DNA of 62,128 nt, counting the filler. It is 12 parts of 12 records of this genome, joined end to end, with 100 filler letters (N's around TTAATTAATTAA, not from the genome) between each part and the next. Parts side by side here need not be neighbours in the genome. Positions count along the whole stretch, not along the records: positions 45,263 to 53,825 come from SRR7504441_4590; 11 more parts are not named here. One strand, 5' to 3'. This document shows positions 1-62,128 of this stretch, piece after piece. How positions within the stretch are numbered: the stretch's first letter is position 1; each line of letters starts with the position of its first letter. The translations under genes and the position numbers were made by a program. The notes under the pieces were generated by a model. The model made no database searches and was not told the DNA's origin. It was given only the letters and a program-made list of their open reading frames with translations.

Positions 1-3000
1 CGGGAGAAGATTTGCGCTCTGGAGCGGCTGGTTCACGAACTTAAACGGGGCGTGCAGGGCAGCAGGCCGGTCTTGACACGGGAAGACGACACTGTCGAGT
101 CAGCGAGCGTGCTCAGCACCCCAGAACGAGGTTCGGCGAGTGCAGTGCAGAAGGTGGCACTGCAGGGGGAAATCAAGGCACTCGAGCGCCAGCTGTCAGA
201 CCTGACCAGCCGGTTCGGGGAGGCGTATCAACGGGAGCAGATGGTGCAGCAGTCGCAGTTCGTAAGCTACTCGCTGCTGCAGGAGGAAGTACTCGGGTTG
301 GATCAAGAGTTGACGGGGTTGGTGTCCGAGATGGAGCGAGAGGCCTGTGCACAGGATGCTTCTACTACGATGAGCAAGCAGTATGGGTGCCTGCACAGCG
401 AGATAGAACTCAAAAAGCAAGAGCTGAATGAGCTCGAATTTAAAATGTTAGACTCTCCAAAGAGCGAGCATAAGAAAGTTAAGCAGGAGATCGAGGCATT
501 AAATGCCGAGATCGAGGCGATGACAAGTGCGTACAGCCATTTGGCTCAAAAGGTGCATCATGCACACACGGACGAAAGGCTGGAACTGGAGAGAAAACTG
601 GAGCAGCGCTCCCAGCAAAAGCTTGAGCTCGAGCAACAGGTGAAGGCGCGAGCGCTCAAGCAGCTGCAATTTGTACTGGCAAGGATGACCCGAAGTGAGA
701 CGGGGGCGAGAGTGCTGGCTTGGCGGGTTGGAGTGAAAGCCAGCCAAGTGTTCACACTTGAGCAACTTTCACCACGGGGGTCCAACGGAGCAACCCGATG
801 GTCAGATGTACAATCGGAATCAGGTGCGAAGGCTTTGGCAGATGATGCCCTGCAGGAGATTGCCTCGCCCGAGACAGCCACACAGCTGAGAGCAGCAGTC
901 TTGTCGGGTGACATGCATGCAGTGGTTGGATTGTTCTTGCAAGTATGCCAGCAGCTGCAAGCTGGAGCAGAGACTGCAAGTACGCTGCAAGCTCATCCTG
1001 ACTCTCGAACTCTCGCTTCTGCTGCTGCTGCTCTTGAGAGTAACACAGCTGCCACTCAGACAGGCCAGTCAGACCAGGCAGCCCGAAGTCAGCTCGAGCC
1101 ATCCGAGTCAGAGGCCAGCTCTTGCAGTGATGGCAGCCTAGCACCAGTATCCAAGAGTGCCAAATCTTATGCAGTGAAGCAAATGCATTTCGCGAGGGCC
1201 AGAATGCTTCGCGCCAGTCTAGCCTCGAGAGTACAGGTGTGGAGGGCGGCTGCCAAGGATACTAGGGCACAGCGCGAGCAGCACATTCTTGCGACCAGCA
1301 CATTCTTGAAGGCGGCTGTCAAGGCAAGAGCGGTAGAAATAGAGGCTGAGGCAACAAGAACAGTCCGACTGCACGGGCTCAAGCAGCTGCAGTCTGCTCT
1401 TGCGAGGATAGTACGTGGAGATATTGGGCTGAGGCTGTTTGAGTGGCGAAGAAGTGCCAGAGACAGTGTACTCCTGGAGCAGAGCTGGATCTTACAGGAG
1501 CAGGACGCTGTTCTTCGCGATATGCAGAATGGGCACGATAGTGTCATCAAGGGACAGGCGGTGAAGCAGCTTGGGTTTGCGCTGGCGAGGATGGCGCGAG
1601 GTGAGCTCGCTGGGAGAGTGGTGGTGTGGCATGCGATGGCAAGAGATCAAGGGTCGGATGAGCACAAGAGCTCGCTTCGGAATCAGTTGATAGCAGAGGC
1701 TGGGCAGGCAGTCGTGCACAGGCAGAATCATGGGCTGGAAAAACTGCAGCTTGCGCTCAGGGGGAGGGCACACAGGGAGGTGCGAGTGTGGATGCTGAGC
1801 TGGAGATCGGCTGTCTTATTGGCAAAGAGCGCACTGGCCTGTGCGGAGCGAGACAACGTGCTGCGCGAGCACCATCACTCGCTGCTGGTTGTGAGCGAAC
1901 TCAAGAAGCAGCTGTTCGACCAGGCTTTGGCCGCTGAAAATCGCGAAGAGGCGCTCAAGCAACTAGCTGCAGAGAGAGAGCAGCAGGTAGCTACGGCGTC
2001 CTCACTGCAGCGGATCTCAATGGAGTTGCAGTCTCAGCTCGCAGAGCACGCTGTCGATCTTGACAACGCCACCTCACAAGCAGAGCAAGGCTGCAGTCCC
2101 CAGCAGGAGGCAGATCAGGATGAGTTTGAGTTGCTTGTGCTGAACGAAGCTGTCAACGATCTGCTTGGCCAGACCAAGAAGACACGAGCACTCAGGCAGC
2201 TGCAGTTTGTGTTGTCTCAAATGCTACACGGAGCACTTGGGGCTAGACTGATGCTGTGGAAATCTTCAATGAAGCATGACCTCTGGCAGGAGCAAACAGA
2301 ACTCGCAGACAGTCTAGGAGCAGCGACGCATCATGCCATCCTGACTCACCGGACAGCAGATATAACCAAGAATTTAGCACTGAAACAGCTCCGATTCGCC
2401 TTCGCTCACATCTTGGGTGAGATTGAGGCAAGACTAATACTGGAGTGGAGGTTTGGGGCGCAGAAGAGCGCCCTGCAGCAGGAACAGAACGCCGCGCTGT
2501 ACAGAGCCATTGCGGTTGTGGATGGATTAGAGTCTGCAGCAGCCGATTCGTCCAAGACTCAGGCGCTGAATCAGCTCAAGTTTATGCTTTTTAGGGTAGC
2601 GAACAGCGAGCTGGGGGCGAGAGTGTTGCTCTGGAGGAAGGCATCTAAGGCTCAGGCAGCTGCAGGGGAGTCTGCTAATGTTTTGCAGCTTGCAGCGGCG
2701 TCCTCAGTTTGGCTCGTCGCAGCATTTGATCTGCTGAAGATGAATTCTGCCTCTCGGCTTGTCCGAGCTCGGCAGTTGCGGTCGCAGCTGATTGAGGCAA
2801 CTGGTAGAATCAGCGAGTTGGAGGCCGAGTTGGCTGCTTTCAAGGTAGCTCCGACCAGTCTGAGGTCTGACACCAATATTGTGCGCAGGGGTATACCGAG
2901 GTGCTCGATGCCGCCGGCGGGAGCTCGTCCTCTTGGAAGGAGCAACGTAGACTGATGATGTCTGAGAATGCCAAGCTCTCGGCTAAGAACGCTTTTCTGG

Positions 3001-3038
3001 AGCGCTTCTTAGATCGAATTGTCTCTAAGCCTTCATGA
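1..3038 (+). CDS. 5'-truncated coiled-coil protein with about 8 dispersed Trp-terminated helical repeats (Sfi1/centrin-binding-like)
   Basis: Frame is open from base 1. Repeats of the type ALKQLQFVLARMxRGELGARVLLWR. A GT-AG intron at 2845-2888 leads to a last exon (GYTEVLD...LDRIVSKPS*) ending TGA at 3038. Confidence 0.7.
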
Positions 3039-3110
3039 CTAAATGCCTCATTCGAACTAGCTTGCACCACACCAACGATTGAATAGACACGCTTGAACAC
3101 TATAGATAAA

Positions 3111-3152
3111 TAGACTTGCACTAGACTTGCACTAGACTTGCACTATTTGCAC
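3111..3152. repeat. Short tandem repeat (TAGACTTGCAC)x3 plus a degenerate copy
   Basis: Directly visible in the AT-rich 3' region. Confidence 0.85.
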
Positions 3153-3200
3153 GCTTAATTAATATATAAGTACATTTATTACGTAGAAAGTCGGGGCCCT

Positions 3201-3300
3201 NNNNNNNNNNNNNNNNNNNNNNNNNNNNNNNNNNNNNNNNNNNNTTAATTAATTAANNNNNNNNNNNNNNNNNNNNNNNNNNNNNNNNNNNNNNNNNNNN
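3201..3300. other. Artificial contig-joining spacer (N44-TTAATTAATTAA-N44, stops in all six frames)
   Basis: Identical spacers at 3201-3300, 6961-7060, 11563-11662, 16489-16588, 19638-19737, 25144-25243, 37600-37699, 41766-41865, 45163-45262, 53826-53925 and 57973-58072. Confidence 0.98.
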
Positions 3301-6300
3301 AAGGGATGAGGCGGGCAGCTGGTACTGTGGGCAGCTGGTTCCGCGGGACGGCCAACGACAACCGGACCGCCGCCGCCTGGGGGGAGGACCCGCAGCAAGC
3401 TGAGGTGAGCAGACCACCGCGTGCGCAGGCCAGCAATCCAGCTCAGAGCCCGCCAGCGGCTGCAGACAGCGGCCCGAGCACTGCAGACGCGCGCGTCGGG
3501 TCGCCGGCACAGGCCGAGGGCGAGCAGAGGCCAGCGGCCCAGTGGGGGGATGAGGCGTCGCTCAGCGGCATGTCGTACGTCGCGCTGAAGAAGTGGCTGG
3601 TCGAGCACGGGTGCAGCAAGCAGGAGGTGGACAGCTGCCCGGGCAAGCCCAGCCTGCTGCTGCTCTGGCGAAAGAAGCAGCCGGCCGCCCAGCCGCAGAG
3701 CAGCACTCATATGGAGCTGCAGGCCGCGCTAGCGGAGCGGGAGGCGGAGTTGGGGCGGCTGAGGGCCGAGCTAGCGGCACAGCAGGAGCAGGCCCGGATG
3801 GCGCTGCAGGCGGCCCTAGCTGAGCACGAGGCGGAGGCAGCGGGCCGGCGGCAGGAGCTGGCCAAGCTAAAGGCTGAGCTGGCGGCCCAACAGGAGCAGT
3901 CCAGGCTGGAGCTGCGGACGGCCCTGGCAGAGCGGGACCGGGATGTGCGGGTGAAGCTGCGGGTGCAGGACGCGCTGATAGAGCAGCTCGAGCAGGCCGA
4001 GAAGGACAGGGGCGAGCTGGAGGAGCTCAGGTCGCGAGGTAACACTCCGTTTGGAAGCCCGCGCGACAACCAGACGGACGACCAGCCCAGCAGCCCCAGG
4101 TGGCTTCCGGTGGGTGCCCGGGCTGACTGGGGTGCCAGCTCTTCGCTCGGGGTGTCAGCAGACTCTGCCAAGCAGGTCGCCAACCGCACGGGCTCAGCTG
4201 AGCTCGGGGGCAGGCCCAGATGGACAACGAGCTGGCCCAACTGCGCGCTTCTCTGGTGGAGCAGGCCCAGCTGCACGCCAATCTGGCCCGGGAGCACGAG
4301 AAGAAGGAGCGGCGCGAGCTGTCTCTCCAGTCTGAGCTGGCCGGGACCCAGGCTGTGCTCCAGATGGAGTCAGAACTGGTAGAGAAGCTCCAGAAAGAGC
4401 TCGAGAGCGCTAGGTCGGCCGCGCTCAACTACGATTTGATGCTGAGCAAGCTGCGGCACCAGCTGGAGGCCGCCAACAGCAAACTGGAGGAGCAGACCAC
4501 CGCTGGAGCCGAGCGGCTGCCCGGTGCAATGGAGGGGCCCGTAGAGAAGCTTTTCGGGCTGATTGATACGGACGGGGACGGAGCAATTCGGCTGCCAGAG
4601 CTGTTGGCAGTCCACCAGGGCGACGGGGACCGGCTGTTCCGGACGATTGATGCCGCTGGGGAGGGGCAAGTGAGTCTTTCTGGGTTTCGGCAGTTTTTCC
4701 TCAAGTTGGTCCATTCCAAGGGCTCACGGGCGGCCGAGTTGCTGGTCAAGTACCTCATGCTCAACGCACACGCAAATCTGCACGAGCAGGACCCGATTCA
4801 GTTCCCGGTGTGCCAGCTGCTGCTGCAGGACCTGGCCTCGCCAGCCCCAAGCCCCGAGAAGGACCAGCCGCAGCACGAGCTCAATGCAACCCAGCTGCAC
4901 CGGGCCAAGGAGCTGTACCATTCGATAGACGGGGATGCAGTAGGGGTGGTCAAGAAGCAGCAGGTGATTGCGGTGTGGGGCGGGCCGTCTGCCATACTGT
5001 TCGACGAGCTGGACACCAACAGGGATGGCGAGCTTACACTGGACGAGTGGACCTCATTCTTCCGCAGGCTCCTCCGCAAGCAAGGCCCGAATGTAGTCGA
5101 GTTTGCTCTTCGGTCGTTTGAACGGGCTCTTGCGGCCCAGCGGGCGCTGTCTGGCAATCTGGACGCGGTGCTCACCCCACGAAAGCAGGCAGTGCTGAAT
5201 CAGCACGAGGACCTAAACCTGCTCGACTGGGCTTCAGAGATGAGGCTGGAGGATGACTCTCTGGTGCGATCGAGCTCCCCGCCCACACCAGGCGGCTGGT
5301 TCCGAGGCAGCACTCCAACCAGCCTGAGGCCACGTGTGAGCGATCTGCAAGAGGAGCTGCGCAAGCAACGGGAAGAGTTTATTCATCTCGAGGATACGTG
5401 CCACGAGCTGGAGGCCCAGCTGAACGATGCGGCCGAAGTGGCAGTGGTGTGGCAGAACAATAAGGTGTCAGCACTGCAGGATGATTTGGATCAGGCCAAT
5501 GGAGCCATTTTCTCGTTGGAGGGCGAAGTCAAGCTTGCCACGTCCAGGCTGAAGTCGTTGCAGGACGACGTGGGAGGCAATCCTGTCGAGGTGCAGGTGG
5601 CAGCTGTGCAGGAGCACTACCGAGTACAGCTGACCGAGCTCAAAGCTAGATTCGACGATCAAGAGCAAGTGGAGGCCAAGCTCAGGGCAGCCATGGCTGA
5701 CCTTAAACAGAAGTATGATCAGGAGCTGGCCAAGCCCAAGCAAGCCGAGGGCACGATCAGCCGGGCTGATATCGAGCAAGCGTTGCAGGAGCAGGAAGAG
5801 AGGATTGCTAAGCTGGAGGGTCAGCATCAGATCGAGATGGAGTCTGTTCAGAAAGCTATGCTCGACGAGCAGGCTCAACAAATGCAGAGTGCTGTGGAAC
5901 AGCACCAGAAGCAGCTAGCCGAGAATGAAGCTGAGCAATCCCGGAGAGCCACCGAAGACTTGGAAGCGCTGCGGAGCTACTATGACGAGCAACTTGAGCT
6001 CAAGGCCGAGCAGGTGGTGCAGCAGGAGCAGATCTGTGAGCTGCAGCAGCAAGAGATGGATCGGCTGCGATCTGCACAAGAGGAGGCCGAGCAGAAGCTG
6101 ACTGGGGTCAAGGAAAAGATGCAACTAGCACTCGAGGAGCAAGCACAGCAGATAGATGCACTCCAGCAAGCTCAAAATGAGGGCCCGGTTCCAGCCCAGC
6201 AGCGCGAGACCAGCTCAGCAGTGAGCGAGCCGTCGGGCCCCGAGCTTTACAAGCAGTATGCTCAAGCAGCAGCGGCTGGTGGCAGAGCAGTGAGCCCGCC

Positions 6301-6960
6301 CAGCAGTGACGACGACGAGCCTCCAGAGACGCCATCTGATCCGGAGGTTCTGATTGACCAACTGGTGCAGTGCAAGTGTGTAAGCAGCAACAGCACAGCT
6401 GGTGTACTGGCGCTGCAGCTGAAGCAACGATACCTCGAGCAGAGGTCTCAATTGCAAGCCGCTGCCGCCGAGGCCCAAGAGCGTGTTGCGACACTCGAGA
6501 ATACAATACGACAGTCTGCTCAAGCTCAGGAAGCATCCCAGCAGAAGCTGCAGCAATCTATTGGAGAACATGGCGCCATGCTTACAGCGCGGGAAGAGGA
6601 GTTGGAGGAGTTGCTGGGAGCTTTATCTGATGCGAGTGAACAAAGGCTACAAGCAGAGCAGGAGCAGCAGGCCCAGCAAGAGGAGCTTCAGAGCGTGAGC
6701 AAAGAGTTGCATGAGGTGGAGGGCCAACTCTCGGCGGTAAAAGCTGAGAGAGACCAGTTGAATCAAAAGCTGGACTTGGAGCAGCAAGAACTCGAAGAGG
6801 CAAGGCAGCTGGTTAAGGAGCAATCGACTGAGTTGGCACAATGGAGTGAGACCTTGGACAGATCAACTGCAGAGAACAACAAGCTACAGGATGAGCTTGC
6901 GGGACTCCGACAGGCAAATGACTCATATGAGAAGCAAGATGCAATGCAAGCGCATCACGA
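3301..6960 (+). CDS. Large coiled-coil protein with two EF-hand pairs (3'-truncated, possibly 5'-truncated)
   Basis: ORFs 3306 and 4220 are joined in frame by GT-AG intron 4176-4213. EF loops DTDGDGAIRLPE, DAAGEGQVSLSG and DTNRDGELTLDE. Long E/Q/L heptad regions and a short SAP-like helical motif (LSGMSYVALKKWLVEHG). Confidence 0.8.
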
Positions 6961-7232
6961 NNNNNNNNNNNNNNNNNNNNNNNNNNNNNNNNNNNNNNNN
7001 NNNNTTAATTAATTAANNNNNNNNNNNNNNNNNNNNNNNNNNNNNNNNNNNNNNNNNNNNAAGGTCGGTAACTGAAAGTGAGCGCTCCGCAATTTAAGTT
7101 CAATCATAATGATACCGGCTTGCTGACAGGGCCAGAATTGAACAATCTAATATCAACTAATTGGGGTTCACCAGCTTAATGTACAATGGTTTTATGAAAT
7201 CATGAATCGTTGAATGTAAGCTTACAGGCCGC

Positions 7233-8165
7233 TCATGTGGGATCGTCATTGTCTACAGGTAGAGTGGCTGAGTGGTCCAACTGCACATGCCGCGCGTCTT
7301 GGGGGGCGGTTCCTGTGCTATCAGTGCGGCAACGCAGGAAGACTAGCAGGTTGGTGCACGGCCGTTCGCAGCTCGGCCGCCGGGTGAGGTGCAGCCGCTC
7401 ATGCGTGGTCACATCCAGCACAGCCCCGAGCAGCACGGCCCCGCTAGCGCAGTAAAGCCCCGGCAGCAGCAGCCCGAGCAGCAACACCGCCAGCACGAGC
7501 CCCGGATACACAGCCCAGCCCGCGCTCAGGTAGCTGGGTGAGAGGAAGAACGCCTCCTGGGCACCCGGGGCGGCCCGTCGGAGCGCGGCACTGAGCTGGA
7601 TGAGCATCACCTGGGCGTACGCCACCAGCGCCAGCAGCATCAGCAGGAACTCAGCTTCGTTCCCCGCCCCGACTGCCGTGTTCACCCAGACGCAGAAGTG
7701 GTCATACTTGGCCACGCACCGGCCGAGCTGGTCGCAGTGGGCCGCCCTGGCCGGCTGGACCAACTGGCACTTTGGGCAGGTCCGCAGCTCGGAGTTGGTC
7801 AGCTGGGCCGTCTCGGGCTGCTCCGGCTCGATCAGGCCCGGATCCCGGCTGACCGCGGTGGCCAGCCCCGAGCATACCGGCCCCAGCAGCAGCAGCAGCC
7901 CCGCGGGCGCCGGGCCGGCCACCCAGTTGTGCAGCAGGCCATACCCGAGCACCGCCAGCCAGACCACCGCCGGCCCGAACGGGGTAGGCCCCCGTCCGAG
8001 CCAGTGGCGACCGGCCGGCGCCGCACCATACCCAGCCACCAGCCCGACCAGCCAGCTGGCGCCAGCCGCGGGCAGCGGGCCGAGCAGGCCGGCTCCAAGC
8101 CCGGTGACCAGCACCCCGCCCGCCACCCCGGCGTGCAGTGCCGCCTGGAGCCAGCACTCAGACAT
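7233..8165 (-). CDS. DHHC-family protein S-acyltransferase (DHFC variant)
   Basis: CPKCQLVQPARAAHC...CVAKYDHFCVWVNTAVGAGN, flanking TM helices and a TTxE motif (TTHE). Confidence 0.9.
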   Translation of the reverse strand: MSECWLQAALHAGVAGGVLVTGLGAGLLGPLPAAGASWLVGLVAGYGAAPAGRHWLGRGPTPFGPAVVWLAVLGYGLLHNWVAGPAPAGLLLLLGPVCSGLATAVSRDPGLIEPEQPETAQLTNSELRTCPKCQLVQPARAAHCDQLGRCVAKYDHFCVWVNTAVGAGNEAEFLLMLLALVAYAQVMLIQLSAALRRAAPGAQEAFFLSPSYLSAGWAVYPGLVLAVLLLGLLLPGLYCASGAVLLGAVLDVTTHERLHLTRRPSCERPCTNLLVFLRCRTDSTGTAPQDARHVQLDHSATLPVDNDDPT

Positions 8166-8332
8166 GCAAATCTACCAGCCCGCGCAGCACTTGCGACGGC
8201 CCAACGGCCCGTCCAGCGCACGCGGCCGGGTCCGTTAGTTCAAAACGCACCCCGCGCAGCACGGCGGCTCCCTGAATGTGTGAAGGTGCCGAGCTGCGAT
8301 GCGACTGGGGACTGAGGCTGCAGCCGGCAGGA

Positions 8333-9468
8333 ATGAGCCCGAGCGCGACGTCGAGCCCGGCGTCCACGTCCAACGAGGACACTCCGGGCGGCTACGAGCC
8401 GGAGCTCGAGGTGAATTACTACGAGCTGCTGGGTGTCGACAAACAGGCCACCGAATCTGAGATCCGCAAGGCGACTGGGCCCGGACCCGGTGCGGGCTGA
8501 GCTAGTGTGCGTCCAGGCGTACTTCGACCAGGCGATCAAGTTCCACCCGGACAAAAACTTCGGGCTGGCGCCGGAGCAGCTTGAAAAAAAGCAGGAGGAT
8601 TTCCAGAATGTGCGCCCTTCCGCCCGGGATCTGAGCTCAGCCGTGCGGCAGCTCAAGGAGGCCCAGGAGACACTGTGCAATGCGGTCAGCCGGGCGTGCT
8701 ACGACATCGACATCAGCACCGAGGAGGTCACCGCCGAGCAGGTGCGTGGACCGCGCCATCGAGGCGCATACTCAGCGGGTGGTGCAGTATTCGAAGGTGG
8801 CGCTGCTGAAGCAAGAGCAGGCTGTCACAATGATGCCGCTGCTTGAGTCGCGGTTTGTGGTGGTGCGCGACAGCGAGCTGGCCAGAGACGGTCCACTACT
8901 GCCCTCGCGGCCACTCACTGCTGACCAGGTGGCGGCCTGGTGATCATTTCGGCGCTCTATGGGAACTTTGAACGACCGGATGCATTCATTGATGTGACGA
9001 TGCAGATGCAGGTGGCTGCCCGCCTGAATGATGGCCCAGTCGCGGCGGCAGGTGATGGTGGAGGACTCCAAGCTCATCCTGCACCAAGAGTCAAACTATT
9101 GCTGGCTGGACGGGTTCTGGGACCCGTCCCACTGCGACGATAAGGTGCTCCGGCTGCGGTACTTGTTCCTGCAGGAGATACACGAGTGCGAGTTCGATGA
9201 CGGGTGCCTCGGGCTACTCGTCAGTGCTCTGAGACTGGGTGCAGCGCGGCCATCTTTGCGCCTCTGCCGTCCCACTCCGTCAAGGCCAAGAAAGCCGAGC
9301 AGAACCGGCGCAACAGGTGGCGCGTGCAGCCAGTCCATGCAAGTTGATAGCACTGGCAGGTGGATTGCTGCGGGAGCTCTTACGTTAATTCCGATTGTAG
9401 CTGGGGTGATTTACATGGCCCGCAATCGTGGCAAGAAGCTACCGACCAGCAAACTTCCAAAGCCATGA
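8333..9468 (+). CDS. J-domain protein with DNAJC11-type C-terminal domain (DUF3395-like) and C-terminal TM tail; 7 short introns
   Basis: NYYELLGV...EIRK|AYFDQAIKFHPDK after removing GC-AG intron 8471-8516. Later exons give GLVIISALYG..IDVTMQMQVMVEDSKL..GFWDP..KVLRLRYLF..HECEFDD..PSH, then WIAAGALTLIPIVAGVIYM. Confidence 0.8.
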
Positions 9469-9977
9469 TGCTCGAGCTGGACGAGATCGTGCAAATGGAA
9501 TGGCTCCGCCATCTTAATTATTAAATAGAATTCGATTCACATTTCAAGTTTATTCACGAGGTCAGACAATTCATGTTACAATATTAATTATTAATTAAAT
9601 ACTCGTACTCGTATGTATACAATCACGTGCCACTCGTCAGTACTTGTACAATCATGATTGTACCAGTTGCTGTACAATGTCATAATTCAGACGTACGAGT
9701 ATCATCGACATTGTGAGCACCAGCTACTTGTAATTACTTGCTATAATTATTCAATAAATCGTCATAATTATTGTCACGGATGCTAAACTTCTTGAAACAA
9801 CATGGCATTCAGGCATTGTGCTGAGCTCACACAGATGCGCACGTTCCAAAATACTAGAGTGCGTTAAGAGTGCGTTCCCGACCCTGCCGCGCACTGCAAT
9901 TTGGTGGTCGTCACTTCCGCTTATCTCGTCTCCGCGTTCGTGGTGGGGCAGCCTGCCAAGGGTCGCTCTCACGCCAA

Positions 9978-11413
9978 TCAATTAAGAAGTGAAAGGTACC
10001 CGTGACACGGTGAATGCATCATTCGCGAGCGGGGGCATTGCGGGGGGCAACAGCATCTCGCCATCTGCAGGCTTACTCGCCGCTGCCTCGGGCTGGGCAT
10101 TAGTGGTCTTGGGTCTGAGCACCCGCTTGGTCGATCTGACCCCAAATCACTCGCTCTTTCGCTCACGCCGCACCTCGGTGGCGCGCTCCGCTTGACAGCG
10201 CGAGACCGGCTGACGATCATGATTGGCCCCTCAGGCTCCTCTGCTGCGGCCTCCGGCTCTGCGGTTGCACCTTCTGTAAGGATGCGCCTGGCAGGGCGAA
10301 TACCTGGCTCCTCCGGATGCTCGGCCGGTGGCTCATCTGTCGGTTCGCACACTGGTGGCGCCTCGATCGGCAGCGGTGGATTCCGCCAGGCCTTAATACT
10401 GATCAATTCCAGCCGCACTCAGCCAGCACCTCTCGCTGTTCGGCTGCGAGCTCACCAACGCAGCTGGGCTCCTCCGGCAGGCAAGCGCCTTCATCAATCT
10501 GCGGCCCGGTCAATCAGTGGCGATGGCTGGACAGGCACCGCCCGCTGCCGCTGCTCGCGGACCGCTCCAGCCGCAGCCACCAGCAGATTGAATGCGTTCT
10601 GCAATCGGATCAGCGAGCGTGAGTCAGCGAGCCGGCACCAGCTCCATCGCCTCGACCTCGGTCTTGAGCTTCTCGGCCATCACCGTGCTCAGCCGGGCGT
10701 CGGCGTGCAGCTCCCTGCTCCGGCCGGCCTTGAGGTTGAATGAATCTGCCAGCATGCTCGCTTGCTCGAGATCCGTCGAGAGCGCACGCAGCTTATCCTG
10801 CCCGTCCTGCAGCAGCTTGGTCGCCGCCTGCCCGCCGTCAGCCCACCCCGCCTGGGCCGCACCTCCACGGCGGCCTTGGCTCTGCGGCAGCGGTCATTCG
10901 CCCGGCCTGCTTCCAGCGCGCACTGCACGCCCTTGGTCTCGTCGTTGTTGGCGATGATCAGCTCAGAGGCCAGCTTCCGCACCTGTCATCCATAGTTTAA
11001 GACCAGCCCCGGTCCAGGGGGCGCCTGGGCGGCCGCCTGGGCCTCGCACTCGGCCTCAAGCTTTCGCTCCAGGCTCTCCTTCTCGATCTCCTCGGTCGTC
11101 CGCACCGCCTGCTGCAGCTCCGCCACCTACCTCACCGCATCACGGGGGTTTCTCGCCCCGGTGGTGGCACCCGCTGTTTGGCCTGGTCTAGCGCATCTTC
11201 CACGCGGGTCTGCTCGGCCTCGGCGGCGACCATCCGGCCCGACTCCTCCGACAGCACTTGATCGGCCCGCTTGAGCGCCTCAAACAACTCGGCCCACTCG
11301 GCCCGACGCTCGGTAATGCCCGACTCCAGCTCGGTCAGCCGTGCCTCCTCCGGCCCCGGGAGCTCCAGCTCCTCCGACGGCCGAGCCGACGGCATCGGAG
11401 AGGGCTCCGTCAT
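9978..11413 (-). CDS. Hypothetical coiled-coil protein with Pro/Glu-rich tail, several short introns
   Basis: Minus-strand ORF pieces (11132-11413, 10689-10982, 9978-10418) can be linked by 35-55 nt GT/GC-AG introns. The exact 3' end is uncertain. Confidence 0.6.
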
Positions 11414-11458
11414 TTTGTATCGAACTCAACTTTTGGTGATGATATTGTAACGGACACA

Positions 11459-11562
11459 ATGAAGGGTTTGGTGTGTGTTGTCCTGGTCTTGTGCGGGCCT
11501 GCTCTTGTTGCGGGCCACGGCGCGATAGTCAGCCCGCGGAGCCGCAACTCGGTAGACTTTCT
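11459..11562 (+). CDS. 5' fragment of a secreted lytic polysaccharide monooxygenase-like (histidine-brace) protein
   Basis: Signal peptide MKGLVCVVLVLCGPALVAG is followed immediately by HGAIVSPRSRNSVDF, the HG-x3-P-x-SRN start typical of LPMOs. Cut by the contig end. Confidence 0.65.
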
Positions 11563-11662
11563 NNNNNNNNNNNNNNNNNNNNNNNNNNNNNNNNNNNNNN
11601 NNNNNNTTAATTAATTAANNNNNNNNNNNNNNNNNNNNNNNNNNNNNNNNNNNNNNNNNNNN

Positions 11663-11923
11663 CCCACACTCAAATTTCCGGTCACAAAGAGGTTGCGGGC
11701 CACCCCAGTTCCATTGAAAAACATCCCTGCACCGATTCGGCCTGCATCTAATCACTGGGCGCACCTATTTGAGCAGAGGAGTGGACAGTCGTAACCCCGG
11801 TGGGCGATCGCGTCATCCTACACGACAAGCGGGCAGTGCTGAGCCGCCCGGCACCCCCCGGTCGCGTCACCATCCGACAGTGCGAGCAGCGAGTATTAGC
11901 ACGACCCCCAAGCCGCGGAGCAT
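11663..11923 (-). CDS. 5' fragment of a putative secreted protein (two short introns)
   Basis: MLRGLGVVLILAARTVGW|MTRSPTGVTTVHSSAQI|GMFFNGTGVARNLFVTGNLSV, reconstructed with two GT-AG introns. Runs into the contig end. Confidence 0.4.
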
Positions 11924-12237
11924 CCTGGCACGCTCACAAGACAGCACAGCCTAGTCTCTGGCGTGAGTGCTACAGCGCGCCGATGGCATCTCTCAGTGAT
12001 TACAGGCTGTGGCCAGGTGCGCTCTGTCACCGACCCGCGGTCACCCCCCCAGGCAAGCCAGGAGGCCAGCGCACCGTGTGAGCCAACTGCGCCCACCTCT
12101 GCCGCACCCACCCCGGCTCACCGGCTGATCCCGGACACCGCACTCGCGCTCCCTGCCAAGGGGATCCACCTCTCGGTGCCCCTGATCAGGCGTTCAGCTT
12201 GCGTCAACGGAAGAAGTGCTTCGAGTGAGCGGTCGCG

Positions 12238-14244
12238 ATGACCGACGTCGAGTTCTCGCGGCTGGAGGAGGGGCCGCTTGAGCCGCCACCGCCGCGACGG
12301 GGCTGCTGCGCCTGGATAGCGTCGCTGCTCTCGGCGGCGTCGCTGGACATCTCAGACGAGCAAGAGCGGCAGGCCCGGCGGCAGGGGGCAGACCCCGGTG
12401 TGCGAAAGGTGACACTGGGCCGGATCGTGTCGGAGGTGAAAGGCGAGTGGCAGCTGTTTGGGATCGCCACCGCGTTCAGTCTGGTCGGGGGGGCCGCCGC
12501 CCAGGGCACGCCGTACCTGACCGGGCTGCTGCTGGACGCGCTGACCGAGAAGTGCGAGTTCCGTTACTGCCTGCAGCTGCTTGGGTTCATGGCGGCCTTC
12601 ACGGTGGCCCAGGTGGTGTGCAACTTTCTGCAGCGCAACATGTTCACTTACATCAGTTTCTCCGTGGTCAAACGACTGCGAGAGCAGTGTCTCGAGAGAC
12701 TGCTGCACATGGGCGGCGGCTTCTTTGATAGTAAGAAGCTGGGCGAGCTGATCAGTCGGATGAACGGGGACTCGCAGAAGCTGCAGTTTGCGCTCTCGAT
12801 GCAAGCTCCGAACATTCTCAGGATCACGTCGCAGGCATTGTTTGCAGGCACAATGATGTTCTACATCAATCCGTCGCTGGCTGCGCTCGGCCTGACTGCC
12901 ACGCCACTGCTCGGGTTCCTCACGGTATATTACGGCCGGAAGATCAAGAAATACCAAGGTCATGTCCAGGATCTGCAGGCGGAGGCTGCCGGTCTGGCCA
13001 CAGACATCATCACCAACGTGCGGACCATTCAAAGCTTTGGGCGAGAAGAGCTCGACCAAGCGATCTATTTCGAGCGGAGCCAGGCCACATTCGAAGTGAG
13101 GAAACGGGTCACACTGATGAACAGCTGCCACAACGGCACTACTACTCTGCTCAACTCTACGGTCGACATTCTAGTGCTGGCGTATGCAGCCTGGCTGGTT
13201 CTGGTCCAGCACCCTGGCGGTGGGCCCGGGCCGCTCACGATTGGACTGCTCATAACGTTCAGAATGTATATGAGCACGTGTGTGAATAATGTGGCCGGGA
13301 TCGCTCGCATGTATGTAGCACTGCAAAAGGCGATTGGAGGCACTGAGCACTTCTTTTCTATCCTGGACACGCCACCCGAAATCAGCTATGAAGGGGGACA
13401 TGCACCGCCAATGGCTTCTCAAGGCCAGATCGAGTTCAACGGCGTGACATTCGCGTACCCCTCCCGCCCTGACAAGCTCATCCTGAACTCACTCAGCTTT
13501 GCTACGCCTGCTGGGAAGTGCATCGCCTTCTGCGGCCCAACAGGATCGGGCAAGTCTAGTATTCTCAAGCTTTTGCAAAGATACTACAGCTTGGACGGAG
13601 GAACAATCACTCTAGACGGGTATCCGCTGCACCAGCTGTCTTTGCCGTGGTTGCGCAAGCAAATCGGATCGGTCGACCAAGAGCCGATCTTATTCGGCCG
13701 ATCGATCATGGAGAACATCCGTGTTGGCGACCCGACCGCTTCAGACCTTCAGGTGAAGCAGGTGGCACTCGAGGCCAACGCTGCAAGTTTCATCGAAGAA
13801 CTGCCAGAGGGATACGACACGCAGGCAGGCGAGCGTGGATCTCAGCTGTCCGGAGGTCAGAAGCAGCGCATCGCCATCGCACGCGCCATGCTCAAGAACG
13901 CGCCCATTCTGCTACTGGACGAGGCGACCAGTGCGCTCGACACAGAGAGTGAAGAGGTGGTCTCGGAGGCATTGAATGTTTTGATGAAAGGGAGGACCAC
14001 GATGATGATCGCCCACCGCATGAGCACGGTCGCATCGGCTGACTTGATCATGGTGATCAAGCATGGTTCTCTCGACGAGTCCGGCACACACAATGAGTTG
14101 ATGGCCAAACAGGGCCTCTACTACAAGCTTTACACCGGCCAGGACGTCACAGCGCTTTCAGGTTGCGCGGCGGACTGCCCCAAAGGAGACTGCCCCAAAG
14201 GAGACTGCCCCCCATCAAAATTGTCGCGTGCAAATACAAAATAA
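12238..14244 (+). CDS. ABC transporter B-family half transporter (TAP/ABCB10-like)
   Basis: TM domain, then NBD with Walker A GPTGSGKS, signature LSGGQKQRIAIAR, Walker B ILLLDEATSALD and H-loop AHR. Intronless. Confidence 0.95.
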   Translation: MTDVEFSRLEEGPLEPPPPRRGCCAWIASLLSAASLDISDEQERQARRQGADPGVRKVTLGRIVSEVKGEWQLFGIATAFSLVGGAAAQGTPYLTGLLLDALTEKCEFRYCLQLLGFMAAFTVAQVVCNFLQRNMFTYISFSVVKRLREQCLERLLHMGGGFFDSKKLGELISRMNGDSQKLQFALSMQAPNILRITSQALFAGTMMFYINPSLAALGLTATPLLGFLTVYYGRKIKKYQGHVQDLQAEAAGLATDIITNVRTIQSFGREELDQAIYFERSQATFEVRKRVTLMNSCHNGTTTLLNSTVDILVLAYAAWLVLVQHPGGGPGPLTIGLLITFRMYMSTCVNNVAGIARMYVALQKAIGGTEHFFSILDTPPEISYEGGHAPPMASQGQIEFNGVTFAYPSRPDKLILNSLSFATPAGKCIAFCGPTGSGKSSILKLLQRYYSLDGGTITLDGYPLHQLSLPWLRKQIGSVDQEPILFGRSIMENIRVGDPTASDLQVKQVALEANAASFIEELPEGYDTQAGERGSQLSGGQKQRIAIARAMLKNAPILLLDEATSALDTESEEVVSEALNVLMKGRTTMMIAHRMSTVASADLIMVIKHGSLDESGTHNELMAKQGLYYKLYTGQDVTALSGCAADCPKGDCPKGDCPPSKLSRANTK

Positions 14245-14484
14245 AACCAGAATAAAAACATGTACATTCATGATCATGACCTGCTTTATGAGTCAGATCT
14301 GCACCATATACATGTACATGTATCTGAACCAGCGCGGCTCGCAACTACAGACTCCATTCACTCCAACCATTAATTAAGACTTAGTATCCCTAGTACATGT
14401 ACCAGACTGGTATTGGGTCATGAAAGTTTGCGAGAATCAATCAATTGAACATTTTAATTTACATCATGCAAAGTCATTGTAAAG

Positions 14485-16335
14485 TCAGGTCGAGTGGAAC
14501 TCTTGTGTGTTTGACACCCATACCTTTGCTATTGAATCGTGAAAGTCGCACTTGGCCTTCAAGAAAGCGTCCACTGCACTCATCTGTTTGCCCATCACCA
14601 TTGCAGCCTCCCTGCTTCTCTCATACGCGGGCCAAGCCACAGCCCCTTTAGGCACTCTGTCGGCTGCAAATGTCGCAAACCAGCTGACGAATTCCTGGGA
14701 GAACTCCTCTTGTTGCCTATCCCAGCTCCATAATGGACTGAGCGCACGGCTCATTGTAGACTCTAAGGTGGATACGTTGAAGTCAAACAGGAGTGCTAGA
14801 TCGACCGCATGGTTATCTGGCTCTGTGTCTTCAGGGAAAAAGAATTCGGCTACAGGATGCGTGAGCTGATACCACCATGCATTTGATCCACTCCTGTTCA
14901 CCCATCTAGCCCACCTCCTGCTTGTACAGGTGACTGATGCGTCTGCAGAAAAGTGAGCCTGGGCAGCCCACCACTTGTTCAGGGGTTTGTGCATCTTGGG
15001 GGTTAGTCTAGCTGATTCATTCGAGTAGAGCTCGAATGCTGTTTCTATCTGAGACGTGTTCAATGCCCGCATCTCATTCGACCCATCAGGGACCAGCGCA
15101 AGAAAGCTTCGAAAGTCGCTCTCTGTGCAGCTGGAAGGATCTGCGCAGTTTGGATGCCATACACCCTCATCTTCCATATTCCCACCTATCAAGAGGGGCA
15201 CACCGGGGGCAAGATGACCAGCGGCAGCCAACGCAGGAGGATTGTCAATCAGATCCACCTGGTCGATCGCTGGAACCCATCTAAACGTTGCCCCAACAGG
15301 CTCAAACTGCTGAATGTACGCAGCCCTCGTGATGCTCGCGGCCGATAGCCCAAGCAGACAGTGCAGATCGGTGCATCCAGCCGCTGCCATCAGGTTATCG
15401 AAATCATGCTGCTGCTGAGCAGCTGTCACATTGCCTGGCGAATGTGCAATCACCAAACCTGCGGACACTGGCTCGTCTTCAAGTTCATACGTGCCGCTCG
15501 AGACAGCCGCAGCATGGAACAAGCCCCACGACTTCACCCGCACCAGGTGCTGAAGTACAGAGTTGCCCCCTGCACTCTCCCCGAGCAGCAGCACTCGCTC
15601 CGGGTCCCCGCCAAAGGCTCCTATGTTCCGCTGAATCCATTCGAGCGCAGCGCGCTGGTCCAATATCCCGTAGTTGCCTGTGCCATTTGCAAACTGCCGA
15701 CCTGCCAGCTGTCGACTCGCTGCATATCCGAACACGCCCTGACGGTACCTCACCTCTACGACCACCTGCTCGATGAGACCAGCTCTGTGGAGGCTGTCTT
15801 TGACACGCACGATGTTCTGCCCCGCCTGAACTATCTGACCGCCAGCTGTATCTCGGCTCCATCGATCCCCATGGACGCCGCCACCTTGGTAGCCACCCCC
15901 AGGGATGAACGCCAGAACGGGCAGCTGCAGCTTCGAGGGCCCCGACACACCCACGAGCGCACTCGCAGGCGTGTACACATCTAAATACAGGCAGTCCTCT
16001 GCGCTGCCCTCGGCGAGCTTGATATCCTTCGGGTCCACGCCTGCCCGAAAGAATGTGCTCATATCCGGCTGAGCGCAGTCGCTGCGGCTGTACTCCGAGA
16101 GCTTGAGGGTCGTGCTCCAAGGTCGGACAGGCTGAGGGCTCATCCACCGCAGGCTGCCCACTGGAGGCGCTGCGTACGGTATTCCGAGGAAGACTTGAGC
16201 CCCAGTGACCGGCTCTGTCCTCCCCTCTACTAGCCCGGCGTCGGTGCGAACGATGGGTGGCTGGGTGCAGCCAGCACCCGGGGAACTGATGGCTACCATC
16301 ATCCATGTCGCCTGAAGCAGTTGACGGCGCCCCAT
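14485..16335 (-). CDS. Secreted type-B carboxylesterase (cholinesterase-like)
   Basis: Signal peptide, FLGIPYAAPPVGSLRW, EDCLYLDVYTP, GESAG nucleophile motif, and Glu (EDEG) and His (NHAVDL) of the catalytic triad. Confidence 0.93.
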   Translation of the reverse strand: MGRRQLLQATWMMVAISSPGAGCTQPPIVRTDAGLVEGRTEPVTGAQVFLGIPYAAPPVGSLRWMSPQPVRPWSTTLKLSEYSRSDCAQPDMSTFFRAGVDPKDIKLAEGSAEDCLYLDVYTPASALVGVSGPSKLQLPVLAFIPGGGYQGGGVHGDRWSRDTAGGQIVQAGQNIVRVKDSLHRAGLIEQVVVEVRYRQGVFGYAASRQLAGRQFANGTGNYGILDQRAALEWIQRNIGAFGGDPERVLLLGESAGGNSVLQHLVRVKSWGLFHAAAVSSGTYELEDEPVSAGLVIAHSPGNVTAAQQQHDFDNLMAAAGCTDLHCLLGLSAASITRAAYIQQFEPVGATFRWVPAIDQVDLIDNPPALAAAGHLAPGVPLLIGGNMEDEGVWHPNCADPSSCTESDFRSFLALVPDGSNEMRALNTSQIETAFELYSNESARLTPKMHKPLNKWWAAQAHFSADASVTCTSRRWARWVNRSGSNAWWYQLTHPVAEFFFPEDTEPDNHAVDLALLFDFNVSTLESTMSRALSPLWSWDRQQEEFSQEFVSWFATFAADRVPKGAVAWPAYERSREAAMVMGKQMSAVDAFLKAKCDFHDSIAKVWVSNTQEFHST

Positions 16336-16589
16336 CTCCTTTGATCAGCGGGCAGAGGGGCACTGTACTGTAGAGTCTAGGCAGCGCTTCCGTTACAACG
16401 GCCAATCTCCAGGACTGGTGTGGCTCGGTGGCTAACAAGGACCAGCTTAGACCAGCTAGCCCGGGACCTGGACCGGATCGCCCGCGAANNNNNNNNNNNN
16501 NNNNNNNNNNNNNNNNNNNNNNNNNNNNNNNNTTAATTAATTAANNNNNNNNNNNNNNNNNNNNNNNNNNNNNNNNNNNNNNNNNNNNG

Positions 16590-16712
16590 GAGACGCTGGG
16601 CGATCGGCACCCTGACACTCAAAACACTGCTAATGGGCTGCGTAATGTTCTGAAAGCGAAGGGTGGTTCCGAGGACGAGATTGCAGCGTTGGATCGGCGC
16701 CATGGCATATGA
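16590..16712 (+). CDS. 3' fragment of a TPR (kinesin-light-chain-type) repeat protein
   Basis: ETLGDRHPDTQNTANGL matches the LGxxHPDT TPR motif. Stop TGA at 16710-16712. Confidence 0.65.
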   Translation, partial: ETLGDRHPDTQNTANGLRNVLKAKGGSEDEIAALDRRHGI

Positions 16713-16860
16713 GCAGCCTAAGTACTCTTAGTGAACTTAGTAAGTACATGTATGAGCAGCCTTACTCTTAGTACATGTACTTAGCAGCCTTACTCTAGTA
16801 CTTGGTAGTAGTAGTCAGGTTAGCAGCCTTAGTCAGGTACTTCGAGTACTACTGGAAAGT
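16713..16860. repeat. Degenerate low-complexity repeat built from GCAGCCTTA / CTCTTAGTAC / GTAC units
   Basis: AGCAGCCT(T)A occurs four times, interleaved with TACTCTTAGT and GTACATGTA. Confidence 0.7.
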
Positions 16861-16933
16861 ACAGCCAGCTGATAGCTTCTTGGTAGGAATTCCTAGAGTT
16901 AATTGTGATGAGTTCGCAGAGTGTGCGCGGGAA

Positions 16934-19536
16934 ATGGAGGAGGGGCTGGGTCCGGCGGCCAACCCGGCCCTGGTGCTCTGCCGGCCGTCCGAGCAGCTCA
17001 ACCCGATGGAGCGGCGCCGGCTGGTGGCGAGCAGGCCGGACGATCGAGCGCTGGCCACTGTGCCCGATCCCTCCGACCAGCAGCTCGTGCCGGCGGCCCC
17101 GCCCGAGTGCTTCGACCTGGTTAGCCCGCGGCTGGTTTGGGCGCGATCCGGTCGGCAGGTGGATCACAAGACGGGGAAAGTGCTCCGGACTCCGGACCTG
17201 CCGCACCGGATCGGTGCCGGGGCGGGCCGGCTGGGCCAGCGCGGTCAGGCGGGTGCACAACGGACATGAAACACGAGACCGACAGGCCGCTGATCCCAGT
17301 GAGTGCCGAGCCGTAGCGGCGGGGGAGGGGGGGCAGGTGATGCCGAGCGTGTTCGAGGAGCACCGGCTGGCGATGGTGCGCGGCCGGCGGGGGAGGCGGG
17401 GAGGGGGTGGCAGATGAGGCCGGCCGAGGAGCAGGCGGTGGTGGTGCTCCCCGAGGACGAATGGCGGGAGGAGTGGAAGCCGATTGTGAGATGGCTGCAG
17501 GGGCTCGGGCTGGAGGAGCTGGCATGGAACTTTATAGACGCCGGGTGCGGTCGGATCGTCTGGCTCAGCGAGCAGCGGTGGTGGCAGGTACCTTGACGCG
17601 GAAGACATCAAGGAGCATGGGCTGGAGCAAGAGGACTTCCGCTACCTGAAGATCACTCACCCGGTGCACAAGCTCATCCTGCAGGAGGGCAAGAAGCGGG
17701 CCTTTGAGTACGACAAGTATGGAAATCCGTTCTTTGTCGAAGAGAAGAAGCCAAACGCTCTCGCGACTGAGAACGTCGCGCTGCTTCGGGCCGGCGGGCT
17801 AGAGGCAGAGCTCCTGTTCAAACAGCAGCCCAAGTTCGTCCCGTGCGCCACATGGTGCCGTTAGTGCTGCTGGGGGGGTGAGGAAGAGCAGGTGTGGACC
17901 GCGTGAAGGGTACGTGTTCACGACCAGATTCTACCATCAGCTCAAGTCGCGCGAGGAGACCTGGGCCGGGCTGGACGATAAAGGCATGCCCAAGAACGAG
18001 CCGGTGTACGTCAAGGACAAACTGGTCAAGCAACTCAAGTCCGGACTGATCCCGGGGTCGGCTGCGAGCGCCTTGCTGTGCCTTTATCTCACTCCCATGA
18101 CAGGTACTATCGGGACGCCCCGCCCAAAAAGCTCTCTGCAGAAGACTCTCGGAGCCTGGCGGAGGTGGCAGACAGGGCGCTGGCCGGCTGAGTGCAGGGG
18201 CAGGTTAAGATGGACAAAGCGACGCTGCGTGTGGCGATGAAGGCAGCACCGTTGCTGTACGAGGAGCGGCTGCATCGGTACTCGAAGAAGAAGCTCAAGG
18301 TGTTCATGCAATACCAGAGCTGGAAGCCAGGAGTGCTCCCCGAGCACAAGACTATGCGGAGCGCCATCAAGATCTCGGACAAGTGGCTAGACATCACTGT
18401 CAACCAGCTGATGAGCCACTACATCAAGGTGCTGCTCGATAGTACAATACATGATAGTAGTACAATATAGTATGGTTAGTATGGTTCATCTATCGGGGCA
18501 GGCGTATAATAAAAAGCACCCAGACCTGCCGCTCCCGCTGGACCAGTGCCGGCTGGCCGTCAAGGACAAGTCTTACCTCAGCTACGCCAAGAAGGCGGCC
18601 AATCAGTCTGCAGGCCATGAGAGTGAGCTGCAGGTGGTACCAGACGAGTTCCTCGTGGGCGACGCGTTCATGAACGAGCATGAGGTGTGCTGTGCGCCTG
18701 CCGGGCTGACCCGGTTGGCAGGTGTTTGTGGTGACGCAGGAGGACAGAGCGCGGCAGGAGAAAGAAGTGAATCGGTTGATGGGCAAGCTCAAGGCGGGTG
18801 GCGGGCGGGAGCCTGGGCGAGCGGGGAGGGCAGGAGATGGAACAAGCCACGCACGAGGCGCTCACGATCAGCGCGGAGCAGGCAGAGGCGATGTGCACAG
18901 TCTCCAAGGGCGAGGAGCTGGACGAGTACAAGCCGTACGCGCTGCTGATTGGACTCGGCAAGACCTATGCCGTCGAGATTCAGCCACAGTACACCATGGC
19001 TGACTTGAAGCTTTTCATATCAGCCAAGTCCAAGTGCCACACCCAACGGAAATGCCGTTACCCGGGGCTAGGCTGCCGTTGGACGCGATAGACTTGGCTA
19101 CTAGTTCTAAGAACAAGAAAGTCGAGCGGGACATCGACATCAACGTGACCGTTCAGTTGAGCTTAACTCTGGTTAAGTATGGCCCAGGTGGTCCCAGACG
19201 AGGAGACCTGCGAGCAACTCTCCCGGAGGATCAATGATCTGACCATCACAGGGCCGGTCAGTCCGCAGTATGCAGCTTGTCAGTGAGCGCACTGCAGGGG
19301 GTCAAGGCGGCACTGTGTATTAGCTACGGAGTCAGGCTCAAAGACCCGGTGGGCTTTGATCTAGTTGCACCGGGGCCGAGTGGAGTCGGGCTAGGTATAC
19401 GACTTCAGGGTGCCGACGGTGCACGCGCCGGGCTCGTTCATGCCGGAGCAGGCAAAGATGGTCTGGGCTAGGCCGCTCAGTATGGGTGCAGGAAGCGCGG
19501 CCGCAAGCAAACGAGGATGGCGAGATTAGGGTATGA
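16934..19536 (+). CDS. Intron-rich gene (about 17 short introns) encoding a SAM-domain protein with probable ubiquitin-like domains
   Basis: Spliced SAM domain: WLQGLGLEELAWNFIDAG|YLDAEDIKEHGLEQEDFRYLKITHPVHKLIL. Ubl-like segments: KISDKWLDITVNQLMSHYIK|AYNKKHPD and GKTYAVEIQPQYTMADLKLFISAKS|KLPLDAIDL. Confidence 0.7.
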
Positions 19537-19737
19537 TCGCATAGAGAACGCTCCAGTGTAACCATAGTGTGCCTAGCTTTGTATGAAAGTATTTAAACTC
19601 CGTGGTCAAGAGATGAATTCCATTTTAATGCGTGAATNNNNNNNNNNNNNNNNNNNNNNNNNNNNNNNNNNNNNNNNNNNNTTAATTAATTAANNNNNNN
19701 NNNNNNNNNNNNNNNNNNNNNNNNNNNNNNNNNNNNN

Positions 19738-22700
19738 GACGTGTGAGGCTTTGACTGAGCACCTGAGCGAGCTGTTCGCTGCTCCGATTTTGGTGTCCTC
19801 AGTCACTGCAATTTCGACGGTAGCCCCGACATCCGCAGTCCGTGTTGTGAGTGCAAGCTGTACATTGCCTAGCAGCATCACTGCTCCACATCATTTGCAG
19901 CCATTTTTAACCTTGGCGCAAGGCGGTATCCGTACAGTGCCAGCAGAGCGCTGGGATCTTGAGGAGTGGTTTGATGCTGACACTACCATGCCGGGCAAGA
20001 TGTATACTCGGCATGGTGGCTTTCTGGCCCCAGGCATCGCTGAGAAATTCGATACGGGGTTTTTCAATATCTCTGCTAGTGAAGCCAAGTTAATGAGTCC
20101 ATCTCAGCGGCTTGTTTTGGAGCATGTAGTGCAAGCTTTGCATGGTGCAAAATGGCGAATGGCTGACTTACGAAACAAATCTATTGGAGTGTTTGTTGGC
20201 ACATGTCATAATGACTGGGAACGCATTCAGTATGATAAGGGTCCGTCAATTAGCCCCTATACGACGACAGGAATCGCCACTTCTGTCATCGCTGGCCGCG
20301 TCTCTTACCGGCTAGGTCTATTAGGGCCATGCATGGTTGTTGACACGGCGTGCTCTTCAAGCCTGGTTGCTTCCAGTCTTGCACGTGGATGCCTTACAGC
20401 AGATGACTGTAGCGAGGCACTTGTAGTTGGCGAAAATCTTTTGCTTGATCCAAACATGACTGTTCAATATTCACAGACAAAAATGATGTCAAAGGAGGGC
20501 CAGTGCAAGACATTTGACGAAAGTGCAAATGGATATGTCCGGGCCGAGGGTTGCCTGGCTTTTGTGTTCAGAAATAGAAACTGCGAGGAAGATGCTGATC
20601 GACACCATGCAGCGCTGCTTGCTGCCGCAATCAATCAAGATGGTGCTAGTGCCAATTTGACCTCTCCAAGTGGACCAGCCCAGCGAATGGTTATCAAACA
20701 TGCCCACAAACGCTCTGGCATCTCTGGGCAAGATGTAACATGCTCGGAGTTCCATGGAACTGGCACTGCTCTGGGCGATCCCATTGAGATTTCTGCAGTA
20801 TCAAATGTCCTTATCAACCGCAAGGACAGTGCGGGATCTGTTCGCGTTGGAGCGCTGAAGTCACAATTGGGACACTTGGAGGCTGTTGCAGGTGGGGCGG
20901 GCCTTCTTCGTATTGTCCTGGCACTTGAGCAGAACGCACTGTGCACAAATCGCCACCTGAAGGTACTGAATCCTCATATTGGACCTGATGCATTGCCATT
21001 TGCACTTGCACCGCAAGTGATGCCTGCCCGTCCCAGAGATTCACAGTTGATTGATGGTCTTAGTTCTTTTGCAATGTCTGGAACAAATGCACATGCTGTG
21101 GTTAGTGCACAATACCAGGCTCGATGTCAGGCATCAGATTGGGCATTCTTGCAATATCACCATGCATCTTTCACATGGTGGGACCACGCAGTGGACTCTG
21201 GCACAAAGTCACACGAGCTACTTGGTGTGCAAGTTCAAACTGGCGATAGCAAATCCGTAGAATGGGAACGCACCTGGCCACAAGCTGCTTGCAGCTATAT
21301 GATGGACCACCAAGCTGGCCACATCCCACTTGTTCCAGGAACTGTGTTCCTTCAACTGGCTCGAGCAGCAGTCTCAAGCATTGAGTCAGAAGTCAATACT
21401 GAGCTGGACAACATTAAATTCGAAGCAATGTTCCAGCTTGGAGACAGCAATGCATCCCAAGGTCCAACGACGTGGATCTCGCTTGTTGAGTCACTCTGTC
21501 AAATTGACTCACAGACAGGTACTGGTGAGCGCACGCAGCATGTTGCCATGGTTGCGTTGAGTAAGAAATACCTTCTGGGGGAAGCAACTGGTTTAAAGCA
21601 GTTAACTGATTCTCTAGATCAACTTGAGGCTCTTGATGGACCCACATTCTATGCAGCAACAGGCAACAATTACCGGAAAGAATTCAGATCTCTTGCAACA
21701 GCATGGTTGCTGGATGATAGTGAAGCGTCTTCAGTCATGGTTAAGGTCATATTCAAGACAACTGCAGTTCCTCCAGGCCTTGGCGCTGATGAATATGCCA
21801 ATTTACACTCTGCTGCATGGATGGATGTCTGTACTCAGCCTAAAGTCCTGTCTTATGCGTCTCACGATGGTCGCCCATTCTTATTTGCAGATTTGGGCAG
21901 GTGTGAATTCCCAGCCAGCCTCACAGCAATGGACCAGGTGATGTGGGGCTTTGGCAGCCACACAGAAGGTACTGCTCTGATGGATGAGAATTGCAATTCC
22001 ATGGGCCACATGGGCCTGGCCAACCTCTTTTTTGTACCATCAGGACAGCTGGAATCTCAACGTTCCCACAAGGATTATGATCAAACCCAGTATCTGTGGG
22101 ATGCAGAGTGGACTTGCCTTCAAGATACTAGCACGCCGGTGCACGCTGGGTCACACCAAGTATTTGCCCATTGCGATCTCAATGACAATGCTTTTGCAAC
22201 AGCGCTAGGAAAAACAAGCAAAGCTTATTACACAGGCTTAGTTGAGGAGGGCATTGCGCCTCATATCATGATGAGCGATGTGCTCAAATTCATTCAAAAT
22301 GCTGTGAAATTGAGTGATCCTCCACAGTGTGTTCTGGTTTCATTCAGCTCCCAGGCAGCCCTTGAAATCAGCTCGGAATCGTGTCGTTGCTGGCACCAGG
22401 GCGGCATCTGGGGCATGGCACGATCAGTGCGAAACGAACATCCAGAACTAGCGCTTCAGTGCCTTGGCTTCTCCTCAATGTCTGAGGCCCAGGGCTTTGT
22501 TTCAGGAGATGCAATTCAGTGTCCTGAGCTAGAGAACGAACTTTTGAAGCGTGGCAATGAGTACTATGGGCGCCGTCTTGTTGCAAGTACAATTAATATC
22601 TCGCCCAATTGCATTTCATCCAAAACTAATTCTCTCACTCAGTGTGCCGCTGATTTACCAACGTCTGCCGTGAAGTTCATGACTGAGACAGTTGCAGATC

Positions 22701-25143
22701 ACTCAATCAATCTGAACGAATTTGACAGGTGTACAGTCTCCCAAGAATTGCTGGCTCAGCAGTTCATGTGGGATGCCATGAGCAATATGAAGTTTGAGGA
22801 TGTGGATAGAGAAGAACACCGCAAGCTATGGAACCGTTGGTATGATCGGCTGGCAAGCAAGTCATGGCCTACAAGGGTTGTTTATGATGAATTAGCATCT
22901 GAGTTTCCGGAGGTGCAGGGGCCACTGTCTGTTCTGATGAGGACTGGTCCAGAGTTACACGACATATTCACTGGATTGGTTGATCCATTGTCACTGCTCT
23001 TCTATGGAGGCGATATGGATGAGGCAGAGGCCTTTTATGCAGCATCCCTATCGGCGCAGCTCTACAATAAGTTGGCTGCAGATGCCATCAGGGCACTTGT
23101 GGCAGACATGCATCGGAATGACCAGAATTATCTCAGGCTCTTGGAGATCGGAGGTGGCACTGGGGCTACCACAGCAAGTGTACTCCCTGTGCTCCCAGCA
23201 GAGAGCTGTGAATATTGGTTTACTGATTTATCTGAGGCATTTCTGAGCCGTGCTCAGGCAAGGTGGCAAAAGCACTACCCATTCGTCAAGTATGGCATTT
23301 TCAATGCCGAGTTTCTTCCTCAAGAACAGGGGTATGCTGCTCATTGCACCGATGCGGTCATTGCAGTCAATGTGCTGCACGCAACAAGAGATCTGAAAGA
23401 GACACTCACCACTGTGTATGAGCTGCTCCGATTTGGAGGGATTCTTGTACTATCTGAAATTACTGAGATAAGGGAGACTGCAGTGTTGGATGCAACCTGG
23501 GGTCTCACTGATGGTTGGTGGCTCTTTAATGATGGTCGCAATTTTGCCCCACAATCACGAGAGCAGTGGGACACATGGTTTGAAGCAACAGGGTTTGAGC
23601 TTGTACCAGGTGCTGCGCAGCCACAGTTAGGTGGCAGGACAACACTGGAAGGCCAAACTGTGTTTGTTGCCTGTTCAAAGGGGCCTGTCAGTGTTGGCAG
23701 GCTGCCCTGCTCCATTGAAGCAACACGCTGTGGTCCAAATCAGAATTACATGGTGACAGGAGGTCTCGGAGGTGTTGGACTCGCCACTGCTCAATGGCTT
23801 GTAGAGTGCCACCATGTAGCTTCTGTGGTTCTCACCTCACGCAGTGGCAGAATGAAAGACGCCTTTGACCAGATTAAGCTAGACAACATCAAGGCAACCA
23901 GCCATGCAGTTGTTCGGACTGCTGCCTGTGATGTGACTAAAATCGATGAGTTGAGAGGTCTGATAGCGCAAGATGAAACCGAGACTGGCCTTCAGCTTCA
24001 TGGCTTGATGCACAGTGTTGGGTTGCTTTCTGACGCTCTGATTGACAATCAGACTATTGCCTCTTTCCAGACTGTACTTGCACCCAAGGCTGATGGTGCA
24101 CAGCATCTCCATAAACTGACTCAGCAACTTCTCCTGGACTGCTTTGTGGTCTTCTCATCTCTAATGGGTGTGATTGGGGCACCAGGGCAGTCTCCGCACG
24201 CTTCTGCAAATGTGATTCTCGACTCTTTGATTCAGCACCGAAAAGGCACTGGGCAACTTGGCCTTAGCTTGCAGTGGGGGATTTGGTCTCAGATTGGTTA
24301 TGCAGCTCGTGTTGGAGCCGATGTGTCCAATGCCGGAGTAATACCCAGTTTCACCCCAGCAGTTGGGATGCGGACGGTAAGATCAGCTCTGCACTGTGTT
24401 GGTATTGCGCTGATCAGTCCACTGACAACTGGTATCATATCTGCTTTCCCAGGAGTTCAGCATCTTGTCAAGGGGTTGGACCATATGCTCAAGGATCGTT
24501 CTGAGGTGGCAGAAACAGGCACCAAGGAGCAGCAGACAACAGAGGATTCAAGTTCTGGATTGATAACACAGCTGCAAGGACTCAGTGGTAATGATCGGCA
24601 TGAAGCACTTCTTCAGTTTGTTACTTCCAAGGTGTTTGAGACCGCAGGCGTGGAGATCCAGTGTGCAGACGTGCTTGTGGATGGAGGTGTCGATTCCTTG
24701 GCTGCAGTTGAGCTTCGCAGCACGTTGCAACGCGCAATAGGCAAAAGTCTTAAGCTCCCTTCCAACCTGATCAATGATTTCCCAACAGTCGAAGCTATCT
24801 CGACCTTTATCGATGGCGGCTTGGAGGTCGACTTAGAGCCCACATTGGTCTCACAGTTGCAGGTCCTATCATCGGATACCAGCACACCAGCAGCACATGT
24901 ATCGATATCAGTGGCAGGCGCTGCCTGTTGTGCCGGCGGAGGCATCAAAAGTTTGCCTCATTTCTGGTCAAACCTGTGTGAGAGTGTCTGCATGGTAACA
25001 GATGCTCCTCCTGAGCGTTGGTCTAGTGCCGTAAAGGCAAAGGTTGGACCCGGAGCTCAGGATGCAATGTACAGGGCTGCTTTCATGGAAGATATTGAAA
25101 TGTTTGATCACAGCTTCTTTGGGCTCTCTGCAACACAAGCACG
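19738..25143 (+). CDS. Internal fragment of a modular type I polyketide synthase lacking AT: KS-DH-cMT-KR-ACP-KS
   Basis: KS DTACSSS (~20342), HGTGT (~20752) and KSQLGH; DH HQAGHIPLVPG (~21308); MT LLEIGGGTG (~23140); KR GGLGGVG (~23760); ACP GVDSL (~24690); next KS from ~24900. Open at both contig ends, intronless, lower GC. Confidence 0.95.
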
Positions 25144-25243
25144 NNNNNNNNNNNNNNNNNNNNNNNNNNNNNNNNNNNNNNNNNNNNTTAATTAATTAAN
25201 NNNNNNNNNNNNNNNNNNNNNNNNNNNNNNNNNNNNNNNNNNN

Positions 25244-26040
25244 AAGGCGGCGGCGCTTGCATTGATGTCGCCCAAGGATAGGGCTGCAGCATGGGAGGCC
25301 ATGTCGCCAGAGGAGAAGGCCGCAGCACTAGCAGCAGGCCTGCAGGATGGCGCTGAAAGCCAGCTGTTGACTCCAGCACAGAAAAAGCTCGCCAAGTCGC
25401 TGTTCGCGCACCTTAGTGGTGCCTTAAACCCCCAACCGGTCCAACTGGCTGTCACAGGTGGGCTGCCCGCTGCTGGCAAGCAGGTGCTCGAAGGGCTGCT
25501 CCCTGGTGACCCGAGCATCTGATGCGCTCTAACTGACGTCCACAGGCGAGGGCTACCTGCAACCGGGCGCATTCAAGACGGAGGCAGTGCGCAGATTGCG
25601 GCAGGAGGCGGTTGCGGTTGCTGAGCGGGCCACGCTGATCAAGCAGGCAGTCGAGGAGGATGGAGCGGTGGGCCGGTGGATGGACGAATTGTTTGAGGAA
25701 GGCGCCGGCCAAATGAGCCAAGCAGCGTTTGTGCGGCTGCTCGGGATGATCGGCGACGAGTACGGCTTGGACCGAGTGCAGGTGCGCGGGCTGGCGCAGC
25801 AGAAACTAACAGCCATGGCAGGTGTGGGTGGATGCAGTAGTGGAGGCCATGAAGCGGGTCGGATTGTGGAGCCCGTTGGTCGATCTGTCTAGCTGTGGCC
25901 AGGAGTTGAGCGAGCTGTCTGTGGAGGAGATGGTGCTAGGAGCGGATGCTGAAGATGCCGAGGGCCCCAAGAGGGAGGTGGTGAGTAGACACGTCAAAGC
26001 TTGCGTCAGTTGCAACCTACCTGGTTTTGCTTTCAAGTGA
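25244..26040 (+). CDS. 3' fragment of a hypothetical protein with AAALxxMSPEE helical repeats and an EF-hand-like segment
   Basis: KAAALALMSPKDRAAAWEAMSPEEKAAALAA. ORFs 25262, 25587 and 25822 are joined by two ~40-nt GT-AG introns. Confidence 0.6.
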
Positions 26041-26173
26041 CAAACTTCGGAACCTTCTAGGAACCTTCCTTGCTTGATTCAAGTGCTTTCAAAATTAAAT
26101 TCATTGGCGACCGTTCCCATGCATGCTAGTTGGTTCTACCTTGTCAAGAGATCTATCACTAATCTATCATTAA

Positions 26174-29100
26174 CTAATGCGCTCCTACACCGCTCTCCAC
26201 ATCGCCAAAGTCGTCCAAATCTACGTCGTCGAGTCCATCCTCGGCAGCCGAGTTTGCAATGATGTCTTCGTCTTCCTCATGCAAGGTCTGCACAGCCAAA
26301 CCATTCACAGCCACGCTCATCTAGGCAGGGCCGACCTGGAACGTCTGCATTGCTACATTTTGGCGGTCGATCTTCTGGTAATGATCCGGGCTGCTGGACG
26401 ACATGCAGGCCACTATCACGCAAATGATGACCAGGATTCCCGCCCCGACTCCAAGTGCTGCCCAGAAATACAGCGTGCGGCGGGGCTTGGCGGATTTCTT
26501 CCCTTCTTGCTCAGGCTGCTCTGCTTCTTCAAACCAAATGCGGTAGCTCAGCTCATCGGGCGAGTCTACTTGGATTGATACAAATGAAGGTTTCGCTGCC
26601 GTTTCCATCGAGGACCGCACGAACTCTCGGAGCTGAGAAGCGTTGTGGATCATGGAGATCGCGTTCTTTGTTAGCGTCTGCTCTTCCTGGGAAAGACCGA
26701 ACTGCAAATCGTACACTTGCGACCCAGCACCGTGGGTGTGATAAACATAGCCTGCAGTCGCTTGAGCATCGTGATGCTGCAACTCCAGCCAGTCGTTGCT
26801 GCCTGCCTTCGTTCCATAAACACCTGCACAAATCCGCTTTGTCAAACACTTCAACAAGGTGGACTTACGCAGCAATGGGAGTGCCTTGGTCGATCTTTCA
26901 TCAGCGGCCTCGATGTGGATCAGGAAGACGCCGCCAGTAAAACTCTTTGGAGCCACCGGCTGGATCAATCCAAACAGACCGGAGTCCTCCTGAGATGAGA
27001 CAGGTGGACTGACTTTGTAGCACATGTGGCTATCTGCGCTTATGGACATAGGATATTCTTGGTCATTTTGAATTCCGGCGTCCACTGGAAACTTGCAGGT
27101 AGGCCCAAAGTTCTGGAACTGCAATGTGAAGGGCACCGCCTCTGGAGACGGCTCGGCCACGACCACAAACTTGACAATCGTAGTGCTCGCCTTTTTTATA
27201 ACGCGGTCGCATGAATTCGCTTGCGTGAAGTCGTCTGAACACAAACAAGGTCATGCGGGGCTCGTGTCAAAAAGTCCGCACCGACTCTTGACGCACAATA
27301 CGAGTAACTCGCTTCGCCTCCTTGTCCGGTTTTGCCGTGCAGCGTGAGCTCGTCGCCCAACTGGTGCACTGCACTCTGCCGTTGGGCGAAGATGTGCAGT
27401 TTTCCCGTTGTTGCGGGGGTCAGCTTGACCGTGATGCGATCGGAGTGTTGCAAGTCCTGCTCCGAAAGGGATAGAAGATAGCATGCTGTAACCTGGCTCT
27501 TCTTTTCAAGGTCGGAAACTGCCTTGCCAAGGATCCGGCGGCCAAGTGGCACTCGGTCCTCAAATGTACACACTGGAGACGTCAGCTCAAACTGCACCTG
27601 CCGCTGCATTTAGCCACAATCATGCTGGGCACCCACCTTGACGGCATCAATTCCTCCCGGTCTACGGCCGCTTGGCAACCAGGGGGCATCCATAGCAAGC
27701 TGGAATTGCTTGCGCTCTGGCGGCGAGATGAGATCGTAACTGAAGACCCTTGTCTGCATAGCCTTGCTGGCCAGGGGCACCCCGGACCAAAAGGTGCTCT
27801 TGACCTTACTTGGCGAGTGGGCGTCCTGAAATTCCCTCGATAATCTTTCTTTGATCATTTTGAGCACCGAGAGGAAGCCATGGCGCAGCCCCTTCATCTT
27901 TCCAGCCACTTCAGGAGGCTTGGGCATCATGGGTGCCATCTTGGAAGTCTCAAGTGTCTTGAGCTGTAGAATAGGCAGGTCCGAGTCGGCACTCACAGTC
28001 ACCTTGACTTTGCCATACAAGTGTCGCTCGGGTGGGAGCACCAGGTTGATGCAGCGAGCCTTCTGCGGCTGCAGGGACATCTGGATCGAATTATTGACTG
28101 GCAGCTGCACGGGGGCGAGCGTGTTGTCGCAGGGGGTGATCTCGGACGCTTCCTTGTTGGCAGTCCCTTTGGCCCCTCGAGTGTCAAAGGAGACGATGGT
28201 AGTTTGCACGTCGAGTGTGGAAGAGATGACGGCCACAGGCAGCGGGCCAGTACCCATCTTGGGCATCGGACCAGTGAAAGTGCGCTCCATCGGGGCCTCT
28301 GTTGACACCATCTTCATCTGGCGCCACTGGCCATCCACGAACGAGTAGGCTCGGTAGAACTCGGCCACTCCCTCTTTGTCCGCCTGGACTGTCACAGAGA
28401 AGTCCACGTTCCGGCCTTTCTGCCTGAACTTTGGCGGGACCATCACCCTGATGCACATTGGGTGCGAGACGGAGATCTTTGCCGGGTCGGCGATCTTGTA
28501 CAGCCGGCCAGTCCGATGCTTGACCCAAGACTGCTCGCCGGTGAGCGAACTCCTCGGCCACAGCCCGGCCCTCGTCTCAAACTGCGAGCCTTTCTTGCTC
28601 CCAACGGCGCCCTTCCTGGTCACGCCATGACAGCCGTCATCCTGAGAGCAGTCCCGCTGGGCAAGAACCAGGCTGTTCTGAACTTTGCAGCCGTTCTTGG
28701 GGCACCCAGGCAGATACCCAAGCAGCGCTTTCGAGTATGGCGTGCTGCAGTCCAGCTCTGGCTCACGGAACAGCACTCGAAAGGGCATGTTCTTCCTGGC
28801 GGCGACCATCACCATCGCCTGCATCTTGGTACCAATCACCATCTGTGGCACAGGGATCTTGAAACTCGACTGCACCTCCTTCCCAACCAGGTGCGAGGCG
28901 CCCGGACCGAGCTCGATCTTGTTCCACGAGTTGACCATCTTGTACCTGACGAACACCCGGAAGTTGGACTGCAGCTCGGCCGCGGTGTTAAGCAACGCCT
29001 CAATGTAGTTCCCCGGGGCGTGCTCACCAGGCACTGGCACCCTGAAGCACGCAGTAGGCCCGCCCTCGAGCGCGCGCGACTGGGTGCTGGCGAACTCGGT

Positions 29101-30000
29101 GAGCTTCAACAGCGAGCCGGCCGGGCACTCGAGCAGCCCGGCTACGTGCACGTTGTACCGGACCGGGTGCCGCGGGGAGGTTATGACAGCGAATTGGAGC
29201 TGGGTGTTGACGCCCTTCTTCACAGGGAGTGCTCGGAACGAAGGGCTCTGGGGGTCCGGCAACAGCAGCGTCCACGGCCCGAACCCGGCTGCTGGTCTGC
29301 GCCCGACTGCGATTTGGGCGGTGAGCGCCGAACGCACGAGCACAGTCACGTTGCCTGAGGGCGGGCTGTCCGAGATGACCAGCCCTGCGCGGCCCTGGTC
29401 AGCATCGAATGGAGCCTCCTCGTGCACGGTGAGCGCCATGCAGGCTAGAGGGTCCGACTGGGCGATCGGGGTGTCGCGCATCACTCGGACAAACCCGCAG
29501 GACGGACCGGGCTGCCAGAGCTTGAGGTTGAGGCCGAGCATTGAGTGGTTCGGGTGCCCCTCGGACGGCTTGACTTGGACGGCCAGGGTCAGATTGTGCG
29601 CGAGCATCCCGGTCGGCAGCTTGTCAAACACGAAGTGGGCCTTGCGGCCGACCACCGGCTGGCCCGGCGCCCCGCCCTGTTCCAGAACCATCTGGCTCGC
29701 GGTGTGAAACAAGGCCTGCTTGCCCAGCCCTACGCCCCCGACCCGGAGCCAGAGATCGGCCGGCTCGTCCGCGGCCAGGTCGATCGCCAGCTGGCCGAAT
29801 GAGATGTCCTCGGGCCGGACGTTTAGGGTGACGCAGCTGGTCTTGCCCCCCACCGCCACCGGCCTAAAGGTGCTGGTGGGCTCGCCTTGCGGGGCGGTCA
29901 TCGCCACGCTCCCGGCCAACGCGTCGCATGCGAGCATCTTGGCCGCCCGCGCGGTGCTCAGCCAGGCGCAGGCCACCAGCAGCTGCCACAGGGGAGGCAT
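26174..30000 (-). CDS. Large type I membrane protein of unknown function (signal peptide, beta-rich ectodomain, one TM, acidic tail)
   Basis: MPPLWQLLVACAWLSTARA at 30000. ORFs 27610-30162, 27196-27609 and 26321-27244 are linked by short introns. TM LYFWAALGVGAGILVIICVIVACM. Last exon TLHEEDEDII...GVGAH* ends at 26174. Confidence 0.75.
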
Positions 30001-30106
30001 CGGCGTGATCGCGCGTGCTGCAGCTGCTGTGTTGGCGTTCGGTTGCCCACTTGCCCTCGAGTCGCGATCGTCACAAGGCCTGGGCTGGCCGCGGCTGAGC
30101 GGCGAG

Positions 30107-32638
30107 ATGGGGGACGAGCTGGCCGAGCAGGAGGCGCGGGACGGGATCCGGCTCTCGTTCAATGTGTGGCCGAGCTCGCGCTTCGAGGCCTCGCGCGCGG
30201 CCGCGCCGTTCGGGGCGGTCTGGTCGCCCGCAAAGCAGCTGCCAGGACTGATGGTCCCGCCCGCCGCAGAGCCGGTCCGGAGCCGCGGGGTAGGTGCTGC
30301 CGTACGAGCCGGTGTTGTGCAAGACCTGCTCTGCGGTGCTCAATCCGTACGCCAAGGTGGGTCCGCCCGGGCGTCGGTCAGGGCTCCGGCAGGTTAACTT
30401 TGATGCCAAGACTTGGGAGTGCCCGTTCTGCTTCAAGTGGTCGGCCTTCCCGCCGCACTACTCGCAGATCGGTCCGAACGCGCTGCCGGCCGAGATGATC
30501 CCAGGCAGCACCACGGTGGGTCGGCCTGCGCGGCTGGGCCGGAGGGCGGACAGGTCGAGTACGACTTACCGCAGAGCCGGACGCTGGTGGGCCCGGCCAT
30601 CATGTTCGTGGTGGATTTAGTTAACATCCCCGAGGAGCTTGCCGCGCTCACCGCCGCGATCATCAACACAGTCAGTCTGCTCCCGCCCGACACCCGGATC
30701 GGGCTGGTCACTTTCGGGCGTGATGTTTTTGTCCACGAGCTGTCGGCCTCCGAGGTGCTCCGAAGCCACATGGTCAAGGGCGACGCGGCCTGCACCACCC
30801 AACAGATCCAGGAGATGCTCTTCTCCCCGGTGGCGGGCGGTTCCGGGGTCTCGCACACGCGGCAGCATTCTCTGGACAACCTATACTTAGTGACCAGGGA
30901 GCGGTGCGAATTCGAGTTTTCTTCGGTACTCGAAGACGCCGAGCCGGCCACATGGCCGGTCCCCAATGGCGAGCGGCAGCCGCGGTGCACCGGGGCGGCA
31001 TTGGCTGTGGCCATGTCGCTGCTCGAGCTGGGCGCGCCGTGCGTGGGTAGTCGGATTGTACTGCTCTCGGGAGGCCCGTGTACTGTCGGGCCCGGGACGG
31101 TTGTGGCGCTCGGGCAGGAGCACAAGATGCGCTCGCACTCGGACCTGGCCAAGGGCCTGGCCACGTTCAACGCCGCCGCCGAGACGTTTTACAGCGGGCT
31201 CGCGGGCAGGATGGCAAAGGCGGGGATCGTGTGCGACTTGCTCGGGGTGGGGCTGGACCAGCTGGGGCTGCTCGAGATGCGCTTCCTGACCGAGTTCACC
31301 GGAGGCATGCTGGTCAACCACGAGGCGTTCCGCGGGGGGGTGCAGGGTGAGGTCTTCACCAACTCGCTCCTAAAGATGTTTGAGCCCGGCCCAAACGGCC
31401 AGCTGCCGCACTGCTACAACGCCTCGGTCGAGGTGCGCTGCGGGCAGGAGTTCAAGGTATGCGGCGCGATTGGGCCGCTGGTTAGTCGGAACGAGTCGCA
31501 CAACTGCGTGTCGGAGCTGGAGATCGGGGTCAGTGGCACGCGCTCGTGGCGGATGGTCGGGCTCGATCCGAGCTCGAGCATCTCGCTCTACTTCGAGATC
31601 ACCAACGCCGCCAACACCCCAGCGCATGGCCGGGCGATGCAGCTGCAGCTGCTCTGCCACTACACCAGCCCGACCGGACAGTCCCGGCTGAGAGTGACCA
31701 CGCTCGCACGAAGCTGGGCCTCTTACAACGAGTCGGCCAAGGTCGGGCAGAGCTTCGACCAGGAGACGGCCGCCGTGCTCACGGCCCGGCTGGTCTCGTG
31801 GCGGGCTCAGCGCGAGGAGGTGTTTGACGTGATACGCTGGCTCGATCGGATGCTCATCAGGTTGTGTGCCAAGTTTGGCCAGTATAAAAAGGACGACCCG
31901 GGCTCGTTCACGCTCCCGAGCAACATCTCGATATTCCCGCAGTTCATGTTCCACCTCCGCCGGTCGCAGTTCCTCCAGGTGTTCAATTCGAGCCCAGACG
32001 AGACAAGTTACTTCCGGTACCATCTGATCAAGCAGCCGGTCGCGCAGTGCCTGGTCATGATCCAGCCAACACTCGTCTCGTACTCGCTCACCAACGCGCC
32101 GCACCCGGTGCTGCTCGACAACGCCAATATTCTGCCCGACCGGGTGTGGATTGCTCTTACTAGCGGGCGTGAGCTGGGAGTCAGGTGCTGCTGCTGGATG
32201 CTTTCTTCTGGCTCACAGTTTGGACTGGCGAGACGATCGCGGCCTGGCGCAACGAGGGCTACCACGAGCTGCCCGAATACGGTGGCCCAGCGGCTGGCGC
32301 GGGCTGAGCCGGTGGCAGCCAACGTGAAGCAGCTGGTCGAGGAGCCCAAGAGGGATGTACGCGAGTTGATGAAGGGCCGGATACCGGTGCCGAGGCTGAT
32401 CGAGACCGACCAGCATAAGAGCCAGAGCAGGCAGCTCCCGGCGGCGGCCGCTCCGGTGAGCAGGGACGGTGGCAGGTTTTTGCTTGCCAAGCTTAATCCG
32501 TCGATCACGCATGCCAACAACCAGGCCAACAGAGATGGAGTCAGCTCGGCAGCCGCAAGTGAGGTGATCTTTACCGACGACGTCTCGCTGCAAGTGTTTG
32601 TTCAGCACTTAGGGAAGCTAGCGGTCCAAGGCCAGTGA
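30107..32638 (+). CDS. SEC23: COPII coat subunit Sec23
   Basis: EARDGIRLSFNVWPSSR, Zn finger CKTC..NPY..WECPFC, FDQETAAV, FPQFMFHLRRSQFLQVFNSSPDET, SRFLLAKLNPS, IFTDDVSLQVF. Introns 30254-30293, 30357-30392, 30516-30553, 32144-32184, 32282-32318 and 32431-32475 (GC-AG). Confidence 0.97.
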
Positions 32639-32825
32639 GGGGCGCATTTTCATTAAATGTGCATTTTATTTAATTCTTTCTTTTTTTTATTACTGCAAAA
32701 TTCTGAGGTAACGCTAATATTAACACACGCCTCGTAGAGCCACAATCGAGCGGCTCACAGTGACCCGGAGACGCGGTCTTTGTCGCACAGGAGCGCGGGG
32801 CACGCACGCAGAGCAGCTCAGAACC

Positions 32826-33479
32826 ATGGGTGGTCTCTGCGCGCCGGAGTGGACGCCTCCAGCGCCGCACACCGGCAAGGTGTGTGACAGCTGCCAGCGG
32901 GGAGAGACCGCCACCGTGGCTGGGCCTGGCCCGACCGCCGCGTGCCCGATGCCGACTACTCGTAGGAGATCGTATTCGTCTGAGCGCGGCAAAGTGCTCT
33001 ACCGGGGGTACCGCGAATGGGTCGAGTCGCTCGAGGGCAGCCAGCTGGAGGGCGGCCAGCCGGCTGGCGGCCGGCAGGCTGTCGACGAGCGGTCGGTCGA
33101 CGTGGACTCAGATTACATCTACGACATCTGCGAGCTGGAGCAGGTTCGACCCACGTTGCAGCCAGTCGGGATGGTGAATACATGCATCGACGTCGAGGGC
33201 ATCCTGACTGCCCCACATGACGCGTCGCTACAATCAATCGGGAGCGATCTGCAGCGTGTGAAGCAAGCGGTGGTCGCCAGCTGGCGGGACGCTCTGGGGC
33301 TGGACGCGATCGATGATGGCGAGAACTTTTTCGAGATTGGTGGGCACTCGGCCCTGGCGATCCAGGTCGTGGATGCTCTCTCGCGGCAGTTGAAGATCAC
33401 CGTGTCTGTGATCGAGTTGTACAGCTTTCCGACAGTGGCTGGATTTGCAGCCCAAATTGCCCAAGCCCAAGAGAGCTGA
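32826..33479 (+). CDS. Small protein with a single C-terminal phosphopantetheine carrier (PCP/ACP) domain
   Basis: WRDALGLDAIDDGENFFEIGGHSALAIQV...IELYSFPTVAGFA. N-terminus is MGGLC. Confidence 0.8.
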   Translation: MGGLCAPEWTPPAPHTGKVCDSCQRGETATVAGPGPTAACPMPTTRRRSYSSERGKVLYRGYREWVESLEGSQLEGGQPAGGRQAVDERSVDVDSDYIYDICELEQVRPTLQPVGMVNTCIDVEGILTAPHDASLQSIGSDLQRVKQAVVASWRDALGLDAIDDGENFFEIGGHSALAIQVVDALSRQLKITVSVIELYSFPTVAGFAAQIAQAQES

Positions 33480-33778
33480 CAAGACTAGAGCGCCGGTCGC
33501 CATCAAATAAATCTGATCCCCTCAGCGCTGTCCCCGGCATTGTACGAGTACGAGTACGTACTAATTTACATGTACTCGTACGTGAGTAACTTTCGTTTTT
33601 AAGGTCGCAATCTAGCTATACGAGTAGGTACGTACATGATTGTACGTACTCGTCCTAGTCATCGTTGCTTTATCATAATTACGTTTTAAGTGAGCCCCCA
33701 GTAAAATCTGTCACATGTATTTTGAAACCGTATTTTGAAGACGCAAGGTTCTAAACTATTATAATAGTCTAAGTAAGC

Positions 33779-34042
33779 TTATGTTGTGGTACTAATGGTA
33801 TCTATCTTATTGTCCGGGTTCGGATCAACCCAACTGCCCGAGGCTACTTCCCATACACGCTCGTTGAAGAGCACATTGAATAGGAATTTGAGATTGTCCC
33901 CGAACAAGTCGAGGTTATGCAATTGCAGCCCAAAATGAACCATTTCAGTGTGGAATTCCACTTGTGTGATCCCTGTCACCTCCTGCTGCAAGAAACCTAG
34001 CACCTCTTCCACGAGGCGTGGTTCTGGGTTGGACTTGAGCAT
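33779..34042 (-). CDS. Short hypothetical protein
   Basis: MLKSNPEPRLVEE...KIDTISTTT*, followed by AT-rich 3' sequence. No recognisable domain, and the start is uncertain. Confidence 0.3.
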   Translation of the reverse strand: MLKSNPEPRLVEEVLGFLQQEVTGITQVEFHTEMVHFGLQLHNLDLFGDNLKFLFNVLFNERVWEVASGSWVDPNPDNKIDTISTTT

Positions 34043-34786
34043 CTGGTCCAGCACAGGCCCAGGCAAGCCCAGCACAGGATGGATCTGAGAAGTACTGCTG
34101 CTTAGCTGCACGCCAGGCCTACACCACCCGACTCAGCACCGCAACTGGGCCCGCCTACCACTGAGCAAAAAATCTCTAAACTCGGCCGGGTAGCTCGAGC
34201 CCCCCGTCCCACCGGCCTGTTCCTGCGAACGCGCCCGGAACCAGCTGAGCGGTCGCTCCCGGAACACATATTGCATTGAGTGCCGCCGGCTCTCAATCTC
34301 GACAAGACGTAAGTAAATGTTGTAGCAATCCAAGTGCTAACTTTGATGGTGGCAGCTTGCACTCCTGGAAAAAATTGTAGACAAGGCAAAGACGATGCTT
34401 AGCCTGAAGGCAATTGCAGAGCACCTCTTAATATCCCGAGCTAATGTGTGTGTTGGTTGATAGGAGGAAGATGATGACGACAACGGTGATGCCGATGTGA
34501 GTTGGATCCATAAGAAAGTTTAATTACACCGAGTGCCTGTAGAATTTGAACACGCAGCTCATCATTTCGCCCGTAGCGCATCGCACGCCTGCAGCTTCAC
34601 CGCACATGCTACGCGTTCTAAGACAAGTTCATGTATTTGTCTCGGAACCGAAGGGTTCTCTATACGTGTAATAATAGGTACAGTCTCTATATCAAGCACA
34701 GCGAGCCACAGCTCCCCCAGGCCCAGCTTAAGACGGCAGCTTAGCACCGGAGCAGCAGCCAAACGCCACGAGCCGGCCTGTCGCGC

Positions 34787-35295
34787 TCACTCTGCCACCA
34801 CCGCCTCCTCAGCTGGCGCGTCCACCCAGTCGCTCTTCTCCTCATCCCAAGCCTTACCCTTTGGGGGACGTCCGCGCGGTTTGGTTGCCGAGCCGTCGGC
34901 CGGCTTCTCTGCGGCCTTCTTGGCGGGCTTCTCGCCGGCTGGCTTGGGCTTCTTGGCGGCGGGCTTCTTGGCCGGGGGCGGGGCGTCCGGGTCCTCTTCC
35001 CACATGCCTTTTTCGGTACTCCACTTCTTGCCGAGCGGGGGGCGCCCCCGGGGCTGGCCAGAGCCAGGAACGGCGGGGCCTGGGACCTTCTTCGGCTTCT
35101 TGGCCGGCTTAGGCTTGTTATCGGCGTCAGGATCCACTTCCCAGGCTCCCTTCTCCTCGTCCCACTTTTTGCCGAGCGGCGGCCTGTGCACCGGTCAGAA
35201 ACTGGGCTGCAGCCAGCCGGATAAGACAACTAGCCTAGATCCCGCGACCCGGCTGGCCTGACGTGGTCGCACCGTCCCCGCGGTTGCTTCACCAT
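34787..35295 (-). CDS. Small Lys/Pro/Ala-rich protein with three AT-hook-Trp repeats (HMGA/linker-histone-like)
   Basis: MVKQPRG|RPPLGKKW after removing intron 35184-35272. Three copies of PRGRPPxGKxWxxEKxxW. Confidence 0.8.
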
Positions 35296-35351
35296 GCTCT
35301 CAGTTGCCCGGCTGGCCGGACGTCAACGGCCTCGAGTTGCCTCGATCACGG

Positions 35352-36371
35352 ATGTCTGAGTTCAAGACGGCGGTGGCCGAGCTGGAGGCGCGGGAGGCCG
35401 AGCTGGCCGCCCTGGCCGGGCTGGACCCGGTGCCGTTGCTGGCGCGGTCCGAGGCGCTGCTGGCCGCGGGCGAGGCTGCCGGGGGACTCTGGCTCAAGTA
35501 CAAGCTGAGGGCCGGGGAGACCGATCCGGACAAGATGGTGTACGGGCCCAAGATGGTCGCCAAGGTGCTGGACGCGGTGGGCCGCCAGCAGCAGCTGCTC
35601 GAGCAGCTCGAGCCCTTGATTGAGCAGGCCAGGCTGGACGCCGCGCCCGAGCTCGAGCGGATCGAGCAGCAGCGGCGCGCGGAGGCCGCGGCAGCCGAGG
35701 CCGCGGCGGCGGAGCAGCGGGCTGCTGAGCAGGCCGCCGTGGCGCAGGAGAAGGCCAATGCGGCTGACGCGACAGCGGCGGCGGAGGCGGCGGCGGAGGC
35801 GGCGCGGCAGGAGGTGCTGGAGCGGGAGGAGAGGGAACGGGAGCGGCGGCGGGCCGAGCGGGAGGCCGAGCTGCGTCGGTGGGCGGCGCTGTCGGCGCTG
35901 CCAGGCGAGGCGGCCATCAGAGTGGGGCTGTCCGAGCTGTGGCGGCTGCACGGTGACGTTCGCGTCTTCACAGGGCTGGTACAGAAGGTCCTTCAGATCG
36001 TGAGCAACTGCGTTGGCCGACCGGACGAGGTGGCGTTCCGGAAGCTGCGGGTGCGCAACCCCAACTTCCAGGCGGATCTGGCGCAGCACGCCCGGGCGGT
36101 GGACTGCCTGGTGGCTGCAGGGTTCAGGGAGCTGAGTGAGCCTGTAGAGGACGAGCTGGAGGAGGAGAGCTTTGAGCAATTCTGGGTGCTTGAGGAGCCG
36201 GATCCGGTGAGCCGGTACGACGAGTGGCGCCAGTGGGTGGCCGGGCTCAAAAGAGTCAAGCTGGTACTTGCGGAGGTGGACGAAGCCCTGAGGCAATGTC
36301 GGTTGCAAGGCGGTGCAGCGGAGTTTGTACTGAGTGATGTGATAGGAAAGCAACCCCCGTTACTGGAATGA
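35352..36371 (+). CDS. PUB-domain protein with central coiled coil
   Basis: KVLQIVSNCVGRPDEVAFRKLRVRNPNFQ...AVDCLVAAGF is a PUB domain signature. Confidence 0.85.
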   Translation: MSEFKTAVAELEAREAELAALAGLDPVPLLARSEALLAAGEAAGGLWLKYKLRAGETDPDKMVYGPKMVAKVLDAVGRQQQLLEQLEPLIEQARLDAAPELERIEQQRRAEAAAAEAAAAEQRAAEQAAVAQEKANAADATAAAEAAAEAARQEVLEREERERERRRAEREAELRRWAALSALPGEAAIRVGLSELWRLHGDVRVFTGLVQKVLQIVSNCVGRPDEVAFRKLRVRNPNFQADLAQHARAVDCLVAAGFRELSEPVEDELEEESFEQFWVLEEPDPVSRYDEWRQWVAGLKRVKLVLAEVDEALRQCRLQGGAAEFVLSDVIGKQPPLLE

Positions 36372-36504
36372 GCATACATGCATTGTGTGCTGTGCTCCTA
36401 CTACCGTGTACCAAAGTGCAACGATCGACGAATCATGCATACCTAATTATCGATTGCTGAGTCGATAACATTGAACGAAATCTTTACTCATGCTCGGTGA
36501 GCTG

Positions 36505-37568
36505 TTAGCTAGCGAGCTCTGTGGTATAACTATCATACGCATCTTGTTTGGTCCAAGTCTCGTTTCGTTTGACCACCCGCAAAACAATTTGGACCTCTGA
36601 GATCACATTGTTCAAGTACCGCGCTTGCGACTGGAGGTGTTGGAACCAGCCATCGCCAAACTTTTCTGCGAGCAGCCCACGTCACACGGTCTCCCTGCGC
36701 CGCACCTTTAGAGTTGTCGGCGGCCCACTGGGCATCTGGCTTGAGCATCACCCGCTGCACCTAGCCACCCCATGCATGGCACTCGCATTCAACCGCACCT
36801 CGAAATCGACCTCGAGTTGCAGCGCCAGCTTGGAGTTTGACGCTTTAAACGCAGTCCAGGCCAGATTCTTCTTACGCGACAGCAGTTGGAGCGAGTCCAC
36901 CGTAACTGGCCAGGCGGCTCACGCAGCAGCGACTCGCTTGCGCACCGGCTCTCACGTGCGTCGGATCTCCGAAGAAGTCATCATGCCGGTGGTGCGGCAC
37001 AGACACGCCAACCTGCACACTCTGAGCGCCCCACTGCTCCAGCCGGCACCACGGCGTCGTGTCTGCAAACTCTGTACAGCTGCTGCCAGAACCTGAGGTA
37101 CTCGCCGGTGTCCCGCCCTAAATGCTCCAGCACGTGCGAGGCCATCACGGAGTTGACCGAGTCGTCTGGCCACGGCCACCGCGGCCCGGTCAGGCTCATC
37201 AGCAGGTCCGGCTGCACGTGCGCCGCCGCGTCCACATTCACCCAGCCCTGCCGCCCAGTCACCCATCTCCTGCGCGCAGCCGCCACCGGTCGCTGGTTGG
37301 TCCCACAGCCCAGGTTCAGCTCCAGCCCATCGCCCACCGGGTGTGCCTCCAGCTCGGCCCCATCAGGCAGCTCGGCCAGGCTTGGGGCCACCCGGCCGCC
37401 CGGCAGCGTGAACCAGAGTCGGCCAGCCTCCAGCCGCCGCTCGATGCACCGGCCGGCGGCCCCAGGCTCGAGTCTGATCTTGGTCCGCCGGTCGTTCAGC
37501 TTGACCCGCAGGCTGGCCGGCTGAGGGCAGCAGCTGCCAGCCAGGAGCAGGAGCAGGGCCCAGCGCAT
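36505..37568 (-). CDS. Signal-peptide-bearing class I SAM-dependent methyltransferase (Methyltransf_11-like), 5 short introns
   Basis: LNLGCG..|GWVNVD..WPWPDDSV..SHVLEHL..|VPHHRHDDFFGDPTHVR..LALQLEVDFE..NNVISEVQIVLRVVK. Stop TAA at 36505-36507. Confidence 0.8.
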
Positions 37569-37699
37569 CGGAGGATCCCTGTCAGCTTCCTGCAGCTGTN
37601 NNNNNNNNNNNNNNNNNNNNNNNNNNNNNNNNNNNNNNNNNNNTTAATTAATTAANNNNNNNNNNNNNNNNNNNNNNNNNNNNNNNNNNNNNNNNNNNN

Positions 37700-37788
37700 G
37701 CAAAGTAGGCCGGCGCCAGCGGGTGGGCCAGCCAGCTGCGCCACCGGCCGCAGCCAGGCTGCTCCGGCGCAGCACCATCGTCGGCCAT
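37700..37788 (-). CDS. 5' fragment of an unknown gene
   Basis: MADDGAAPEQPGCGRWRSWLAHPLAPAYF runs into the contig end. Confidence 0.35.
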
Positions 37789-38405
37789 GCTGAGCTGTCG
37801 TTTCACCCGGGGTGGTGACTGGTGAGGGGGTGACAGGAACCGTGGGATCATGGGTGAACTGGAGTGAGACCTGTTGGGTCAGCTAGCGACCGAGCTGAGT
37901 GAGCTGGGTGGAGGCTGGAGCAACAATGCAATTAAGCTTTCAGCCTCCAGCCTCCGATCACGGGACCAGACGTAAGGAGATGCGCACCGCCATCTCGAGA
38001 TGGCATGCGACGATACGACGGTTGAAACGCACTACTGCTACTCCACAAACTACTCTTCGTGAAGTAGCTGGCGAACCCTTTTGGAAATACTTTGGTTACA
38101 CATCTCCGCAGCAATGTACCAAATACTTGTATAGTGATGTCGAAGGACACTCTTACACTAAGCTTATTTGTCATATTATTACACTCAATGTCGACTGCCG
38201 GCCAGCAGTGTACTCAATGCGTACAACTAAGTGCGCAGCAGTGATTGTATTGACGTTAGATAGACTCAGTTAGTTCACGTAAAAATACACTCGCTTACAC
38301 GTACATGATTGTAGTCCGGCAGCGAGCACTTTGCCGGTGCTTTGCACGGGCAGCAGTGCTTGGCAGTAATACGTGCAAGAATCTCATCACTTGTCCCTGG
38401 CCACA

Positions 38406-39296
38406 TCACGCAAAGATCGCTCGTGGCGTCGCGGCGGAGACTGTCTCGATCTGGGATCCGCACAGCCGGGCTGCCTGCCGTCGCCTAGCGCTCTCAATCA
38501 CATCACTCACCCGCTTCCTCTCCTCGGCCGACCGCGCCGCCTGCTGATCCGTCGGGCCAGTACGCACCGGCGTGCTCGCCGGCAGACGGCTCGGCTCCGG
38601 CTCGGGCGTGCTCGGTTCGCAGCCTATCCCACGAAGTTCTCTCATCACTCTCGCCAGCTCGTCTCTTGCCTCCAGACTCCGCCGCCGGCCACCGCTCGGC
38701 GAGGCGACCGGTTCCACCACCGGCGACATTGCTACAGGCGAGCGCGACGTCCTGGCCACCCGGGCCTCGAGCTCCCGGTGGGCGGCCTGAAGCTCGGTAG
38801 TCCGTTGATTCGCCGCGTCGCGCTCGGATGCGACAGCCGCGAGCTGCTGCCGGCACTGGAGCAGCTCGCGCTGAACGAGGTCGCGCTGCTTGAGCACCTC
38901 GAGCGAGATCCGCAGGATCTGTATCTGAGCCTCGGCCGCGGCCAGCTTGCCGTTGACCATCCCAAGCTCCTTCTCGGCCAACCCGCACCGCCGCTCGCTC
39001 TCGTCTGCCCTCCGGCCCTCAGCCTCGGCAAGAGCCTCGAACTCAGACAAGCGGTCGGTCGCAAGCCGAAGCTCCTCGGCCGCGAACGCGTTGCCCCGCA
39101 GGCTGGCGGCCCGGAGCTCCTCGAGCTCGGCCGCGGCCTCCGATTCGGTCTGCCAGAGCGCCTCGGCCAGCTCGGCGGCCGCCAGCTCGGCTGCCCGGTG
39201 CTGCTGCCGGAGGCTCTTGAGCTCGGATGTCCGACGGTCCAGCAGCGTCCGGGTGGCCCGGTGCGCCCGCCGCTCGGCCTGCAGTGTGGTTGCCAT
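38406..39296 (-). CDS. Hypothetical coiled-coil protein
   Basis: MATTLQAERRAHRATRTLL..., heptad-rich, with GC3-biased codons. Confidence 0.7.
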   Translation of the reverse strand: MATTLQAERRAHRATRTLLDRRTSELKSLRQQHRAAELAAAELAEALWQTESEAAAELEELRAASLRGNAFAAEELRLATDRLSEFEALAEAEGRRADESERRCGLAEKELGMVNGKLAAAEAQIQILRISLEVLKQRDLVQRELLQCRQQLAAVASERDAANQRTTELQAAHRELEARVARTSRSPVAMSPVVEPVASPSGGRRRSLEARDELARVMRELRGIGCEPSTPEPEPSRLPASTPVRTGPTDQQAARSAEERKRVSDVIESARRRQAARLCGSQIETVSAATPRAIFA

Positions 39297-39642
39297 CGAT
39301 GCGTCTCTTCTTCGCACGAGGCGAATTCGCGCGTGAATTTTTTATCTTTTTTATGAGCGTGGGCGTGGGCTGAGAAGGCAGCGCAATGGAGAGGCCCCCA
39401 TTCCGAGGATCTCCACGGCAGTGAGCCCGGCAGCTGCTCAAGTGCCTTGAGTACCCCGCGATTCGTCTACCACGCCGGCTATCCTATTGCGCTATTGCAA
39501 CATCGCAGCATAATCGCAGCATAGCAACCGCCAGAGACCGTCCGAGGATGAACGGCTCTCAATGATCGGCTGACAACGATCGAAGGTCCATCTTGGTACC
39601 ACCACGCGTCAAGGCCCTCACTGCGAATCACATTGAGCACGC

Positions 39643-41523
39643 ATGCCCAACCCGACCGTGCTCGGGCTGCGGGTGAGCCTCGGGCTCCCCGTCCCTCTGG
39701 CGCCCACCCCGCCCCCCACCCCGACCCTCAAGCCCCGCACCACCCTGGAGTCCGAGATCCGGCTGAGGTTCGGACCATCCCGCTCGCTCCCTCAGTTCTG
39801 GGAGGAATACCCCTCGGTCTTCTGCCTGGCCGGGCTGGCCGACGCCGACCTGCACACCAAGCTTGAATTGATCCACACTCTGGTGGTCGAGCCCAACTTC
39901 AGCTTCGCCCCCGAACTGAACAGAGTGGCCCGCCGGGCCCTCCATCACAGCAAACTCCAGCGGATGGCCTCAGCGCTGGCCGCCGGCGGGGCCGTGGCCG
40001 AGCGGGTGATCTGGGGGCACGTGGCCGAGCTGCGCGATCTGATGCTTGACATCGTGGCGGTCAAGTGCCGGCCGGAGATGCTTGACACCGTCTGCGAGCT
40101 GCTCCACCCGGGTCTGATAGCCCAGATGATCAGCAAGGACGCGTACAGCCCAGAGCAGTTTGTCCGGACGATGGACGCCACCCTGGAGCTGATCGAGCAG
40201 GCCGCCCCGGTCTGTGCGATCCGGTTCGATGTGTGGTTCCGCCCGCTCCGATCGCAGCTGCTGAGTGGTTTGATGGGCACCGAGGCCGATTTACCGTACA
40301 TTGCGGTCGAGCTGCTCGAGACGCTGCAGGATGTTAAGCTCGAGCTGACTAACTGGCGGCTGGTCATCGCCCGGCCGACGCTGGTGCAGGCCGGGGCCGA
40401 CTGGGAGCAGACCCTGATTGCTAACCTGATGCACGACGGTACAGGCCCGCTCTCGAGTACGGTGCTGGCGATCCAGGGCACCGTGGCCAGGCTGCAGGCC
40501 GAGGGCCAGCTGGTCCAGCCTGGGCTGGTGCACAAGCGTCTGATGCTAGAGATCCTCACCTCAGCTGATCCTCCGCCGATACCTGAAGCCTTCTCGCTAG
40601 ACCAATCAAGGATCCGCACATGGCGGCACCGGATCGCGCTCATCACACTCAGCTGCGCGCTCTGGGCGGTTGGCCGGGCGGCGCTTGCCGCGGCCGGCGC
40701 CGCTGTGCCGAGTTCGCTGCTCACACAGCTCCGGTACGGAATCCTCGAGCCGGACAGACGGAACCCGGCTGAGCCCGAGTCGAGCATGGTGGCCCGGTTC
40801 CTGCGATGGCTGCACGCGGTGGCCGAGCAGCAGGGCAAGTGCCTCCGGAGCCGGACCGGATCCCATCTGTCGTCACAGCTGATCGCTGTGGCCAACCCGA
40901 CCGGCCGAGTCCGAGCTCTGATGATGGAGAGGATAGTCCTCTTGCTGCAGGCCCGAGAGGCGTTCGGCGGGCATCCGTTGGCCGAGGGGACGCTTGACCG
41001 GTCAACTGCCTGCTTCGGGGTGGCGCTCAATGAGCTCGGGTCGCTGCTGGACACGGCATCCTCGATGGTTGCACACCTGGAGGAGCTCTACTACCCGATG
41101 TACTTGCCTTTCGTGCACCCTACGAAACCAGTGCCCGAGCCGCGCCTCGTCGAGGAGACAATGCTGCCCACCGCCGAACTCAGTGCGCTGGTGGCGCATG
41201 CTGAGCGGCTGGCTTCGCTTGGCGACGACGAGCTGCCGGGCCACGAGCAGGAGGACGAGGAGGACGAGGAGGGATTCGCGCTGCCAATGGCCGAGCCGGT
41301 GTTCAAGCTGGCGCTGCCCGGGCTTCAATCGCTCACATATCGGCGCTCAACTGACCGGCGGGCGAGCAGCTGCGATAACCTGTTGGTGAGACAAAGCTCG
41401 GCTTGCAGTTTGAACTCGGAGGGTGGCCCACGCCGGCAGAGGACGATAGATCTGCCGCTGCTCCAGCACAGCGACGACGACATGTCGCCGGGGCCGCAGC
41501 TCAACTCGCCCGGCCGCGGATGA
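39643..41523 (+). CDS. T-complex protein 11 (TCP11/Sok1) domain protein
   Basis: LLETLQDVKLELTNWRL..RPTL..GADWE and IPEAFSLDQSRI resemble the TCP11 motifs MKLDxANxxL..RP.L...xxYE and PETxxLDxxRL. Confidence 0.7.
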   Translation: MPNPTVLGLRVSLGLPVPLAPTPPPTPTLKPRTTLESEIRLRFGPSRSLPQFWEEYPSVFCLAGLADADLHTKLELIHTLVVEPNFSFAPELNRVARRALHHSKLQRMASALAAGGAVAERVIWGHVAELRDLMLDIVAVKCRPEMLDTVCELLHPGLIAQMISKDAYSPEQFVRTMDATLELIEQAAPVCAIRFDVWFRPLRSQLLSGLMGTEADLPYIAVELLETLQDVKLELTNWRLVIARPTLVQAGADWEQTLIANLMHDGTGPLSSTVLAIQGTVARLQAEGQLVQPGLVHKRLMLEILTSADPPPIPEAFSLDQSRIRTWRHRIALITLSCALWAVGRAALAAAGAAVPSSLLTQLRYGILEPDRRNPAEPESSMVARFLRWLHAVAEQQGKCLRSRTGSHLSSQLIAVANPTGRVRALMMERIVLLLQAREAFGGHPLAEGTLDRSTACFGVALNELGSLLDTASSMVAHLEELYYPMYLPFVHPTKPVPEPRLVEETMLPTAELSALVAHAERLASLGDDELPGHEQEDEEDEEGFALPMAEPVFKLALPGLQSLTYRRSTDRRASSCDNLLVRQSSACSLNSEGGPRRQRTIDLPLLQHSDDDMSPGPQLNSPGRG

Positions 41524-41865
41524 GCTTCCGCGCCGGGAGGGCTGTACATATTATGGACATGATTTTGGATTTTAGATTCTTTTATCGGCAGTCTCAGGGT
41601 GCTTGCTGTACAAGATCGGAGGCATGCCATCCCACACAGCTCAATTTGTACACTAATACATTAATTGTAGACCATGCATTCGTTAATTTGATTAAACTTA
41701 AAAACTATACTTCCACATTAATTAAAATTATTTAAACCGTAAACAAGAAGACTAACTAAGCAAAGNNNNNNNNNNNNNNNNNNNNNNNNNNNNNNNNNNN
41801 NNNNNNNNNTTAATTAATTAANNNNNNNNNNNNNNNNNNNNNNNNNNNNNNNNNNNNNNNNNNNN

Positions 41866-44800
41866 CCACGACCGCCCAGGCCGCCCCAGCCCGGCTGGCC
41901 GCCGACTGGCTCCGGCCCTGGCGCGCCTGCCCGATCGGCACCCAGCCACGCAGGATTCCCATCACGTTTATCAAGGTTGGCTGGCTCATCGCGCTGGCCG
42001 TGCTGATGAGCCCCGCACTAGCCTCGCCTGAGCCGGCACTTAGCAGCCACCGTGATCCCGCTCCGACCGCCTTGGCTGGGCTGGGCGCCAAGGAGGCGGC
42101 GGCGCCCGACGGATATGCCGCTGGACACCGGCGCTTGCAGGACTCAACTGATACGACGACGCGACGCAGGAGGAGGCGGAGGAGGAGGAGATGTGTGAAT
42201 ACCGATTATTTGTACGGGGCAAAGAACAGGGACGGAGATGGCTGTGACAGTTACACCGATTACACCGATTACTGCGGTGCCTGGGACACCGATGCCTTTA
42301 AAGCTAGTGTGATGTGCTGTGTCTGCGGTGGGGGCGGGGATGATTTCTGTGTGGACACCGCCAATTTGGCAACCGACTCCCAAAGAGGTGGCTGTCAAAC
42401 ATACACCGAGCGCCACTGGTGTGGCGATTATGACGATGGAGATTTCAAAGCTAATGAGATGTGCTGTTTCTGTGGTGGCGGAAGAGACCCAAACAGCCCA
42501 ACGGCTGCGCCAACCACGAGAGCGCAGCCAGAGTGTCCATGCTCCGGAAGGTCTGACTGCTGGTCTTTATCAGATCTGTACACAGCAACTGGTAAGCAAG
42601 CTTATGAGGCTGTCGGCTGGTAACTTGACGATGCTGGCAGGTGGTGCGCGGTGGGGCCCAGAGTACAATCACAACTGGTGCAACGGGGGCGACCCTTGCG
42701 GTGATACCTGGGCCGATGACCAGTCCTGGGCCGGGGTGGGATGCGGAGAAGGCTTTCGGTTTGGAGTGGCAATTCTTAAGTTGGAGTTATTCCAGGCCTC
42801 GCTGTCCGGGAGCATGCCCAGCACGATCGGCAGCATGGTTGACCTGACTCGCCTGGACCTGTCCCAAACCCTATTGTCCGGAAGCCTGCCGAGCGAATTA
42901 GGAAGCTTGACCGAGCTGAATACGCTGGACTTGTCCCGGACTTTGTTGTCCGGGAGCTTGCCGCGCACACTCGGCAGCACGACTGGCCTATTTGACGAGT
43001 TTAAGTTACAGGAGTTGGACGTGTCCCAGACCTCGTTATCTGGCACCCTGCCAGCTTCGATCGGCACGGCTTCCATGCTGCATTGGCTGGCTCGATTGGA
43101 CTTGTCCCAGACCTTATTATCCGGTAGCTTGCCGAGCACAATTGCGAGCACCCACAGACTGCGGGGGTTGTCATTGTACAAGACTTCGCTGTCGGGTAGC
43201 CTGCCTCACAGCATCGCAAGCCTGACTGAGCTGCGGGGGCTGAATTTGGACCAGACCTCGCTGTCGGGGAACTTGCCGAGTAGCATTGCAAGCATGGCTC
43301 GCCTGGGGAACTTGGCTCTGTACCAGACCTTACTGTCCGGTACCTTGCCTCGTACCATTGGGAGCATGGCTGGGTTGAACCAGTTGGCACTGCACCAGAC
43401 CTCACTGTCGGGCAGCCTGCCTCAAACAATTGGCAGCATGGTTGGACTGGAGCGGTTGGTACTGTACCAGACCTCGCTGTCGGGCAGTCTGCCTCACACA
43501 ATCGGAAGCATGAAAAGGCTGTTCGCCTTATACTTGTCCCAGACCTCACTGTCCGGGAGCCTGCCTGACAGCATTGGGAGCTTAGCTAGACTGCGGAATC
43601 TGCAGCTATCCCAGACAAGAATCTCCGGAAGCTTGCCAAGCGCAATTGGCAGATTGAATCCTCGCTACTTGGACTTGTCCCAGACCTCACTATCTGGCAG
43701 CTTGCCCGATGAAATGAGCAGCATGGTTGGACTGAGGCGCCTTTCATTGTCGGCGTGCCTCCTAACTGGTACACTTCCTCGGGAGATTGGCAATTTGGAC
43801 CGGCTACGGGGGCTGTACTTAAGCCAGAACTCGCTGTCTGGGAGCTTGCCCGATAGCATTGGCGAGATGTCTGTGCTGAAGGGCCTGTCTTTGTCGTCAT
43901 GCCTTGTATCTGGTACACTTCCTCGGTCGCTTGGTAGCATGACCAGGCTCAAAGACTTGAATTTGGCCGACAATGCACTCCGCGGCTCTTTGCCCAAAGC
44001 GCTCGGCAGCTTAAGCCAACTGAGACTTCTCATGTTGCATCAGAATCAACTAAGCGGCTCCAGCTCGCCTTCCTTCGCAAACTGGTCAAGGCTGGCGTTT
44101 TTCTCGCTTTCACACAATCGGGGGCTCGACTTTGACCTTGGGCTCCTCCGCAATCAGACCAGGCTCCGGACGGCGCTGCTCGAGGTAAGACCGTTTTGAG
44201 CTGTACGCCGCTCTATGTTATTTGAATGCTGAGGCGGCTGAACTGAGCGTCGTTGATTGTTCAGGACTGCAGCATTCGAGGTACACTACCGCACTTGGAC
44301 AAACTACAGCTACCCAGCCTGGTTACGCTCCTGCTGACAGACAACAGCATATCGGGTACAATATCCGAAGGCTTTGCACAAGGCATGCCTGGCCTCGAGA
44401 CTCTGGCCTTGTCCTACAACTATCGGCTCAGCGGCACCTTGCCCCGATCCCTTGGGAATATGCTCGCACTGAAGACGCTGCTTGCTGGTGGTCTAAGGTT
44501 GGTTGTATTCGCGCTTTTCCTGCTTAGCACGCTAGGCCACTCTGACAGCTGGCGCTGCAGGTTGTCGGGTTCGATTCCAGCAAGCTGGGGCACCAATGGC
44601 GGCAGACAGCATGAAGGCGATGCCACCTGCGTGGATCTCCTCAGTCCGGATGGCCTTCCCTGGCGCGACTCTCAGCGACCGATGGAAGGCGAGCGCAAAG
44701 TTGTTATCTTCCCACCTGATGGTCATAGGGTTATCTCTCTACCAGTGGACTCTGACCGTTGCAGGGAGAGTCAGGGGTCGCCCTCTGGGGGCTGGCTTGG

Positions 44801-45162
44801 ATGCGGATGTGACTGGTATAACCAAAGTAGCAACCTTTGGTATTGGGCTGATCCCACCGCCGGCGACCGGGTCCTGATTCAAATGCCAGATCGCTATTCT
44901 CGATGCAACGCCTCAAGCCTGGATGTAAGTAACCTCAAGTCTGGATCCCTCGATGAAAAGCTGGACCCGCCATATTTCAGCTCTGCTTCTGACTATCCCA
45001 GCGGAGGCTACACAGCCAGAATGGCTTGCTGTGCGTGTGGCGGTGGGCTCACATCGTCATGGAGGCTGGAGACTCTCTCACTCGCGCGCAATTACCTCAG
45101 AGGCCGAACTGATGCACTACATGCCGCCGTCAACCTGAAGACGCTGCTGCTGAGCTCCAACT
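41866..45162 (+). CDS. LRR receptor-like protein with CCxCGGG Cys-rich modules (truncated at both ends)
   Basis: Hydrophobic signal-like stretch, two Cys modules, LRRNT (LSDLYTATG|GARW, intron 42592-42640), more than 20 plant-type 24-aa LRRs (LxxLxLxQTSLSGSLPxxIGxM), and further introns near 44184-44265 and ~44490-44560. Confidence 0.9.
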
Positions 45163-45547
45163 NNNNNNNNNNNNNNNNNNNNNNNNNNNNNNNNNNNNNN
45201 NNNNNNTTAATTAATTAANNNNNNNNNNNNNNNNNNNNNNNNNNNNNNNNNNNNNNNNNNNNATCCCATCGTCTTACAGCTTGACGCGGCGCACCAGCCT
45301 GATCCGGAGGAACGGACAAAGAGCTCACAACAGACGCATGAGACAATTTGGGGGGTACCGAATGCCAACACGAGGACGATAACGCCAATGATCTGTGGTT
45401 TTGAGGTTACAAGTACTAGTGAGTAGTAAGTGAGTAGGGGAGCAAAATAAATCTCACGAGGTATCAGCGCGGCTCGTAGAATCTTCAGAACCATTTGATA
45501 TTTGGGTTTTAATTAGGTGTTCTTAATAGTATAATTAATCGTATGTT

Positions 45548-48500
45548 TTACTCGGCCGCTGGCTCTGCTTCTTGTTCTAGCAACTCTTCAGCCTCTGCTT
45601 CACGTGGGGTCGGCTCTGGCGTGTCTGGAGCTAGCAGACCCTCCCTTGTGCTCGGCGTGGGCTCGAGCGTGGTCCCGTTCTTGGCCCCTAGCGACAGCAG
45701 CGAGAAGCTGCCGGCTCGGGCCTCCTGAGACAGGCAAGGCACCACAAACAGCGCACCCTTGTCTGGCTCCAGATCGACGCACACACTAGCCTCGCCGGTG
45801 GACAAGAAGGGCTCCGTGGCTGCCAGCACAGTGAACCCAGCCTCGACTTGATCGGTGCTGCCGCCAGCCGGGTTCTGGACCACCACAAATCCAAACTCCG
45901 GGTCCGGGATCGGCTCCATCACCACAGCCGGCTCGGCCGCCGCCTCCTCGGCAGCCGTGTACTGTGGGAGCCATCCTCGAGAGTGCCCAGGGCGGCGGGC
46001 TCCAGATGTTCCGGAATACTGACTCGAGCTTTGGCAGCGCAATCCTGCCTGAAGTGACGTCGCTGGCGGTGGCCCCGGCCGAGGTTACGCCGGAGGTGGG
46101 CTGCGAAGCCGCGCTCGACCCAGAGGCCGGGCCCGTGCTGCTGCTGGCGCACGGGTGTGCGGCCGGGTCCGAGGGCGATTTCCGGGTGCATTTGGCGGCC
46201 GATCAGAAGGTCAAGGTGGAGCTGCTGGATGCAGCCCAATGGCAAGTGTGCCAGAGCCACTGGAGGCCGAGCTGGTGCGGCGGGCGTGGCTGGGCCGAGC
46301 CGGAGCAGCTGCAGGCCTGGATGAGCAACCCTCAATTTAGGCTCAGGCTGGACAGCAAGCCGGACAGGGTGTGTGTGGTCCTGTCTGATGTCAAGATTCA
46401 GCCCAAGATGAGACCAGTGGTGCTGGCGGCGGCTGAGGAGCCGGCAGCTGAGGAGGCGGAGCAGCCAGCGGAGGAAGAGGCTGCAGAGGAGGAAGCCGCG
46501 GCTTGGCGCTCACCCGCCAGAGTGGATTATTCCGCCAGCGGTCAAATCCAGCCGCCCGGGGACCGCCCGCAGCCGCGCCATGCCACCTGTAGTCGTACCG
46601 ATGCACCACCGACGCAGGAAGCTCGCGTGCAGTTAGCTTCACCGTCGGACTGAGGCTGGCAGCAGTAACAGTAAAACCGCCTCCGCCGGGCTCGGTGCGC
46701 GACACAACCACTGTGCGCGCGGTCGGGCTGGCTGACAGTTGCAGTTCGAGGCAGGCAGTCCGGCCGGCGGCCATAGCCATGCGCGACCGAGCTGCAGTCG
46801 GCAGCGCGACAAAGTGCTGGGCAGTGGTATCGTCAGGCATCACAGTCACACTGAAGCTGGTGGGCTCCTCCGCAACCACCGTCAACTGCACAGTAGCCGG
46901 CTCGTCGGGACAGCTCAGCTCAAAGTGAGGATTGGCCCCAAGCGCGGCCCCGGTCCGCCACTGGCCCTTGACGTGCTGCCGGGCGACCTTGCCCCCCTCC
47001 TCCTCAGGCTCCGGGCTCTTGACTGCCAGCAGCCAGCCCATATGCTCCACGAGCTCCTCCAGCGGAATCCAGCCGCATCCTGGCTCGCTCAGTTCAAGCT
47101 GCGACGCCAGTCCCTCGGGCCAGCTGCTAAGATCGGCCAGTGAGCCGCCCGTCGCCAGGTCGCCGCTCAGTTTGACCAGACGTGCCTCGGGGGCCGGCTC
47201 CGGCTCCTCAGCTGGCTCAGCTGGCTCCTCTGGCTCGGCTGCTTTATCTCCAAACAGTGCACTTGGTGCAGTGGCAAGTTTCTCGAGCTTGAGAGGTTCG
47301 CCCTTTTCTGGGGCAAGCCCGACAGCCCAACCGGCCTGCTCTAGCCGCTGCAACTCGGTCCACAGCTTAGCACAGCCTTCCTCGGGCTCGTCCATCTCGC
47401 GCAACTCACTGCCTGAGATCATCGCCGCAGCCGAGCCGGTCATCACATGCAGCAGGTCAGCCAGTGAAGCCTGCTCGACGGCTGGGTACCCACCGAGCAG
47501 CTTGGCGCAGCCCTTGCGGAGCATCCCAGGCCACAGCCGGTGAGGGTTGGCGGCTGCTGGCAGTCTCAGATCCAGGTCAACACTCGTCTGCACGCCGTCC
47601 TTGAACAGCTTGAGCAGGCAGCTGCCGCTCGCCGAGTCAAACTTGTCGAAACAGCCGGCCAGCAGCGCCGGCGCCTGTGCAGCCAGCAGCCCAGCCGCGG
47701 TCTCAAACCCGCCCCCTTCGCTCCCGACCATCAGGTGCCCAGCCTCGAGCACAAGAAGCTCCGTCTGGTCGACCGCTGGAGCCGGCTCGGCCTCCTCCTC
47801 GGCCGGTGCCTCCTCGGCCTCGGCCTCCGGCTCCTCCTGCGGCTCGGGCTCCTCCTGCTGATCATCCAGCCGGGCTGCCAGCCTGTAGTGTGGCTCTGTC
47901 TCTGCAGGCTCCGGCCGGGTCCATCCCTCCTCCCCAAACTCGCCGTCCTCGTACAGGCAGCTGGCCGCGGCGTGCGCGCTCAGCCCGGCCTCGTACCCAG
48001 CTTCGCCGGCCTTGGCCGCGGTGAGCTGCTGGGCCAATTGTTGCTCCAGCGAGCGGGTGCGGATCTTGGCCAGTCGTGCGCGGCAGTTCCATGTGTGGTC
48101 GTTCTCACCGAGCGCCTCGGCCTCGATCATGGCCGCCTCGACACTCGCGATGTCGAGCAGCTCTGCGTCCTCCCGCTCGGCCCGCCCAAACCATTTCTTG
48201 ACTGACGCCGCCGACTTCCTCATCTGACTCGCATATTGAGCCGCCTTGTGCGCCTTGTGCAGCTCGGCGAACCGCTGGCGGGCCGCGTCCACCTCTTGCT
48301 TGAGCCCGAGCGCCCCGAGAGCCTTGAAGCCCAACTCGAACTTGCAAAAGTCCTTGGCCTGCCACCCGTCTGCCAGCTGCTTCCGGGCTCGCTGCGCCCT
48401 CTCCCACAGCAGCGACTGGTCTAGCCCGGCCGCCACCGACTCTGTGGCCACCTTGTGGGCCAGCTGTATCCGCTCGGCTTCCTCCACCATCTTTTGCTTG

Positions 48501-49474
48501 AGCTCAGGAAGGAAGCTGCTCTCGATCTCCGCAGGCAGAGGGTCCGCAAACACCTCCTGAGCAGCCAGCCGCGAGAACACGTCTCCCCGCAGCCCGGAGA
48601 GCTCCTGCCGGGCCACTTGCTCTGCCCGGGCCTGCACCGCCGCCTCGGCCTGTTGGCGCTCCTGCAGCTGCTGCTGCTCCGCCCTCCTCTGCTCCTCCTG
48701 GTCCTTGCGAAGCCGGAGCGCCTCGAGCCGCTGCAGCTCTGCGAGCTCCATGTTGCGCACGATGTCGAAGTCGTTGGCGGCCACCTCGCGCGCGTCCTGC
48801 TCCTGCTCCTCCAGCACTTCGTTGAACGCCAGCTGCAGTGTCTGGCCGACAACAGACTCGAGAGTCGGGACCACCTCGGCTTCAAACTCGCCCAGGAACT
48901 GGCTCTCCGACTGGGTGGCCATCTCGCACACTTGCTTGGCCGGCACATACAGCGGCAGCGGCAGCGGATCGTAACCGACCGGCTCGTCCGGCTCCTCCTG
49001 CCGCCGCCGCTCGGGCCCGGCCAGCCGGCCGCACCCACCGGCCTGTCGATCGGGACTAGATCGGGAGCCAGCCGCGCCTGCGCCAGCTCGGCCTGCGCCG
49101 CGGCGGCCGCAGCCGCTTCGACGGCGTTGGCGAGCTCGTGCTGCTTGCGCTGGCGGCGGGCCTCGTGGGCGGCCCGCTGCTCCTCGGCCCGGGCCTCGCG
49201 CTCAGCCTCCTGCTGTATGGCCTGGACGATCTCAGCGTTCTTGACGCCTGGCCTCAGCCGTCGGACAGGCCGGCCGGCCGGGGGCGCCTGTGCAGGTCGA
49301 GCCGCGCACCACGCGCTTGTCCCACATGATATTTGCAGGCGGGCCCACCGGCTGCAACCCGGTCAGGACGGGCCGGGCCGGGCGCACCTGGTTGGCTTTG
49401 GGCCGGCGGAGCCGCTTGCCGTTGGTCCCGGCCAGCGCCCGCGGCTCGCTCGCGTAGTGGTAGGCCTCCGGCAT
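45548..49474 (-). CDS. Radial spoke protein 3 (RSP3) domain fused to a degenerate calpain core and repeated calpain domain III; interrupted by an internal inversion
   Basis: RSP3 motifs NIMWDKRVVRGST, PLYVPAK..ATQ, FEAEVVPTLESVVGQTLQLAFNEVLEE and RNMELAELQRLE. Calpain-like WPGMLRKGCAKLLGGY..DLLHVMTG. Domain III motifs GQW..ANPHF and W..AGG..WRNNP. Three 5' introns, including GC-AG 49248-49287. Confidence 0.85.
45958..46498 (+). other. Inverted 541-bp coding segment belonging to the minus-strand RSP3-calpain gene
   Basis: The plus strand encodes calpain domain III sequence (CTVGAILE...W..SWCGG..WMSNPQFRLRL..VCVVLS). It is flanked by AGCCG (45953-45957) and CGGCT (46499-46503), and re-inversion is in frame at both junctions. 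Confidence 0.9.
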
Positions 49475-49826
49475 CTCGCCTGCCACCCGTCGCCTGTCGC
49501 TCAAAATAGGTATCCGTTGTCAGCGGTTGGACCGTCAGAACGCAGACTGACTCATTGACACGCTGACATCATGATCAATGCTTCGATGGAACCTTTGCTC
49601 CGGTTTCCGCGGTTTCTTGGTGGTCCTACTCGAGTTTGGCTTGGCGTCTTATCTTCAACCAGAATCTTAGCCGCATCTAAGCTGCATTGGCTCGGGACTG
49701 GCAATTGGTCATGATTGGTCGTGATTGTGACGTCTGTGCACTTTCATTATTGGCACGGTGCATAAGTCAATAAATCTACAATTATATCAGGCTCTAGAGA
49801 TGCCTAACTACCAGTAATCGGGTTAG

Positions 49827-50683
49827 TCAGCCTGTTGGTAAAGTCAGTTTGATTGGCTTGCACGGCTTGCCGACCTGCCCTCGCCTCGCCCAACCCCTCG
49901 GCGGTCGCACCGAGTACCAGACGCCCTCTTCGCCCACCGCCGGCTCCGCTCCGCCGATCGCCAGCAGGCGCACCTCGCCAGCCTTCCGGAGCCAGTCGCC
50001 CTGCCACGCTCTCAGCGCCGCGATACCGGCTGTCGGCACCTCCCTCGCAGTCAGCCCTGGCCGGCCGAGCCCGCGCGGCCCGTTGACCAGCAGGTGCACC
50101 GCCGGGGTCTTGGCCCCGTCCCACAGCTCGGGACAGGCCGACATCATCCAGCTGCCCCGCCTCAGCCGGCGGCCCAACCAGCAACGGACCGCGTGAACCC
50201 CCGGCAAAGCCGCCCGACATCCAACGGCTCCTCCCCGTCCTCCGCCAGCCCCGGCAGCTGCCACAGCCACACCTGCCCCCGGCTCCAGCCCGCAGGCTGG
50301 CCGGCCCACCTGCCGGGCCCGCCGGAGCGAGCTACCGGCCACAAAAGCCACTTGCCGGAATTCCGACTGCCCGAGCAACTGCTCGAGCCGCTCCACCGTC
50401 CCGGCCACCGGTCCCATCGCCCGAGCGAGCTGCCGTCGCGCCCGCCGGGCCCTGCGCCGGCTGAGCTGCCGGGGGGGCTGGGGGGGCACCGGCGGAGCGG
50501 GATGCCGCCAGGGGGGAGCGGGGCCTCGAGCCGTTGAGCAAGCGCCTCGAGCGGCTCCGGGAGCAGCTTGGTGGCCACCAGCACCAGACGCAGCCCCGCC
50601 CCGATCAGCGCCCCGACCGCCTCCCCCGTGGGCGGCCCGGCCCACTCCGGCAGCCGGTACTCGGTTGCCATCTCATCAGCCAT
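49827..50683 (-). CDS. Hypothetical protein, possibly p31comet/MAD2L1-binding HORMA-like; several introns
   Basis: VAFVAGSSLRRARQ|VW, LCRGF, VHLLV and terminal VWYS|VGKPCK loosely recall p31comet motifs. Weak, by eye only. Confidence 0.35.
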
Positions 50684-50938
50684 CGTATTCGTAATAATTT
50701 TATTATAACGGCACCCAACAGATCCGGATGTCTCGACGCCGCTGTGCCGCAGATCAGCGTGGAAAAGTTGTCGGGAGCTCTCCAAATGAGTCATGATGCA
50801 GACACGCTTGAGCAATGGCTTAATTAATTAATGATTTCTACCGCCCAAGCGCTCAACGGGGGCATCAATGAAATTGTAGTCAATTGTTATTGATCGTGCG
50901 AATAAGATACAATTAATCTGTATACATTAGTGCAGCGT

Positions 50939-51828
50939 TCAGTGCTCTCGGACCTGTGCCGCTGGTCAGCCTGGCCGCCCGCAGCGGCTCGCCGTCAGGT
51001 TCAGCCGGCCGTCCAGTGTCAGCGCCGGCTCGCCGTCCGCCCCGTCCAGCTTCACAGGGCCTGCGCCCCGTCCGGCTGCTTGAAGGGGGGGGCACCGCCC
51101 AGTATCCTGGGCACCCCGTGCACGATCCGCTCGGCGGGGCCCCCGAATACGATGACGTCCCCCGACTGGAGCAGCACCGACAGCTCGCGGCTCTTCCGAG
51201 ACCAGCTCTTCCTGAAGCTGGGGGCCACTCAGCCCGTCCGGAGGGAGCCGGCGCACACAAACTCGCCGGTCGAGCCCAGACTGAACGAGACCACCGGTAC
51301 CCCGGGCCGCCGGCCTGCCCCCGGTGGATCCGCCCGCCGGCTTCTCGGCACCGGGCTTGTCCACGTGCTGGCCTAGCCGGCCGTTGGGCGGGTACCTGGC
51401 TCGCCGGCTGGGCCGCCGGGCGAGCTGGGCCGCACCAGTTGAGCACGCAAGTCCGCGGGCTGAGCATCGAGAGCGAGCCGCTCAGCTCACAGGCCGCCCC
51501 GCAGGCCGCTGCCCCCGGCTGGCCGGGCCGCCAACCGGGCCGGACCTGTGGCCAGGGCCTCGAGCTGGGGCGGTATGGCCGCCTGGTCGCCCGGGGCGGC
51601 CTGCTTGCCGATGGTGCGCTGGTGCATGTTCTTTGTCACCTCGCTCCGGCAGGGGCCGCCGGTGCGCACCATCGGCAGACAGGCCGCGGCCAGCTGCCGC
51701 TGCTCGGACTGGTCCAGGAAGCCAGGCAGCAGCACCACCCCTGGCGTCAGCTCGCGCCACTCCGATGAGTCCTCCTCCTCCTCATCCGCCGCCGCCTCCG
51801 CCTCCTCCTCCTCCCGCGGCCGCTTCAT
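50939..51828 (-). CDS. AlkB-family Fe(II)/2-oxoglutarate dioxygenase, many short introns
   Basis: PGVVLLPGFL, YPPNGRLGQHVD, PVVSFSLG, LQSGDVIVFGG..RIVHGV and GRLNLT|VREH* (GC-AG intron 50954-50992). Confidence 0.88.
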
Positions 51829-51908
51829 ACGCCCACCTGCGGGGCGTCGGCACGGCGAGTCAGTTGCCGCCGCCGGTGCGGGATCGCGCGACTGCTGTGC
51901 AGCTGCTC

Positions 51909-53648
51909 ATGGCCATGTTGCTGCTGCTCCTGGCGGGGGTCGGGGCTGTGGCCGCCCAGCCGCGCTTCAGCAACGTCTTCCAGAGCCACATGGTCCTCCA
52001 ACGCGACGAGCCACTGGCGCTCTGGGGCCTGCAGGCCAGCGGCTCGCCCGGCGCAGTCGAGCGCCTCCGCGTCTGCCTGGGCGACCTGTGCACCCACACC
52101 GAGTGCGCCCCCGACGGCTCGTGGCGCGCGTCGCTCGCTGCGCAGGAGGGCACCAGCAAATCGCGGACGCTGTGGGTGATCCGGGAGCGCGACGGGCAGG
52201 GGTCGCTGCTCGAGGACATCGTGGTCGGGGACGTCTACATATTTTCGGGCCAGAGCAACATAGACATACCGGAGGCATACGGCCACCAGGTCGACCCGCT
52301 GCGGAGCGATCCAAGCCAGAACGGGGCCGCAGCGCAGGCCAAGGAGGAGGCACTCGCAGAACAGCTCGGCTCGGCCGGGCTGCTGCGCATGCGGATCGTG
52401 GACGTCTGGCCCGACAGCGCCCCACAGTGGAACGCCACTGAAGGCCAGCCGGAGCTCACCGAGACGGGAGACTGCCCGCTCTGCGCGTCCCCCTTCGCGC
52501 TTGGCAACCCAGACGGCACGTGCAACGCCAGCCTCTCCAGCTGCAACCCCTTGGGCAACTACAGCTGGTGCCAGTGCTCTGCGATGGCCTGGGCGCGAGC
52601 ATCCGCCACAAACGTCAGGGGCTTCTCCGCAACCTCGTGGTTCACAGCCGTCGCACTGCGAGCCTCTGTCGCGGCGCTCGAGGGCGTACCGGTTGGCGTC
52701 GTCAAGAGCTCCAAGGGGGGCAGCACCATCGACCTCTGGAGCAGCGCTGACGCTCGTCAGCAGTGCGCAAGCGCCGCCCCTGCGCCAGTGCCGCCCTGCC
52801 ACGCGCCGAGCCTCTGCCCAGGCAGCCTCTGGTCTCAGATGATGGCACCTTTTGCCGGCGCAAAGTTCAAGGCAATTGTCTGGTACCAGGGAGAGAACAA
52901 CCTTGGGCAGGCGTTTCCGTATTATCGCTGCGCGCTCGAGGCGATGATTCGCGACTGGCGTCGCAAGCTGCAGCTGCCGGGCATCCCCTTTGTGGTTGTC
53001 CAACTGCAGCCGTGGTGCACGGCAACGAAGTACTGCGACGACCCGCTCACGGCGCCACTCGCAGCGCCGCCGACGGCCCTGGCGGAGATGCGCCTTGCGC
53101 AAGCTGCCGCCGCCGCAGCCCTCCCGGCGACGGCTTTGGTGAGCGCGGTGGACCTGGGCTCGGTGCATTCGCAGGCCGGCAGCTGCCACTCGGCCCAGAA
53201 GCCCGAGCTCAGCAAGCGACTCGCACTCGCTCTCAAGGCCGCGGTCTACGACAACGCAACCGTCTGGGCGAGTCCGGTGGCACAAAGCGTGTCGCGCCAG
53301 GGCGGCAGCGTCGTCGTTCAATTCTCCGCTCCAGGCGGAGCAGGTTTGGCGCTCAACACCTCAACCCGATGCCCAGCCGCGATCCTCCCGGTCTTTTGTC
53401 GACCCGACCTTGGCTTCGAGCTGTGCTCTGCTCAGGCGTGCAAGCCGGCTGCGTCGGTCCGAGCAACCGGCTCGCGCGTCGTGCTGCCCGCTGACGCATC
53501 GGCCACGCGGGTGCGGTTCCTGTTCGCGGACTGGCCGTTGGTGGCCCTGCGAGATGCCGCGACAGGCTTGCCAGCGCTGCCGTTCGACCTCAGCCTGTCG
53601 AGCACTGCCGCGCTGCCGCCCAAGCCCAGCGCCCGTGTGAACGCGTGA
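51909..53648 (+). CDS. Secreted sialate O-acetylesterase (SASA/DUF303 family)
   Basis: Signal peptide, FQSHMVLQRD..LWG, DIVVGDVYIFSGQSN, FSATSWF, WYQGENN, PFVVVQL. The true start is probably 51909, not 51324. Confidence 0.9.
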   Translation: MAMLLLLLAGVGAVAAQPRFSNVFQSHMVLQRDEPLALWGLQASGSPGAVERLRVCLGDLCTHTECAPDGSWRASLAAQEGTSKSRTLWVIRERDGQGSLLEDIVVGDVYIFSGQSNIDIPEAYGHQVDPLRSDPSQNGAAAQAKEEALAEQLGSAGLLRMRIVDVWPDSAPQWNATEGQPELTETGDCPLCASPFALGNPDGTCNASLSSCNPLGNYSWCQCSAMAWARASATNVRGFSATSWFTAVALRASVAALEGVPVGVVKSSKGGSTIDLWSSADARQQCASAAPAPVPPCHAPSLCPGSLWSQMMAPFAGAKFKAIVWYQGENNLGQAFPYYRCALEAMIRDWRRKLQLPGIPFVVVQLQPWCTATKYCDDPLTAPLAAPPTALAEMRLAQAAAAAALPATALVSAVDLGSVHSQAGSCHSAQKPELSKRLALALKAAVYDNATVWASPVAQSVSRQGGSVVVQFSAPGGAGLALNTSTRCPAAILPVFCRPDLGFELCSAQACKPAASVRATGSRVVLPADASATRVRFLFADWPLVALRDAATGLPALPFDLSLSSTAALPPKPSARVNA

Positions 53649-54031
53649 CCACGGCTTGGCTGGCATTGAATGAAATCTTTTGCAAAAGCAGACCTAAGTA
53701 CAACTGTGCGCTTTCCCGTGCTGAGGGCTTGGCTTTGCCCAAGGCGCGGGGCGAATCAAACGGATGTCAGTGTGAACTAGTGTGAAACGTACGCATACAA
53801 TCGTATGGTACAATCTCGGTACAATNNNNNNNNNNNNNNNNNNNNNNNNNNNNNNNNNNNNNNNNNNNNTTAATTAATTAANNNNNNNNNNNNNNNNNNN
53901 NNNNNNNNNNNNNNNNNNNNNNNNNAAAGCGCCATGCGGTCACTCGAGCCGCGCGAGTCCCTGTCAACTTGTATAACTCAACCCGCCATCGCCACCGTCA
54001 GCTTGTCTACTGCTCTCCGCCCAGATGTCAC

Positions 54032-55176
54032 CTACCCAGATATCACTCGGCCCAGATACACGATATCACCAACTACAAACCCTCGCGCGAACGGGTCGTC
54101 CGGAGCGCTGACCAGCTGGCACTTTTGGACTATCCAGGCACGGCCGGTCACCTCCGGCTCCACCGCCTTGTACTGCCCGACCGTGCTCTCCGCCAGCAGC
54201 CTGCCTGAGAGCGAAGACCCTATCATCCCGCGCTGCTGCCACTCCTGCCCAATCGCCAGCTCTCCCAGCGCGTGTGCCCGGGCCATCAGCGCGCAAGTAG
54301 CAGTCCCGCAGGCCGACCGGAGCACCGTCCGCTTCCACGGGTGCACCACCGCATTCACACAGTCGGCGCCTGCGGCCGAGTCCCAGAATGTGAGCATGTC
54401 AGGGCCAGCGTAGTCCTTGCTCGGGTGCTGTACAGGGTGCTGTGCCCGGCAGCAGGCAAGCAGCTGCTCGCCCAGCCGGACCAACCGACCGGCGTGCGGC
54501 GGGGTCAGTTGAAGCCCGACCGCACCAGCATTCACCAGACAGTACCACATGCCACTGTACACTAAATCTACGGCCACCGAGCCGAGCCCCGGCACTTCCA
54601 GCGGCAACCCGAGCCCCGCCACGACTGGCCCCACCAGTCGGTCCAGCCTGGCGGGCCGGGCGCACAGCTGGTCGGACTCGGGAGCGTGATGGCCGTGACG
54701 CGGCCCTGGCTGCAGCTGGCCCGCGCAGTGATCAGGCCGCCCGGGAACTCTATGGTGAGCTCAGTGGTCGGCTGCCGCGGATGAGTTGGCCCCCCGACCG
54801 CCAGTGGCACCTCGCGCATTGGGACAATACCAGTCTCGAGCACCACTGTGGCCACACACAGCGCGTTGTGCCCGCTGCGCATCTGAAACAAGTGAGCGCC
54901 CGGCCAGCCGGCGGGCGCGGGCACCGGATAGTGCCCGTTTTGCTCCATGACCACGCAGCCGACGTCCGCGCCGGCCGAGAGCGGCGGGAGGAGCAGGTCG
55001 GCGTTGGCGGCTGGGTTGGCCCGGGGCTCCTGCAGCAGGGCGGTGCGCAGCTGGTCGTGCTGCTCGAGCAGCCAAAGCCGCTGGGCCGCCAGCGAGTCGC
55101 CCGGCACGGTGGGCCCGCCGCTGACTACCACGCGGCAGGTCTCGCCCCCGGTGTGACAGTCCACCACCTCGAGCAT
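54032..55176 (-). CDS. Proline racemase / hydroxyproline epimerase superfamily protein, several introns
   Basis: VVDCHTGGETCRVV, LLQEPR, YP|MRSGHNALCVATV, RSACGTATCA, EVTGRAWI, DDPFARGF. Confidence 0.9.
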
Positions 55177-55473
55177 AGCGATCTGCAGAGCACCGATGGG
55201 TGCGACTGTAGCCCATGCGGGCCGCACCGCGCTGGTCGACCAGCCGCGCGCCCGTGAGTCAGAGATGCCCTCGAGCCGGGCTCACGGCGTCATTCCGTTG
55301 GCTTGGCAGCATAAGGTTAGTCGTCTCCGCCTCGAGCCTTGATTAGCTGTTTCTGTCAAATCCAATTTAATAAATGCGCGAGGTCCCCTTAGAACTACAT
55401 CTACTTAATCACGTGCTTAATCATACCGAATCTATCATGCAATATTTCTCATGCACACGTACATGGACTATGG

Positions 55474-56724
55474 CTAGCTAGTCAAAGCGTCTCTAAATAG
55501 TGAGCCGCTAACCAGGCTCTCGACCAGGCGGACGCTCCACGGCGCAGCCAGGTGTGTCGGCCGACGGTGCCATCTGCCGGCTGAGTGGGCTAACTCTTCA
55601 AACAAGCCGGCCTCTTCTGGTGGGACGTTGATGTGTTGGGCCACCGCCACTATCTCTTCCAGGTTCTCAACAAGATGGATTGTGTTGGCTGGGATGTGCA
55701 GGATTTCACCTGCAGCCAATACGATCAAATCAATCAATCAATGACGGATTGTGTCGCCTGCACTCACAAGGGCCGCCGCCGCAGGCAGCCCGCTCGACAC
55801 GGCTTGAGCAGGGTCTGCGCTGAACACCCGATCGCCATATTCAGACAGCTGAAACTCGGGCCGTTCTTGCAGCCTCGAGTCGGCCGACGGGGGAAACATC
55901 CACACGCGTTTGGCCCCACTGAGCACGTACAGCAGGTTTTGATTGAGTATACCGTGCTGGTGCATAGGGTAGGCGCGCGATCCTCGATGGGCCACAAACA
56001 GGTCTAAATGAGCTGCTCCCTCGAGCCTACGTTCTTTCCAGCCGAAGGCTCGCATCAGCTCGGGCTGGATTAGTCGATTGGCCTGCTGCAGCTGCTGGTC
56101 GAGCGCCGGGCACTGGCTCACCGGGGTGTTGTGCACGGTCATCGGCCACAAGTAATCAACTATCGAGCGGTACCGTATCGGCGGGCTGAGCGGGAGCACA
56201 AGGTCTACCCACTGGCCCAGGCTCCACCGGCGGCCGTATTGGCCGAGCACGTACTCTAAGCTCGGCGCCGTACTGAGCATCAGCCCGAACAGCTGGCGCA
56301 GCACGGGTACCGCGTCGATCATTGTCATCGGGTGATAATAGTGGTTGTGCGTATCGAGCGCCATGTGCCCGCACTGCGCTCGAAGCTCGCTGGTCGACCA
56401 GTCTGTCGCGGTCTTAAATCCCGTCAGGATGAAAGGCCGCCGTCCCACCACGTACGAGCGCAGGACCTCGGAGGTTGTGTTGGCCGGCAGGCGCGGCACC
56501 TCTGCCGGGCCATTCGAGCCGGCGGCGTAACCTGTCTCGAACCGCGCCTTATACCGGTGTCCGCCGTCCGTGGTGGCAGCCAGGTGCAGGATCCACCGGA
56601 CGGCCAACAGCGCGGAGAGCACACCGCACCAGCGGAGCAGCCGGACGCTAGGGCGGAAGGCACGGCGCGGTCTGCCCTTGGCCTCGGGCCACACCCGCTT
56701 CGGTTGCTTCGCCCGCCGAAGCAT
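55474..56724 (-). CDS. Membrane-anchored JmjC/cupin-like oxygenase
   Basis: N-terminal TM, RPFILTG, LFVAHRGS..PMHQH..NLLYVLSGAKRVWMFPP and SAG|EILHIPANTIHLVENLE after GC-AG intron 55710-55757. The start is 56724 or 56775. Confidence 0.85.
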
Positions 56725-56744
56725 AGACCGGGAGATCGCCAGTT

Positions 56745-56763
56745 CCGTTGATGACAGCAACGG
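56745..56763. promoter_or_regulatory. Inverted pair of Myb-type YAACGG sites in a bidirectional promoter
   Basis: CCGTTG-atgacag-CAACGG lies between the divergent JmjC and ATP synthase d starts. The same hexamer recurs upstream of many genes in the window. Confidence 0.5.
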
Positions 56764-56805
56764 AAGCTTGTTCATCAGTTGTGCGTGAGGCCCTCGGGAG
56801 TGATC

Positions 56806-57306
56806 ATGCTTTCGGCTCTGCGTTCGACCGTGGTCATGCGGCGGTGCGCCCCTGTGGCCCTGGATTGGGGCAAGATCGCATCCAAGGTAAGCACGGATAG
56901 CGGCAAGGCCGAGCTGGCCGCGCTCCGCACCGAGGTAGCCGAGGTGAACAAGTCGCTAGAAGCCGGGGCGGTCGGCGGCGAAGTGGACTGGGAGTACTGG
57001 AAGAGCAAGGTCGCGACCGCGGGGGCGGTAGATCAGTTCAAGGCGGCGTATGACGGGCTGGAGGTCCCCACCCTGGAGGATACCTTCACGGCCGAGCTCA
57101 CCACAAAGTTCGATGCGGCGATCAAGGCGGCCGAGGGGCACGCCGAGGCGTCGGAAGCAAGGATCAAAGAGCTCGAGGCGCAGCTCGAGTCGCTCGCCGA
57201 GAGCAAGCTCGCGGTGGTCGACAGGACGGTAGACGAGGAGCTGGCCGCCAACCCGGCGCTCGCCCAGGAAATCGAGGCCGAGATCGCCGAGAACAACTGG
57301 AAGTAA
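56806..57306 (+). CDS. ATP5PD: Mitochondrial ATP synthase subunit d
   Basis: Presequence-like MLSALRSTVVMRR, LDWGKI, VDWEYWKSKV..VDQFKAAY, and C-terminal NP.LAQEIEAEIAENNW. Confidence 0.85.
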   Translation: MLSALRSTVVMRRCAPVALDWGKIASKVSTDSGKAELAALRTEVAEVNKSLEAGAVGGEVDWEYWKSKVATAGAVDQFKAAYDGLEVPTLEDTFTAELTTKFDAAIKAAEGHAEASEARIKELEAQLESLAESKLAVVDRTVDEELAANPALAQEIEAEIAENNWK

Positions 57307-57618
57307 GCCCCCGAGCCTCAAGCCCCCGGGGTGGCCACTCAGCGGTGTGCTCGGTGACGGTGCCCGGGGTGGGGGGACTTGCTGTTTGAAATGCGACGTT
57401 GCGTTTGTGTTGCTGGCAAGTTTATTGCAATACATTTGCGCGTTAATTAAAAGCTTTGGAATTCATGCGCGTTCTAACCCCACTCCTCGCTAGAGTCATC
57501 CATTTACGGCGCGGCCCACTCGATTCGCTATCGCGAGAATGCGCATAGTGCTTGAAAAGTACTGAGCCCACTGTAATAACAATCGACAAGTGCCCGGAGG
57601 CATGTGACATTACCTAGC

Positions 57619-57972
57619 CTAGACCTCCTCCTCCCCAAAGCAGTCATCCAAGTCCGGCTCGTCCTCGCCTGGCGCGCCACTCCCGAGCTGCGGCGCGGGC
57701 TGCTCCAGCTGCTGGTCTAGTGGCTCCGGCTGGTCTTGGGAGACCAACTCAGGGACTGCGTCGGGGTCTGGCTCCGTGCTATTCGAAAGATCTCTCTGCC
57801 GAATTCCCGAGCTAAAGATGATTTCCTCTCGCATCGCGAGCAGCTCCGGACCGGGCTGGTCCTTCCGGCCGGGACACTGCTCCATCTTGCGGATCCATGT
57901 TCTGCGCTCGCGTTCGCTCATCGCCTCAAGTGCTCGCTCGCTTAGCACTTTCTCCTCCTGCAGCTGCTCCTT
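57619..57972 (-). CDS. 3' fragment of a hypothetical protein
   Basis: Open from the contig end, with an acidic C-terminus (EDEPDLDDCFGEEEV*). Confidence 0.55.
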   Translation of the reverse strand, partial: KEQLQEEKVLSERALEAMSERERRTWIRKMEQCPGRKDQPGPELLAMREEIIFSSGIRQRDLSNSTEPDPDAVPELVSQDQPEPLDQQLEQPAPQLGSGAPGEDEPDLDDCFGEEEV

Positions 57973-58072
57973 NNNNNNNNNNNNNNNNNNNNNNNNNNNN
58001 NNNNNNNNNNNNNNNNTTAATTAATTAANNNNNNNNNNNNNNNNNNNNNNNNNNNNNNNNNNNNNNNNNNNN

Positions 58073-58412
58073 GCTGCTGCTCTCCAAGTCCAAGACGGCG
58101 CTGGGCGCCTGGATCAGCGCAAACCTCCAGCCGCTGCTTGTTTTGAACGGGTTGATGCTCTGGCTGAGCTTTATTTTATTCCGACTTGTGCTCTTCCCGA
58201 TGTGGCTAGCGCTGTTTGCGCTGGATCTGGCCAAGATGGGCCCGGAGGGCCGGGCTCAGCTGCACGCGGTCGAGTTGTACATCTACCCGCCTGTCAACGC
58301 GTTCCTGCTCGTGCTCAGTGCAATTTGGTTTCGAAAGATCCACAATGGCATGCTCAAGGTACTTAGAGGGGGCAAGTCGGAGCCCAAGCCGGCGGGCATC
58401 AAGCAGAACTAG
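58073..58412 (+). CDS. 3' fragment of a TLC (TRAM/LAG1/CLN8) domain membrane protein
   Basis: NGLMLWLSFILFRLVLFP...LLVLSAIWFRKIHNGMLK. Confidence 0.75.
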
Positions 58413-58780
58413 GGCCTCGTCAGCTTTGATCTGTCTGCACGAGAGAGTTACAGTCGTTTATTAAAATCTAAAGACCTATTTTTTCCTAGGCCCAGCGCTG
58501 CCGTAGCTAAAACTTGAATCTAACATTCGGGGCGGCCTTAGCTGCTATTTCGAATTCGGGCAGGTTGTGTACCGGTACACTACAGGCTGTGCAACGGCTT
58601 CTGTACATGAACGCATTTACGCCCATGTATTGTTGATTTTAACGTAAAATTGCGCCATGGGGTACTAACCATGGTTGCATGTATCGTAGAATGTATTGTA
58701 CCATGATCATGATCACGATACAGTAGAGCTCGAAACAAACTGACAAATGCGCAAATGCAACTCAAGTTGATTACGCCAAC

Positions 58781-61700
58781 TCAATTCATTGGAGCATGTT
58801 CGATGTCCTTTGAAGCCACATACGACTTGCGGGTGCACCCGCTCAGCTTCCTGGCGCAGGACTCTGAGGCCAGGCTACACCTTTCACTCCAGGACCCGGC
58901 TTCAGGATAGCTGCAGCACAGCCGGTCAATTGTGGTATGATGCCAGGCTGCACCCGGATCCGAGCTTGGAGTGCTGACTGGAGAGGAGACTCGAACCACG
59001 GCCATCCACCTCGGTTGCAGTGGACTCGCGGAGCGGATAGTGCTCCTTGTTGCGCATATGGCGCAAATACACGGCCCATATTGTGCCTGCAGCCACTCAG
59101 ATTACAACCAGCCTAAACTATCAGTCACGCACATGCCAATCCGATCACGCCAAACAGCGCTGGCCCGATGTACAGTAATAGCTTGGCTGCTACGTAGGTG
59201 CTCCGAGCCGTCTGAGTTCGACGCTCAAAGCCGGCCAGATTGATTGCAATGACCTTGAAGAGTGAGAGGTCGTCGTCCGATATGGTCCCGGTCTCGTCAA
59301 TCCAATAAATCGGCACCAGCACTTGAGGCGCAACTTTGGGGTAAAACAGCCCAGTGCTGCTGTTGCCTGCCACACAGCTCTCCTAGACCCGGCTGGTATG
59401 GACTCACCGTCGGCGGCAAGTTCTGTCATCGTGGCGACTTGTAGTCTCAGATGCCCGTGGAACGTGATTCCTGAGGCCGGCTCCACATCGCACAGCGAGG
59501 TGTAATCCTCTGCCCACCCGGCTGAGTGTCGATGCCTAGGCCGGGGCACACCAGATGGGTTGGCAGGGAGCGGGACCAGCTTGGCAAAGGTTTGGAGCAG
59601 TGGGTCCGATTCGTAATAGTGTGGCATGCTCACAAACGAAGGAAACCCTGCACACATAACTAACCTGGCACAATGCAGCCACTCACCCACAAACGGCGAC
59701 AGGTCGATCACGCCGGCCACAGGGCCGTTCTGGCCAGGCAGATGCCCTATCCCGACTTGGGAAGCTAGCGCGTTCACTCTGCCAAAAGGGTGACCGACCG
59801 ACTGATGCGCCGGACTCACCCCTTGAGAGGGGCGGGCCCGACCCCGGACACAACCTCAGGTGAGAGCTCGAACCGATTGAGATGCACTCCTTGGAAGTCT
59901 ACACCGCCCATGAACTCAAGAGGGGCGGCCAGCTTGAGTTGCTGCGCCCATTCATACTGCACCCCGCTCAGCAGCTCAGCCAAGCTGGGCGCACCAGTGT
60001 CTCCGAGGCCGGGGCACTATCAGGCCACAGCGCGTCGACCCCGAGCGGCGGCTGGGCCTGTGGACGGGTCAGCCAGCCGGCATTGAGCTCTTAGTCGCCG
60101 TCTTCTCGATCCGGCCGTTTACTGGCACCGTGACTTGTGCACCCCAGTAGCTAATACATACTGAGTAGCTGCGGCATGCCAGCGCCACCTGTGGTCGTAT
60201 TCGGTCTTGCCGTCCGCCATCACGTACTCGCCCACGTCGCTGATAGAGCCGCACCCGCTCAGCACCTGTTGCTCGCTTGTGGCCATTCTCGCCCAGGGCA
60301 CACCTCATCATAGCCGTTGGCCGGATCCTGCGCCGCGGCCTCGAGCGTCTCATAGTGCCGGACCCCAAACCTGCGCGACCGGTGAGCCTTGGCATTGGCG
60401 GGCACCGCACCCGGGCCAGCACGGCAGTTGGCCTGGGCCGTCGCAGGTGTTCTTCTCTAGCATCTGAGCTAGCAGGTTGGCGCCACCTGCGCGAGAGATC
60501 GCACAGCGGCCAGAGAGCCGGACCGGACCTGTGTACCAGTACTTGACTGTATTGGTCACAACCAAGCCGTCGTTCAGTGCAACCAGCAGCGGCTGGAAGA
60601 ACGCTGCCGCCTGCCCAGACTTGCAGAGGCCATCTGTGTGGCGCTGCACCGTTTCAACCAGGTTGCCTGCTTCCGGGCCGTACTCTGGCGCCCCCCAGAA
60701 CGAGAGCGTGCACTGGGTCTCCGCCTGCCCTGCCGATCAGACCCCGCGCCCAGGCCCGGGGCTGCCGTGCTGGCGGTGTATGCGGCCGAGGGGCAGCTGG
60801 CTAGCATCGCGGCAGCGGTCGGTTCAGCATTTCGGTTCGCGAGGGCTCCAAGCAGAGAAACAGTCTAGTCGACACGGCTGAGCGGCCCGGCCGGCCGTGG
60901 CCTGCCACCTCGGTCTGGTTGGTGAGCACGCAGCAGGCGGCCAGGCTGAGCTGATCGAGCGCTGCGGGGCTCAGCCCGAGAGTGCAGTGCGCAGTAGCGT
61001 AGGTCTGGAAAAGCTCGACACAGCTCGCGTTGGTCACCCCGATCGAGATCCCCTCGGAGAGCATCAGGTTGGTCTCGCTTCCGGCCTTGGAGACGGCCTG
61101 CCGCCGGGTCGTCTTCTGGCGCGGCTAGGCTACCTCGAGGTAGATTGGGTTGAGCGTTGTGATCTCGTCTTCCTATGTCCTGTCGACTCGCTTAAATTAA
61201 AACGAGCCGGCACCTCGCGGCAGTCGTCGCACGAGAGCTCTTCTGCAAACTCGAGACGATACCAGTTGCGGTACCTCTGTCCGACGGTTGGGCTACCCTG
61301 TGGCTGCGGGCTGCCTGAGTGCTCGAGGTGAACGACACGTTGAACTTGGTCAGGTACGAGTGATAGGCGTACGGCCCGACCTCCTCGAACTCGGGCTTCC
61401 CGCCCTGCAGGTACGCCTCCTTGTTGGTCAGGTTCCAGCCGTAGAACTTGCGGTATCGCGGCACGAACGGTCCGGCCACCTATCCGGCGCTAGCGGCCAG
61501 GCCGGGCCGGGGTAGGACCCCGAGCTGGTTGGTCGGGTCGTTGGTCCGCCAGTCGTCGTAACCGTTGGAGTTGGCGTCGCACACCTGCCGGCGGGCGGTC
61601 AGGCCGGCTGCGACTTGGGTGCGACCTTGATCATCGCGTTGAGCCGCTCGTCGATCTGGCCGGGCAGCATCAGCCCGATGGCCAGGCAGCCCAGCCCGAG

Positions 61701-61956
61701 CGCCAGCGAGGTGCCGGCTAAGCATGGCAGCGCGTAGCGCAACTTGCAGCAGCTCGCCTGCCCCGGTCGGCTCGCTTGCTGGGCTGGGAGGCTGGTCACA
61801 GGCGGCTCGGCGGGTGGCCCGGCCTCGAGGGGATCGGAGGGGCGAGGCGACTCGAGTAGCTGGACGCTGCTGACGCGGCCAGCTGCAGCCAGCCGGTCAG
61901 CCGATGCCGGGGCGGCTGGGGCTGCCTTCGAGGTCGCTGGTGGATCGGAGGGACAT
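58781..61956 (-). CDS. CD36/LIMP-2 class B scavenger receptor family protein, many short introns
   Basis: N-terminal TM, FYGWNLTN..GGKPEFEEVGPYAY, PSFVSMPHYY, DVEPASGITF..RLQ, VPIYWIDE, C-terminal TM. First intron is GC-AG 61883-61925. Confidence 0.88.
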
Positions 61957-62128
61957 GTGATGGGTACGTGTCTGCTCTGCGTTTTCTACCGGCAGAGATA
62001 TGAAAGTGTAACACTCCGGAAATAAAATTAAAAGTGATAAAAATATCTTAATTGTCTAGCAACGGCAGAGTCAAGCGATTCGGGGCTGCTCCAGTCAACT
62101 CCAGCAACCCCACGCCGCGGCTAGCTAC

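Follow-up and report, generated by a model that had tools for sequence, protein, structure and literature searches.

In spirotrich ciliates, the segments of scrambled genes carry pointer repeats at their ends, the non-coding spacers are eliminated and many loci are scrambled. Ciliate germline DNA is unlike GC-rich sequence that is read in the standard code. Bacterial and phage invertible switches of the Hin, Gin and Fim type have flanking inverted-repeat sites and a recombinase. To our knowledge, neither programmed DNA inversion nor unscrambling is known in the green picoalga lineage. One-off balanced inversions at microhomology are an already known kind of event. In human/chimpanzee microinversions the inverted segment is copied precisely; these segments are 17–33 nt long, with perfect or near-perfect inverted repeats on both sides (PMC8755829). 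Inverted joins are also made during amplification: among 475 MDA chimeras, 85% were inverted (Lasken and Stockwell 2007, PMC1855051), and 76.8% of the junctions showed at least 2 bp of complementarity, with most sites <10 kb apart (PMC1855051).

In this work we looked at a window, by which we mean the whole stretch of DNA that was analyzed, with a length of 62,128 bases. The window is not one molecule; it is made of 12 contigs of 3.0–12.4 kb each, separated by spacers of 100 nt that consist of 44 N, TTAATTAATTAA and another 44 N. The gene of interest lies on the contig at 45263-53825 (~8.5 kb). It uses the standard genetic code, and its sequence is rich in G+C, with a content of ~54–70% around the finding. 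The flagellar protein that it encodes, together with the GC-rich DNA and the short introns, suggests that the host is a small flagellate green alga. Public runs that contain parts of the stretch are labelled as marine, seawater or aquatic metagenomes.

The gene is found in the window in three pieces. The upstream part (piece A, 46503..49474, minus strand) starts with an ATG at 49474 and ends in ...SAK; in tblastn, residues 1-1037 of the homologue P0002 match it at 49474-46508. A Radial_spoke_3 domain and the first C2-like modules are found in it, along with acidic linkers and a calpain-like Peptidase_C2 core that is partial. The inverted block (piece B) measures 552 nt; it was delimited by the joints of public contigs, by a script and by tblastn, and lies on the plus strand at 45951..46502 or, equivalently, 45953-46500. 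It starts 689 nt from the contig end and encodes the remainder of one C2-like module, the following module up to its middle and most of an Ala/Glu linker. The downstream part (piece C, 45548..45950, minus strand), which was delimited by the ORF list, tblastn and alignment, completes the Ala/Glu linker, adds a last half of a C2-like module and an acidic tail, and closes with a stop codon at 45548-45550. The restored gene has the order RSP3 domain, calpain-like core and C2-like modules, in a single frame of ~1,200 codons that is interrupted only by short 5' introns.

In the window, the meaningful minus-strand frame stops at ...WRNNPLWRVSAKP (46499). From there the frame of piece A reads through into the reverse complement of piece B (46391..46498, minus strand, within the ORF 46391..49201), which adds 35 aberrant proline-rich residues and ends with a stop codon at 46391-46393. 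A first-pass annotation of this DNA had described the minus-strand frame as readable down to ...SAKP at 46499 and as nonsense from that point on, and our analysis agrees with it. The same annotation took the continuation from the plus strand at 45958-46498, which is indeed open (180 codons plus 1 base) and is confirmed as the continuation by matches to homologues, and let the minus strand resume at 45957, below which we find it in frame as far as its stop codon.

Homologues were collected with a word index and with a full HMMER search. HMMER gave 554 matches at E ≤0.001; three homologues reach past joint 1 (from piece A to piece B), namely P0001 (582 aa), P0002 (1387 aa, with RSP3 and Peptidase_C2) and P0006 (702 aa), and among the 150 matches listed the rest are almost all RSP3-only proteins. 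All three are collinear single chains across this region, with P0006 breaking off early in piece C. When P0002 was compared with the contig by tblastn, its residues 1-1037 were found on the minus strand (49474-46508), residues 1040-1252 on the plus strand (45952-46575) and residues 1244-1379 on the minus strand again (45952-45551). When the pieces were aligned with the homologues, all three lined up one after another along them, end to end. Once 45951-46502 is flipped, the match to P0001 forms a single HSP (residues 684-1217, E 1.8e-79), whereas the unflipped window is matched over residues 684-898 only. One may argue that there is no inversion at all and that the plus-strand frame is a chance antisense ORF of a gene that ends at 46391, as GC-rich DNA yields many long spurious ORFs on both strands. 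Yet the plus-strand homologue match begins exactly where the minus-strand match ends, with E values of 5e-36 for P0002 and 3e-33 for P0006 under low-complexity filtering, and the pieces are physically joined in the opposite orientation in public contigs. The contig joints and the tblastn matches refute this reading, to which we attach practically no probability. Judged from these comparisons of sequence, the block is a displaced part of the gene, far beyond what would be expected by chance.

The joints themselves can be seen in public data. Logan contigs from four public runs, which are other samples than the source library, were compared with 45263-49500. A 516-nt contig of X1 (probably a DNA run) covers 45895-45950 and then continues from 46502 down to 46043. 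A 325-nt contig of X5, an oligo-dT RNA library, covers 45905-45950 and then 46502 down to 46224, and a 151-nt contig of X3 (also probably DNA) runs from 46031 down to 45951 and then through 46503-46572. None of the three contigs has a mismatch to the window. Collinear joints were found, in this way, in three of the four runs (two probable DNA runs and the oligo-dT RNA library), which come from three studies; X2, an RNA run, has no contig at either joint, and stretches without cover are uninformative. The common form of the gene in public DNA and RNA-library contigs is the collinear one. In X1 the joint-bearing contig agrees with the window at all 516 letters, and the remaining contigs of the run differ from it at 16 of 1394; X1 is a tiny run (8 million letters) with a Nextera adapter tail.

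The flip and its exact borders are directly observed in these contigs. Position 45950 is joined to 46502 on the opposite strand in X1 and X5, and 45951 to 46503 in X3, with an ambiguity of two letters (GC) at each joint; a script that inverted either 45951-46502 or 45953-46500 returned identical sequences. No extra base stands between pieces A, B and C, and the event is exactly reciprocal, with no deletion or duplication. At joint 1 the natural protein reads SAKQPCTV, one Q more than in the first restoration, and at joint 2 (from piece B to piece C) it reads EEAAAEE, one A fewer. Counted from 49201, where the stop-to-stop ORF begins, the restored frame has 1217 codons, of which the first ~68 are upstream read-through across intron 3. 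The flipped block contains no stop codon, as had been noted before; the collinear contigs cover 541 of its 552 nt and agree with it at every one of these, and therefore the event is recent.

Based on these contigs, the borders given in the first-pass annotation have to be moved. It had described a block of 541 bp that lies between 5-bp inverted repeats; the public contigs give 552 nt, 45951-46502, with a 2-nt GC overlap. The repeats AGCCG (45953-45957) and CGGCT (46499-46503) do exist, as does the 12-nt perfect palindrome at the right junction (46493..46504), while the role of the 5-bp repeat as the crossover site has to be given up. Since these repeats fail to give the natural joints, they are an incidental by-product of GC-rich sequence. 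As for the palindrome, the collinear joints imply that 8 of its 12 bases (GCCGCGGC) are the palindrome that stands at the left breakpoint in the natural orientation, and the 12-nt form is this 8-nt palindrome lengthened by the flip through chance flanking bases. It was also claimed that re-inversion is clean. This is correct in that no base is lost or gained, but the keeping of the frame is no evidence, because an inversion never alters the length and the frame is restored automatically when it is undone.

A more far-reaching proposal was that the inverted form is a stored scrambled or OFF state, which is re-inverted by pointer-guided unscrambling or by a recombinase switch that acts on the C-terminus. 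In its favor, both orientations exist across public data (the inverted one in the window and the collinear one in X1, X3 and X5), and the flip is exact and leaves every codon intact. The case shares with the scrambled genes of spirotrichs that part of the coding sequence is on the other strand and that re-inverting it restores the frame. Unlike in those genes, neither a spacer nor any eliminated sequence separates the pieces, the homology at the true joints is 2 nt, the collinear form is the usual one in bulk DNA-type runs, a single case is seen and the code is the standard one in GC-rich DNA, a composition foreign to ciliate germline DNA; the 5-bp pointers that had been suggested miss the natural joints by one residue each. 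The collinear form occurs in the probable DNA runs and not in the RNA library alone, and the RNA library may contain DNA, so that no unscrambling is needed to account for the RNA-library contig. The likeness to the switches of the Hin, Gin and Fim type is that one segment has two orientations across data sets. Here, however, flanking sites and a nearby recombinase are missing, the breakpoints fall inside a folded domain and a linker, the gene is eukaryotic and one of the orientations merely truncates the protein. With the collinear form in probable DNA runs of two studies, an overlap of 2 nt, and neither spacer, repeats nor recombinase, we do not retain the proposal and consider the stored-state explanation very improbable. 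Just as little credence is given to its biological form, in which a green picoalga would switch between the full-length and the truncated RSP3/calpain-like protein by a programmed reversible inversion of 552 nt or by ciliate-like unscrambling. The comparison of independent DNA and RNA-library contigs settles the exact breakpoints and leaves an unscrambling mechanism unneeded.

The window was also searched for the features that a programmed rearrangement would carry, and these searches argue against it. No symmetric inverted repeats were found flanking the block. The nearest arms (45936-45956 and 46479-46499) are 21 nt long, 81% complementary and 18 nt off symmetry, and lie in coding low-complexity sequence. 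As in the first-pass annotation, no recombinase was found on the 8.5-kb contig; in a Pfam scan of its six further ORFs, the sole match was the SASA esterase family (PF03629). For other strand flips, a codon log-odds map was trained on the RSP3/calpain-like gene, which may bias it to genes of similar composition; an earlier GC3 coding map was dropped, as it was not discriminating. Further opposite-strand coding blocks, for which the first-pass annotation had proposed a scan, did not appear in the 12 contigs of the window: across their ~61 kb this is the one tight coding-strand flip, and no second minus-plus-minus flip with near-zero gaps was found. The only other place where the strand switches tightly, 51828, belongs to an ordinary pair of divergent genes. 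Two simple routes to the junctions were considered and rejected, site-specific recombination on account of the dissimilar contexts of the two breakpoints, and restriction and religation through the CCGCGG at one junction on account of the other junction, which has no such site.

What the evidence leaves standing are two of the possibilities that had been named at the outset, a recent null allele and a chimera of amplification or assembly. The explanation that we put first, at an even chance, is a single, recent, non-programmed balanced inversion that is private to the sequenced cell or strain and truncates the protein. In such an event the 552-nt internal segment (45951-46502) would have been cut out and reinserted in the reverse direction with no base lost or gained, either by two breaks followed by end-joining or by a double template switch, at a microhomology of 2 nt (GC). 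The protein would then be truncated after ...SAKP and 35 junk residues, with the loss of about its last 315 residues, which would leave a flagellar protein with a private allele of the truncation or loss-of-function kind. To assemble a contig free of N, reads over each of the new junctions are needed, and a molecule that carried the two of them is therefore very probable; that it was present in the organism, and was not a product of amplification, assembly or data handling, is our inference. Spontaneous inversions at microhomology resemble the present case in their reciprocal junctions, the absence of base changes, the very short homology, the exact copy and the one-off break of a gene. The human/chimpanzee microinversions differ in scale and context, being of 17–33 nt with inverted repeats, against 552 nt and a 2-nt overlap here (PMC8755829).

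The other possibility is that the gene is collinear in the organism and that the flip was made by amplification (through two template switches), library construction, assembly or scaffolding, or data handling. We regard this as a serious contender, somewhat short of an even chance. The three of four runs that cover a joint show the collinear form only, in a sequence identical to the window. The inverted junctions were found solely in the window, the assembly is highly fragmented and the flip stands near a contig end, at 689 nt, and these points count against an inversion in the cell. The perfect flip, with zero divergence and zero bases lost or gained, is also what a computational or early-amplification artefact would produce. 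The library style of X1, in its adapter tail and small size, is presumably that of low-input or single-cell libraries, which also points this way. Taken alone, each junction fits an MDA chimera as described in PMC1855051: the join is inverted, its sites are 552 nt apart, well below 10 kb on one molecule, and they share the 2-nt GC overlap, in line with the complementarity of at least 2 bp. The chimeras described there, however, have a single junction, with a deletion between the joined sites or a fold-back, and are not balanced flips (PMC1855051); two of them at reciprocal positions would have to be a coincidence. Nor is there extended complementarity at the breakpoints that could steer both switches to the same dinucleotides, and hairpin-type palindromic contigs are absent from the window. 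As for assembly, de Bruijn ambiguity requires flanking inverted repeats of about k length, but no inverted repeat of at least 40 nt occurs across the window and the arms near the junctions are asymmetric; flipping of a de Bruijn graph between inverted repeats was rejected for this reason. In the first-pass annotation, DNA that supports the collinear form alone was to mark the inverted form as an artefact. Such DNA is what the public runs contain, but they are not the source library and therefore do not separate an artefact from a private mutation.

The inverted form was looked for elsewhere in several ways. Among the 32 pieces listed, of 53 from four runs, none bridges the inverted junctions with at least 31 nt on both sides. 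A search with piece B in metagenome contigs gave 592 pattern matches, none of which was confirmed, and a 30-nt stretch of the window beside joint 1 had 0 matches in metagenome contigs and 0 in genome contigs. The 272-aa plus-strand ORF that runs through both inverted junctions had no match among proteins of 149–476 residues, a search in which low-complexity words probably swamped the candidates. Finally, none of the three ATG-started ORFs expected from the inverted form was present in the protein collection, where calls that start with GTG or TTG were outside the look-up.

The private inversion, if it is real, carries little biological weight: an abundant marine alga would have, in a single cell or strain, an allele that truncates a flagellar protein. 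The case also calls for caution: a flip that is perfect to the base and keeps the frame looks designed, yet any inversion keeps length and frame when it is undone, and chance yields short inverted repeats at junctions that are GC-rich.

The gene itself can be described from its domains. Piece A has a strong N-terminal match to Radial_spoke_3 (PF06098, 112.7 bits against a gathering score of 26.4, E 2.4e-32), as in RSP3. The middle and C-terminal parts are similar to the calpain core and C2-like modules of calpain-type proteins with a C2-like domain III. In contrast to calpain, the core match in the window copy is partial (profile positions 89-189 of 297) and, with 23.3 bits for Peptidase_C2 (PF00648), falls just under the cut-off of 23.8, which P0002 passes with 32.2 bits. 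Calpain_III (PF01067) reaches 15.5 bits in P0002 and 17.7 in P0001, against a cut-off of 21, and pieces B and C alone match no Pfam family. The structure model of P0001 is β-rich and of low confidence (mean pLDDT 58.8). In this model joint 1 lies between the strands 234-239 and 244-251 of one module, and joint 2 in a disordered acidic linker. The earlier suggestion that the inversion splits a strand of domain III is plausible on this basis and weakly supported, with Calpain_III under its cut-off and a model of low confidence. Foldseek with the same low-confidence model gives calpain chains with a probability of 1.00 (e.g., 1u5i_A, 1qxp_B and 1kfu_L), and also the C2-like domain of calpain-7 (2qfe, TM 0.66 on the target). 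In the literature, a search for RSP3 and calpain did not find the fusion among the papers listed, which is not proof that it is unpublished, and a term search of PMC3563603, which deals with calpain architectures in unicellular eukaryotes, gave no occurrence of 'radial spoke'. The gene appears to be a fusion of RSP3 with a core like that of calpain and with C2-like modules in several copies. It is conserved among environmental homologues, of which there are at least three, and may merit a note of its own.

In the protein encoded by the RSP3/calpain-like fusion gene (45548-49474, minus strand), a radial spoke protein 3 domain is joined to a calpain-like core, which is partial, and to C2-like modules that occur repeatedly; acidic Ala/Glu/Pro linkers separate these parts. 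This architecture is kept in at least three environmental homologues (P0002, P0001 and P0006), and a literature search showed no paper describing such an RSP3-calpain-like fusion protein among the papers listed. Comparison with P0002 suggests that the 5' end of the gene contains three very short, GC-rich introns on the minus strand, at about 49387-49352 (about 36 nt), about 49287-49248 (about 40 nt) and about 49038-48998 (about 41 nt). The 5' boundary of the second candidate appears to be GC and not GT. The length of the first candidate is a multiple of three, which fits another option, namely that this segment could be a 12-residue insertion instead of an intron.

At the flipped block, the sequence at 46495-46502 in the window is a perfect 8-nt palindrome, GCCGCGGC, that includes a CCGCGG site. 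In the natural, collinear orientation its place is at the left breakpoint, with which it coincides exactly, and the flip of the block has extended it from 8 to 12 nt.

The public run X1, in which one contig carries a collinear joint of this block, was compared with the window over 45263-49500. Across its 516 letters, the contig with the joint shows 0 differences from the window; the six remaining X1 contigs differ at 16 of 1394 letters. This pattern points to a divergence that may be uneven in the run, or to a mixture of strains there.

A gene for a SASA-type carbohydrate esterase (PF03629, E 1.6e-15), whose product looks secreted, is found at 51288-53645 on the plus strand. It is arranged head-to-head, with almost no spacer, with a minus-strand ORF (51490-51906) that has an acidic N-terminus and gave no match in a Pfam scan. 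The first impression of a second flip here was dropped in favor of an ordinary divergent pair.

The window contains 11 identical 100-nt spacers (44 N, TTAATTAATTAA, 44 N) at 3201-3300, 6961-7060, 11563-11662, 16489-16588, 19638-19737, 25144-25243, 37600-37699, 41766-41865, 45163-45262, 53826-53925 and 57973-58072, and is thus a string of 12 separate contigs. Genes on either side of a spacer are adjacent in the window and are not genome neighbours; G+C content differs among the contigs, with values of about 49% to 70%. On a contig other than that of the fusion gene, a long open frame (42313-44199, plus strand) appears to encode many tandem leucine-rich repeats of the plant-like LSGSLP type.
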